A stretch of 63,845 nucleotides of DNA, counting the filler, from Reticulomyxa filosa (Eukaryota > Protista > Foraminifera), in the NCBI GenBank assembly GCA_000512085.1. It is 14 parts of 14 records of this genome, joined end to end, with 100 filler letters (N's around TTAATTAATTAA, not from the genome) between each part and the next. Parts side by side here need not be neighbours in the genome. Positions count along the whole stretch, not along the records: positions 49,491 to 60,041 come from ASPP01020376.1; 13 more parts are not named here. One strand, 5' to 3'. This document shows positions 1 to 63,845 of this stretch, piece after piece. A program made the translations under genes and the position numbers. Under the pieces are notes generated by a model, which was given only the letters and a program-made list of their open reading frames with translations, was not told the DNA's origin and ran no database searches. How positions within the stretch are numbered: the first letter of the stretch is position 1; every line of letters begins with the position of its first letter.

Positions 1-1
1 A

Positions 2-563
2 ACCGATGGTACCACGAAAAAACATTCTTTATGTTTCAAATATGACAAATTGAAATATGAAGTATTGGACACATTTGAGTACTCGGGACAAATTACAGTA
101 TATTAAAGATTCAAACTTTCAGTTGTCGAAAACATCAAATACGTGCTCAATTATCCTATGAAAAGTTTCCAATTGTTGGAGATACTACTTATCGTTGCTC
201 ATTGCCATTTTTGGCAAATAAAGATTGTGAAAAATTTACTGAATCATTGAATATTAAATCTAAACCGTCTAAAAATCGAAACAGTTCCATTCAAGTAATC
301 TAATGTTCGTTGGTGAATGCGAAAAATTAATTGCACTTCATGCATGGACACTTGAATATGAATGCCCTTTCACTAAACAGCTACGATGCATTGAGTCGCC
401 CATTCCTTTATATTGGACTGCCAGATTTGGTTTACCTGTTATTCATAAAATATTTGATCACTTGTGGGACGTCAGCTGGAAAGATGTTGTACTAAATGAA
501 ATACGAAAATGGTTTTGCTCAAGAAACCTCAATATTTTAAATTCAATTGAAACTGTTTGTTAG
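2..563 (+). CDS. RluA/RluD-family (RPUSD-like) pseudouridine synthase, C-terminal part; 5' truncated; two apparent single-base frameshifts in A-runs (~90 and ~271-275)
   Basis: Hand translation gives KYEVLDTF (frame 2), then SCRKHQIRAQLS...FPIVGDTTY (frame 1), then IALHAWTLEYECPFT (ORF 303..563). These match the family motifs TGRxHQIRxH, PIxGDxxY and LHAxxLxFxHP. Confidence 0.8.
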
Positions 564-838
564 TACTTTATTTCAGTGAGATATTGTGGTCTAAAATCAA
601 ACTACAATTTTACCAATATAATTAATAAAAAATAAGTGTATGCATCAAAATAGATCTTTATGAATAAGTCTAATTTTTTAATTAAACATTATATTTTTTC
701 TTAAGCAGTCTATCAAATTAACTGTATTTTGTTCGAGCATTAAGAAAAATATTACAAAATTATTTGACAACAGAAATAAAATTAGAAGAAATAAGTTGTT
801 AATTTAAAGAAATAAAATGATATAAAAAAAGTATTACT

Positions 839-1528
839 TCATTTAGGATATCCTTTCTTCTCTATCAACAATTCCCTTTGATCGGCTATTAGTCGGCATT
901 TTGCAATTCGTGTGATAGGCCATTTGAACTTCCGTGTGCTCTTTATCCTTTCACTTTTAGTACAATAGCTTATCAAAGACGAAATAACTTTGGTAAGGAG
1001 TGTCTGCCTTGAGGACTGTCTCATCTTTAAAACAATGCGAAAAATATGTTTCACAAACAAAGTTGTATATTAATAATTTAACACATTAAAAAAATTAACT
1101 TTATTCCGTCGTTTCGCAATAATTTCTTTCCACTTCGGTTTCTAACTCTTTGGCTTTTTCGCTGCTTTCATGGATCTATAAAAAAGCAAACATGTTTTTC
1201 TCTCGAAGAAAAAAAATTGCAATCCATAAAAAAAATTCACTACACATCAGTCCACCTAGTAGCTGAAAATGAAATCACTAAAAAAAATTTTTCACAAGAT
1301 GCAAATCATCACCGTAACAAAAATAACAATAAAATTTTTGTACCTTAAGCTTCTCGCGTTACACAGTTTAGTTTTCCATTTGCACGTTGGATATTCACCA
1401 TTTGTTATTTTTTGACAGATTCGAATCGTTTCATCGATCAAAAACTCCAGCTTTGCACGTCGTTCGACAGTCTGTAGCTTTTTTTGCAAGAAACTTAAAA
1501 AGACAACAGGTTTAACGTTCTCGTTCAA
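839..1528 (-). CDS. Possible small spliced gene of unknown function
   Basis: GC-richer blocks (839-1025, ~1100-1176, ~1345-1528) are separated by T-rich stretches with GT/AG-like ends. No recognisable domain; exon phases not resolved. Confidence 0.25.
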
Positions 1529-2012
1529 AGAGGGAAAGACAAGCCGCGCAGTTTTACTATTATTGAAAATGTTGATTTTTTTGTTAGTTTATTCGATTTA
1601 AGACTGTGGATGAAATTATGCAAATGGGAGTGTTTTAAAAGAAGAATTGAATACAAAGTTTAGAAGCAAAAATGTTTATCAAACAATTACAGCAAGCACT
1701 TTTCGTCATATTATGTAAATGGTCGAGTATAAAAATAAAATCATTTAAAAATATTGCAGTTCATACAAGACAATGTTTTTGCACACCAAAATATCAGTTG
1801 GAACAAAGGGATAATCACTTCAGTGCTGTCTTGTTCCCAAAAGAAAACAGTGTTCAATACCTCGGAAAAAACGTTTTATGGGACCTCATGAAAAAGATGC
1901 AAAAAAATGTGGATGAAGTGGAGGCATATGATCTCCAAAAACAAAAAAAGCAATCACTATATTTTGTCTGGTTGCTAACTTGAAAAAAAAGTGTTTTTAT
2001 TGAAAGATGGAA

Positions 2013-3423
2013 TCAAAATAACTCCCCCAAGAATAAAGTTTTGTCGCTAGAAGCCGAAACAATGATAGGCTCGAATGGATGAATATCCACTTCATTGCAG
2101 GAGCCAGTGTGTCCAGGTAGTTTGTAAAGGACTTGTCCACCCCAAACATCCAAGACATATGCACATTTATCAGAAGAGCCACTGACTATTCTATTTGCAT
2201 CCTTACTCCAGTTGGCCTTGATCAACAACTTTTCAGTGCCATGTAAAGGTCCAAAAAGGACTTTTTTGCATCTCTCATCGCTTTCTTTTAAAAACTTGTT
2301 TAGTGAGTCTTTATTGTCATCGTCATTTTCAGTGGGATTTGGCTTGTCTGCATCTGAAACTCGCCCACTGACAAAAGGTTGAATGTCCCAAACGCGAATG
2401 CATCCATCCATGCCATTGCTCAGCAAATACTTTCCGTCCATGGACAACGACAAGCTTGTGATTGTTTCTTTATGTCCATGCAAGTATGACAACGGCTTAT
2501 GTGACTTTCTGCCGTCCCACACTTTGATGACATTGTCAATGCCCCCTGTATACAATTTCAATGCATTGTCACTCAATGCAACTGCAGTCACTTGATACGT
2601 GCAGTCAAATGTCTTCAATGGAGGCTTCATTCGAATGTCAAATATTTTTGCCGAGCCATCATCCGAGCCTGTATCAATTTGTCATCACACAATTCTAATT
2701 TTTTTTGGTTCTCCCTTTTTTTTTTTTAAAAAAAAGGAGTAAAAAAAAAATTGGTTGCCACGGGTGATCGCATAATTATAAATAATGTGTTCTTCCGTTT
2801 TATTAGTTTGTGTAACATATAAAAACCTGTTGCCAAAAATTGAGTGCCTTTTTTGGTCGGTGAAACGCTGTTGACAAATGACATGTGCGATTTAATCTTT
2901 TTAATTCGTGCGCCGTATTCCACATCCCAAATGGATACTGTTTTGTCTGCCGAAGAGGTGAATAGATATTCGTCACCTCCGCTCCACTGTAGTTGCAGGA
3001 TGCTGTTGGTATGTCCTTTCAATACGGTGTGGTTTTCACAGTCGCCATATACATGCCAGATAAGCACTTGCTTGTCCGCTCCGGCACTGGCCAGGTTCGC
3101 TCCATCGTGACTGAAACGACAAGTGTAGACTGGTCCTGTGTGGCCTTCCAATAACATTGTTGGAGAGTTCAGATTACTTGTTCGTGTTGTCGACTTTTCC
3201 GTTTTTTGTTTGCCACAACAATCGAGTTTTTTAATGGAGAAGTTAGTTCTTTTTTTCTCTCTCTCACCAACACACTGGGGATAAAAGACAAAAACTTCTT
3301 TACTGATTTCGGGTCAAATTTTCCTATCTTGTTCTCTTCGCTTGAGATTATTTCCAAACGAGGTTTTTTTGCTGCTGGATATGTGAGATCTACAGCGAGC
3401 TCTGATAAAGGTCGCTTTGACAT
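2013..3423 (-). CDS. SNRNP40: U5 snRNP 40-kDa WD40 protein, spliced
   Basis: ORFs 3169..3423, 2726..3157 and 2013..2630 carry MLLEGHTGPVY, WHVYGDCENH, YKLPGHTGSCNEVDIHPFEPII and C-terminal SDKTLFLGEL. The intron ending tacag rejoins ATG|SDDG. Confidence 0.92.
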
Positions 3424-4091
3424 TTCGTATTATTGGATATGATAATTATTTTAGTAAGGGGCTCTTTTTTAGAAAAGTCCTGACAGCTGACTTGAAACCA
3501 CTTTTTCAATATCACCAAAAAAGGTATAAATGTCAAAGAAAACAACATTTTAAATCAAATGACACAAAAGCTTGTCCGTTCTTTTATGTGGACTCAAAGA
3601 ATGTAAGAAATTATTATAAAAAGATCAGCAAAGCGATAGCATCACAAGTTCCAACGGCGTGCAAGAAAGTGATACTATTGATAAACCTTAACAGCAAAAA
3701 CAATTCGTTTGAAAACTAAATTAATATAGTGATGTTGGGGCCAACACACAAAACTCTTCATTTTGAAAGCTTTCGGATGTTTCGATCATCTTACAAAAAC
3801 CAGTTGTTGACTGTATCACATGCTTTGACTGGAAGGCACTTAAGGCAACCTCAGACTTTAATTTCACGTTTTTTGTCTCATGGTATTGTGTTTGTAAAAG
3901 TAACCAACTGGGATGTAAAACGACAAAAAATAAATAAAGTTTTGGTTTATCAATGAGAGATAGCATTTTTGGCAACAAAAATGACTTGTAACATAAAACG
4001 TGGTGTAAAGTGTTGAATTTTCTTTATTTCTTTATGAATGATGTTTTAGATAAATATATTTTAGTAATAAGAAAAAGAAAAATTATTTATA

Positions 4092-5473
4092 TTATTTGTC
4101 TGGTAACACCACTGACCAAGGATGTTTAACGCGACCATACTGAATATCAGTAATGGCCTTAAACAATTTTCTTGCCAATGGACCAGCATTTTCATTGGGA
4201 TTTTGAGGATTTAATGGGATATTATAATCCTTTCCCTTGTAGTGAATGAGTTTAATTGGTGATATAATGGATGCAGTACCCGCTCCAAAAGATTCTAACA
4301 TCCTTCCTTCGGTGATTGCCTTTGTTACTTCTTTCATAGTAAAAGGTCTTTCTGTAACTTTGAATTCATTCCAATCTTTACAAATTTTTAGAATGGAGTC
4401 TCTGGTCACACCAGGTAAAATGCTTCCGTCTAAGGGACATGTGATTAATTCTTTTTCTTTTTTTTCATTGATCCAGAAAAAGAATTGGTTCATTGTGCCT
4501 ATATATATGTGCATATATGTATGTATATATATATTTTTTTTTTAAAAAAGAAATGTAATGTACCGACTTCAGTGATATAATCATCATCACCAAATAACCA
4601 CATGACTTGAGAATATCCTTTTTCAGCGGCTTGTAATTGTGGAACAATAGTTGGTGCATAATTAAGTCCCAACTTATTACTACCTGTGCCTTTTGGCCAA
4701 GCTCGAACATAATCTTGTGTGCAGTAGAGACTGACAGGTTTGAATCCTTCTCGATAGTGAGGACCGACAGGAGATAATATTACATACAATTTAGCAGCTT
4801 GTGAAGGAGCTATACCAATGAAAGGATGAGTGGAAATTATGTTCGGTCGAATGTACAATGAATAGTTGTCCTTAGATGGCACCCACGAGCGATCCAAGTG
4901 CAACAACGTATACAAACACTTCAAAAATTCGTCACCATTGAAACTGGGCAATGCCAATCGGGTACAACTATTCAATAAGCGATTGACATTTTGATCTGGT
5001 CGAAATAGTCGAATTTTTGTTGGATCAGTTGCATCAACATATGCTTTTAATCCTATTTTTTTTTTATATCAAAAAAAAAAAGAAATTTCATTCAAATTTT
5101 TTTTATTTAAAAAAAAACCTTCAAATGCTTCAATGGCATAATGTAACACCGATGCGGATGGCTCAAGTGATAAAGGGCCATAAGGACGGATTATTGGTTC
5201 ATGCCAACCATTGACTTGATCCCAATCAATTTCTAACATGTGATCGGTAAACTCATGACCAAATATTAGTTGTTCGTAAGCTGTCTTCTTTTTTGGTGAT
5301 GTTGTCTTTTGGATAATCAGTTTTTTAGAGTCAATATCAACACTTGATTTCAATGGCTTGCTAGTTAAAGAAAAGAGTCGTTTGTTGATTGGCATATGAT
5401 ATCGTGAATACAATACATTATCAATACGTTGTTTCCATAGTCTTGCACGAAAGAATACAGATAATGAGCGCAT
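4092..5473 (-). CDS. BCAT: Branched-chain amino acid aminotransferase (class IV PLP enzyme), probably mitochondrial; 3 exons
   Basis: Motifs FGHEFTDHML, LHYAIEAFEG, YVRAWPKGTGSNKLGLNY, EVGTMN, ILPGVTRDS and FGAGTA. The N-terminus is Arg/Ser-rich like a presequence. Introns are GT-AG. Confidence 0.95.
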
Positions 5474-5751
5474 TTTCAAAGAAAATGTGAAATAAGACTC
5501 AGTTTGTTTTTTTTACAAAAGGTTTACTTATAAGTAGGATGACGCTTCAGAGTTTACGATTTTCTCAAAAAATTAATAAATAAAGACGCTAAGGGTTAAT
5601 ATAATATTATTTATTTTTATCTGATTGGGATTATTTTACTAAAAGAACAATCTGAAAAAGGTGAATATTTTTGTTGTGAACCAAAGGATTGTGTTTTCCC
5701 TTACATTTTATCTTTACCTTTATCTTCATCTTCATCTTCATCTTCGTCTTC

Positions 5752-6204
5752 ATGTCTCTTTTTTGGACAATAATTGACTGGACATTAGATCATTTAACAC
5801 CTCAAAGTTTGTTAAATATTATCCTCTGGCTTGTTGGATGGTTTTTTGTATGCTATCTATTAGAATTTGGAGTAGTTTATTTAATGATAACAATAATTTA
5901 TTTAATATTTACGAATTTGGGAAAACGTAAAAAAGGAGAATTGAGTGCATATTCAATGTTTAATCATAATTTTGAACAAATTACTGGAACATTTGATGGT
6001 GAATTTTATGATAATATGTTGCGTCATGGTGGATCATCAACAGCAAATCTTGACAAGACAAAAAAAAATATACAACAGCATCAATCAAATCAAAATATCA
6101 ATGATCCTTGTGCTTGTGATTCTGGTAAAAAGTATAAAAAATGTTGCATGAAAAATTCTCGCCAATCACTCATTCAATCGACAGACGACTATTCTTCCGA
6201 TTGA
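5752..6204 (+). CDS. SAYSD1: SAYSvFN-domain membrane protein with a C-terminal SEC-C zinc-binding motif
   Basis: A hydrophobic hairpin is followed by NLGKRKKGELSAYSMFNHNFEQITGT, then NDPCACDSGKKYKKCC. First ATG in frame is at 5752. Confidence 0.88.
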   Translation: MSLFWTIIDWTLDHLTPQSLLNIILWLVGWFFVCYLLEFGVVYLMITIIYLIFTNLGKRKKGELSAYSMFNHNFEQITGTFDGEFYDNMLRHGGSSTANLDKTKKNIQQHQSNQNINDPCACDSGKKYKKCCMKNSRQSLIQSTDDYSSD

Positions 6205-6694
6205 TGTTATTGCTTATTTCTATGTTTAATCAATGTTTCTTATAGGATTGGCCAAGAAGTGAACAATTATTATTATTTTTTTATCCAAAAAAAAAAACCT
6301 TTTTTTTGAAGACATCATTTATCTTTTTTTTTAAATAATCCTTCAAACATACGCATTTTCTAAATCTTGTTTCAAATGATTTTATGCATACTAGTCATAA
6401 TCAAGTCATTCTTATATATTAAATTCAATTGACATAGTTGCCCCACCCACCGCAAGCGACGGATCTTGATATGATTCAGGTTCGTTGCTATAGTAATAGT
6501 TGAAGACGAAATGTAACATGTCACTTTATAAAAATGATCGATTTTACATCTAAAAAACAAATGTTATTTCCAAATATGATTTTTATGCAACAAAGGACTT
6601 CATTATATTGTTGTTATTCTGTAATGTAAAAAAATCTATTTCAAAAATAATTTTTAATTAATGTGAAATCAAAAGTGTATCATTTTCTTCATAC

Positions 6695-6858
6695 CATTAT
6701 GATAAATATTAAAAAAAAATAAAAAATATATAAATATAATGCCCTTGACTTGGCAATATCATACGTATTTTGAGACAGCAAATCATAGTCTGAAATTCTA
6801 TTTATATGTCCGGTTCTAATCACATTAATCACAATTATTATAAAAAATTATTTTTTAG
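6695..6858. repeat. Repeat family R1, copy 1
   Basis: Shares the blocks TATATAAAT, AATGCCCTTGAC, GTATTTT-N19-TGAA, TATTTATAT and TCACA-N4-TnACA with the copies at ~8.3 and ~10.0 kb. Confidence 0.85.
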
Positions 6859-7369
6859 AGAAATTGTTATATGACACCGCTCCACCACAAAAACGTAAAT
6901 AAATTTATTGAAAAGTTGTTAAAAATTATAACACCAAATTGAACAATTTTTGTTTTTTTTTCTTAAATCTAACACAGAAATAAAAGATCAATAAAAATTT
7001 GTTAATTCTCAAGCAACTTAATAACTAGACCATAAACAGAATGCTAAGGGAAAGTATCGTTAGATTTGTATCAACGGGCTACTATCTCAAAAAATATCCA
7101 AAAATTTCATAATCAAAAAAATCAAATTAAATCTAACAACAAAAAAAAAAAGGCATTCGAACAGTTTGATATATCGTCATTTATTTAGTTGTTAATATGA
7201 AATTTCTTCTTTGATCGAGTTCGTACTTTCTTGTACTATGCTGTTTGACTGTTGTTAGGAAAGTAAAAAAAAAACGTAACATTCTTATGTTCGTCAATAT
7301 TACTGTTGGACTTTTCTCAAGCTACTAGCTTTTGAAACGTTGAATGAGAAATGTAAAATGATTTTTTAA

Positions 7370-7945
7370 AATAAATTTTCAATTCTCAATTTGTGAAAAA
7401 TTTTCAAAATTTGCAATTCGGAAAGAAAATATTTACAAACTTTTGCACAAAATATAAATATGAAAGCAAAAAAAAAATTAAATAAAAGAAAAACAAGTGA
7501 AAGTGAGTAATGTGTTATTAGAACAAAGGGGTTCACTTGGATTTTGCGAGAATTGCTTATTACGATGTATCATGAAAAAAATTTTAATTTTTAAAACTAA
7601 AATAATTTGTATTTGTACATTTTGTATCATATCTTACTTAGTTCATGTTAAAAAAAAACAACTCAATTTGAACAAATGCTTGTGTACAATCTAATTACTT
7701 CATTTTACTTCCATTGAGGAAAAAAATAAAAAAGAAACGACAGAAAACTAAGCAAAAGAAACTAAATTGTAGGTTTGTCTGTTACTATGGTCCTGCTACA
7801 GCAATTATATACGTCATTTCTATCAAAACGTATGAAACTTGTTTATCATTACCAAAAATACCCAATAAAACAACTGTTGTGACAGCGTAAATAAGTTGAT
7901 ATATAACGCATTTATGTTTTTCTTGACTCCAAATCGATAGCAAAG
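7370..7945. repeat. Degenerate segmental duplication, copy A (partner 10145-10560)
   Basis: Shared runs include tttgtatttgtacattttgtatcat, tcttacttagttcatgttaaaaaaaa, tttgtctgttactat and ccaaatcgata. Confidence 0.85.
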
Positions 7946-8274
7946 TATGTGTATGCATATATGACCTGACTGTCAAGTAATAAAAACTTTTGGTGCGAAT
8001 GTATAAATAGCTAATGTCCAAATAAATCTTTTTTCTTTCAATTCCTATTTCGTTAGAAACAAAAACTTTTTGAAGACATTCTAACACTATATTATCGATT
8101 CAATATAAATATTTATCCCAAACCAAAGAGAGTTATAAAAAAAGACTAAACAAAGAAAATATAATAAAAAAAAAGTATATCAAAAATTTACTTTAAAATT
8201 GTTATATACATTTTTGAAAAACAAACAACAAAATTCAAATAGTATAAATGATTATTTCTTTTCTGTTGCCGATC

Positions 8275-8418
8275 AATTATGATAAATTAAAAAAAAAAAA
8301 AATTATATAAATAGAATGCCCTTGACTTGAGTAACATTTTGGTGTATTTTCATGTCGCAAACTCGACATTGAATTTGTATTTATATGTCACATTTGTGTC
8401 ACATGCATGACAATTCTT
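8275..8418. repeat. Repeat family R1, copy 2
   Basis: Same conserved blocks and spacing as copy 1; core GCCCTTGAC starts at 8318. Confidence 0.85.
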
Positions 8419-9941
8419 GGTCAGTATTTGATAATGAAATTTATGTTAGAAATTAAGAAAGAATTATTTGGTTGTATCAATTCTTTTTGTTTTTTTAAAA
8501 AATAACAATTGTTAAGTGGAATATTAAACAAAAGAAAAGATCGATCTATTTTCATTTTCATTCCATTTATAAAAAAAAATAAATAGAAAAATGCATATCA
8601 CCACATGTGGAATTGATGAAAACTCAAATTTTTGATAATTGAGAAACTTTGACCAAGCTTATTCAATATCTGAAGAATTGATGTTGAATATATTTAAAAC
8701 AATAATTCTTAAATGATTGAGATTAAATAAATATTATAGAATTTGATTCAATAGAAATGATCACACACGTTGAGAGTATCCAAAGCACATCTATCACATT
8801 GAAATTTTCTGTTGTAATTAGTCCCTCGTACAAGAATAAACAGAAAGTCAAGTTTCAAAGTGAAGCTTTGCGCAACAATTATGTTTCTTTTCAGAGGAGT
8901 TATACACATCAACATAACAGTCACCTTTATCGTCATACCTAGACTACATAGATAAAATCTGGAATCGATTTCACAGTTTTTTTTTTACATTTAAAATTGT
9001 CTAAATCCAAGATGAATTTGAGTCAACATTTTAATTTTTTTAATCATTTCAATAAAAAGAAACAATGATTCAAATTGAAATTGCTAACTTACTCATAATA
9101 AAGATTGTCTACAGTTATATATCTTTCAAAATGCAATCAAATAAGTGGTGATAATTTGTTCAAGTTATATTGAAACGATAATTTATTACCATTAATAGAT
9201 CATTTAAATGTAGTATGCTCAAAATTGGAATGATATTATCAACATTGTAAGAGCTGTTGCTGCTGAAGGAGACTGCGCTAAATATAATACGAAAAGTGAT
9301 AAACTCTTTCGAGCAGATTTTCGATAACTCAAAGTAATTTAAATAAATAAAGAAGAAATGGCAAAAACAATAACGAAAGAGTAAAGGGAAAAAACACAAG
9401 AAAGGTTGTTGTGAAGAGTTGGGAAAGTTTAACCCACCGGGGGCTCATCAGCCCCTTTTACTTTATAGGAGCTTCTCCTACAACATTTCGAAGCTTTAAT
9501 ATTGAATTGAATCATAAAAAAAAATTGAGACAACAAAGATTAACTAAAAGTGATGAATACATTAAAAAAAAAATAATATCACAAAACTGCCGTTGTTAGA
9601 CTTTACCGACATATATGAAAGAAAGTGTAACAAATACAATAATTCAAAACCATTCAAAAAATGGATCTATCATTCAAGTAACTTTTTTCTTTTCTTAATA
9701 TTCTAAATTATTTTCTATGTCAAAACTTGTGATAATATATTTAAGTTAGTTGAGTTTCTGATTCTATCTTGTTTGTTTGTTATGCAATAACTTTGCCAAT
9801 CTGTTACAAATGATTTCTCATTTCGTTATTATCTGTCATACAAAATATGTTATAACACAATTTAAAATCATAATTTTAAAAGAAGTGTTATAAATGAAAA
9901 ATTAAAATATTATCTATGTAAAATTTTTTTCTGTAGACTTT

Positions 9942-10108
9942 CCATTAAGATTAATATGAAAAAAAATAAAAAATATATAAATGAAATGCCCTTGACATGG
10001 GCAATAATTGGATGTATTTTGAGACTTCAACTCTGATTTTGAAATTGTATTTATATATCTGGTTTCCATCACAATAATCACACTTCTTATAAAAAATTAT
10101 TTTCTAAA
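9942..10108. repeat. Repeat family R1, copy 3 (minus-strand frame is open: KKCDYCDGNQIYKYNF...)
   Basis: Same conserved blocks; core GCCCTTGAC starts at 9988. Confidence 0.85.
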
Positions 10109-10144
10109 GAATATAAACATTTCAGCTAATAAGACTTAAACTAT

Positions 10145-10560
10145 ATTTTCAATTTCCAATTTCGTGAAAAATTTTTGAAAAATTTATAATTTGGAAAGAG
10201 ATTGTTTTCGAAATGAATAAATTTTATTTTTAAAGCTAAAATGATTTGTATTTGTACATTTTGTATCATGTCTTACTTAGTTCATGTTAAAAAAAAATCT
10301 CTGAACAAAAGCTCGCGTATGAGATCTTTTTATTTCTGCTGAGGAAGGAAATAAAAAAGAAATCGACAGAAAGTCTAGCAAAAAAAAAACTAAATCGTAA
10401 GGCAATTACTGTGTATTGGAAAAGATTTGTCTGTTACTATATCAAATTATATACATTACTTCCCTCAAAACGTGTGATTACCAAAAGCACCCAATAGAGC
10501 ATAAAATAAGTTGACATATAATGCATTTATATTTTTTTTATTCCAAATCGATAACAAAGC
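10145..10560. repeat. Degenerate segmental duplication, copy B (partner 7370-7945)
   Basis: Direct sequence similarity to copy A, with internal deletions. Confidence 0.85.
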
Positions 10561-11829
10561 AAAAAAAGAAATTTTTAATTACATTTTTATGTGTGTCGTT
10601 GAATTGTGTAAAATTTTTTTTGATTTATTTGTTGTATACCTATTTTAGTTATGAAAACTTTAAATATTGAATTTTATTGTGAAATTCTTTTATTTTTAAA
10701 ATTTTGTATATCGCAAAAGTTTTTTCATTTAAGACAGATTTTGGATCGAAAGGTAAATATATGCAACGAAGTTGTATGACATGGTCATGCACTTCATTTG
10801 TGTTTCAATAAAATTTGAACATTTTTCTTTAAATTCAACACTTGTTTTGAGTAGTTGAAAAGTTTGCTCTTTTTTTTGTTAACAGAGTGACGCCTTTGTC
10901 TAGTGCAGAACACAGTACCAACACTAGTGTTTGGTCAAGGAAACTGTAGGGCAACGTTCCAAAGGAACGTTAAACACTTTTTTTTTTAAACTTCTTACTC
11001 ACTTCTCTACTTCGGCTATTTTGCATTTTGCTTTTTTAATTTTCTTGATGACTGAGATTTGATCAAAAGTACTTTAGTACTGACACTTTTTTTGTCAAGC
11101 CCAAAAGAAATGTGCAGAACACTTGTTCAAGACGACCGTTATTTCAAAAAGTTAAACAGCTTTGAAGCAAATTTTACGGAACCATTCACGTTCCGACAAA
11201 AAGTAAAAAGTTTAAGTTTTGTAGAAATGTTCACGAATTTCAGTTTATTGCGTTTCTCCGTCGCATGCATATATCGTCAGTTGATAAAATGTTTGCAAGC
11301 AATCTTGCTGTATTTTCAAATGATTATAACAATCGCTGTGGAGTCTTTTAGTTTTTTATTTACGTACAATTATCAAATGCTTAAGAAGTGATACGTACAA
11401 AATTTCTGTGCAAAATGGATTGAATAAAAAAGTCTAGTTTTCTGACCTTGCATTAATATGGATGGGATTCTAAAAATGCAAACGAGTACTAGACACTTTT
11501 TTTGTATTAACATTTTGTGGTCTTTGGGGTGAAAAAGGAATATTTTTTTCGAAATAAAAACATCTTGTGAATTTGTTTAAAAAAAACCAAACCGTTCAGC
11601 GCACAAGCGCATCGAAATGAACTATACAATCGCATCATTAAAAAAACGAAATGAGCAAAACCGACACAGTCACCAGACAGACACGATCCGGAGAATAAAA
11701 AATAATTTTATACATAACGTCTGCCACAAAAAAAAAAATTCCAGAAAAATGAAACAAGAGAGAATAGCACGAGAGGAAAACATTTTCACGATGTGTTGGA
11801 GGAGTGAGAAAAAAAACTGCACAGCTGTT

Positions 11830-14130
<2,301 letters not shown>

Positions 14131-15039
14131 ATATTGCGAGTTAAGATTGGTAACGAGATCAAGCAAACACACTTGCTAAGTAAGAGTAACAAAAAAAAAC
14201 TTTTCGTTCGCTTACTCAAGTCCGAAAACTAACCCCAGACTGAGCTACTTTTGTCGCTTTAATTCATTCGATACATACATTTTTTGGTAACACTCCACGC
14301 TTGTGGAACTTACAAACAAAATATTTTCTCAAAAGAGCCAAAATTGTAATTACTGCTTTACTTGCAGAAAGGTACACACTTTTTTTTGAAGATGTTGCAT
14401 TTTATACATTTTTGTTTTAAATTATGCTCGTTGAAAAGTCTTGGCATAAACAAGTTCGTAAAAGATTAGTATCAGAAAAAATGGATATACTTTTTTTTAA
14501 TAAGGTATGCAAAAAAACGTTTTGTACGAAAAAGAAAAGACGTCAGCGTTTTTTGTATGCCATATCTTCACATGTTCTAGAGCAATTACAATACAATTTT
14601 CTATTAAACTTATTGTAAAGCTTAATAAAAGTATACTGGAATTGCTTTCAAAAAAGAAAATTACTTCTTTTAAATTTTTTTTGGTTGAGGAAGATAATTG
14701 AACAGTACATAATTAGTGAGCTCAATGCTTTTTTAATTTTTTAGGAATATAAAAAAGATGAAATATTGCTTAGAGAGAGATGAGTAAAAAAGAAAACACG
14801 TGCTATAATGTGATGAGGTTGTTTTACTTTTCAAGCTTGAATAATGAGATGATTGAGAGTAAAAACTAAGCACAACAAAAAAAAAAGCTTTCGGCTGAAA
14901 GCAAAGTAAGTGGCTGTACATGCTACGCGATTGGAAACTTGCCACTCCTCTCAAAAATTAATTAGAGGACGAAACTTAACCAATTAATATATGCTTAGAG
15001 AAAGAAAAAAGAAAACTCACACCTATTTTGAAAACCGTT

Positions 15040-16612
15040 TTATAATTCCTTTTGTTGTCTAACCAATGCAGTAAGCATTTGCTTGAATGCATCTAAGTCT
15101 GCGGCAACAGAAAACAGTTCTGTTTTGCATTCAGACAAGTCACTGGTGCCGTAGTCACTCTCTAGAATTCCTTTGACATGTCTGAGACGGGTATCAATTT
15201 TTTCTAATTTTCCTTTTACGTTTGCAAGCTTCCCCTTTGAACGTTTTTTTTTTTTTTTTTTTTTTGATTTGTGTGTGTGTGCAAAACACGCATTAAAAGT
15301 GAACTAATTGAATAATTAAGATTAACTTTGATTGTCTTATAATTATTTTTGTTCACGAGGAAGTCAATACATCTCTGCGCTTGCGCCTTGAGTTGTGCGT
15401 GTCTTTTCGTCAAAGTTTGAACGGTGCTTGCATCATTATTTTTTTGGAACATGTTCATCACCGACGGGCTCGGTACATGTTCCATTGATATCAAAACCGA
15501 CTTGGTTTTTGCATGCAACGGTGTATATCCGTTCTGAGCAGTTTGCAGTTGCAAGTTTTCATTGCCACCTCGTCTAATTTCATTTGTCATTATCATTCAG
15601 CACATATAAGTAATATATACATATATATATTTATATATATATATGTATATACTTTATTGTCTCCCTCTTCTTCGACCCTCAAAACCAAAAAACACAAAAA
15701 TAATATAACTTGATAGAATCAGATAGAATTTTCAAGCCTTGAGCCCAAATGTAAGCCTCTTTGGGGGATTTGGCGGTGACGTTCAATTGTTTGGAGTCTT
15801 TGCCGTATACCACTGTAAACGAAGTTTCGTAAACTTCCTCGTTTTTCGTGCGTCTCACGACGTCCGATTCTTTTCCCACTTTGACCTCGACAATCTCTTT
15901 CAGTGGAATGCGAGTGCTTTCCGCATCTTTTTTCTGCGAAAACCAAATCAAGTACTTGTGGTCTTTCGACAAGCGAAATGTGCGATAGCCACCTTTGCCA
16001 TATCGTCCATATTTCAACTATCAAATATAAAACAACATGACACTTTGCAACCATAAATATATAAATACATATATATTTATTTTTATTTATTTATGTACGT
16101 ATATACACACGTATATGTACGTGTGTATATACGTGTATGTGTATGTATACGTATATATGTACCAGTGTTACGCCTTCTTCCATTTGTGACAATATGTCAA
16201 TCTGGTTGTTATCTTTTTCGTCTATGGCTTTACTTTCATTTGTATTTGATTTGATTTGCATTTGCATTTGCATTTGCATTTATATTTGTAGCTGTTTCAA
16301 GACCATAAATATCTTTATAATTGTGCGCATCGTTTGGCGGATAATAGGAGCCATCTTGTGTCCACAGATTGTGTATCATTGTGGAAGGTGTGATGGACTC
16401 GGACATACGCTTGTCGCCACCACTCATCAATTCTTGCAAGTACTTTAAAATTTCGGGGTCGTATTGCGTGTTGACTTCACCCCCGTCGGCATCACCATCC
16501 CCCTTTTGCAGTTCGCTCAGTTCAAACGTTATCGTCTTGCTATCTTTCGGAGTGCTCTGCACCAACTTGGACAATGTCGCCTTTCGCGTGTGGGACATCG
16601 CTTGCAATGTGA
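15040..16612 (-). CDS. PH-domain (PLC-type PH) protein with a C-terminal helical region; 5' truncated, spliced
   Basis: MEEGVTL|LKYGRYGKGGYRTFRLSKDHKYLIW...IPLKEIVEVKVGKES..SFTVVYG..LNVTAKSPKEAYIWAQGLKIL. The last exon ends in TAA at 15040-15042. Confidence 0.75.
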
Positions 16613-16820
16613 GCTAAGTTCGTCCATTCGTTTGTTTATATTGTGTGTGTTTTTTTTTTTTGCTAAAAGGAAAGCATATAAATTTACGTGTACCCTTTTA
16701 TACATATATATATATATATATGTGTATATTTATACATATATGTATACATGAGTATCTTCGTAACTTGTCAAAGCTATTAAAAAAATTTGTCAAAGTGAAA
16801 AGGACGTACAAAAAAAAAAA

Positions 16821-16920
16821 NNNNNNNNNNNNNNNNNNNNNNNNNNNNNNNNNNNNNNNNNNNNTTAATTAATTAANNNNNNNNNNNNNNNNNNNNNNNN
16901 NNNNNNNNNNNNNNNNNNNN
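16821..16920. other. Artificial contig linker (first of 13)
   Basis: Identical 100-bp N/TTAATTAATTAA/N spacers also at 18814-18913, 21224-21323, 24111-24210, 25465-25564, 30281-30380, 37854-37953, 39359-39458, 41021-41120, 46522-46621, 49391-49490, 60042-60141 and 62711-62810. The 12-mer places stop codons in all six frames. Confidence 0.98.
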
Positions 16921-18011
16921 GAAAGGATAATGTCGTGAATGTTTGCGTTGTTGTGACTGTCGAAAATAATAGCAAAATGTTTTGGATTCAAAAATTTGGT
17001 ATGTGGTGATATCTTTTGGGAGGGAGGGTTACAGAAGAAATTGCTTTTTTTTTATGTTTGTTTAATTAATTTCTCTTTTTTTACAATTTTAAAATAAAAG
17101 CAAAGTTTGAAAATTGCAAATAAAATCAGGCTGGATTGGTGCCACTGGATTTTCAAAGTCGGCAAAACGACAATTGAAATTGTACGACTTGCGCAAATTG
17201 AATGACCCAGTACTGGCAAACGAAGTGGACCAAGCGGCAGGAGTGTTGTTGCCTCATTGGGACAATGATAACGGTATATTGTACTTGGTGGGAAAAGGAG
17301 AAGGAAACATCAATTACTTTGAGTTAGAAAATGATGAAAAAATACTCTATACGTTGAGTGTGTATCGAAGCAATATCCCTCAAAAGGGTGGTGGCTGGGT
17401 TCCGAAAAAAACGATGGATGTATGGAAATGTGAGGTTGCAAGATTTTTAAAATTGACACAGAACGCAGTCATCCCCATCTCTTTCTTTGTTAAGTTTCTT
17501 TTTTTTTAAAAAAATAAAATTGACAAATTATGAATGAATCAACATTTTAATTTTTATTAATTTTGCAAAGGTGCCGAGAAAAGCAGGTGCGGATGTGTTC
17601 CAAAAAGATATTTTCCCAGACGCGTACGCCCATACTCCTAGTTTGTCGGCCGAAGAGTGGACGTCTGGCCAAAATAAGGATCCAGGATTAGTCTCAATGG
17701 ACCCAAAGAATTCGTCGTCCAAGCAAACCAGCACTGCCCAGTTTTCCAAAAAAGCCAACATTGGAGACTTGGCAAGTGAAAATGAAAAACTTCGAAATGA
17801 CAACGCCAAACTTGTCGGTGAAAATCGTGAGTTGCGCGGCCGAATCAGAGAATTGGAGAAACAATTGGGAATAACGAGTCAAGAAAGTACTAAAGAAGAT
17901 GATATTCCCCAAGAGCAAGAAGAAGAACATTCGGTTGAGGAAGTGCAAACTGAGGAGCCCACAAATCAAGAAGAAACTTCTCAGGCCGAACAAGATGAAG
18001 AAAAAGAGTAA
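16921..18011 (+). CDS. Coronin, C-terminal half (WD end, unique region, coiled coil); 5' truncated
   Basis: TGFSKSAKRQLKLYD, GVLLPHWDNDNGILYLVGKGEGNINYFE, CEVARFLKL, PISFF|VPRK..FQKDIFP and EEWTSG, then a coiled coil. Confidence 0.93.
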
Positions 18012-18393
18012 ATTCCTTTTTTGTTGGTTTTATAATTGTACAGTGTTTTATTTTATTTTTTGTTGTAAATGTGATTACCTGTTTGAGAACATTTTTTGTA
18101 ATTGAGATCCAGTACTGATCTTTTTCCAAGTGGTGTCTATTTCATTTTTATTCGACAAATGCGCAATTGAACAGTGCTTTTAGATAGGTGCTGCCAATTG
18201 TGAAATCTGTGCAAATCCTTTCGAATAAATCACAAAATATTTATCTATAAAAGAACTCAAAAAATCACCTAAGTGTTTTGTATTCACTTCTCTTACAGTA
18301 ATTCAAGTACGTAGCCATTTCATTTAATAAATAAAAATTGAAATACATATCAATATTTTTCGGTTATCCAAGTTTATCCAAAAAGTTTATTTT

Positions 18394-18813
18394 CTATTCA
18401 AGTTCAATTTTTTGAGAAGTACCAGGAGCGGAGTCAGTTGAGACCTCAAATTGTGTGTCATGGTCATCTGTCAAGAATGTATTTGGATAAAACTTAGTTT
18501 CACCAGAGTTTCCATAATGAGTAGTACCCCACTGGGATTTATTGTTTGATTTCAATGCAATACTCTCTTGTCGAAATTTTTTTGCTTCTTTCAGACGATA
18601 GCCCAACCCAGCAAATTCACAAATTTCCATTGCAATTTCTGTATATTGCACAGATTTATTATCATCACTGTTACCAATGATTGATTCCAAAGTGTGGTCT
18701 ATTGTCGTAATGTAATGTTCTCGAATGAATGTAGGAGTATCACGATAAGAAAAAATTGGTTTTTTGGGATCGACAATGAAAAAAGCCAAAAATCCTCGAT
18801 TGCAAGCATCATC
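18394..18813 (-). CDS. Hypothetical protein, C-terminal fragment
   Basis: Open frame of at least 131 aa runs from the contig edge with protein-like composition; no motif recognised. Confidence 0.45.
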   Translation of the reverse strand, partial: DDACNRGFLAFFIVDPKKPIFSYRDTPTFIREHYITTIDHTLESIIGNSDDNKSVQYTEIAMEICEFAGLGYRLKEAKKFRQESIALKSNNKSQWGTTHYGNSGETKFYPNTFLTDDHDTQFEVSTDSAPGTSQKIELE

Positions 18814-19468
18814 NNNNNNNNNNNNNNNNNNNNNNNNNNNNNNNNNNNNNNNNNNNNTTAATTAATTAANNNNNNNNNNNNNNNNNNNNNNNNNNNNNNN
18901 NNNNNNNNNNNNNATTCTATTGTATTCTGATTCACCATGCAAATTGAATTTTCTTCATTACCGTGTATCATTGACTAATTTTCAAATTTTTCTTTGAACA
19001 CAAACATATTTAGTTCATTTTCTTTTATTTATGTTAATGAAAAATGTTTAACTATATTATCGCAAAATTTTTAATTCCATGAAAACGTTATGCAACAATA
19101 ACAGAAACTACAAAACAAATATCATAATAGCAAATACAAAACCAAATATAATTTTTATTAAATGTGAATGATTATCACTCAATGCACCAAAAAATATCCA
19201 AAATAAATTGTTGCAATAAAAAAGGCACAATTGAATACAAATAACTTGCAAGCGAAAAAGACATGATACCAGTTGTAATAAATGAATGAAATTACAGCGT
19301 CCAATTTTTTTTAATCTATCGACTTAAATTTTATAAAAAATGATTACAAAATATTTTTTATATACTTCGATTTGAATCATTTATATCAAATAATATTTTC
19401 AAGAAAACCTTCAGCGTTTCACAAGCTGAGACTATTTTATTAAAAAAATTATTTCAAAGTTCAGTAAT

Positions 19469-19533
19469 ACGACTTTTTCTTTTGGCATAAAAAACGACTT
19501 TTTCTTTTGGCATAAAAAACGACTTTTTCTTTT
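19469..19533. repeat. 25-bp tandem repeat, about 2.6 copies
   Basis: ACGACTTTTTCTTTTGGCATAAAAA twice plus a partial third copy, with no spacers. Confidence 0.9.
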
Positions 19534-21323
19534 TAAGAAGCCAAACCGTCGCAGTGTCTACGCTTTTCAGCCATTGATAAATATGAGCAAACACTTCTTC
19601 GGAAATGGCATATCGATTGAGATATGGTTTCAAATTGAAAGTGGAGTCGTCTGAATTGAGTTTGGTGTCAATCTGGTTTTTTAGACACTGAGTTTTCATT
19701 TGCAACATTTTGATAATCATAACACTGAACTGAAAGGTGGGATATTGGAAGATTGGCAAAAAACAGTATTTAATCTTTCTAATGAGATGTATTATTATTT
19801 TGTAATTGGGGTTAGTTTCATTTTTCATTTTTTCTCTCCAATAGTGAAACAAATTTTCTTTAACTTTAACTTTTATTATAATAAAATGGATCAAATCTTT
19901 TTTTTTGTGAGACGTTGAATCGATAACATACTTTCGAAGTTTAAATTACGCAAACAAAAACTTATTTTCTTAAAAAGAAGAAATTTATAAGGAATTTAAT
20001 TGATATAACGTATGTTAGCACCTTTTAATTGAATAAGTTTGCAAATTTTTTTTTATAAATCAAAGCAATTTTTATTAAGAATTACAGTAAAGATTGAATA
20101 AACAACAAACATCAACAAAAAAAAAAGTGGATATGTTTAAAATTGACAAGATTTAAAATGTTTATTATCAACAGTATTGAACAGATAGCAAATGCCCACT
20201 AATTGCTGCAAAGCATATGTAGTTCATTTGCATTTTTGGAAGTGAAGCTGTTGCTCATAAGTTGGAGTACTGAATAAAAGTCGATACCTTGACTGGTCTC
20301 AGTCAATTTGATATTTTGAATTTTGGCCAAAATTTCTTTTTGGACACTGTCAATGCCTTGAGTGGCTTCCAAATCTTGTGAAAAAAATTGAGTATCTATT
20401 GTGTCTGCTGTGACATTATTTCCGTCACAGCGCCATATTTGTTTGTTTCTTTTTCGACTGGATCCGGTCTGCTGCTAATGTGAGTGACTCTATTGCTTGA
20501 TGTCATCTTCACTTTGTCGACTCTATTTTCCGTCTAGTCCCTGTTCAATCCCTCCCCAAAACCATTATTGCAAAAAACAAAAGCAAGTTCGCAACCAATC
20601 AAATTTTTTCTCAAAAAAAAAAAAGAACATAGTAGTAAAAGTATCGGAATGAACATTCAATTGAATATAGATGAGTTGATATTCAGATTGGTTGTTTCGA
20701 TGTTTCATTTCCAACTTGTTTCTCTCGCTGGCATAAATCACTTCACACATGTGCAGCAACCATTGATTTCGATCCTCTAACTTTCGTATTACAATACATT
20801 CACATATTTCCCATCTTTACTATTGGCAAATCGACATATTTATCATATATTTATATTTATATTAATTCAAAGATAGATCATATTGACATACCAGAGGCTT
20901 CAACGTAATCGCGTTTGTAAATATTTTTTGCTTGATCTTTATCTTTGTCTTTGTTGTTGTAAATTAAACTAATTATGTCTTGTGTGTCGTATTGAGTTTG
21001 AGTTTGACAGTACCATTCCTGAATTGTCTCGCATATACGACCCCAGTAGTGACTTGAATCATGTCATCTGGACTTTTGAAATCTCATCCTACATTGTTTT
21101 TTTAAAACAGCTTTGGCTGATTACATGATAAAGATATGATCACGATCCCGTTCAATTATGAAGATGCCCTTTTTTTTTGTAAGAAAAAAAATGCAATCAG
21201 CTTCTATAAAACAAGATTCTTGANNNNNNNNNNNNNNNNNNNNNNNNNNNNNNNNNNNNNNNNNNNNTTAATTAATTAANNNNNNNNNNNNNNNNNNNNN
21301 NNNNNNNNNNNNNNNNNNNNNNN

Positions 21324-21984
21324 GAACAGTACTATCACCAGATCCAGCACATAAATATCTACCACTACTAAAAGATGAAAATTCAATACCAGAAGTCCAT
21401 TGAGTGTGATTATTAAATAATTTCAATTGTCGATCATGTTTGAAATCCCAAAAACGAATAGTTTTGTCATATGCTGATGAACAAATAACATTAAGACAAT
21501 TATTATAATAATGATATGGTGAAAATTTTACACAAAACACAGTAGACGAATGTCCATAGAATGATTCAATTTGTTTGTTGTTTTCAATATCCCATACACG
21601 AACTGTGTTATCACTTGATCCAGAACAAATGAATTGATTATTATCAAATGTTGAATAATCAATACTATTCAATATACCAGTATGTCTAGTGAGAGTATTG
21701 AGTAATTTGGATGATGAACGAAATATCTCGAATATAAAATAGATAGTTACCTGTATTAAATAAATATTTATTTATACAAATAAAATAAAAATACAAACGT
21801 AACATATTTAATAATAAGTTTATCAAAATCTTGGATCCATCCTAATTTAATTTTTAATGTTCGAACCCATTGTTGAATAATTTTTTGGATCTCTTCTTCC
21901 GACTAGTTCAATCACAATTATAAATTATCTTACAAAAAAAAGAAAGATTGAACAGAAACTTACCAATGATAGTTGCATTGACAT
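21324..21984 (-). CDS. Lineage-expanded WD40-repeat protein; 3' truncated, possibly a pseudogene
   Basis: Exon EEEIQKIIQQWVRTLKIKLGWIQDFDKLIIKYV is followed by WD repeats (ICSGSSDNTVRVWD, ICSSAYDKTIRFWD). Confidence 0.85.
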
Positions 21985-23460
21985 TCTTTTTTTTTTGTGA
22001 TCTAAGATAAAAAACTTTTTTTCTTTCAAAATCAATAAACTCCTTTTTAACTAAAATAAAAAAGTTATTCAAAATTGAGCACAATACGTATCTTACAAAG
22101 CTAGTTCAATATGAAATATATTTAACAAAAATTTGCTAAATAAAAAATGTAAAACAAAACATGTTATCCCCAAATACGAATTAAACATAGATTAATGCAA
22201 CAGTTACTATTATTGCCTTTATTGTTCTCTTTTAATTGTATAAATTTAAAACAATTTATTGTTTGGAGATTCAATTACCCGAAAAAGAATTAACAAAATA
22301 TAAAATATCATTATGGAAATATCAAATTAGTGATTAAAGATCTTATTTAACACTTAATTGAAAAAGAGGTATTTAATGATGAATTGAAAAGATTTTTAGT
22401 TTTGTTCAAAAAAAAATGTATAAAGAAACCCTTTTAATATTCTTTACACTCAATAAGCTTTGAGTGTGAGATCATAATGTCTTTTAGTCAGCATATGCTG
22501 TACTTACAAAAAAGAAGTAACATGGGAGAAAAACAAAACACATTACACAAATGATACATCAGCTGAAACTCAAGAGAAAATTTTTTTTCAATCATTGTGC
22601 GTTATCGAGCACGTTGTCACACGGTTAGCATCAGGGAGCCATTGAACACTATTTTATAAGCAAATATAACATGCAAAAAAAGATTTATATATAAAGTTGT
22701 GTTGCAATAACAAAATGTACGTATTATAATTATATTTTTTTTAAAGTGCAAAAAAAAAAAAAAATTATTTTAAAGTTCAGTTCTCCCCCTCCCCCCATCA
22801 TTTAGAGATGATTCTATTTTTTATTTTACCTGTTAACATCAGCAGTGAAATTTGCGACAGCATGTTCGCCTTTTCTGGTATCCAAAATTTTGCAGTTGAA
22901 TCAACTGACTCGCTAACAATCAATGGAGGATTCTTTTGATTCAAGCTCACACATGACATTGAAAAGTTTGAAGCAAGAGATTTTTATATTAGCAAACTCT
23001 CGAGAAGCAGTCTATTATTACAATCTTTTTAAATAGAAGTTTGGCTCCTATTCCATATTCTTTCTCTTTTTGAGACAAAAGAAAAATAATACCCAAATCG
23101 GTATTTTGAAAACGAGGTTTGGCTGGAGATGGCTATTGGCCTTTGCATCAATTGCCCTACTATGTGATTGTCAGATTATTATCTGGAGCAACTGCAAAAA
23201 AACTTAGTTTATGATTTTAAACACAAACATCTTTGGGGTCAATGTTTCCATAAAATTACCTTCAATTTTTAATACGTTTGTGTCTAGCGTCTATAGAAAT
23301 CCCAATGTTCAGAATCACGTTTTCAACGAAAATTTTTACTTTTTTCTTCTAAGTTAAGTAAACTGTGCAAAGCAGATCAAGGATCTCACAAAGTTCAAAA
23401 TCTGTTTTGATTCATTCAAGATTAATTATATTTGCCTTTTGATACAACTACGGCAAAGAA

Positions 23461-24110
23461 ATGACTACTACTGCCAACGAAAAAGAGAACACAGCACCGC
23501 AATTGGTAAGATATCTATCCATTATAGAATGCCCTTTTTGGACGGATCGACAAAAAAACAAACAGTCAGAGGAACAAATGGAAACGATACTGCAAAACTG
23601 GCTTCGAATTGTAAATATAAAACAAGGATGGATCTATGACCTTGATAAAATTGTCACTAAATATGTTAGGCTTTTTGAATCACGATAGTGTTCATTTTAA
23701 TAAATACTTAATATTTAAAACTAGGCGAAACATTTTCAATTATTGAAAGTTTTGAGAGGGCATCAAAGTGAAATAAGGAAAGTAAGAATTTCACCAGATG
23801 GTCGCAAAGTTCTTTCAGCATCACATGACGGCACAATTCGGTTATGGGATATTGTATCAGGAGTGCAAATACAAATATTCGAAGGACATTCAGATTGGGT
23901 CTTGGTTGCTGAATTTTCACCATATGGAGATATTATTGCTTCGGGTTCGAGTGACAAGACAATTCGATTATGGGATGTAAAAACAGGAAAGGAATTGATG
24001 ATTTTGCGCGGCCATCTTTATCCAGTGTGGTGTGTAAACTTTTCTCCGGATGGAAACAATATTGTATCAGGTTCATATGATCAAACAGTACGAGTGTGGG
24101 ATTTAAAGCT
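23461..24110 (+). CDS. Lineage-expanded WD40-repeat protein; 3' truncated
   Basis: [32 protein letters not shown] is followed by GH..WD repeats ([36 protein letters not shown]). Confidence 0.88.
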
Positions 24111-24210
24111 NNNNNNNNNNNNNNNNNNNNNNNNNNNNNNNNNNNNNNNNNNNNTTAATTAATTAANNNNNNNNNNNNNNNNNNNNNNNNNNNNNNNNNN
24201 NNNNNNNNNN

Positions 24211-25370
24211 TAATAATGGAAACGAGAAAAAAGTAGAAACAATATACTCGTTCGAATGTCCAATGTGCTTGGAAGACGAGTGGGACTTTGCGAGAAACAG
24301 ACGTGATGAGATTGTGTATGACAAATTGGAGTGTGGACACGAGATCTGCCATGGATGCATTCGGGACTACGTGCTCAACTGCATTTGGAAGGGACGCAAC
24401 ACGTGTGTGTTTATGAAGTGTCCGGCGTTCAAATGCAACTACATTATCCCCCCATTTCTTGTCTCTCACATCTTATACACTACCACCATCACCACAACCA
24501 CAATGACAAATGACACACGTAAGAAACATATCAAAGCCAAAGCCAAAGCCAAAGCCATTCAACCTATACGCAATGCCGCCAAAGACCGGGCCATTGCAAG
24601 CTTGGAAAGATATCAACGCTTTCAATTGGACGAGTTTGTCGAGCAATGCGACGAATTGTACATTTGTCCATATCGACAATGTCCATTCATCATTTGTGTG
24701 GACAATAGTGAATTCCAAGTCATGGATACACTCACTCTTCAAGAAGATGAAGAAGAAAATGGTGATAATGATAATAATAATGATGATGATAAAGAAAATG
24801 ATAATGATGATGATGATGATGACGATAAAGAAAATGATAACAATGATGATGATGATAATAATAATAATAATAATGAAAATGAAAAAAAAAACAGAATGGA
24901 ACAAACACACAAAACAAAAAACCAAAGAAAAAAAAAAAAATAATGCCACAAAGAAATCATCCACAAACACGGCCGCAAATTCGCAAATAAACAATGCGAA
25001 AAAAAAATTGTCACAACATAGCATTGGCTACAACGTGCTATGCAAGTGCGGCTATCGCTCTTGTCTGCTGTGCAAACAACTGGCGCATGAACCCATTTCG
25101 TGCGAAATGTGCCATTCCTGGATCACCAAGAACAGCAGCGAAAGCGAAAACATTCAGTGGATTTTGGCCAAGACCAAACGCTGTCCTAACGAAAAGTGCG
25201 CTGTTCCCATTGAAAAGAACCAAGGATGTAATCACATGGTCTGTCCCAAATGCTCTTTCGAGTTTTGCTGGATGTGCAAAGGTCAATGGGCACATCATAG
25301 CAATGAAACGGGTGGATACTATGAATGCAATATTTATGAAAATAACATTCACATTTTTATGAATACTGGT
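24211..25370 (+). CDS. Ariadne-family RBR E3 ubiquitin ligase, internal fragment; +1 frame change near 24880-24943
   Basis: RING1 CPMC..CGHEICHGC..CPAFKC; IBR CPYRQC..CKCGYRSCLLCKQLAHEPISC; SESENIQWILAKTKRCP; RING2 IEKNQGCNHMVC..CSFEFCWMC. Confidence 0.92.
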
Positions 25371-25386
25371 ATTATATATACATATA

Positions 25387-25453
<67 letters not shown>

Positions 25454-25564
25454 TAGTATAGTAANNNNNNNNNNNNNNNNNNNNNNNNNNNNNNNNNNNN
25501 NNNNNNNNTTAATTAATTAANNNNNNNNNNNNNNNNNNNNNNNNNNNNNNNNNNNNNNNNNNNN

Positions 25565-25601
<37 letters not shown>

Positions 25602-25630
25602 AAAGCAGTTATTGATGGCTGTCGTAGCAG

Positions 25631-28600
25631 TTAGGTACTCAACTCAAAGTTTGGCCAATACGGCAATGAACATACAATCGCGTTTGCAACGATACACGCA
25701 AAGATAAACCAATGAAACTCTTTGGACTGAACGAATCGGAAACACTTTTCTGAAATGGAATTGGTTGGCAATGGATGCAAGCGACATCCGCGTCGCCGGA
25801 AAATTTCCAGAAATTTGTGAATTTGTTGCAAGTTTTTATGCGCGTCAACGTTCAAAAGCAATTGCGTGTCTTCGTTACAGTATCTCAAATACGTGGAAAT
25901 CACAATGCTTGTCAGCAGACTTACCAAAAAAAATTGCCCAATTAATACCGTCACTATGAAAAATACTGAGGCCACTGCCAAGTTTTGGATTTGGCTGAAT
26001 TGCAACGAGCCCCCGGACAATTTTTTGAATACATTTTGCAAAAAGTTGTCCCACTCGGCGCCGCGAAACACCAAAAATACCGCAAAGAATGCCTCCGAGG
26101 TCGAGTCAAATCGGAAATAGCGTGAGTTGTAAGTCAACGCTGGTCCCACGCAATCCGAGGATCGCAAGCTGGTAAAATCGCTTCCGCACTGACAATTGCT
26201 TACAAAACAGGCAACAAAGTTTAAAGAGTTACATTTGATATTGTAATAGAGCAGTATACATATAATATATATATATAATATGTGATTATGCACTTTGTTT
26301 ATAATACAAAACTAATCACCCATTCCAAACCTCCGGTGTATTTTGCGCACTCATGTTGAGCCACCAAGGTCAACGCCAGAAAATCATTGCAGCTGCATCT
26401 GTTTATTCCATCCATCCAACATGAAGGAATGTAAAAAAAAAAAAAAGCAATGACATAAATAACGGTAAGAATAAAAATCATAATATGTTGGCTTGGTAGT
26501 GCGTATCACTCAAAATGGAAATAAAATGCAATGCATAAAAAAAAATAAAGGATATCTCAAACATTGATGTGAATGTCAAACTTAACACAGTGAAATCTGC
26601 AGAAGTATCGACCTTCGACGATGTGCTGAAAAAGTTTAGGCCAATGACTGCGAAGCAAACCATGATCAGAAATCCAAAGAGCATTCCACTGACAATGCTC
26701 GAAAGGCCTCGTCCCAAAGAAGTCAAAATAATTCGCATTGGATTGTATCGGATAACAACACGGAAGACACGAAGCGCACGTAATGTGGACCAATGTCTCC
26801 AATTGAATATCAAAGCAAAAATGGAGAGTAAGACAACAGACGCATCCAAAATATTCCAACTCTCTTCGCAAAATGCATTGGCATTATCTGTTGTTTGTAT
26901 GTATTGTCGTTTACTTTTATTGTATTGTGCAAAGTCCGAATGGTGTATATTGTTTGTTGTCAAACACGCATTAACCGAGAGTCAATGAGACCGAGGTCAT
27001 CATTTGTTTAATATCATTGTCCAATCGCATTTCTTTGAAATGTACGCTACCTGTGCTGGTACGGTATTTCCTCGAGCTTTTCGTGTGTTTACTTTCGTCC
27101 AATGGTTCCCAACGCACCCATTTTCGCACTGAAAGCATACCTGACACACTTGTGCTTTTGCCTGCCCCTTCTCGAGCCTCTTCCTCTGATGTCTTAACAG
27201 TTTTTGTTTTTTTTTATTTAAAGAAAAAAAAAAAAGATTGAATTATATATATATATATATACATATACACATATACATATATGTATATATAAATTTAATC
27301 ATTACTAAACGAGTTTTCTATCTCGAACATCTGCTGGTATAACAAGGGGAATAATATCATCATCATCGTCGTCGTCGTTTCTTTTGCTCTTACTTATGCT
27401 TGGTTCGATCCTGATAGACTCTTCACTTGTTTTGGTGGAAAGGCCGTATTGTCGACAGATGAAAATATACTTCCATTCCGCTTCGTCGAACAATACACGC
27501 AATTCCAAGCCTGTCGAAGGGACAATGCAGTGTACAATCACTAATCCATCGCGCGCCTTGGTAACCTCAAATATGCCCAAGTCGTTATTGTATAAAGACG
27601 CATTCAAGTTCTCTCGGTCATGTTCGCACATATATTGCCACACTGTCAGACAACGCGCGCGCCAACTTTGTTTGTACACTATTTCATAATTTCATAATGT
27701 TTGTAATTTTTTTTTATGTTTTGATATTTTTGCACATTGCATTATGTATGTGCGTGTTTGTGGCTACCCTCCCTCCCTTTGTGCTTGCTTAAATGGCAAC
27801 ACCTTACCTGGGTCGACAATTTTGTTCCAACTTCTTTGATCATGCAACGGCCTCGAAATGAATCCAAACACTGCTATTTTAAGTAGGATTTCAACACTGA
27901 ATATGACAACGAATCCGACATCAAACCAATGTAAAATCTTAAAGTTCTGTGAGTGTTCGTCTTGTAATGTCTGATAATTGTAAAATCCAAAAAATATTGC
28001 GTTGAGCACAATGATAATGTCCAGCACTATGTTGTAACCCTACTTATATGTACATGATATCCAGTTGTTTGTTTTTTTTTTTTTTTCAATCCATGTAAAA
28101 AGATTATTATTATTGTTTTTTTTTTTTTTTGACAAGAATAAAATAAACAAAAAAAAGTCTTAACAGTACTAATAACCAACTTTTGTAATTTTTTTCGCAA
28201 AGGATGGTCCATTCCAAAGTACATCAACGAATATCCATAGATAACAGTTCGATCTCTGTGCCAATACAAATAATTCCAAATTCGACGACGAACCAATTCC
28301 TTTTTTGTTGTGTTGTGAGGTTTTTTTTTTTTTTTTTTTTTTTGTTTTGTTTTAATGGTTTTTTTTTCTTGTTTTGGTTTGTCTACTTTTGCATATATTT
28401 GTTCAACACGTACCTGTCTTCGTTCATTTACTTCGGCATGTAAAATTTGTTTGATATCTTCTTCCGTGACTTTTAGTGCATCTTTCACTCGAATCGATTC
28501 AGCTTGAGGCAATATGTATTGTAATATCTCGTTGTCTTCGCTCTGTCCAATTGTAGCCACAAAGCACGCTCAAAGTTTATACATTGATATATGCATGTAC

Positions 28601-28913
28601 ATACATACATATATATGTATATATGTGCATATAAAGGACTTTTTTTGTTTTGTTTTGTTCCTTTTCTTCCCCTCGCTTTCCCCCCCCCCCTTTTTGTTTG
28701 AATTATTCTCCAAACCTCATGAGAATTCATTGTCGTCAAAGTCAGAGCGATGAATATCTGCCGAATAAACACTTGACCCAAGATATTGACCGAGACCAGA
28801 AAGAGGATAGAAGAGATAGACGGTTGTTGGAACAGCTTTTGTCTTTTGTATAAAAGTAAAAGGTGATTTATGTGAGAAGAAAAAAAAGAAAGACAATAGT
28901 TAAATCAAGCAAG

Positions 28914-28948
<35 letters not shown>

Positions 28949-30149
28949 ACTCAATAGTCATCCAATCTTGTCCAGTGGATAATTGGAACACGGTCAGAAC
29001 GGCCGACACGGCGTTGCTGAAATCCAGCTTGACTTTGTCATCGACGGAGACCATGGACGAGCCGAACCAGGACGTGCCAACGAGTCCCAGCGTCAGTATG
29101 AGGAAGAGCACAAGGATCATGAACCACACCATGCGATTGAAGATATCGGACACGGTGGACATGATGCGATTAAAGTTTTCAAAGTAGGGGATTCTTCGAA
29201 GCAAGCCAATTAAATGCAAGCTTCGCAGACACACAATGGCGGCCAAGCCGAGGCCATCGCGACTGGCCCAGCTAAAGTCGCCGTCAATGGACGTGGAGAT
29301 GATCCACTTCGAAGTGACGACAATGATGACCAAAGCGTCGATGACTTCGTAGCGTGAAGTCCAAAAGCCTTTGAATCCGAGGACGAACATTTTGAAGACG
29401 AGTTCGACAAGTTGCACAATCAAAAATGCCAAATCCACATACACGATGGTCTCATAACCATGTTTGGACAGATGCGTTTGGCTGATCGACAACGTGATGG
29501 TATTGACCACCGCCAACAGCACGACGAAGCATTCGAAATAGATGCTTCGAATCAATTGATAACATCTCTGACGAAACGGCGACATCTTTTCCAATTCCGA
29601 TTTGTCCAATGTCACTACGTCATTGCTCAATTTCGCCGCGATCGCTACCAAACGGCTGTCATGCTCCCCAGTGCCGCCTTGCGATAGGGCCATTTGGAAG
29701 TTGGCCAACGCTTCCGTAACTGTCAATACCTTTGCTTGCAATGGCTCCATTCGGTTCGTCGGCATCTCTTTCAATGAGTTATGCCGTTGCAACGTGTCCG
29801 CGTTCGCTTTCCCATTTTCCAATGACACTCGACGAGTTCGCGAGTGTCTTCGCGTCTTTTGCGACATGTGACGCTTCAAGTCTTCGATCGGCATCTCCTC
29901 TTGCATGTGCGTGCGTTCGGGGATATCTTGCAACTCGATCATCCCCTTCTCGTGTACGTCGCCCCCGTACGACTTGCTTTGGTCTTCTTTCTCTTTCTGC
30001 AACAACTGCTTGCGGCGGACGAGGGTCTGAGGACTTTGTGGTAGCAACGTCACCACGTTGGCCGTCATGTTTGAAAACAATGTACCTTCTGTTTCGTACA
30101 CATAACGTTCGTTCTCCTCATTCGCTTCACTTCCAAAATAATTGAACAT
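25631..30149 (-). CDS. Four-domain Cav/Nav-type cation channel alpha subunit (I-II linker, domains II and III, start of IV); truncated at both ends, multi-exon
   Basis: S1 SIYFECFVVLL; S3 WNILDASVV; S4 STLRALRVFRVVIR; pore helices DFSN..VFQLSTGQDW and FDS..VFLVFRGAEW; S6 segments; domain IV S1 FVQSKEFHWFI. Confidence 0.9.
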
Positions 30150-30380
30150 GTTCTTTTTTTTTTTTTTTTATTTTTTTTTAAAGAAGGTCGGACAAGTAAT
30201 CCTTCAATAAAATTTTTTTTTTTTCTCCCCTTTTGCAAAAATAATTGTAAAGATATATGCTTATATACATATGCATATACNNNNNNNNNNNNNNNNNNNN
30301 NNNNNNNNNNNNNNNNNNNNNNNNTTAATTAATTAANNNNNNNNNNNNNNNNNNNNNNNNNNNNNNNNNNNNNNNNNNNN

Positions 30381-30413
<33 letters not shown>

Positions 30414-32081
30414 TATTATTATTATTATTATTATTGTAATTGTTCTCATGCTAAACGAGTGTAAGAGTGAAGGAGAATCCATCCTATTTCTTTATAACAC
30501 TTTTGAATTATGTATGGAAATAGATTCATTCAAACGAAAAAAAATTCGAATGCCATATTTGCAAACGGCGATTTCGAGTGAACCAAAGTTTAAAAAGTCA
30601 CATCACAAAAATTCATCGGATTGCAAGTTTGCTTACGGTTTGTTTTTTTTACGTTGTGTTTTTTTCATCTCCTTTGTTCTATGCTTTCCTCAAAACCTTA
30701 CATCCTCCTTCAAAGGGAGGATCGAAGAAAAAGAACAAAGAACGAAAGAATGAAACACACGATACACAAATAAATAATAAAGGCAACTCGTCGATTTGAA
30801 TAAAAAAAACTGTTTTATCACAAATGTGAAGACATAAGTGACGTCTTTTGAAGGAAAGCGGTTTTCCTTAGAGGTCATGCTGCTCTGATAAATGGTTGAT
30901 TTTTTCTTTGTATGTTTGATTGTTCAAATTGATATGCAATATTGATTTGTATACAATCAACTTTCACAATGACATTCGATCTTTTTTTTCTTAACACAAA
31001 TAATTTGATTTTCGGCCAAATATGGTCGAGAGACCACCCAAAATTTGTTTCACTCTTACTTATTATAAAAGATTTTCGAATCTACGCAATTGAGCGCTTT
31101 TCAGTGTACGGTGTCAATCCGAGTGCTGCTATAAGATGGACCAGCATTTATGGATAGTTTTTGCAACAAGTTGGAGTCTTTCATCTGAAGAACGGAGAAA
31201 AAAATGACCGGATAGCTTATCCATCCATTTGCACTTAAAGTGAATACATTGTTCAACATAAATTCATTTTTTTTTTTAAGTAATGTCACAAATCTCGTTT
31301 TGAAACGTTTAAATTTACAAAAAAAAAAAGATATTTTTGCAATTGTTAGGATGTATGATCAAACAACACATCTTGCATTTCTTTCTTTCATTAAGACATT
31401 ACAAATTCTTTTATTTGTAATGGAGTTTTTTCACAACATAAAATACACATATTCCGAAATCTATGATCGACAGCTGCCATTTTTATATGACTGCACAACA
31501 TTCTTGTCGAAATCAAGTTAAATGCAATAGTCATCAAAAATTCAAAATAACATCTTTGATCATTAACTAGGGACATTTGAATCTGTTGTGATTTTGGGCT
31601 GAAGACTAGTTTCTTTGAGAAAGAAGAGAACTGACCTTTTTCTTTCCTTTTTTTTTTTAACAAAACGCAAAACGAAAAAGAGTTGGTATGAGACTGTCAA
31701 ATTCCTCCAGATTTTATTACGTATGAGATATCAATGAAGGCAATTGCTGTTTTGCTGCTCCCTTTCAGTAACACTGGGAATGTGCCCTCTCTTTCCAACT
31801 TTGGGACGGGAGCCACGGCCTCACACAAGCAAAGCGACGTTAACATGCTGCAAATCAATTGCACTTCATTGACAAATCTTGTTTGTCCCCTACCAATAGA
31901 CGGTACCTAAAAAAAAAAAAAAAAAAGAAGTCATTTAAAAAAAGCAAAGTAATGGTAGTGAACATTCCATGAAATGTGTTTGCTGTAATAGATTTTTCCG
32001 AGATGTCAATGGTTTCGAATTCCTTGGTTTGTAAAAGTCTGCCACACGCATACACATAAAATTTGTGTAGTCGTGTAAAAT

Positions 32082-34508
32082 GTGAAAACAACGAATACTT
32101 GGAAAACAAAGGTACACAAGCGCAGTCGCGTGTTGCCATCGGATTTGGTATACGGAAGTGGACACGAACACCCTTGCGAAAACGAAAGTGCAAATGACGC
32201 AAGCAGCGAAGATGAGACGATTTGCCGAAATGACTACGTGCATTATGTGAGATGCTCGGTGATCAGCGCGTTTGTTGTGGTCACATCTTCTTGGAAAGCG
32301 TCTCGCGGAGATGAAGACGACGAACGCGAAGACGAAACCCTTTGCAACGACACTCATTGTCCATCGCTGCGCTTGTTTCATGTGTTGGACACAGGTTTGT
32401 TTGTGAGTCTGAGCCATGGGGAACACGATAAAACTGGCCCCCATTTGTGGGACCACACAACACTTTGGTTTGATAAGGACGCGACGCGAGACAAACCGAA
32501 GGAGACTTGTCTATTCGCTCAGCGTTGAGTCCAGAGCACATTGTGACGAACATGGCGAGTGAAGACCATGGGGATATGCACGCCTTGACAAGTCCGTCGT
32601 ACCATAGAGACATGTCCGAATGTGAGAGAAAAGAGAATGACAATGACAACAATGATAATAATGATAACAAAGAAATAACGATGGCAAATGTCGAAATTGA
32701 AAACGACAAACAATCCAAAGAAATAGATTACGTAGACACTTGTATTGGAGAGACACAAGCAAACGTGGAAAGCGTCTCCGCTCGGTCAATGATTCTTCAC
32801 AACAACTTTGAAATCAGAAAATGGCTAGGAATTGGGGGGTTTGGCAAAGTTGCAGAGGCCACACATCGAATCGATCAATCCCATTATGCGATTAAAATCA
32901 TCCCATTTTCGTCTCATTGCAATGAAGACAAGGACTACATTCCAAACGAACTTGAGGTGAATTCATATGAATACGTACTTTATACTTTATAATACACTTG
33001 TGTGTGTATGTGTGTATGTGATCATTTGCACATTGAAAAAGTGTTTACGTGAAGTACGCAATATGGCCAAGATATCTCATCATCCCAACGTTGTGCGCTA
33101 TTTCACAGCGTGGACGGAGGAAATGACTAATGAGCTGTTTGAATTGGTCAAGGACATCCCATCGCTGAATGAACAGCACGACCATTCCAATAAAACTCAC
33201 ACGACGTTGGGAATATGCAACGTCGAGACTGCCAATGAGTCCTCACGCCATTCACTTGTGTGCAGTCCTGTGCATGGTCGTCTTAATGACATTGTCAGTG
33301 ATAACGAGAGTTTATTGACGTTTGATTTGAATTTGAATTTGAATTTGAATTCGAAAGAAACAACGAAAAGGAGTTTAACTGTAAATGGTAATGGTAATGG
33401 TAATGGCAATGGCAATGGCAATAGTGCCAACGCGAAACGTCCCACACATGCGCTGGTAATTAAAATGGAAAAATGTGAACACGGCACATTGAAGGGTTGG
33501 CTACGCCAACGCAATCAAGTTAACGTGTTGCAATCGTTGGATATTTTCCATCAAATTGCCAAAGGCTTGCATCACATTCATACTTATCAAATTTTACATC
33601 GAGATATCAAACCTGACAATGTTTTTATATGCGAAAATAATGTCGTGAAATTAGGTGATTTTGGATTGAGTATTTATTCACCGCAACGGCCATATTCTGC
33701 TTTGGGTCATTGCGATTCTCGTCCTTTTGTTCCATGTTCTATTCTATTCTATTCCATTCCTTTTACATTTAATTTTATATTTTATCTTTTATCTTTTATA
33801 TGGATTGTTTTATTTAAAAAAAAAAATACCCCAGTGCACTTCACTGCTGGTTTAGGTACTCCAACGTATGCTGCCCCAGAGCAAATCGGAGAATTAACAC
33901 AACAAGCCAATGGAATGGGCTATTCGACATCAGCAGATATCTATCCCTTGGGTCTTATCGCATATGAGCTATTCTCCGATTTCACCACGACGATGGAGCG
34001 TTTGATAGCCTTTGAACAACTTAAGAAAAGTGGCTGTGTTCATCCACGATTTAAGGCCAAATATCCAACGCAATTGTATACTCTGATTGAACAAATGATC
34101 TCTCGAGATCCCAGTCAAAGGCCATCGACCACAGATATTTTGACCGTGCTAACCGATTTGATACATCGGGGTCCACTCGCAATCATCTCCTCCGAGCCTG
34201 TCCTTAACCATCTTCTTCTGCACAACAAAGATAAGACAACCACACATCCAGTTAATAGTGCTTATGATACCAATAGCACCTGCGCTTCTGACAGCCCACG
34301 TACTTCACTTACTCCACCCGCTCACATGTATTCAAAAAAGCAAACTGGCTCTCCACGCATTGGCACGGGCTGTTCGTGTAGTCAGTCCATTTCAATCAAA
34401 AATCTGCAGATTGATTTGCTAAAAAATCGGATTTCCAAACTCGAATCACTCTTATATCAAATCACTGGAAAATCATCTATTCCTCTGGAGAATTGTGTAC
34501 CCACTTAA
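32082..34508 (+). CDS. eIF2-alpha kinase (HRI/PEK-like) with kinase insert; start not resolved (may extend to ~31734)
   Basis: LGIGGFGKV..HRIDQSHYAIKII, LREVRNMAKISHHPNVVRYFTAW, a long insert, IKMEKC, HRDIKPDNVF, KLGDFGL, TAGLGTPTYAAPEQ, DIYPLGLI and TTMER. Intron 32395-32477 joins the two upstream ORFs in phase. Confidence 0.9.
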
Positions 34509-36389
34509 CTTTTCTACCGAATTTCAGTCAACTCTAACCAATTCGCAAATATGATTCATTTGCTACTTTTACTTTTGCTTTTTTTTTCTAATCGGTTTTT
34601 TTTCCCTCTTGCTTTTGTGTCTTCTTTTTTCCCAAAAAAAACTGAAACTAGTTTGCGAAAAGCTGTTTGTTCATTTTTTTCTTGTTCTTTTTTTTTTTTG
34701 TTATTGTCGTTACATTTTAGGTTCACGGGGAGATGGGCTTGTTGTCGCGAGTGATATAGGGCCAAAACATATAAATAAAAATTGCTTTTTCATACAAACA
34801 AAAAAAGTAAATTAAAGGAGACAACAAAAAGTTGGGGGAAGAGGAGAGAAAGGAAAGTGGGAAGAAACACTGCTTTTTTTGTTGTTTTTTCCTTGGTGAA
34901 GCAACAAATTGGTTTTTTTTTGGAGTTTTTTCAATTTTTTTTTAAACTGTGGATGGGGGTTTAAGTGTTTAAATACATGATTGACGTTTTTATCTTTCAT
35001 AAACGTTTCATGTGTGCAGGATTGCTTATTTGCGACCAGAATATTTTGTTGTGTTCTGCATACCTTGTGTAAGTATTACTTGACATGCAGTGTTTATTTT
35101 TAATGTGCCTGGACTTTTTTTTTGGCTGTTTTTCATTGCAAAATATTTGACGTGGACAAAATTTAATGAAAATATTTTTGAGCATAAATATAGTATATTT
35201 TCTTATATAGTTGAACAAGTGAATACGATCCGTATATAAAAAATGTCGGTTTTCTGCACAATCCCAATCCACTAAATTAAGACACGTTGTTAAAAGAAAG
35301 AGTCTTTTAATAGATGGAAGTGCTTTGTCAAGGCTACATTGTAAATCATTTTAATGAAATACATCAACAAACAAAGAACTCCGAAATGTTATATACAATT
35401 TTGGATATGTTGAATAGCAGAAACAAAAGAGAAAGGAAGCAACATCAAATACAGAAATCAACAGAATTGTCATGTTCAAGAATGTCTTTATCTGAGAATA
35501 GGAACAAGAAATCAAAGAAACATCATTAAACAAAGAACAAGAATGAAGAAGTAAAGGATACTGTTCAGCTTATGACGAATTGGTCAAGTCATGAAACAAA
35601 TGGCTGAAGTGTGGAATTTAAGAAGTAATAATGAGAAGTATATACCACTATGGCTTCCAAATGATCCACAATATTTGACTTGTATATCTTTATTGAAAAG
35701 ATCTAAAGTAAAAATAATATTGTAGATACATAGAACAAATCACAGAATATCTTTCATCTATGTTGTACTATCTTATATCTTGCATTTATTTGAAAAGTTC
35801 TTCATCCTTCTTTTTAATCAGGTGTTTGAAAAATTCAATGTTCAAAAAAAACTATCTTACCAACAAAAAAAGTTTAAAATGAATTATACTAATATTAAAT
35901 ATTTAACGCACAATAAACACAGAAGAAAGTAAAAATCATTATGGGGAAGCACTGTGACAGACTATCTGTGAAATTAAACTATAAGACCGCAACAGTAACA
36001 AACGTCCAAGACCACAAGATGATGAAAATGAACATGAAAAAGGTTGAATGATGAAAACATTTGGAAGGAACATAAAGTATTTTGTAGAGCAAGTTATTCT
36101 TTGATTTTTACAACTGTAAATGGAAGAAAATTGATATCAAGACATCAATTCTGAAGCTAACTGGGATTAAAAAAATTCATTTTAACATCATTAATCATTA
36201 ATATAACTTTGCAAAAAAGGTGTATTTTGAAGGAGATCGAAAACAGAATAAGCTAGATACTACAAACTCTTGCAGTATCTAAAAGAATTTTGAAGAATCG
36301 ATCCAAAGATTTTCAACGATTTCATCGTTGGCAAAGTTCGTGGCGAAAGCAGCACAAAGACAAGAATAAAATAAAACGAACTACTAAAA

Positions 36390-37020
36390 ATTTTTCTTTT
36401 ACTAGTACTTGAATTTTTGTAATATTGTAAGTGACGTGTGGCTTCTTCACTTTTGTTAATCTTTTTGGCAACTTATTTGTTACAATTCATTTTGGGGAGG
36501 GTCTTTGTCGTCGGTTCAGCAACTGCGTGTTGTGTGATTGTGAGAGGTGGAAGTGCTTGTTAAATCTTCACGCGTATATTGACATCAGTTGCCTTAAGAG
36601 TAATGAGGTACAAGCTCTTGGTAGTAACCTTTTACTAGAAACGGGCGGCTTGAGGAAGAAGGTCGAATCTTGCTTGCCTTAAGAGTGTTAGATGCCTTTG
36701 AGAAATTGGTAATCTCGAGGCAAATACCTGGTTTTTTCTGTTTGACAGAATTCCTAGGATCGAGTAACTTCTACTGAACATCAGGCAAAACAGAAACACA
36801 CTAGATGATAACAAAGCTTGTGAAAACGATTCAGGCAAGATGTATTTACCATAATCAGCTCTACTACAAGCCATGCTGGGACAAAATACACCACATGGAA
36901 TTTGATCAAGAATTTAATTTAATGGTAAACAAGCAGACATGTTAACTGCACTTCCGAACATGTTTGCTACTAGTGAACTATCAAATGTCAGTATGCATGA
37001 TGACATTGGAGTTGGAAATA
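36390..37020 (+). repeat. Dispersed repeat family R2, copy A
   Basis: Aligns by eye to 37310-37775 and to the reverse complement of 39535-39990 (gtcggttcagcaactgcgt, ggtggaagtgctt, gcctttgagaaattgg, ctactgaacatc). Confidence 0.85.
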
Positions 37021-37309
37021 GAATTGGATATGGTATTGACATACTTGATTACAGTAATCTAATGAACAAACTCCAACAACACAAAATAACGTCGAACGGT
37101 ATGGAAGTTACAAGACAAACTATCACGAAAAATAAATAAATAAAAAAAAATATTTATCATTAATATTAACTTTTCTTAAAAAGTTGTATTTGCTTGGAAG
37201 TGTCAAGATACTTCGACATCTATTAAGTTTTAAAGAAGGTTTTGAAAATCGAACCAAGTATTCTAACGTCGTTTCGTCCAAGACTTTTCGGGCTAGAAAG
37301 AAATTTTTT

Positions 37310-37775
37310 TTTTAAAGTGATATAAAGTTTTTTATAGTAGTTAGATTTTGTAATATTGTGATTAAAGTGACTTTTTCGCTTTTGTTAATGTTTTTGGCAA
37401 CGCCTTTTGTTGCAATTCATTTTCGGGAGGTTGTCGTCGGTTCAGCAACTGCGTAGTATGTGACTGTGATAAGTGGAAGTGATTGTTTAAACTTCCAGCG
37501 TATCTTGCTTTGAGGGTAGTATCGAGGCAAATACCAGTTTTTTATGTTTGGCAGAACTCCGAATCGGGTAATTTCTACTGAATATCGAGCAAAACCGAAA
37601 CCCACTAGCTGATAACAAGGCTTGTGAAAGCTATCCGGACGGCCGAGGCAAGGTGTTTTTACCCTAATAGGCCAAGAATTCAATCTAATGATAAGCAGAC
37701 ATGTTAACTAGACTTCCGAACATGCCTGCCACTAGTGAACTATATAATGCCAGCATCATGGTGGCATTGGAAAAC
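37310..37775 (+). repeat. Dispersed repeat family R2, copy B (tandem to A, internally deleted)
   Basis: Shares agtgatataaagttttttatagtagtt, cattttcgggagg and ggacggccgaggcaagg with copy C. Confidence 0.85.
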
Positions 37776-39534
37776 CAACTACAATCCAAATGACGTCGAA
37801 TAATGAATAATATGGATGTCGACACAAATAGCACAAGATGAACAGCCATAAAANNNNNNNNNNNNNNNNNNNNNNNNNNNNNNNNNNNNNNNNNNNNTTA
37901 ATTAATTAANNNNNNNNNNNNNNNNNNNNNNNNNNNNNNNNNNNNNNNNNNNNAAATGCGGGTGCAATTAAGGTAACGTATTATTTTTGTTAAATTTAAA
38001 TTTCATAAAAAAAAATTATAAAAAATATCTTTTTAATGAAGCCGGGAAATTGTCTATCACTTTGACTCAGTCGTAAGTGAAATTATTCTCATCAAAGAAA
38101 AAAACAAAGTCAATAATAAAAATAAATATGTTTACGCTGTTTCGAACAAACGGCAAATTTTTTTTTTCAGTAAATATCTTTGAAAGCTTCAATTGCTTTG
38201 CGGTTTTGTGAAATACTGTTTAAGTTATACTCATCCTTTAAATACTAGTCAATAAAAAAAAAAAATTTGACTAGCCAGCAGAAAAATTGTGACTATTCAA
38301 GAAAGAGTTTTGGCCGGTCACGAAAAAAAGTTTTAACAACAAATAAAAAGCTCTTTTCCAACGAATGGATCCCGATATTTTGCTGGAAAAAAGAGTTCAT
38401 TTGATAATAACGTAGAAAGAAAGCCTGTAAAAACAGCATACTCATCCAAAACTCAGACAAACCAAATAAATATATTCATGGCTTTTTAATTAATAAAAAT
38501 ATTCCTCTTTTGATAAGGAAAACAGCCCATAATACGCTAGAATTATTTATAATATTTCGCACACTTCAAAGCACTTTGTACAATGAATAAATCACCACAG
38601 GGAATTGATCATAAAATCTTAAAAAAAGGAATATTACGATTGTCAGTTGACGAACTCTTTATCAATAAAATCTACAATTTAATGGATGTAGATTCATCAA
38701 ACAGTATATAATTGAGCAGTTTTTACCTGTTTGGACGCTTTAGAAAAATGAAGCGAATTAACACAACTTCAGCATATTTTCAGAAAATATGATTTAGATG
38801 ATGACGAATGCATTAGCAAAGAGGATTTATTCAAAATATTTTCGTCTTCACTCATGATAAAAATTGCTGATACAATGAAAGAATTGATCAATGTCTTTGT
38901 TGATAGAATATTTGATAATGTTTTGTTGTTCAATCTTGTTGCAGCGATAATGACAAGAATAAGTTCGCATATTTTCATAGGATTCGTCATCCTCTTCTGT
39001 CAAAAAAAGTATGACTATTTGACACAGTGTATTATAAAATATTTGAAAAGAGATAAACGTCACAAAGATGTTTGGGAGTTGTTTTGAAGATCCATGTTTC
39101 GTGATTTTGCTAACCCAGCACAATACTAACCAACGGTGTAAGTTTTTTTTTTCTCTTGTAAGTTAAACTGATATTCAATTAGATGAATTTGAAATAATTT
39201 CAAACATTAATTTTTCGAAATGAATAAGTTTCTATTGTAAAAAAAAATGCTTTGATCAAAAAATGTGTTTATGTGAACAAGTTTATAAAAATTTTATTAT
39301 TTTTGAAAGTTGGCCCCTTGTTTGAGTTTTTCTTCACTGACAAAAAGTGTCTTTTGTTNNNNNNNNNNNNNNNNNNNNNNNNNNNNNNNNNNNNNNNNNN
39401 NNTTAATTAATTAANNNNNNNNNNNNNNNNNNNNNNNNNNNNNNNNNNNNNNNNNNNNAGTGAAAGATGAAGCAATGAGTAGTCTGACACCTTCATGCCC
39501 TCACTGTGTAAAAGCTTAAAAAAATGCATCCATT

Positions 39535-39990
39535 AGAGTAAAAATACCTTGCCTCGGCCGTCCAGATCGCTTTGTGATCAACAAGTGAGTTTCAGTTTTG
39601 CCCGATGTTCAGTAGACCCTCGGAGTTCTGCCAAACAGAAAAAACCGGGTATTTGCATCGAGATTGCCAATTTCTCAAAGGCGTCGAACATTCTTAAGGC
39701 AAACAAGGTTCGACCTTCTCCCGCAAGCCTTCCGTTTCCAGTAAAAGGGTTACCAGGAATTTGCACCTCTGTACCCTTAAAGCAACTTAGTAAAAGATAC
39801 TCGTGAATTTTTAAAAGCACTTCCACCTATCACAGTCTCACACCACACTAGATGCGAACCGGCGACACCTCCCGAAAATGAACCACAACAAAAATGTTGT
39901 AAAAACAGCAATAAAAGGGAGAAGTTACGCTCCACTAATAATATTACAAAATCCAACTACTATAAAAAACTTTATATCACTATTAAAAAA
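39535..39990 (-). repeat. Dispersed repeat family R2, copy C (different contig)
   Basis: The reverse complement matches copies A and B; this copy has the best-paired hairpins. Confidence 0.85.
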
Positions 39991-41153
39991 TTTTTCAAGT
40001 AGTAAGAAGTTTCTTTTGGGTCTTTCTTGAATTCTCTGACTTTTCTTGATCTTGAGAAATTTCTTGGTGAACAAAATTTTTGATTTCAATTTCAAAATTT
40101 CTTTCAAAATCACTTAGATTACGAATGATCTTACAGGTTCAAACATTTTCTCCTTCAAATATAACTTTTTTTGACAAAAGTTAATATTGGTGAGGTTAAA
40201 ATTTTTTTTAATCCATGATTATTCAGGAATGCATCTGATCTATGCTGTTGAGTCAAATCTGGTTACAATTGCCTAACTTTTTTGCTAGTATTATTTGCAA
40301 CAAGAAACCTGATTTTCAAAATTTCCTTGGAAATCTGATATCATGTCAAAGTTGCAGACTCAGCCAAAAGTTTGTAATTGATACCAAGATAAAAATTTGA
40401 ATATTTTCAAGACAAATCTACTCGTGCTGAAATTTCCATATTCTTGTTTTGTTAACCAATAAACTTTATTACCGAAGTTGCAGCTAAGTTTTTTGGATTT
40501 AATTGGTGTAATCACAATCGTTTATGTGTTAACACAGAAAAATTGCCTTCTTTCTTTCTTGTTTATTTCCCATATATTCTTGAATGTTACCTTTTTTCGT
40601 GTTGACTATTCATATCAATACCAATTATACTAATTTCAATTCCACCATTATATCCTTTGTGAAAGATTTGCTTGTTTCGAACATGTTTGTAATCTTGTTT
40701 ACAGCCCAAAGTGATTATTTTTTAATTTTTTTAATGCTTCTATTTATTATTCATAGAAGTGTAGCTAATTAGAATAATTACCTTACTTCGACCGTCATGA
40801 TCGTCTTCGCAAACCTTATCACTAGTACAGTATAATGCAAAGTAAGTTGACACCTAAAACGGCACCTTATAGAGATAATTGATTTTCTTCATGAAAACAA
40901 CATTCAAACCTAATTTTTTTTAATATCTACGAATCGTGTAGTTTTTAAATATCATTTTGGTTTTTTAATAATCTTTCCAATTTTTTCAAAAATTTTATTC
41001 TTTCATTTGGTTTGGTAAAANNNNNNNNNNNNNNNNNNNNNNNNNNNNNNNNNNNNNNNNNNNNTTAATTAATTAANNNNNNNNNNNNNNNNNNNNNNNN
41101 NNNNNNNNNNNNNNNNNNNNGTATATGTATGCATGTATAAATGCTTTCTCAAG

Positions 41154-41648
41154 GTGTTGGCTGCTGAAGATCCAAACAACCCAAATTTAAATGAATGCAA
41201 AGATCTATTGATGGTCGGATCGATGGGTCATGCGTCCAGTATTGCGCTGGGAATCGCCTTGAACAAACCGTCCCGGAACATTGTCTGCTTAGATGGAGAC
41301 GGGGCGATGCTGATGCACATGGGCATTATGTCCACCATTGGCTCTTCCAAACTGCGCAATTTGAAACACATTCTCCTAAACAACGCGACACACGACAGTG
41401 TGGGACAACAACCCACCACTGGATATCACACCAATTTTGTTGATGTCGCAAAGGCCTGCGGTTACACTTGGCACAAATCAGTCAACTCTGCCGAAGATGT
41501 CAAAGCTGCTGTTATTGAGTTGATGAAAAAAGACGGTCCTGCATTTTTGGAAATCCGAGTTCGTCCTGGAGCCAAAAAAGACTTAGGAAGACCTAACGAA
41601 ACACCTATTCATAACAAAAAGGCGTTCATGTCTTTCTTGAATAAATAA
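41154..41648 (+). CDS. ppd: Phosphonopyruvate decarboxylase, C-terminal TPP-binding domain (last exon); 5' truncated
   Basis: MVGSMGHASSIALGIAL, VCLDGDGAMLMHMG, LNNATHDSVGQQPT, ACGY and the C-terminal DLGRP..PIHNKKAFM typical of Ppd/AepY. Preceded by an intron end (ttctcaag). Confidence 0.88.
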   Translation: MLAAEDPNNPNLNECKDLLMVGSMGHASSIALGIALNKPSRNIVCLDGDGAMLMHMGIMSTIGSSKLRNLKHILLNNATHDSVGQQPTTGYHTNFVDVAKACGYTWHKSVNSAEDVKAAVIELMKKDGPAFLEIRVRPGAKKDLGRPNETPIHNKKAFMSFLNK

Positions 41649-42250
41649 ATTGTCAACAGTACCTCTATCGAACCTTGTAGTTCCTTCATCCAACGATATA
41701 TTTACTTGATCTTTTTTTTTCCCCCCCTCCTTCTTTTTTCTCTTAAAGTTGTTACTTGTTTATTATGTCAAGCAAATCGACTCATCGCTATTGTAAGTTG
41801 GTGTTCTTGTTTGTATTGACTAATTTTGTGGGGATTACCTAGTTTTGACTTCAACAAACTTTAACCGTTATGTACTACTTATTCAACCAGAACATTTGTT
41901 CGAATTCTACTTATTCCTCCGCGCTCCATATTTCTAACTTTCTTTTATCGTTTATTTGCGTTTTTTTTCCTTGTAATTTCAACTTTAAGCTTTCTTGTAT
42001 GTAGCACTGCCCATGTATTCTAATGCTCGAGGATTTCATTCACACAACTTTAAAGAGAGACCACAAAAAAAGAAAAATCAAATACTGTATTCTTCACAAA
42101 ATACTTCTTCAACTACATGATTGCAACGGCAAAGTGAAATCTTTAAATATGCAAAGATCCAAAAATGCACTGCCGTTTGGCAAGTGTGTTCATATTCTGG
42201 GGCAAGATTTTCTGCTTTTCTTGTCACATCATAGATTGCTTTCGTCAATT

Positions 42251-44354
42251 ATGACAGATCTTTCTTTCATCACTCCTTTTGTGCTTGCAACAATAGGCAT
42301 TTATTGCACAAAATTTGTGCAACTGAAAAGTGATTATTGGAGTGAGCACCATATTCACTTTGTTATTCTGTTGTTAGTGGTGCTACACTTGAAAAGTAGG
42401 CTGGGATGGAATTTGTTTGTTGAAAAGAAAATGGTGGACAATAACCCTGAGACAACAAAGAAATTTTATCGCTTTCAGGGATCATATGTGTTAATATTCT
42501 TGACCGTGATGTTAGCAGATTGGATGCAAGTTTGGTCTGTGATGACATAATTTGAATTAAATTGGTTGTTTCATTCCTTCAAACAAACAAACAAACAAAC
42601 AAACAAAAACATACATTACCTACGTACATAACCTACAAACAAACAATGAATAAATCACAATGAAAAGGGCCCTTATGTATATCGCTTGTATGATGCGTAC
42701 GGCTACTCGCAAGAAGCAATAGCTCTGTTGTTCGTGGTAGGATTCGGAACAGCGGGTGTGTTCGGAGCAATAGTTGGAGGGTTAACCGATCGGTTCGGTC
42801 GTAAGCTGACATGCATCTTATTTTGTATATTGTACGCGATTTCCTGCGCAACCAGACACTACTCGAACTTTACCATCCTAATGTTTGGCCGGTAAGTGCG
42901 AATGGAAGAGGAAGAGGAAGAGGAAGGAGTGGAATGTACTTTGTGTTATAGTCAACTCTGTATTTCATGTGTATGTGTATGTGTATGTGTATTTGTATGA
43001 AAATGAAAACAAAGCTTCTTGGGTGGTGTTTCGACTGCGATATTATTTTCAGGATTCGAATCTTACATGGTGACGCATCATCATATGTGCCATTTTCCGT
43101 CACATTTATTGGGAGATACGTTTCAATTGGCATGGGGCTGGAACTCGATCGTGGCGGTTATGGCGGGTGTCATTACATCGACCGTAGTACATTATTATTC
43201 GACTTACAAACTGTTCCCGAACACACCCCCAGAGGTGGGAGCCTTTGACTGTAGTATTGTGGCATTGCTCCTCGCCATGATTTTCATACTGTTGCAATGG
43301 GAAGAAAATTATGGCGATACCACTTTGAACGTCACCGCTACCATTCGAAAGTCAATCCAAGCGTTTCGAAGCAATCGGAAGATTCTTTTGTTGGGTATCA
43401 TCCAAAGTGGATTTGAGAGCTCCATGTATCTGTGTTATGTGTTAAACAACATTTGGTCAAACATATTCATTCATACAAATAATTGGCTCTGTTCACTTAC
43501 TCGTCGTCTTAGGAGGAGAGGAGGGGGGGGGAGGGAGAGTGATATCTTTTTTTTTTTTGATATTGTTGTTTGTGAAATAAATTTTGAAATGAAAATAGTT
43601 GTGTTCATGTGGAGTCCTACCTTGGAACAAGTTGCTGGTGATTCGTCCCGAGTTGACCATGGGTGGATATTTGCTAATTTCATGCTGTGTTGTTTGATTG
43701 GAAATGACGTATATGGAGGATTGACGAAACAATTAAATTGGTCTATCGAATTCATCTGCTTTATTCTTTGTCTTGGGTCAGGTATGTCACCAACAAATTC
43801 CTCACTTCACTACTATAATCCACACAAACAATCCTTGTGTAAGCAAAATATGCTATAGACCAGCAATTCGAATAGTAACTTGCTTGGCTTGTACGTTTGA
43901 CATGTGAATAGCCATTTGCATGTTGGCTGTAATGATACCCAGCTATGAAATCAGATTGTTAGCGTTTTTCACATTTGAATTCTTTGTTGGTCAATGGTTT
44001 CCAACAATTGGAATGTTACGTGGTCGATATGTCGATGACGAAGTTTTGTTTTAGGACATCTTCACACTTCCTTCTTTACTTTGGATTATTATTATTAACA
44101 ATGCATTGAATGTGAATATAATAATAAAGATCAGAGCCACTGTAATGAACATTTTCCGCATTCCCTTGAACTTAACTGTTGTAATTGTGCTACGAAAAAT
44201 TACAGCACTTAGCCCATATGTGTGGTATTTGAATACATTGCTATTGGGGTTTTCGGCAGCAACAGCATATTATTTGGGGCAGTTGAAACATTCTGACAGT
44301 GGTAATGCAAAACATGTATCTCGCAAGAAAAAAAAACAAGTCAAAACACAGTGA
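42251..44354 (+). CDS. MFSD5: MFSD5/MOT2-family molybdate-anion transporter (MFS), multi-exon
   Basis: ADWMQ|GPYVYRLYDAYG, DRFGRK, LMFGR|LLGGVSTAILFSGFES, WEENYGD, FESSMY..VFMWSP and RATVMNIFRIPLN. Confidence 0.92.
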
Positions 44355-44985
44355 TAAAGCTCTCACTAGTCATGTCGAGCAATTGAATCAACAGTTCAAA
44401 CGACTCACTCTTCCAAGCTGAATTATTTCATTGTTCTACTCCAATGTAATCACAAATATAACAAGTTTAAATTGAGCTTTGATTACGAAAACATCGAAGA
44501 ACAAATTTTCATTTTTACTTGTGATTTTTTTTAAAGTTGTTTTTGTAGTATTTTTATTTTTTTGATGTCATTTGCAAAGACTTGTCATTCTTACTAAAAA
44601 GAAAAATGTGTTATTAGTAGGTATGCCAAATTTTGTGCAATAGCATCAAAAAAATAAATTCATTGACAATAGCGAAAATTTTCACAAAAAAAGACAAACC
44701 AAAATTGAAAAACAAACAAACTAAGAATTCCAATATAATTCTCACTTGAGCACACTTTTTTTCAAAGACCGCACGCTGAAACAATAAAGCATGCATAAAC
44801 TTTAACGTACACTAACCACCAAATAATGCAAATCTGTTTCATTTTATACTTGCATTATGTTTCAAGATAAAAAAACAGAACAGTCAATTCGCAGTTTAGG
44901 TATATTTGGCATCAACAACATCTCGCGGTAAAACACAGACAAACACAAAAAAAGTATTTTTTCCTTTATTTTTATTTCAAAATTG

Positions 44986-46475
44986 TCATTTTTGTCTTGA
45001 AGCCGCTGACTGTCGTTCCTTGGCAGACGTTTCCCAGTATCTGTGCTGTAGAACTTCTTCAGCGGTGATGCGATCAGCTGCAAACCACTTCAACATCCGT
45101 TGGATTAAATCAAACAGATCGACATGTTCCGGCTTTTTGAAATCGAAATACGTCTAAAAATGTATCAAGCCCATGTGCAAAGAAGAGGATTAAAAAAGGG
45201 AACAAAATGAACCTCCAAAAAAAAAAAAATATGTATACATATATAAATATAAGTATATATATGAAGAGAAACTCCAAGACTTCGGGATTGAACACGGCTT
45301 CGTTTGGCATCTTCCATTCGCAAAGACATAGTTTCAATATGGAACAGTTCTTCAGCTTTTTCATCAGGGGCCAAGTCAATTAATTTCTGTGGGATTTCTC
45401 CAATCATTATTTGCATTTGATTTAAATGATCAATGGAGCAGTGAGTATTAAACACCATTGATCCATGCAAAAACTCTAAAATGACGCATCCAATGGACCA
45501 AATATCTACGGGTCGTTTCCAAGGCATTTCCAACACAACTTCAGGAGCACGATAATGTCGAGTTTGAATGAGATAAGTATAACCATCTCGAAATTTCCAC
45601 GATGCCTTATTGTTTGGATCATACTTGGGTTCGTACACCGCGCTGCCAAAGTCCACTATTTTTATGCGAGTGTCTATTGGATAATATTGCACTTTCTATC
45701 GCAATTCAAACCAGTACACCAACATTAATCCAGTGTCACGATTAACCGTACATATATATTCAATAAATATATTTAAAAAAAAAAAAAATAAACAAATAAA
45801 TAAATATTTGTATGTATTATACACGAAACATTTCCCGCAGTAGTGACTTCTTTCGTGCGCCCATCCACAAATACAATATTTTCTGGCTTCAAATCAGTGA
45901 ATATAATGTCCATTTGATGTAAGACTGAATAGTGTTTCCACACACACACACACACACGTCAATGTTTGTTGTTATTATTATAATATATTTGTTTGTAGCA
46001 TTTGTAAAGTTTTGTTTTGTGTCGAAAATGGAAAACCAAACAGTGAATTGCTGTGCATATTTGTGCAGCCAAGTCTCGGACAATCGTGTCTGGAAATGGA
46101 CGATAGCGATTTTTGGACATGATCGCATAAATGGACGGGCCATACAATCTGAAAACCAAGCAAGGATGGCCATTCCATGTAAAGAATTCCTTCAAGTGAA
46201 TGCAACAGCTACACAAACAAGCAAACAAACAGCACAGTACTCTTATTCATCATTCGTCATGTCGTCCTCTTCTCTCTAATACATATGTATACACGTGGGT
46301 ATATGTATACACATATACTTATATATGCATATATACAGTATGCGCGACTTACCTTTGTCCATCGTCTGAATTGGTGATATGTTGCAATATCTTCAGTTCT
46401 GTCTTAGCCGCTTCAATATATCGGCTTGAGTTTCGAATTACCTTCACTGCAACGTGTCTATTTTCGTCGCCAGCC
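44986..46475 (-). CDS. CLK/LAMMER-like CMGC protein kinase; 5' truncated, multi-exon
   Basis: VAVKVIRNSSRYIEAAKTE, FTWNGHPCLVF, FTDLKPENI, IKIVDFGSA, IQTRHYRAPEVVL, DIWSIGC, DHLNQMQIMIG and DRITAEEVLQH. Stop at 44986-44988. Confidence 0.9.
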
Positions 46476-46508
<33 letters not shown>

Positions 46509-46631
46509 TATACATATATAANNNNNNNNNNNNNNNNNNNNNNNNNNNNNNNNNNNNNNNNNNNNTTAATTAATTAANNNNNNNNNNNNNNNNNNNNNNN
46601 NNNNNNNNNNNNNNNNNNNNNTTTTTTTTTT

Positions 46632-46666
<35 letters not shown>

Positions 46667-46739
46667 ATATGTTTGTTTGATTGCTCTTTGAAACAAACTT
46701 GATTGTAAAAATGACAATATAATGTGTGTAAACAATCCC

Positions 46740-49390
46740 ACGCATTAGAATGCGAGAGAAGACAGTCTGATAGTCGACCCAGTAATCAAATTGGTGGAAT
46801 CGATTTGCGAAGTGGACTCATTCTTCCCGTTGCGTCATCAAATTGCATCCAAAAAAAGCTCTCAAAGTCCATCAAAGCAACAGAAGACCAAACAAGTCCG
46901 CGAAAGCGCAAAAGTGAATTCGGTTGCAAGTCCGTCGCTTTCGGCGGCCAATGAAGCATCGCCGCCGATCATGTCGCAGCCCCCTGACATACCTGTGCCG
47001 GACCCTATTAACGAAGCTCTCGACGTGATGGATCGTCTGTTGGACGAAGCACTGGCGAGACCAGCGCCGGTGGGAGACAATGCCGCCATCAACTTCTCGG
47101 AGCCCAATCACAACGCGATATTTGCGCCACAGCAGCCTCAAAGTGTACGCAGTCGAAGTCGCAGTCGATCTCGGTCACGCTCCAGATCACGCTCCCATTC
47201 GCGCTCGCGCTCACGTTCCCGTTCCCGCTCACGTTCGCGCTCTCGTTCGCTCAACGTGGCAGGTCGAAATGCAAACGAAGCAGCTGTCGCAGAGAGGCCT
47301 GAGGCAAATGAAGAGGACGATGACGACGATGATGATGACGATGATGATGAGGAAGCAGAGCGAGAACGCGAGGAGGAAGAAGATGAAGAAGCAGAAGCTG
47401 AGGCTGATGCAGAGCCAGAAGAGAGAGCGAGAAATGACGCAGATATAGAGATAGCAGTCGACCCATTCCAAAATAGACAAGAGGATGCTATTGTCGTTCC
47501 TAGGAATGAAAATGCTGAAGAAGATGCGGAAGCACATGACGAACCCAATCAACAAGATGAACCGATTGCTCCTGAATTGGTCGACGAAATTATTCCTCAT
47601 GACAATGTCCCCGAGTTGCAGGGAGAGCAAGAAGATAGACAGCCATTAGCTCAAGGACACGCTCAATTGGAAATTGCAGAGGATGACATCAACTTGGTAT
47701 ATTGTTACACTAAAAATAAATACAAATGAAGATTTATATATGTTTTCTAACAAAAAATTTGTCTTCTTTTTTTTTTTAAAAAAAAAAAAGGGTTGGCCGA
47801 TCGCCTGGGAGCATCGGGCGGAGATGATGCACCTTTACGTTGGTCCGAGGCAAGAGAAGATATTCCGGAATGGGATAACCTATTCAATGCAATTGAGGAA
47901 GAGGATGACTTGGACGAGGACGATCGAATCCCCTCTGCGTTTGATGCAATGATACGCAGAGGCCAGCCAAACATTCGAGAAGAAGTCGGCGATCTCTACA
48001 ACGTAAACCCACTCCGACAACGCTTTGCTCTTTCAGCTGTCCGAAGGGCATTGCGAATGAATGTAAACATGCCTGTCAATGCAAACGACGCGTTGCTTAG
48101 CAATGCTGGTGCCGTCTATCAAAGAGTAGATCCATTGAACGAATTCATGGCAAGTGATATCGTTGGCTTTAACGCTTTAAATCGAATGCCTCAAGTGGCC
48201 CCGCGTTATTTGTTTGGTATGTTGTATTGTATTTTCCTTTTTGTCGTTCTTTGATGGGGATATATATGTATATATGTGTATATATGTATGTTGTGTGTGT
48301 GTGATTTGTAAGCGCAAGCGCCCTTGAATGAAGGCAATGGGTCCTCCAGTTCCACATTGTTCTATCGTGCTAATGGAAACGAGCCAGAAGCCAGTCGTCC
48401 ACGCTCTTCATTGGCAATTAATCGTTTGATTGAAGTGCCCCCTCGCTCTTATTTCAATAGCAATGATGCCCAAAACTCGTTGTTCCAAGCCCCACCACTG
48501 GATCGCATTGCCCCATCCTCGGCTCAAAACCAACTTTTGTCAAGGAGTCGCCGCAATCAAAATGTAGGCTTGGATGCCATGCAAACGCAAGTGAATAACA
48601 ACTGGGGTCTTCTCACACACAGAATTGAACCTGATCTGACCAATGTGGAAAGACAATTGCACAGTCTATCGATTCAAGACGAGCCTGTCCTGCCCTCGTC
48701 TTCAAGGAATGTGTCTTCCGCGTCTGTCCCACCTGTTGCTTCCATTAATGCTAACAGTGGTATTCTTCATTTCATTTTTTAATTCTATCATTTTGCATTT
48801 TTGAATCATTTTGTTTTGTCGTGAACATGGGGAACAACACACAAACACACACACACACCAAAGCCCTGTCTAGTGCAATGGACTCTGTTCTCGGCAATCG
48901 CATTGCTCGAAACAACAGCTTTGGAATTCCTGCACAGTCATCAGCGCCGTTGGAGATCATTGCCGATACAACGCAACCCCAATCCCAATCCCAATCCCAA
49001 TCCCAGCCCCCCGAAGTGCAACAGCCACAACAACCAGAATCTCAGCCACAGTCCCAACCACAAGGAGCTCAAGTGGAAGCTCAGATAGAAGTGCAAGCAC
49101 CAGTGCAAATACCAGCACAAGCGCCAGTACAAGTACCAGCACAAGCACAAGCACCGGTACAAGAACCAGTACAACCGGCACCAGCACCAGCACCAGCACA
49201 GTCACAACAGCCACAGCATCAAGCAGAAGCTCAACCTGCATCACAGTCTTTTGAACCACAGCAACTGACAGAAATGGAAATGCTTGATGACGAGCTTGAT
49301 GATTACAAGGAAGCTGCAGCTGCAGTAAGTGAAGCGCTGGCGCAAGCTTCCCAATCAACAGTGCCAGCACAGACAGCAACAACAACAACA
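46740..49390 (+). CDS. Large intrinsically disordered protein fragment (RS repeat, acidic tract, Q/P/A-rich region), multi-exon
   Basis: ORFs 46791..47729, 47793..48254, 48324..48782 and 48821 to the contig end are separated by short AT-rich introns. No folded domain recognised. Confidence 0.7.
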
Positions 49391-49586
49391 NNNNNNNNNN
49401 NNNNNNNNNNNNNNNNNNNNNNNNNNNNNNNNNNTTAATTAATTAANNNNNNNNNNNNNNNNNNNNNNNNNNNNNNNNNNNNNNNNNNNNATATTATATA
49501 ATATATATATATATATATGTATATAATTATAATCTTAAAAAAAGTCAAATTTTTAAATATATCCTTCTCTCGAAATTGAAGAAAAG

Positions 49587-52500
49587 TTAACCTCGGTCGA
49601 ACAAAGTGCTCTCATAATCGTTATTGACATTGGCTCTCATCAAAGCGATTCCGGCCCAAAAGAGGGCGGGATATTCATGCAACCTCTGTTGCTGTCGCAA
49701 GGTTTGCGCCATTTTGGACAGCGTGTCCAAGATGCGCATGCATTCGTAAAAGTCTTTGGGAACGCTTTGTTTGGTCTTTTGGTACTTGCTGGCATTGTCC
49801 CACTGTTCGATACTGCCCACCAAGGTAAGCAGCACGACCTTGACAGCGGCGTGGTTGAGCGGATTCAAGAGCTGTCGATACACGTGAAACGCGCGTTGAG
49901 AAATGTCTTGATTGGTGGACAGCACCGCCCATCGCAGAGCTTCGTATCCGATGCGATTGGTCGCCTTCAAATCGGGACTGAGCACTTGGCAATACTTGTC
50001 GATGAACACCCCGCCGTCCATGACGACGGTACCTACACGATCGACGCTAAACTGTTGTCTGGCGACGGTGTATCCTCCATCGTCGTCCCATACGAGCTGA
50101 AGATCGCGTGCTTTTAGGGCGGCCGCGACCGACGCTTCCTCGTAATTGATCTGTTCGTTTTGCAGACGGTCAAAGTCTCTGGGAGAACATAGCGTGCTCA
50201 TGATGCGCACCAATAGATGATGCAGCTGTCGGGAGTTGGAGCTGAAAGACAAAAACGTGGAGGCATATAGCACGAGCACGGGGAAATCGCGTTCTATCGG
50301 CCCGCTGTCCACACCAATGATATCCACAAGTAGAGACGCTGCTAAATCTGCACGACGTTCAATCTGTCGAGGAGACATTACATTTGTTGTCTTGGCATTC
50401 GCACTGACCTTACCAGCATTGGCATTAGTATTTGTATTTGTATTGGAATTGGAATGGGAATTGGAATTGGTATTGGTATTGGTATTGGAAGGGGTACCAT
50501 TGCCATTGCCATTGCCATTATTATCATTGACATTCGCAGATACACTGGGATGTGAACTCGTCCCATAAGCGGAAGAGTGGGACCGAGGAAGATTGGGCTC
50601 TCTTCGGGGTACAAACAAGGAATCCTCGTTCTTATCGTTATCAATGTGAGCGGCGTAGCCATAGTCCAAACTACGCTCGTCCTTGGACTCGAGACGACTA
50701 CCATCTTCCATACGCTCCTCGTAACGGGTCAGAATTTCGCCACTGCGATGGCGGATCTTCAGATTGGACGTGGTGTACTCGTTAATACCAATGGTCAGCA
50801 CGCGAAGCAAGGTGCGGACAATGTACGATGTGATGAGCTTCCTCGTCAACGTCAACGTGGGCTGGTTGGTCGACACCGAATGGATATGTGTCTTCTCCGA
50901 AGGCCCTTCGTAGATGGCAAAGATGATGTTTTTGCAAGCGGGCAAAATCTGCGTGTAAAAATGGAGCTCTGGTTTGTGCGCCTGCATCATCAACGACTCC
51001 ACGGTTTCGATCAAAAAGTCCAAGATCGCAAATAGGTTCTCGTAGCTGAATGCATTGGCCAGCTCCTTCCATACCTTTAGCAAACTAGTTTGGAACTGAT
51101 CCGTCGCCGTCGTCGTCACATGAAACAGATTGCTTAGCAACAGCAGTGTTTCATGCCCTCGCAACTTGTGTTTTTCAAAATGACCTTCGATCTTTTTCTT
51201 CTTTTTCTCCGTTTTACTTTCTTGCGTTGGATCTGGACTTTGATTTTGATTTGGAGTTGGAGTTGTTGGAGTTGGAGTTATTGTAGTTGTTATTGTTGTT
51301 ATTGTTGTTATTGTTGTTCCTGTTGTTGTTGTTGTTGTTGTTGTTCCTGTTGGTGGGGTCATTGTTGTCAACTTTTTCTTCCCTTTTTTAATTTTGATTA
51401 GGTTTTTATTTTTATGCTTGCTCTTCCTTGTGCTTCTCCTTGGCTGCGCCTCACTCGTCACTGCACGCTTCATTTCCACTTTGTGCTTTTTCCTTGGGGA
51501 CTTGGGCTTGCCGCTGGCCGCCGTGGTGATGCCGAAAGACATGGACCGGTTCAAACTAAGATCGTCGTCATCCAACTTGGCCTCCGACTCACTTACATTC
51601 GTGGACGACGCCTTAAGCAGCACAAGCGTTATTTCCTTCTCATCCTCCTCGTCGTCATCGTTGTCGTCATCATCATCGTCGTCGTCGTTGTTGTTATTGT
51701 TATTGTCATTGTCATAACTCGCTTCTTCTTCGTCTTCCTCATTGCCGTCATCTTCATCATCGTCGTCGTCTTCGTCGTCGTCATCGTCGTCGTCATCATC
51801 ATCATTATTATCGTCATTATCATCTCCCCTTTCGCGTTTGTTGATTGACAGCTCGTGCTTATCATTCTCATGGGAGTATTCGTTGTGTTTGTTTTCATTG
51901 GAGTCAATCTGTATTGCAGGACTATCTCTGCTCTTACTCTTGCGCTTGTCTTTGTTATTATTCTTATCCTTTTCCTTATTCTTATCCTTATTCTTATCCT
52001 TATTCTTATCCTTATCCTTATCTTTATCCTTTTCCTTTTCCTTTTCCTTTTGCACAGAAATGCCTTCGACAATCTCATTGGGTCGCGAGTGACGATAGTA
52101 ATACAAGTACTGCTGGTCCATGTTGGCCTTGTTTGCACAGTGCAGATGGATGACTCGAGACCAGGGCTTCAAAAACGTGGTGATCCACTCGCGACGATCA
52201 CTGGTTTCGGTGTACTTGATGGCGTCTCGAAACAGGGCCCCGCCGATGGAGGGACAGTACCTCGCGAACAGATGCGAAATGTAGCATCCATTTTTGCGCA
52301 CCCACAGACTCATCGAAGACTCGAACGCGAATTTGAACTTGTCAATCTCGTTGACGAGCGCCTGTCCCACGATAATATGAGCTAACGACCGCAGCAACAA
52401 GAAGCCACTGAAGCGGGTGTCGGGATCGGGCTCGATGATCATGATTAGTCCTAAAAAACAGCAGACGATGCGAGTATTGGAAAATATTGAATAAGAATCC

Positions 52501-54552
52501 TTCTCCAATGGGACGCTGGATTTTCCAATCGTTGTGTTGGTATCTCGACTCGACCACAGTGAGACGGTCTCCATAAAAATTGATTTCCATCACATCTACA
52601 ATTGCACGCAGGAAATACGAATGGGAGCAATAGAACGGGTTCGTCGGGTTCGTGTGCGACTCGATCGACTTTTCAATGTAAAAACTGAACAGCTGTTCAA
52701 ACTGGAACTTTAGCAACGGGGTCAATACTTCAAACGAGTTCTTTTCGGCGGCCACCAACAACTCCAACACTGTTTGATTGGGTGACTCTCCAATCTCACG
52801 CTTCAATTCCAAAGGGATGCTATTCCCACCACGCAGGAAGTTGATTACGTAGTTGTCTTGTCCTCGCAGCAACGTCGATGGCGTTGATTTGGCGGCTTTA
52901 TTATTTTCATTGAAATTCTGACTCATCTTTTTCAAATTGGAAGCAGACTTGTTCATTGATTTAACCTCTTCTTCTGTTTCTCCTGTTCCTTGTTCTTGTT
53001 CTTCCTCGCTTCCAGTGATTCCCAAATATTTGGCCGGGAACACTCGTCCCATGTTCAACAGGTATTGCAACGCGGTGAACACCGACACACTGACAGCTCG
53101 TTTGCGTTGGATGATAATCTGCGGGTCTTGCTCTTCAAAGTGCACGGAATGGATATCTTTGTCCACGTCATCAAAAAATTTCAACAGCCATAGCAACATT
53201 TGAAATCGCGTTTCTTCGTTGGTTTGATTGACATAAGGCAGCTTGTCGTACTCCACTCGATTTTGCAAGAGCGCTTTTTTATTGTGTTTAATTTTTTTAC
53301 GGAATTGGCGGATGTTATTTTGAATTTCTTCTCCGACCATTCCTTCATTTGGAAAATGCCAATAAATGTGGCGAATTGCCGGGTGCGTTCCAATTCGAGA
53401 CAGACTTCGCAAGAATAACGCATAGGTTTCGGCCAAGTCTTTTTGTGTATCGAACCATCTCATCTTCTCCATGCGATCTTGTCGGAATGCTTCCATCCGT
53501 AGCAAGTCAATGAAATCAAACATCTTCTTCACCAGTCCTTTATTGCCATGATAAATGCCCGCCGGAAATTGGTTCACTTCCTCCAATCGTCGCAATACGT
53601 ATACTATATCTTCAATAACTTTTGTGCGCCGTCTCGTGGGCGATTTCTGAAACACGTCAATGATGCTATGTAAAACCAAAGGAATAATTTCCCAATGGAT
53701 CGTCTCCAATATCTCTGCAATCACGTTTCGCAGCCATGGACTTTCCTCGTATAAACAATTCCAAAAATGGTGATTGAGATATTTCTTCAAGTCTTTTTTT
53801 GTGTCTTCAAACCATTCCCCGCCCGTCCCGCGAAATGCCGGTGGCTGATAGTATAGTCCAAAGTTGTCGGTGGTGCTTGTGACATTGCGTCTCTTGAACA
53901 AACGACTGGTGGCATTGATGGCGCCATTGGAAATCGAAAAGGGGTTTGGAATGCCTTCACCAATCAACGAGAATAGCAAGGTGTGCAAATTGATCCAATG
54001 GATTCGAAGTGGCGATTTATCTCGCCACTCTTCGGTATTACTCCATCCCGATTTGCCTTTGATATTCACCGGCGGCATGTCTCCCAGCAAGTAATAGATA
54101 AAACAAGACGCCGAATAGATCGTTTCATGCATATGTGCTTCCACCACTTTCTTGGCCAATTGCGACAATATCGTCGGTACTAATCCTTCCATACGTATCA
54201 CAGAATGAAAGCCCAAGTCTTTTTGGCGATTGATGTTTGTGCGCATTCGATTGCGTAGCAACACCACACCGCTAGATGCCAAGGACATACGTTGAAATGT
54301 CACCTCATTGCTGCGCTCGCTCTCGAATTCGCTACCATTCATTCCAGGTAGACCACTCGCCATGTCATTGTCTGCAGACATCATTCCCGACACTTCCTGA
54401 TTCACCTTCATCAGTGCCATTCGACCAATACTTCGTCCGTGGACGTGAATCAATCCACCAATGCTTTTGTTTAATGTGGACATATTATCTCCTCCGACCG
54501 CGTGCATCGATGTCTTGGAATATCCTTGTTTACTATCATCTCCAATTGATGC

Positions 54553-54586
<34 letters not shown>

Positions 54587-57510
54587 GCTGCTGCCGTTGC
54601 AACGGAGGAAATAAGTTTGGATGGTTTGGAAGTCATCCTAATCAAATCACTAAAAAAAAATGGCGACGCTACGTCTTTTTTTCCGAGAACCGTGTTGTAT
54701 ACGTCAGCCAATTTGAGCAAAAACAGGTATGCAAAGTAGCGTACATGTCCGTCGTAGTGACACAGCAACACCAAGCCATATCCATCTGCACGAGGGAACC
54801 ACTGCAACCACTCTGGCAATTCTCGAATTTTAGTGTTCAAATAACTATTGGGCACCAGTTTGGATGTCTTCTCGTCATGGTGATCTTCATTTTTGGCATG
54901 GACTTTTTCGTCGCTCTCCATTGCGCTTGGCGGCGATAGGCCAAAGGCCTCGCTGTTGTTTTCTCTTCGCAAGATCATTTCCTTTTTGAAAAAGTCCATC
55001 AAATGCGTAATCGTTTTCAACAGCATTGACAGACACGCAGGAGAGTGGTAGTCGCGATGACTCAACATGGCGATGAAACATTGAACCACTTGAATGCAAA
55101 TGTCGTCTGTTTCATTGACCGAATGATACTACGTAATGCCTGTGCCCGCACATTGGCGTCGCGATGGAGCAGCCATTTCCCCACAAATCTACCGGTCATA
55201 CTGCAGTTCTCCGGGGTCGGCTCCCACAGACTGTCACAGTTCATGTGTGGTGCCAATCGCAAACAGTACATCAACAAGGTCAATTGAATGTCTGGAAACA
55301 CTGGCAACGCTTGCTCCATTGACATGTCTCCACTGTCCCAATCCAACAACAACAACTTTTCCACGTGTTCGTCAAACATTTGCTGCTCGTCTTGCACGGT
55401 AAAGATGTACAATGGGAATTCTGTAATCGCATCGCCAAACGTTAACAAATTCTTTGCTATTGGGATATGCTTTCCGATTTGGATAAACAACAATTCCAAT
55501 GCTGGTCGCACCTGCACTTTGAATTGATGTAGACTGTCATCCAATTGATTTGGCCCGTTTTGGAAAGACAATAAGTGTTCCCGGAACATTCCCTCCGGAA
55601 CACAGATGAAATTCAAGGCATACACGGCAATGAACATCCTTTCAATGGTTTCACTTTTATGCGTTTCAATAAATTCGATGATGGCTTGTCGAGTGCTTGA
55701 GAAATTGTGTACGGCGAGTTGGACCATGCATAAGCACAACAAATGCACGATTTGAGCGTCGGTGGCATTTTTCGAATTGTACGTCCTCATTGGACGAAAG
55801 ATCTTGGAGCTGATAAGTTCGCAAAGTTCGATCGGAAATTGTTCCTTCAGACTGCCATAGGCCTGTTCCAAGCGATCAATGGTAGGTCGATAGATGACTG
55901 TCTCTTGCGGCAAGTGACGCACCGAAGGTGAATGGCTGTCATGACTGCGACTATAATGACTGTTGATTTTGAAGTTGGCGGATTCCAATTGCAAAATGAA
56001 CTGATCCCACGTGCTCCCACCCCCTCGCAGTAAATGCAATAAGTCCGCAAGGTGTCGAGGGGTTGTGCGTCGGTTGCTGAACTTGAACTTTACGCTTTGC
56101 GTGATCCAAGCTCGAATCGTTGTGGATTTGCCGCCGCGAAGCAGTTCCGTATTTTGCAGTCGCGTACGTCCCGAGTTCAAATGCTCAATGTTTTTCCCCA
56201 ACTGATCCAGTCGCTCTCGCGTATCTTTTAAAAACGTGGCGAACAGCAGCTTTTCCAAACGCTGGTCCATTGGAAGAGACCGAACCGTGTGTTCCAACGC
56301 GTGCAGACATACTTGATGACGATCACGGGCCTCCTATTTTTGACAAAAGGGTAGTCAAATTGCATTAGCACGCTTATCGAATAATTGTCATTATACAATT
56401 CAATATATATATATATATATATGTATATATCTGTGCTAAACTTTGGATTTAATCAACATCGAATTTAACCACATCATCTGCGACTCAATCGGAGTAACCG
56501 TGTTCATATCGAATCGCACGTACTTGGCGCCATTCAAAATACCGATCCTTTGGTCTTCTGTGGCCGCCTTTTCATAGCCCTTTTGCAGTGCAGACACCAC
56601 TTCGGTGGAGAAATACGGGGTGATGAGCGAGATCAAAAGACCCCACTTTCGGCGTCGACGAAGCTCGAGTGTCTGGCTCAGCGTGTCTCCAAGAGCGGAC
56701 CGGGACATCTGCGCTAATTTGGAAACCAATTTGTGAATCATTTCTTCGTGCAAGTTGCCCTTCATCCCACCCATTCGACGACGTTTGATCGACAGCAAAG
56801 CGGGGTCTGCGAAATGCAACACGCTCGCCAGCACATCGGCCATGATAAAGTCCATTACATAATTGGCCAGTTCTTGCACCAACGTATTGGACTGTTTTAA
56901 ACAAAACAAAAGACAAGTAAATAAATTAAATAAATAAATAAATTAAATATATATATATATATATATATATATTTAATTTATTCGTTTCGAAACTAAATGA
57001 TGTGAGATATGCTGTTTCAAAAATTCCAATCGAAAGGAAGTAGATTTGTTATTTAATCCGAAAATGCCATCTACACCGACTGGAGTGAAGGGGAAGGGAC
57101 TATTCTTTGTTGTGCTACGACTGATGGGAGTGGTGGCTTGTGAGTTTGGCGTGGAGGAGACGAGCCAAGTGGAGTTGGAATCGCTGTCGGACTCGATGAC
57201 ACTCTTCACAAAGGAGTGGAACGACAGGGCCCCCAATTTGGAGACACGTTGTAAAATAGGCAAGTACGTGGGGACCATATTTTCGGGAAATTCCTTCCAC
57301 AAGGGATTGAATTCGGCCCAAAAGTTGCGGCTGGATGCTTTGGGCAGCGAAGAGGAGAGCAATGAATTCATTTGTTTCCCGACGTCTCCGACAAGAGACA
57401 GTAGCATATTTCCAAGCATTCCTTCACTGCTAACAATTTCTGTTTCTCCCAAAATCATATTACTTTGAATTGGAATTGACATTGACTCATTGGAATTACC
57501 AAGTTGTTGC

Positions 57511-57542
<32 letters not shown>

Positions 57543-59628
57543 GTCGTTAGAATCATTACTTAAAAACAATCTTCCGAAAATATTGCCTCGATTTTGTTGT
57601 TGCAATTCCTGGTCATTTTGTTTTTCCTCTCTTTTTTTTTCAATCTCGCGGACTTCCTTTTGCAATTGTCCATGTTCAGTTTGAGCATTTTTCAAAGCCT
57701 TTTTCAAATCATTGATTTCGTTTTTCAGTCGTTCAAAAATTTCATTTCTTTCTTTGCAATTATTGGCCTCATTTTCCAAGGCTTTGAGCAAGAGATTGCT
57801 ATCCATCGCGCGAATCACTGCAATTGCGTCGTTGATCCCATAAATATTCGTACCTTCTTTCACTGCCGTCAGCAGCTGCAATAGATCAGACTTGACATCA
57901 TTGCCACGGACTTTGTCACTTAAAAGCCGACTGAGCGAGTCGCCCCTGCCTAGTTGTTCCAATATCGGAATCACCTTTACCACCACCTCTGTACTTTCGT
58001 CTATTTTTCGAAGCAACTCTGTTCTTCGTCCATTGTTGCTGTGTCGCTTCTTTCCGTCGCTTTCATTTGCAAATGATGGCGTTGTCGTTGTCGTTGTCGC
58101 TGTCGCCGTCATCGTCGTTGTTATCATCGTCGTCATCGTCGTCATCGTCGTCGTCGTCGTTGTCATTGTCATGCTCACGCTGCCCGAGTCAAACGACGCC
58201 GTGTTCTCTCTGCTTTCAATGGTTTCATCTCGCGATGAAGTGTACTCATGCACGCTTATCTTTACGAAACGATAGTAAGTCGACGCGTTCCTCGAATTCA
58301 TACTTACGCGCTTATCGCCGCCGTTATTGCCACTGCCATCAACCAGGTTGGACATCTTGCCGCCAGAAGCGTCCATATCCTCCTCGTCTTCGTCGTCCTC
58401 GTCATTGGGAAGATTCCCTTTGCCAACAGACATGGGCCCATTTGCAAGACCTCCATTTGTGTTGTTGTTGTTGTTGTTGTTGTTATTATTACCATTATTA
58501 CTATTAATATTGGTATTACTATTGCTATTAACGTTATTGCTATTGCCATTGTTATTGTTATTGTTATTGTTATTATTATTGTTATTGCTGCCACTGCTGT
58601 TATTGCCATTGATGTTAATATTGCTATTGCCACTAACACTAACAATTCCACTCACATTGACATTGCCATTGCCCGAGCTCAGTTTACCGTTGTCCACAGC
58701 TGACAAGGGGGCAAGGGGGTTCGAAGTGAAAAACGGGTCGTGGCGGTGAATATTTTGAATTAACGTATAGTACTCTTTTTCCATTAGGTTTTGTGTATAA
58801 TGCGAAGAGTACTTCACGGAGTCGTCCCATAAAATCTTTTTCAAAAAGTGCAAGTCGCTCAGTGACAAGTACACTAAGTCGTCGCGGGGAGACTTTTCTC
58901 GGATTTTGCGATCCATCGCAAAGTGGTGTTCTAATGGCAACACGTTGCACAGTTCTTTGAAGAATTTCTTCACCTTGGCTATTTCATCCATTATCAAGTC
59001 ATTCAATGACACCATAAAGGCTTCTTTCGCCCCTCCGATTATTTGATTGCTAATATTTTGCAACAACTTTATATACACATACATATGTAATATGATCGTT
59101 CACTTGGAGTGTTATACATTACATTTAATATATGCATATTAACAATATATACATACACATGTATATACATCTACAAAAATATTCGTTTATTTATATATTT
59201 TTAAAAAAAAAAAAAAACTTTGCAATCAAGGTAAATTTTCGACGGATTTGTTTGGCAAAATTGCCGTGGTTTTTGGCTTGTTCATGACCAAAGAGTTGGA
59301 TTCGCGGATTAAAAATGCGCAAGAAAATGAAGCCACCCACGAGTGACTCGGCAATCTTTTCATTGTCCTGTTGGTCGTACGTTTTGCTATGGGCCAGTTC
59401 GGTGAGCTTCTTACATAGCATGCGCAGGCCCATTGGATAGCTTTCTGCTTGCATTATCCGATCCATTATGTATTTGATGCATTCGCCCAGCTTCGCCCGT
59501 CTCTCTGCACACAGATTTTGGATTTTGGGATCGTTTGGGTCTTTGATGTCGGCCGACTCTTCTACTTGGATCAATGTCGCCTCCCACACCTAATCAAGTC
59601 AAGCCATTGCATTTTATGTTATGGAATC

Positions 59629-59677
<49 letters not shown>

Positions 59678-60023
59678 GTTATTATTATTGTTTGTTTTTC
59701 TTTCATTCGTCTCCCTCTCTGTTACGTGTACTCCTCCACTGCAAACAAACAACAACAAAAAAAAAAATGTTGAATGGTGATCATAATGTCATAACAGCTT
59801 CAGGATCGATTTCCAAATCCTCCCCAGGATTTTGGAGGCAAAATTCTCCGCACTCTTTTACCGTTTTGTCAATGAAATCACTGATTTGCTGTCGCTTCAG
59901 ATAAGCTTGCAACAGTTTCGTTGCGGGTGTGTTATCACGTAAGTATGTGGTTATATTGTCGCATTGGTCGTATTCGAATTTCATTACATTCCGTTTTTTT
60001 TTTTTTTTTTTTAATTGCCCCAC
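49587..60023 (-). CDS. Giant RasGAP-domain plus Furry/Tao3/Mor2 (MOR2-PAG1)-like protein; truncated at both ends; frame changes at ~55120 and ~52455
   Basis: RasGAP motifs: TYLRDNTPATKLL, LEIDP, GGFIFLRIFNPRI, TLIAK|LLQNISN. Furry-like motifs: YVMDFIMADVLASVL, GILNGAKYVRF, ALRWAVLSTNQDISQRAFHVYRQLLNPL, YPALFWAGIALM. Confidence 0.8.
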
Positions 60024-60141
60024 TTCAACGTTTTACAAAGGNNNNNNNNNNNNNNNNNNNNNNNNNNNNNNNNNNNNNNNNNNNNTTAATTAATTAANNN
60101 NNNNNNNNNNNNNNNNNNNNNNNNNNNNNNNNNNNNNNNNN

Positions 60142-60860
60142 AAAAAAAAAAAAAAAAAAAAAAAAAAAATAATAATAACATTTTTGTATTAAAATAACGC
60201 CACGAACGAAGTGTGACATAACAATAATAGCTCAATGCAACGAGACCCGAAATTTTTTGCAAGGTTGCAACGTCCCATTGCGCGGGCGCATTTTCGAGCA
60301 GATCCGACACCAGTCGCGATTTTTCTTTGACCAACAAAGGGGTCACCCAGTTCGCCCATTGCTGTATCCATGTGAATGCATAGCCCACCAATGAATCGGG
60401 GTACATTTGTATGTAACGCGTATACAACGGGAGCGTCGTCGGGAAAAACCCATAATACACACCGCAATATAACAGTGCACTTTTCTTTATTCGAATGGCG
60501 GAGTCGATAACTACGGGTGCGTTGTAAATCCATTGGTAACGCACATACGATCCCATCTTTCCAAACACAAACCTTTTCTGCTTCTTGTCTTGCTCTTCGT
60601 TCGATTCCTCCTGGCTATTGCCATTCGACTCTTCTTTGTGCTCACTTACTTCCAATGTCTTCCTTGGATTCGATTCTTCGTATGTCGACGGAACTGATGC
60701 TTGGAAGTCGATGTCCGCCGGCTCTTCCTCGCTAAAAGGGTTGTCGCTTACATGGCGGGCAATTTCGCTTTTGTTTTCACCTGAAAATATATTGTGCTGT
60801 CCAAACCATATTGGTAAGGTTACTCAATAAACAACAAGTAGCTTGCAAAATGCACCCATA
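60142..60860 (-). CDS. Hypothetical protein, possibly membrane-associated; 3' truncated, start uncertain
   Basis: ORF 60086..60655 has an acidic linker followed by aromatic/hydrophobic segments; family not recognised. Confidence 0.55.
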
Positions 60861-62251
60861 CATCAAGATTTGGCGCCAATTTTCGAGTATTGTCTTCTTT
60901 CATTTTAGAATATGATCAACTTTTTGAATCTTGTTTTTTCCCCGCCTCACGGACTTAACTTTTTTTTTTGTACAGACAAACAAAAGTTTATCGCTTTTAT
61001 TTACACCTCATATCTGATGAATACAGCATCTTCCAACAATAAAACACAATCAAATTTTTAATTTTTCATTCATACAACAATACGAACCAGAAATGATTTG
61101 CATTACAGTTTGGGATTAAGAGAAAATGTATTCGTTAAATCCAAGTAAACTCTTTATTTTTCATTACAAGTTTTGATTGTAATACGATTGATGATTTGAT
61201 TCTCTTTTGTGTCGCTCAGAGGAAATCAAATGAAGAAAATATCTTTTACTAATAAAATAAAATATTCACCAACAAATTCATTAAAAATACAAACAAAATT
61301 AACACATTATTGTAAAGTGAATAAATAAAACAAATAAATAAGAGAGATTGAAGAGTTTAATGTTAAATTGCCACTTAATGCTTTGCTGGCCGATATCTCG
61401 CCTTATACTATCACTTGGGTAGAAAATCGACTAATTTCATGACAACGATCATCCCTTGTTTATTCAAAATTGCAATATTTGTACCTTACGATTACTTAGT
61501 ATCACTTTCTACATACAAACGAATATTATCTAGCATGCAAAAAAAAAAATTAAAGTAGCGAAAAAAAATGAAATAAGTTTGTAAAATTCGCATAAGTATA
61601 GTTTCAGTATCTTCTAAACTTTAATCCCAGCCAGTATTGTATTAATTGCTAATCTCAGCGGAACAGAAAAGTATACAATTTGATCAAGAACGTGCAATAA
61701 TGTGATTCAGCAATCAAATGAGAATACATTTATACTATGACATTCTTTTTAACATTTCGTGTTTGCCATCCAATTACCTCATAAAAAGTTGGTTTCGTTT
61801 TTTTCCCTTCTTAAAAGGTATTATGCCTGTGGGGCCTATGACTGAAAAAACTTTTTCTTTAGAAAAAAAGAACAATCCTCGCAACCTTCCTTTTGAGGAG
61901 GTCTATTGTAGACTCTCTAAAAAAGTGACGTACATACAAAGAAATCTTTTTTGATGATCATAAGATAATTTCATTTTTGTGAGCACGTTAAATATTTAAA
62001 AAATCCCAAATAAAATGTGTGCATTATTGTCTCACTGTCGTGTCCATTATTGTGAAATAAACTGCAAGAAAATAAACAACAAAAAAAAGTAGATGCTATG
62101 TACAAAATAAAACAGTAAGTTGTCATATTTTCTTTTGTTGTACGCAAGGACACAACTATTTAAACTAAAATAAACAAAGTAGTTATTTATTGTTTCAAGT
62201 ACTTGTTAGGTTGTAACTAAAGACCTGTTGTGTTTTCAAAATTTCCCGATC

Positions 62252-62665
62252 ATGTACAAAGAACCTCGGAAATCTGCGAGGCAAATAGATCCTGAAGAAT
62301 TGTTAAGAAAAACGAGTGATGTGAAAGATATTACCGAATTATTTGAATTAACACGTGTCTTAGGGAAGGGTGCGTCATGCGAGGTGTTTGAAGCAAAATC
62401 TAAAGAAAATGGGCTCCTCTACGCGCTCAAGCGAATGCATTTGAGTGACGCCGAAAACAAAACCCGTTTCAAAACAGAAGTAACGATCCTCAACACATTG
62501 AGACATAAGAACATTGTAAGGTAAGAACGGGTTTACTTTTCAAGCATTTCGAGTGTTCCAAAGAAAGCTGTGTGGTGTAACATAAAATAGATTTCATCAA
62601 GCTTATTCCGATGGCAAAAATTTATTCATTTGTTGTAAATTGTGTAATGGAGGGGCTTTGCTTGG
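62252..62665 (+). CDS. Ser/Thr protein kinase (CAMK-like), N-lobe; 3' truncated
   Basis: FELTRVLGKGASCEV, YALKRM and EVTILNTLRHKNIV, then a GT-AG intron and CKLCNGGALL. Confidence 0.88.
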
Positions 62666-62810
62666 TAAAAAAAAAAAAAAAAGTCCATTTTTTTTTTTTT
62701 TTTTTTTTTTNNNNNNNNNNNNNNNNNNNNNNNNNNNNNNNNNNNNNNNNNNNNTTAATTAATTAANNNNNNNNNNNNNNNNNNNNNNNNNNNNNNNNNN
62801 NNNNNNNNNN

Positions 62811-63044
62811 AGGTCATAGTTTTCGATGAGCATGTAGACTACCCACTTGGTTGCTATTCTCAAAATAAATATTCCATTTGCTCCAATCGCCTTGTCCTCC
62901 TTTGTGATCGATATATTGATGGTTTGACGGACTTGCTCGAATTTGAGCTCCGTGTGTGTGTCGGATTATCACGTCTTTTTGGAATTTCTTTGAATCCACA
63001 GCCGGAGAACTACCTCCAGAATCTATACCATTTTGCTGGGCCAT
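62811..63044 (-). CDS. N-terminal exon of a small protein, possibly beta-trefoil (fascin-like fold)
   Basis: ATG-initiated ORF containing IDHKGGQGDWSKW. The fold assignment is a weak recollection. Confidence 0.4.
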
Positions 63045-63845
63045 CGGATTGACTTTGTACTTTTTAAATATAAAAGATTGATGGAAGGAAAGTGAACAAC
63101 GTGGAAAGAAAAAGATACTCTATAAGTGAGGGCTATGAGAACTTGCTAAAAGCCAGTCATTTAAAAATATTATCAAAAAATAACAACAACGAGCTACTAC
63201 TTGTAGAAAGATGTAAAATCTAATTTATTTTTGTTGGTTCAACAAGTTCATGTACAAATGATTTTTTTTTTAAAAGGTCTGTGAAAAACTCAACACCGAG
63301 AAAAAATTAAGGCTTAACTAAAAAATATCTATAAAGCAAGTATATAACAATCAAAAATGTCAGGGAAACGACAGGCACCAAGAATGCCAGCACCTAAAGC
63401 GCCCGAAAAAGCACCCGAAAACGACGTTGTTCAAGTTTCGAGCGTACTGTCAGTTTAAAAATATGAATTGACCTTTTGTTGTTTTGCTTGAAATAAAAAC
63501 GAGTAAGAATTTGATGGAATGTTTGATGAAATTTGCAAATATTGGTTTTGTGTCCAAAAAAAAAATGGAGGGAGAAATAGTATTGGAGAAGTCACAGCCC
63601 TTCAACAAGCCACTCCCACCACCAAAGCCACAAGTTTAGAGTGATGATACTTGATATATGAATATGCTTTGCAAGTGAAAAAAGTTGTAGGATATCATAC
63701 ATATAATGCAATAGCCACCAAGCCACGACACCAAAAAGATCGCAACACAGATGAATACAAACATAAATGGAACTGTGAATGGAAATAGAAATGTAAAAGT
63801 GAATGTAAATGCAAATGCAAATGTAAATGCAAATGCAAATGCAAA

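Follow-up and report, generated by a model that had tools for sequence, protein, structure and literature searches.

A contig of Reticulomyxa filosa (ASPP01020376.1), covering positions 49,491 to 60,041 of the 63,845-nucleotide stretch analyzed here (the window), raised the question whether a RasGAP domain and a Furry/Tao3/Mor2-like scaffold are encoded there by a single gene, as a first-pass annotation had proposed. The gene modeled on the minus strand comprises five exons with 3,277 codons and is cut at both ends of the contig. As the contig is bounded by spacer blocks (49391-49490 and 60042-60141), the N-terminus and the MOR2-PAG1_C region lie outside it. Exon A (59796-59990), the first on the contig, encodes the RasGAP finger region (Pfam PF00616 positions 4-70, 36.8 bits) with the arginine-finger codon at 59939-59937 and is collinear with residues 407-473 of a Bolivina protein (P0002). 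Its 5′ splice site was not identifiable, since an A-run adjoins the contig end, and 110-400 N-terminal residues of the protein fall beyond the contig. Intron 1 (59590-59795, GT-AG, phase 0, 206 nt) contains an AAT microsatellite. Exon B (59219-59589) encodes the RasGAP core (PF00616 positions 95-201, 43.2 bits) with the FLR motif at 59325-59317; both Pfam matches are above the cut-off. Its last two bases belong to a codon divided by the intron, and joining it to exon C gives a one-base frameshift. Intron 2 (59067-59218, GT-AG, 152 nt), whose donor adjoins a run of 15 T, is followed by the fusion exon C (56994-59066, 691 codons). Intron 3 (56892-56993, GT-AG, phase 0, 102 nt), across which the frame was maintained in tblastn alignments of P0001 and P0002, leads to exon D (56442-56891, 150 codons), assigned by profile-profile alignment to canonical Furry to the start of the MOR2-PAG1_N-equivalent region. 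After intron 4 (56334-56441, GT-AG, phase 0, 108 nt), exon E (49592-56333, about 2,245 codons) encodes the Furry N-terminal HEAT/ARM solenoid and the middle region, with D/K/T/N tracts and a MOR2-PAG1_mid trace at ~50435-49860. It is followed by the GT donor and start of intron 5 (49491-49591, phase 1), which runs off the contig. Past this point, a C-terminal part of about 450 residues that includes MOR2-PAG1_C is expected: P0003, which has PF14225 above cut-off, extends 457 residues beyond the matching point.

The RasGAP and Furry halves are joined in frame in one protein, the end of the former and the first helix of the latter both lying inside the single stop-free exon C. The first-pass annotation had described an uninterrupted 703-residue ORF at 56973-59084; the stop-to-stop frame spans 56973-59099 (708 codons, or 703 when counted from the ATG at 59084), and the true exon is 59066-56994. 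This frame contains no stop, compared to 45 and 61 in the other two frames, and the GC content of the exon is 0.43 versus 0.12-0.25 in the four introns. The probability of such an open frame by chance is ~8e-20 when calculated from base composition only, a figure that repeats make too small; by homology, the coding nature of exon C is settled. The ORF had also been said to open with the last RasGAP helices, and its first 89 residues are indeed similar to the final part of the IQGAP2 GAP-related domain (E 0.0045), continuing the RasGAP matches of the two preceding exons. The GAP domain ends at about 58940 and is followed by an N/D/T low-complexity linker (about 58700-58000), the RGCt helical triad (from 57986), the long RGCt helix or coiled coil (57800-57618) with a Q tract next to it, and the first Furry helix (from 57431). 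These segments were placed by the IQGAP2 match, alignments and helix prediction, together with a RasGAP_C trace in the orthologue P0016; the structure model of exon C was of low confidence (pLDDT 46) and served for helix positions only. An unfused Furry protein (P0037) begins at the same helix at which Furry begins in exon C. The breakpoint is common to all fused members: the GAP domain and the RGCt helices are followed by Furry, where GAP1 proteins have their CT domain. The short introns reported to lead to more than 2,000 Furry-like residues correspond to introns 3 and 4 and about 2,400 further codons, and the motifs quoted earlier were located at 59945 (finger), 59325 (FLR), 56852, 49949 and 49670. 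For the interval 52600-59100, no RNA was listed.

The putative arginine finger and FLR motif of the RasGAP half were retained as previously noted. The finger aligns with R789 of p120GAP and is kept in all seven fused sequences covering the site, and the FLR and first proline of FLRxxxPAxxxP are kept in all eight fused proteins examined for it. The Reticulomyxa gene also retains the KE loop (K949). The alanine of the motif is replaced in 8/8 fused proteins (by R, K, S, H, Y or V), the last proline is absent in the Reticulomyxa gene and in Bolivina, and the K935-equivalent is Ile in P0016, while in the Reticulomyxa gene its codon is the one disrupted at the exon B/C junction. Judged from finger, FLR and KE loop, GAP activity is likely. 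Downstream, the RGCt helices could be aligned in all fused members, with a triad and an 80-residue helix predicted; in P0016, PF03836 was matched at positions 13-87 of 137 with 20.6 bits, below the cut-off of 26. This order of GAP domain with finger and FLR, RGCt triad and long helix is shared with GAP1/Sar1 RasGAPs such as S. pombe Gap1 and Dictyostelium IqgC, and is the layout of the GAP1 family as described in a part of PMC13299636. The nearest Atlas clusters of the GAP part likewise were proteins of 686-798 aa with RasGAP and RasGAP_C (0.95, 211/256 features). The terminal CT domain of GAP1, about 90 aa in IqgC, is missing from the fusion: the spacer from the long helix to the start of Furry has just 31-70 residues, too few to hold it, and is low-complexity in the Reticulomyxa gene. 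Moreover, GAP1 proteins have about 700-800 aa, whereas the fused proteins have about 2,300-4,000 aa and a replaced motif alanine. By its sequence, the GAP half is GAP1-derived, but not a plain GAP1.

Two other families that carry a RasGAP domain within a scaffold were considered. The closest solved-structure matches of the GAP domain are the inactive GAP-related domains of IQGAP1/2, and IQGAPs also have their GAP domain in a scaffold protein; they have a Thr finger and YYR instead of FLR, according to a portion of PMC12871552, whereas the fusion has Arg and FLR, and domain searches of the fusion family found none of the CH, IQ and WW domains of IQGAP. An IQGAP identity was rejected. In neurofibromin (NF1) and Ira, as in the fusion, the RasGAP domain is borne by a giant helical scaffold. 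Searches for the Neurofibromin/MNF feature with E limits of 1 or 0.5 found no match in window pieces, P0002 and 11 long relatives; the region is filled by RGCt helices, and this identity was rejected as well.

The scaffold half was compared to canonical Furry proteins (Furry/FRY/Sax-2/Tao3(Pag1)/Mor2; PF14222, PF14228, PF14225). With hhalign, the profile of seven fused scaffolds was aligned to that of six canonical Furry proteins with a probability of 100% (E 6e-67) over 1,786 columns, and the N, middle and C regions follow one another as in Furry along about 1,900 template residues. The N-terminal part alone gave 99.5% over 673 columns (reversed control 0.7%). A canonical Furry HMM scored 54 bits on residues 2744-3271 of the model, the middle region (reversed -35), and an HMM of unfused Furry 44 bits on the Reticulomyxa gene model, with no reversed control listed. 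For the Furry regions, direct Pfam searches of the window gave only a weak MOR2-PAG1_mid match (25.1 bits, cut-off 27), and MOR2-PAG1_N had no Pfam match in the window, P0001 or P0002. In the orthologue P0054, MOR2-PAG1_N was above cut-off (39.3 bits), and MOR2-PAG1_C was so in 5/5 closest and 5/6 long fused relatives; in the Reticulomyxa copy it is off the contig. The fold agrees with a HEAT/ARM solenoid as in Furry: the model of 56333-55110 is all-helical (pLDDT 75, pTM 0.78) and matches importin-beta, CAND1, ARM and TOG structures (Z 9-11.7, rmsd about 5, about 250 aligned residues), which is generic for helical repeats. Sequence searches of the PDB found no solved structure for the scaffold or canonical Furry, and a Foldseek search gave no match at E 0.001. 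An Atlas search on the scaffold ranked a MOR2-PAG1_mid cluster first, yet among many tied HEAT families, and was taken as a lead only. At the profile level the scaffold is a Furry/Tao3/Mor2 protein, in line with the earlier assignment, but strongly diverged (11-12% profile identity to canonical Furry; 76% probability with a foraminifera-only profile) and with long low-complexity inserts; given this divergence, its partners may have changed.

The same architecture, which the first-pass annotation had proposed to seek in Rhizaria and other protists, was found in seven relatives, and the four named ones are all Rhizaria: Bolivina, like Reticulomyxa a foraminiferan, the chlorarachniophyte Amorphochlora, Cercozoa sp. 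and the clubroot organism Plasmodiophora. RasGAP is present in 6 of the 16 matches of 1,900 aa or more, and none of the seven long canonical Furry matches has the N-terminal RasGAP-RGCt module of the fusion. P0002 is collinear with the Reticulomyxa gene from 59993 to 54784, without the long N/T tracts. The Amorphochlora protein (P0088), 3,350 aa long and encoded by a 10,406-nt transcript, has RasGAP at 274-454 and MOR2-PAG1_C at 3028-3257, and the Plasmodiophora protein (P0054) has RasGAP, MOR2-PAG1_N and MOR2-PAG1_C all above cut-off; the Cercozoa sp. record is a MAG. The scaffolds of the relatives are 1,700-2,800 aa long, and the linkers of P0002, P0016 and P0054 are short and free of microsatellite-like tracts. 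In Reticulomyxa itself, the related genes number at least three (P0001/P0003, P0004, P0005). Of the 5,305 candidates for P0002 750-1725, P0002 itself was the sole match, and in two pattern scans of metagenome contigs none of 391 and 177 matches was confirmed.

What the fused protein might do can be derived from its two halves. We lean, with modest confidence, towards a self-targeting module, in which a predicted active GAP would switch off a Ras-family GTPase where the Furry solenoid would assemble an NDR-kinase complex and direct polarized growth. Ras-GTP patches would recruit the protein via its GAP domain and would then be extinguished by it; the GAP would act at the cortical or microtubule sites of the Furry solenoid, Furry-NDR signaling would be delivered to the same spot, and pseudopodial outgrowth would thereby be limited and shaped. 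Recruitment of IqgC to Ras patches through finger, FLR and KE-loop motifs and quenching of Ras patches by Gap1 are described in passages of PMC12871552, and sections of PMC7096357 and PMC7987989 describe Furry as an activator of NDR kinases, a function common to yeasts and animals, which binds microtubules and limits branching. The scaffolding of NDR and Mob we infer from Furry in fungi and animals. The MOR pathway is not a ready template for the logic of this coupling, since the fission yeast NDR kinase Orb6 raises Ras1 activity (as stated in part of PMC6740195), an effect opposite in sign to that of a tethered GAP. Counted against an active GAP were the altered motif alanine, last proline and K935-equivalent, and against the module as a whole the scaffold divergence, a clade support of only 78/89 and the three frameshifts described below.

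Alternatively, the GAP domain could be weak or dead and act as a GTPase sensor, binding of Ras- or Rap-GTP recruiting Furry, so that the protein would be an effector turning a GTPase signal into NDR activation, comparable to the change of IQGAPs into scaffolds. The replaced alanine, the inactive IQGAP domains as closest solved matches and the loss of the K935-equivalent in P0016 point in this direction. However, likeness to IQGAP is expected of any GAP1-type domain, and finger and FLR, changed in IQGAPs in the account given in part of PMC12871552, are kept here across three rhizarian phyla, which makes a sensor fairly unlikely. We also regard as unlikely that the GAP is active and the Furry part, no longer serving NDR kinase, is a neurofibromin-like HEAT/ARM platform which positions it at microtubules or the cortex. 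Such a platform would suit the divergence of the scaffold, the microtubule binding of animal Furry (sections of PMC7096357, PMC7987989) and the matches to TOG/CLASP domains, these only as a tie among many HEAT proteins. Yet the three ordered Furry regions are more than an anchor would need, and NDR activation is common to yeast and animal Furry according to the same sections.

The Reticulomyxa copy contains three one-base frameshifts, at the junction 59219/59066, about 55109 and about 52456, and inspection by eye found no way of splicing exon B to exon C without a frameshift. Together with the several related genes, they could mark this copy as a young pseudogene of a real family, a reading we consider improbable. 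Each break is at a homopolymer run, the assembly behind the contig is fragmented, with 13 spacers in 64 kb, the catalytic residues are kept, five donors and four acceptors are all intact, and no in-frame stop occurs in 3,277 codons. Indels at homopolymers also occur naturally, so this argument is not decisive; the frameshifts are probably assembly errors. That two adjacent genes, or a mis-assembly across AAT/ACG repeats, merely imitate a fusion can practically be dismissed despite the microsatellite-like tracts of the linker and a paralogue annotated in pieces without RasGAP (P0001, P0003), as the join recurs in seven independent records, one of them the full-length Amorphochlora transcript, the linkers of three relatives lack such tracts, and P0001 still has the RGCt helices upstream of Furry. 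A chimeric assembly as source of the join is refuted for the family by the fused relatives.

Since all fused members share the position at which Furry replaces the GAP1 CT domain, the data are consistent with one ancient fusion (clade support 78/89), without proving it, and we infer that it originated once, in the rhizarian stem. By its distribution the fusion predates the foraminifera, as it is also present in Amorphochlora, the cercozoan MAG and Plasmodiophora; the earlier link to reticulopodial cells was too narrow. That it goes back to a single event in the rhizarian ancestor and marks the whole supergroup, with the quenching of Ras-GTP patches hard-wired to cytoskeletal control by Furry-NDR as a core part of the formation of thin, branching filose and reticulose pseudopodia, is a tentative and rather doubtful proposal. 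Furry is among the most conservative eukaryotic scaffolds, and the reviews consulted mention no catalytic domain in it; no account of a RasGAP-Furry fusion was found in literature searches. The retention of the fusion in Foraminifera, Cercozoa and Endomyxa is a Rosetta-stone clue that Ras-family switching and Furry-NDR act at one place, a link previously known only indirectly (Orb6-Sts5-Efc25-Ras1). The fusion is a first candidate regulator of rhizarian pseudopodium shape and may serve as a rare-genomic-change marker for Rhizaria. In databases, fused proteins are labeled 'Ras-GAP domain-containing' or split in two, so that automatic annotation conceals the fusion.

The window is composed of short contigs with 13 spacers of 100 bases, and the RasGAP-Furry gene occupies the piece 49491-60041. 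Homology and GT-AG splice sites defined five exons on the minus strand, namely A (59990-59796), B (59589-59219), C (59066-56994), D (56891-56442) and E (56333-49592), separated by GT-AG introns of 206, 152, 102 and 108 nt, respectively. The donor of a fifth intron is located at 49591 on the same strand, the intron being truncated by the contig end. The resulting model comprises 3,277 residues with zero stops and an X placed at three breaks. Since relatives are longer than this model N-terminally by about 110-400 residues and C-terminally by about 450, the complete protein would have roughly 3,850-4,150 residues. Among named proteins, the closest to it come from Reticulomyxa filosa (57-71% identity, none identical). 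This species has at least three paralogues of the scaffold (P0001/P0003, P0004, P0005), all annotated as fragments. A single gene on an 18.4-kb contig was split by annotation into two halves, RFI_05119 and RFI_05118; RFI_05119 starts inside the linker and retains the helices of RGCt, the helical region following the GAP domain.

The first-pass annotation had placed a RasGAP domain and a Furry-like scaffold in one protein, and the RasGAP-Furry join in the window gene is real. Exon C, which spans the join, has coding-like GC and contains 691 codons; its reading frame is free of stops, against 45 and 61 stops in the two alternative frames. It starts with the last GAP helices, and the first Furry helix begins at 57431. 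The unfused Furry protein P0037 starts at this same helix (residues 10-153 align). With a 423-aa frame as query, two of 4,226 candidates were returned, the Reticulomyxa paralogue P0001 and P0002 of Bolivina argentea. P0002 carries RasGAP at 406-602; its alignment to the window is collinear over 59993-54784, the long N/T tracts being missing from P0002.

The scaffold half of the window protein can be assigned to Furry on the basis of profile comparisons. Canonical Furry proteins were among the matches of the scaffold profile search. In an N-terminal profile-profile alignment, nine rhizarian-type sequences matched six canonical Furry proteins with a probability of 99.5% over 673 columns (E 2.4e-22); this fell to 0.7% in the reversed control and was 76% for the four foraminiferan-type rows alone. 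At full length, seven fused scaffolds aligned to six canonical Furry proteins with a probability of 100% (E 6e-67, 1,786 columns), covering residues 785-3273 of the window model and 38-1959 of the canonical Furry P0044. Pfam supported the proposed MOR2-PAG1 relationship in relatives and not in the window scaffold itself, whose sole match was MOR2-PAG1_mid below threshold. No MOR2-PAG1 match was obtained in the Pfam scan of P0001 and P0002; MOR2-PAG1_C was above cut-off in all five closest relatives of the last exon, and P0054 of Plasmodiophora has both _N and _C. Structure prediction for 56333-55110 gave a solenoid made up entirely of helices (pLDDT 75, pTM 0.78). Its structural matches were of the generic HEAT/ARM kind (Z up to 11.7, rmsd 5.2, 261 aligned), and Foldseek found no match at E 0.001.

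For P0002 341-880, the nearest Atlas clusters were RasGAP plus RasGAP_C proteins, and P0016 showed a trace of RasGAP_C. GAP1 proteins have the order GAP domain, RGCt triad, RGCt long helix and CT, the terminal domain (PMC13299636). All fused members have the triad and long helix followed by the first Furry helix, with a gap of 31-70 residues (five measured). The RasGAP half is of GAP1/IqgC type: the GAP domain, triad and long helix are alike, and Furry has replaced CT at one shared point.

A search of 1.84 billion representatives with a scaffold C-terminal profile (four sequences) yielded 82 matches, 16 of them ≥ 1,900 aa. Six of these 16 carry a RasGAP domain, recognized by Pfam in five and by a local profile in P0008, which is truncated within the GAP domain. 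Applied to 100 collected proteins, the local profile matched, beyond the six, only P0002 and cluster-mates of the six. Organism names were sought for ten of the 16 long matches (six fused, four unfused). The architecture recurs in other protists: in Bolivina, in Amorphochlora amoebiformis (P0029; P0088 is the 3,350-aa product of its 10,406-nt transcript), in Cercozoa sp. M6MM (P0033) and in Plasmodiophora brassicae (P0054). Further fused records are P0008, P0016 and P0027. All four named fused relatives belong to Rhizaria, with Foraminifera, Cercozoa and Endomyxa represented. Within the reach of a foraminiferan query and of the ten matches looked up by name, the fusion may be absent outside Rhizaria. 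P0054 is the most compact fused form (2,305 aa), lacks low-complexity inserts and has the longest tree branch.

In a scaffold tree (21 sequences, 1,733 columns, LG+G4; fragments < 1,150 aa and most near-duplicates omitted), nine fused or foraminiferan-type rows formed one side of a branch (78/89, not starred), and branches were long. This tree is compatible with a single origin without proving it; the common breakpoint is the stronger argument. P0037 (2,639 aa; MOR2-PAG1_N 80 bits, _C 69 bits) has no RasGAP and groups with the fused proteins in a divergent Furry clade (100/100). An RGS domain that passes the cut-off at 53.5 bits forms its C-terminal end, a second, separate case of Furry joined to a GTPase off-switch domain.

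GAP residues were aligned to p120GAP, with numbering anchored on F901 (PMC12871552). The arginine finger (R789 position) is Arg in all seven sequences reaching the site, FLR is retained in 8/8 fused sequences, as had been noted for the window, and the glutamine in the following helix in 7/7. The window loop GAKEAFM corresponds to GAKEPYM around K949. Against an active GAP, the alanine following the motif proline is substituted in all eight, and the last motif proline is absent from the window and Bolivina sequences. The K935-equivalent is K in four of six relatives, R in one and I in one; in the window it coincides with a broken codon. The likeliest reading is a GAP predicted to be active, possibly with shifted specificity; for this set of retained and substituted residues, a dead GAP sensing the GTPase appears unlikely.

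In IqgC, finger and FLR are required for RasG binding and for reaching Ras patches, and Gap1 quenches such patches at the cortex (PMC12871552). Furry acts as a scaffold in NDR activation and as a microtubule-binding protein, and excess branching follows when it is lost (PMC7096357, PMC7987989). An active GAP domain could target the fused protein to Ras-GTP sites and switch off Ras-GTP there, and the Furry half might bring NDR-Mob to the same site. Because NDR kinase raises Ras1 activity in fission yeast (PMC6740195), the fused GAP would act as a brake and not as a copy of that circuit. That the Furry half serves solely to position the GAP seems slightly less probable still than a dead GAP.

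The three breaks are one-base frameshifts, the first where exons B and C meet and the others close to 55109 and 52456. A homopolymer run is present at every one, and P0001, P0002 and P0003 are continuous across these sites; that the window copy is a pseudogene is improbable. A chimera is scarcely credible beside the collinear Bolivina protein.

No description of the fusion was found in full text, judged mostly from titles and abstract openings with subscription journals sparsely covered. "RasGAP" and "Furry" co-occurred in a single full text, one mention each on an unrelated topic, and five locus tags had no mention there. PMC4374526, as far as accessible, records merely that Reticulomyxa has RasGAP (supplement row ETO28351), and a radiolarian preprint, supplements aside, names Furry in a reference alone. 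Genome papers (Reticulomyxa, Plasmodiophora, Amorphochlora) or earlier RasGAP phylogenies may mention the fusion in passing, and automatic annotation already shows the domain string of the Plasmodiophora protein. Each half is of a known kind; new is their union, which is apparently old within Rhizaria.

On a separate contig without link to the RasGAP-Furry gene, 45168-46570 (minus) encodes an intron-split protein kinase (Pkinase, 54 bits), which we take to be CLK/LAMMER-like from its motifs. Open frames at 46752-49390 (plus) are acidic, RS-repeat and Q/P/A-rich, with no Pfam family above cut-off; a nucleocapsid match (27.8 bits, cut-off 30) is positioned on the RS repeat. The contig following the RasGAP-Furry one contains a 245-aa frame without Pfam family (60089-60823, minus) and a kinase N-lobe (62210-62524, plus; 38.9 bits).
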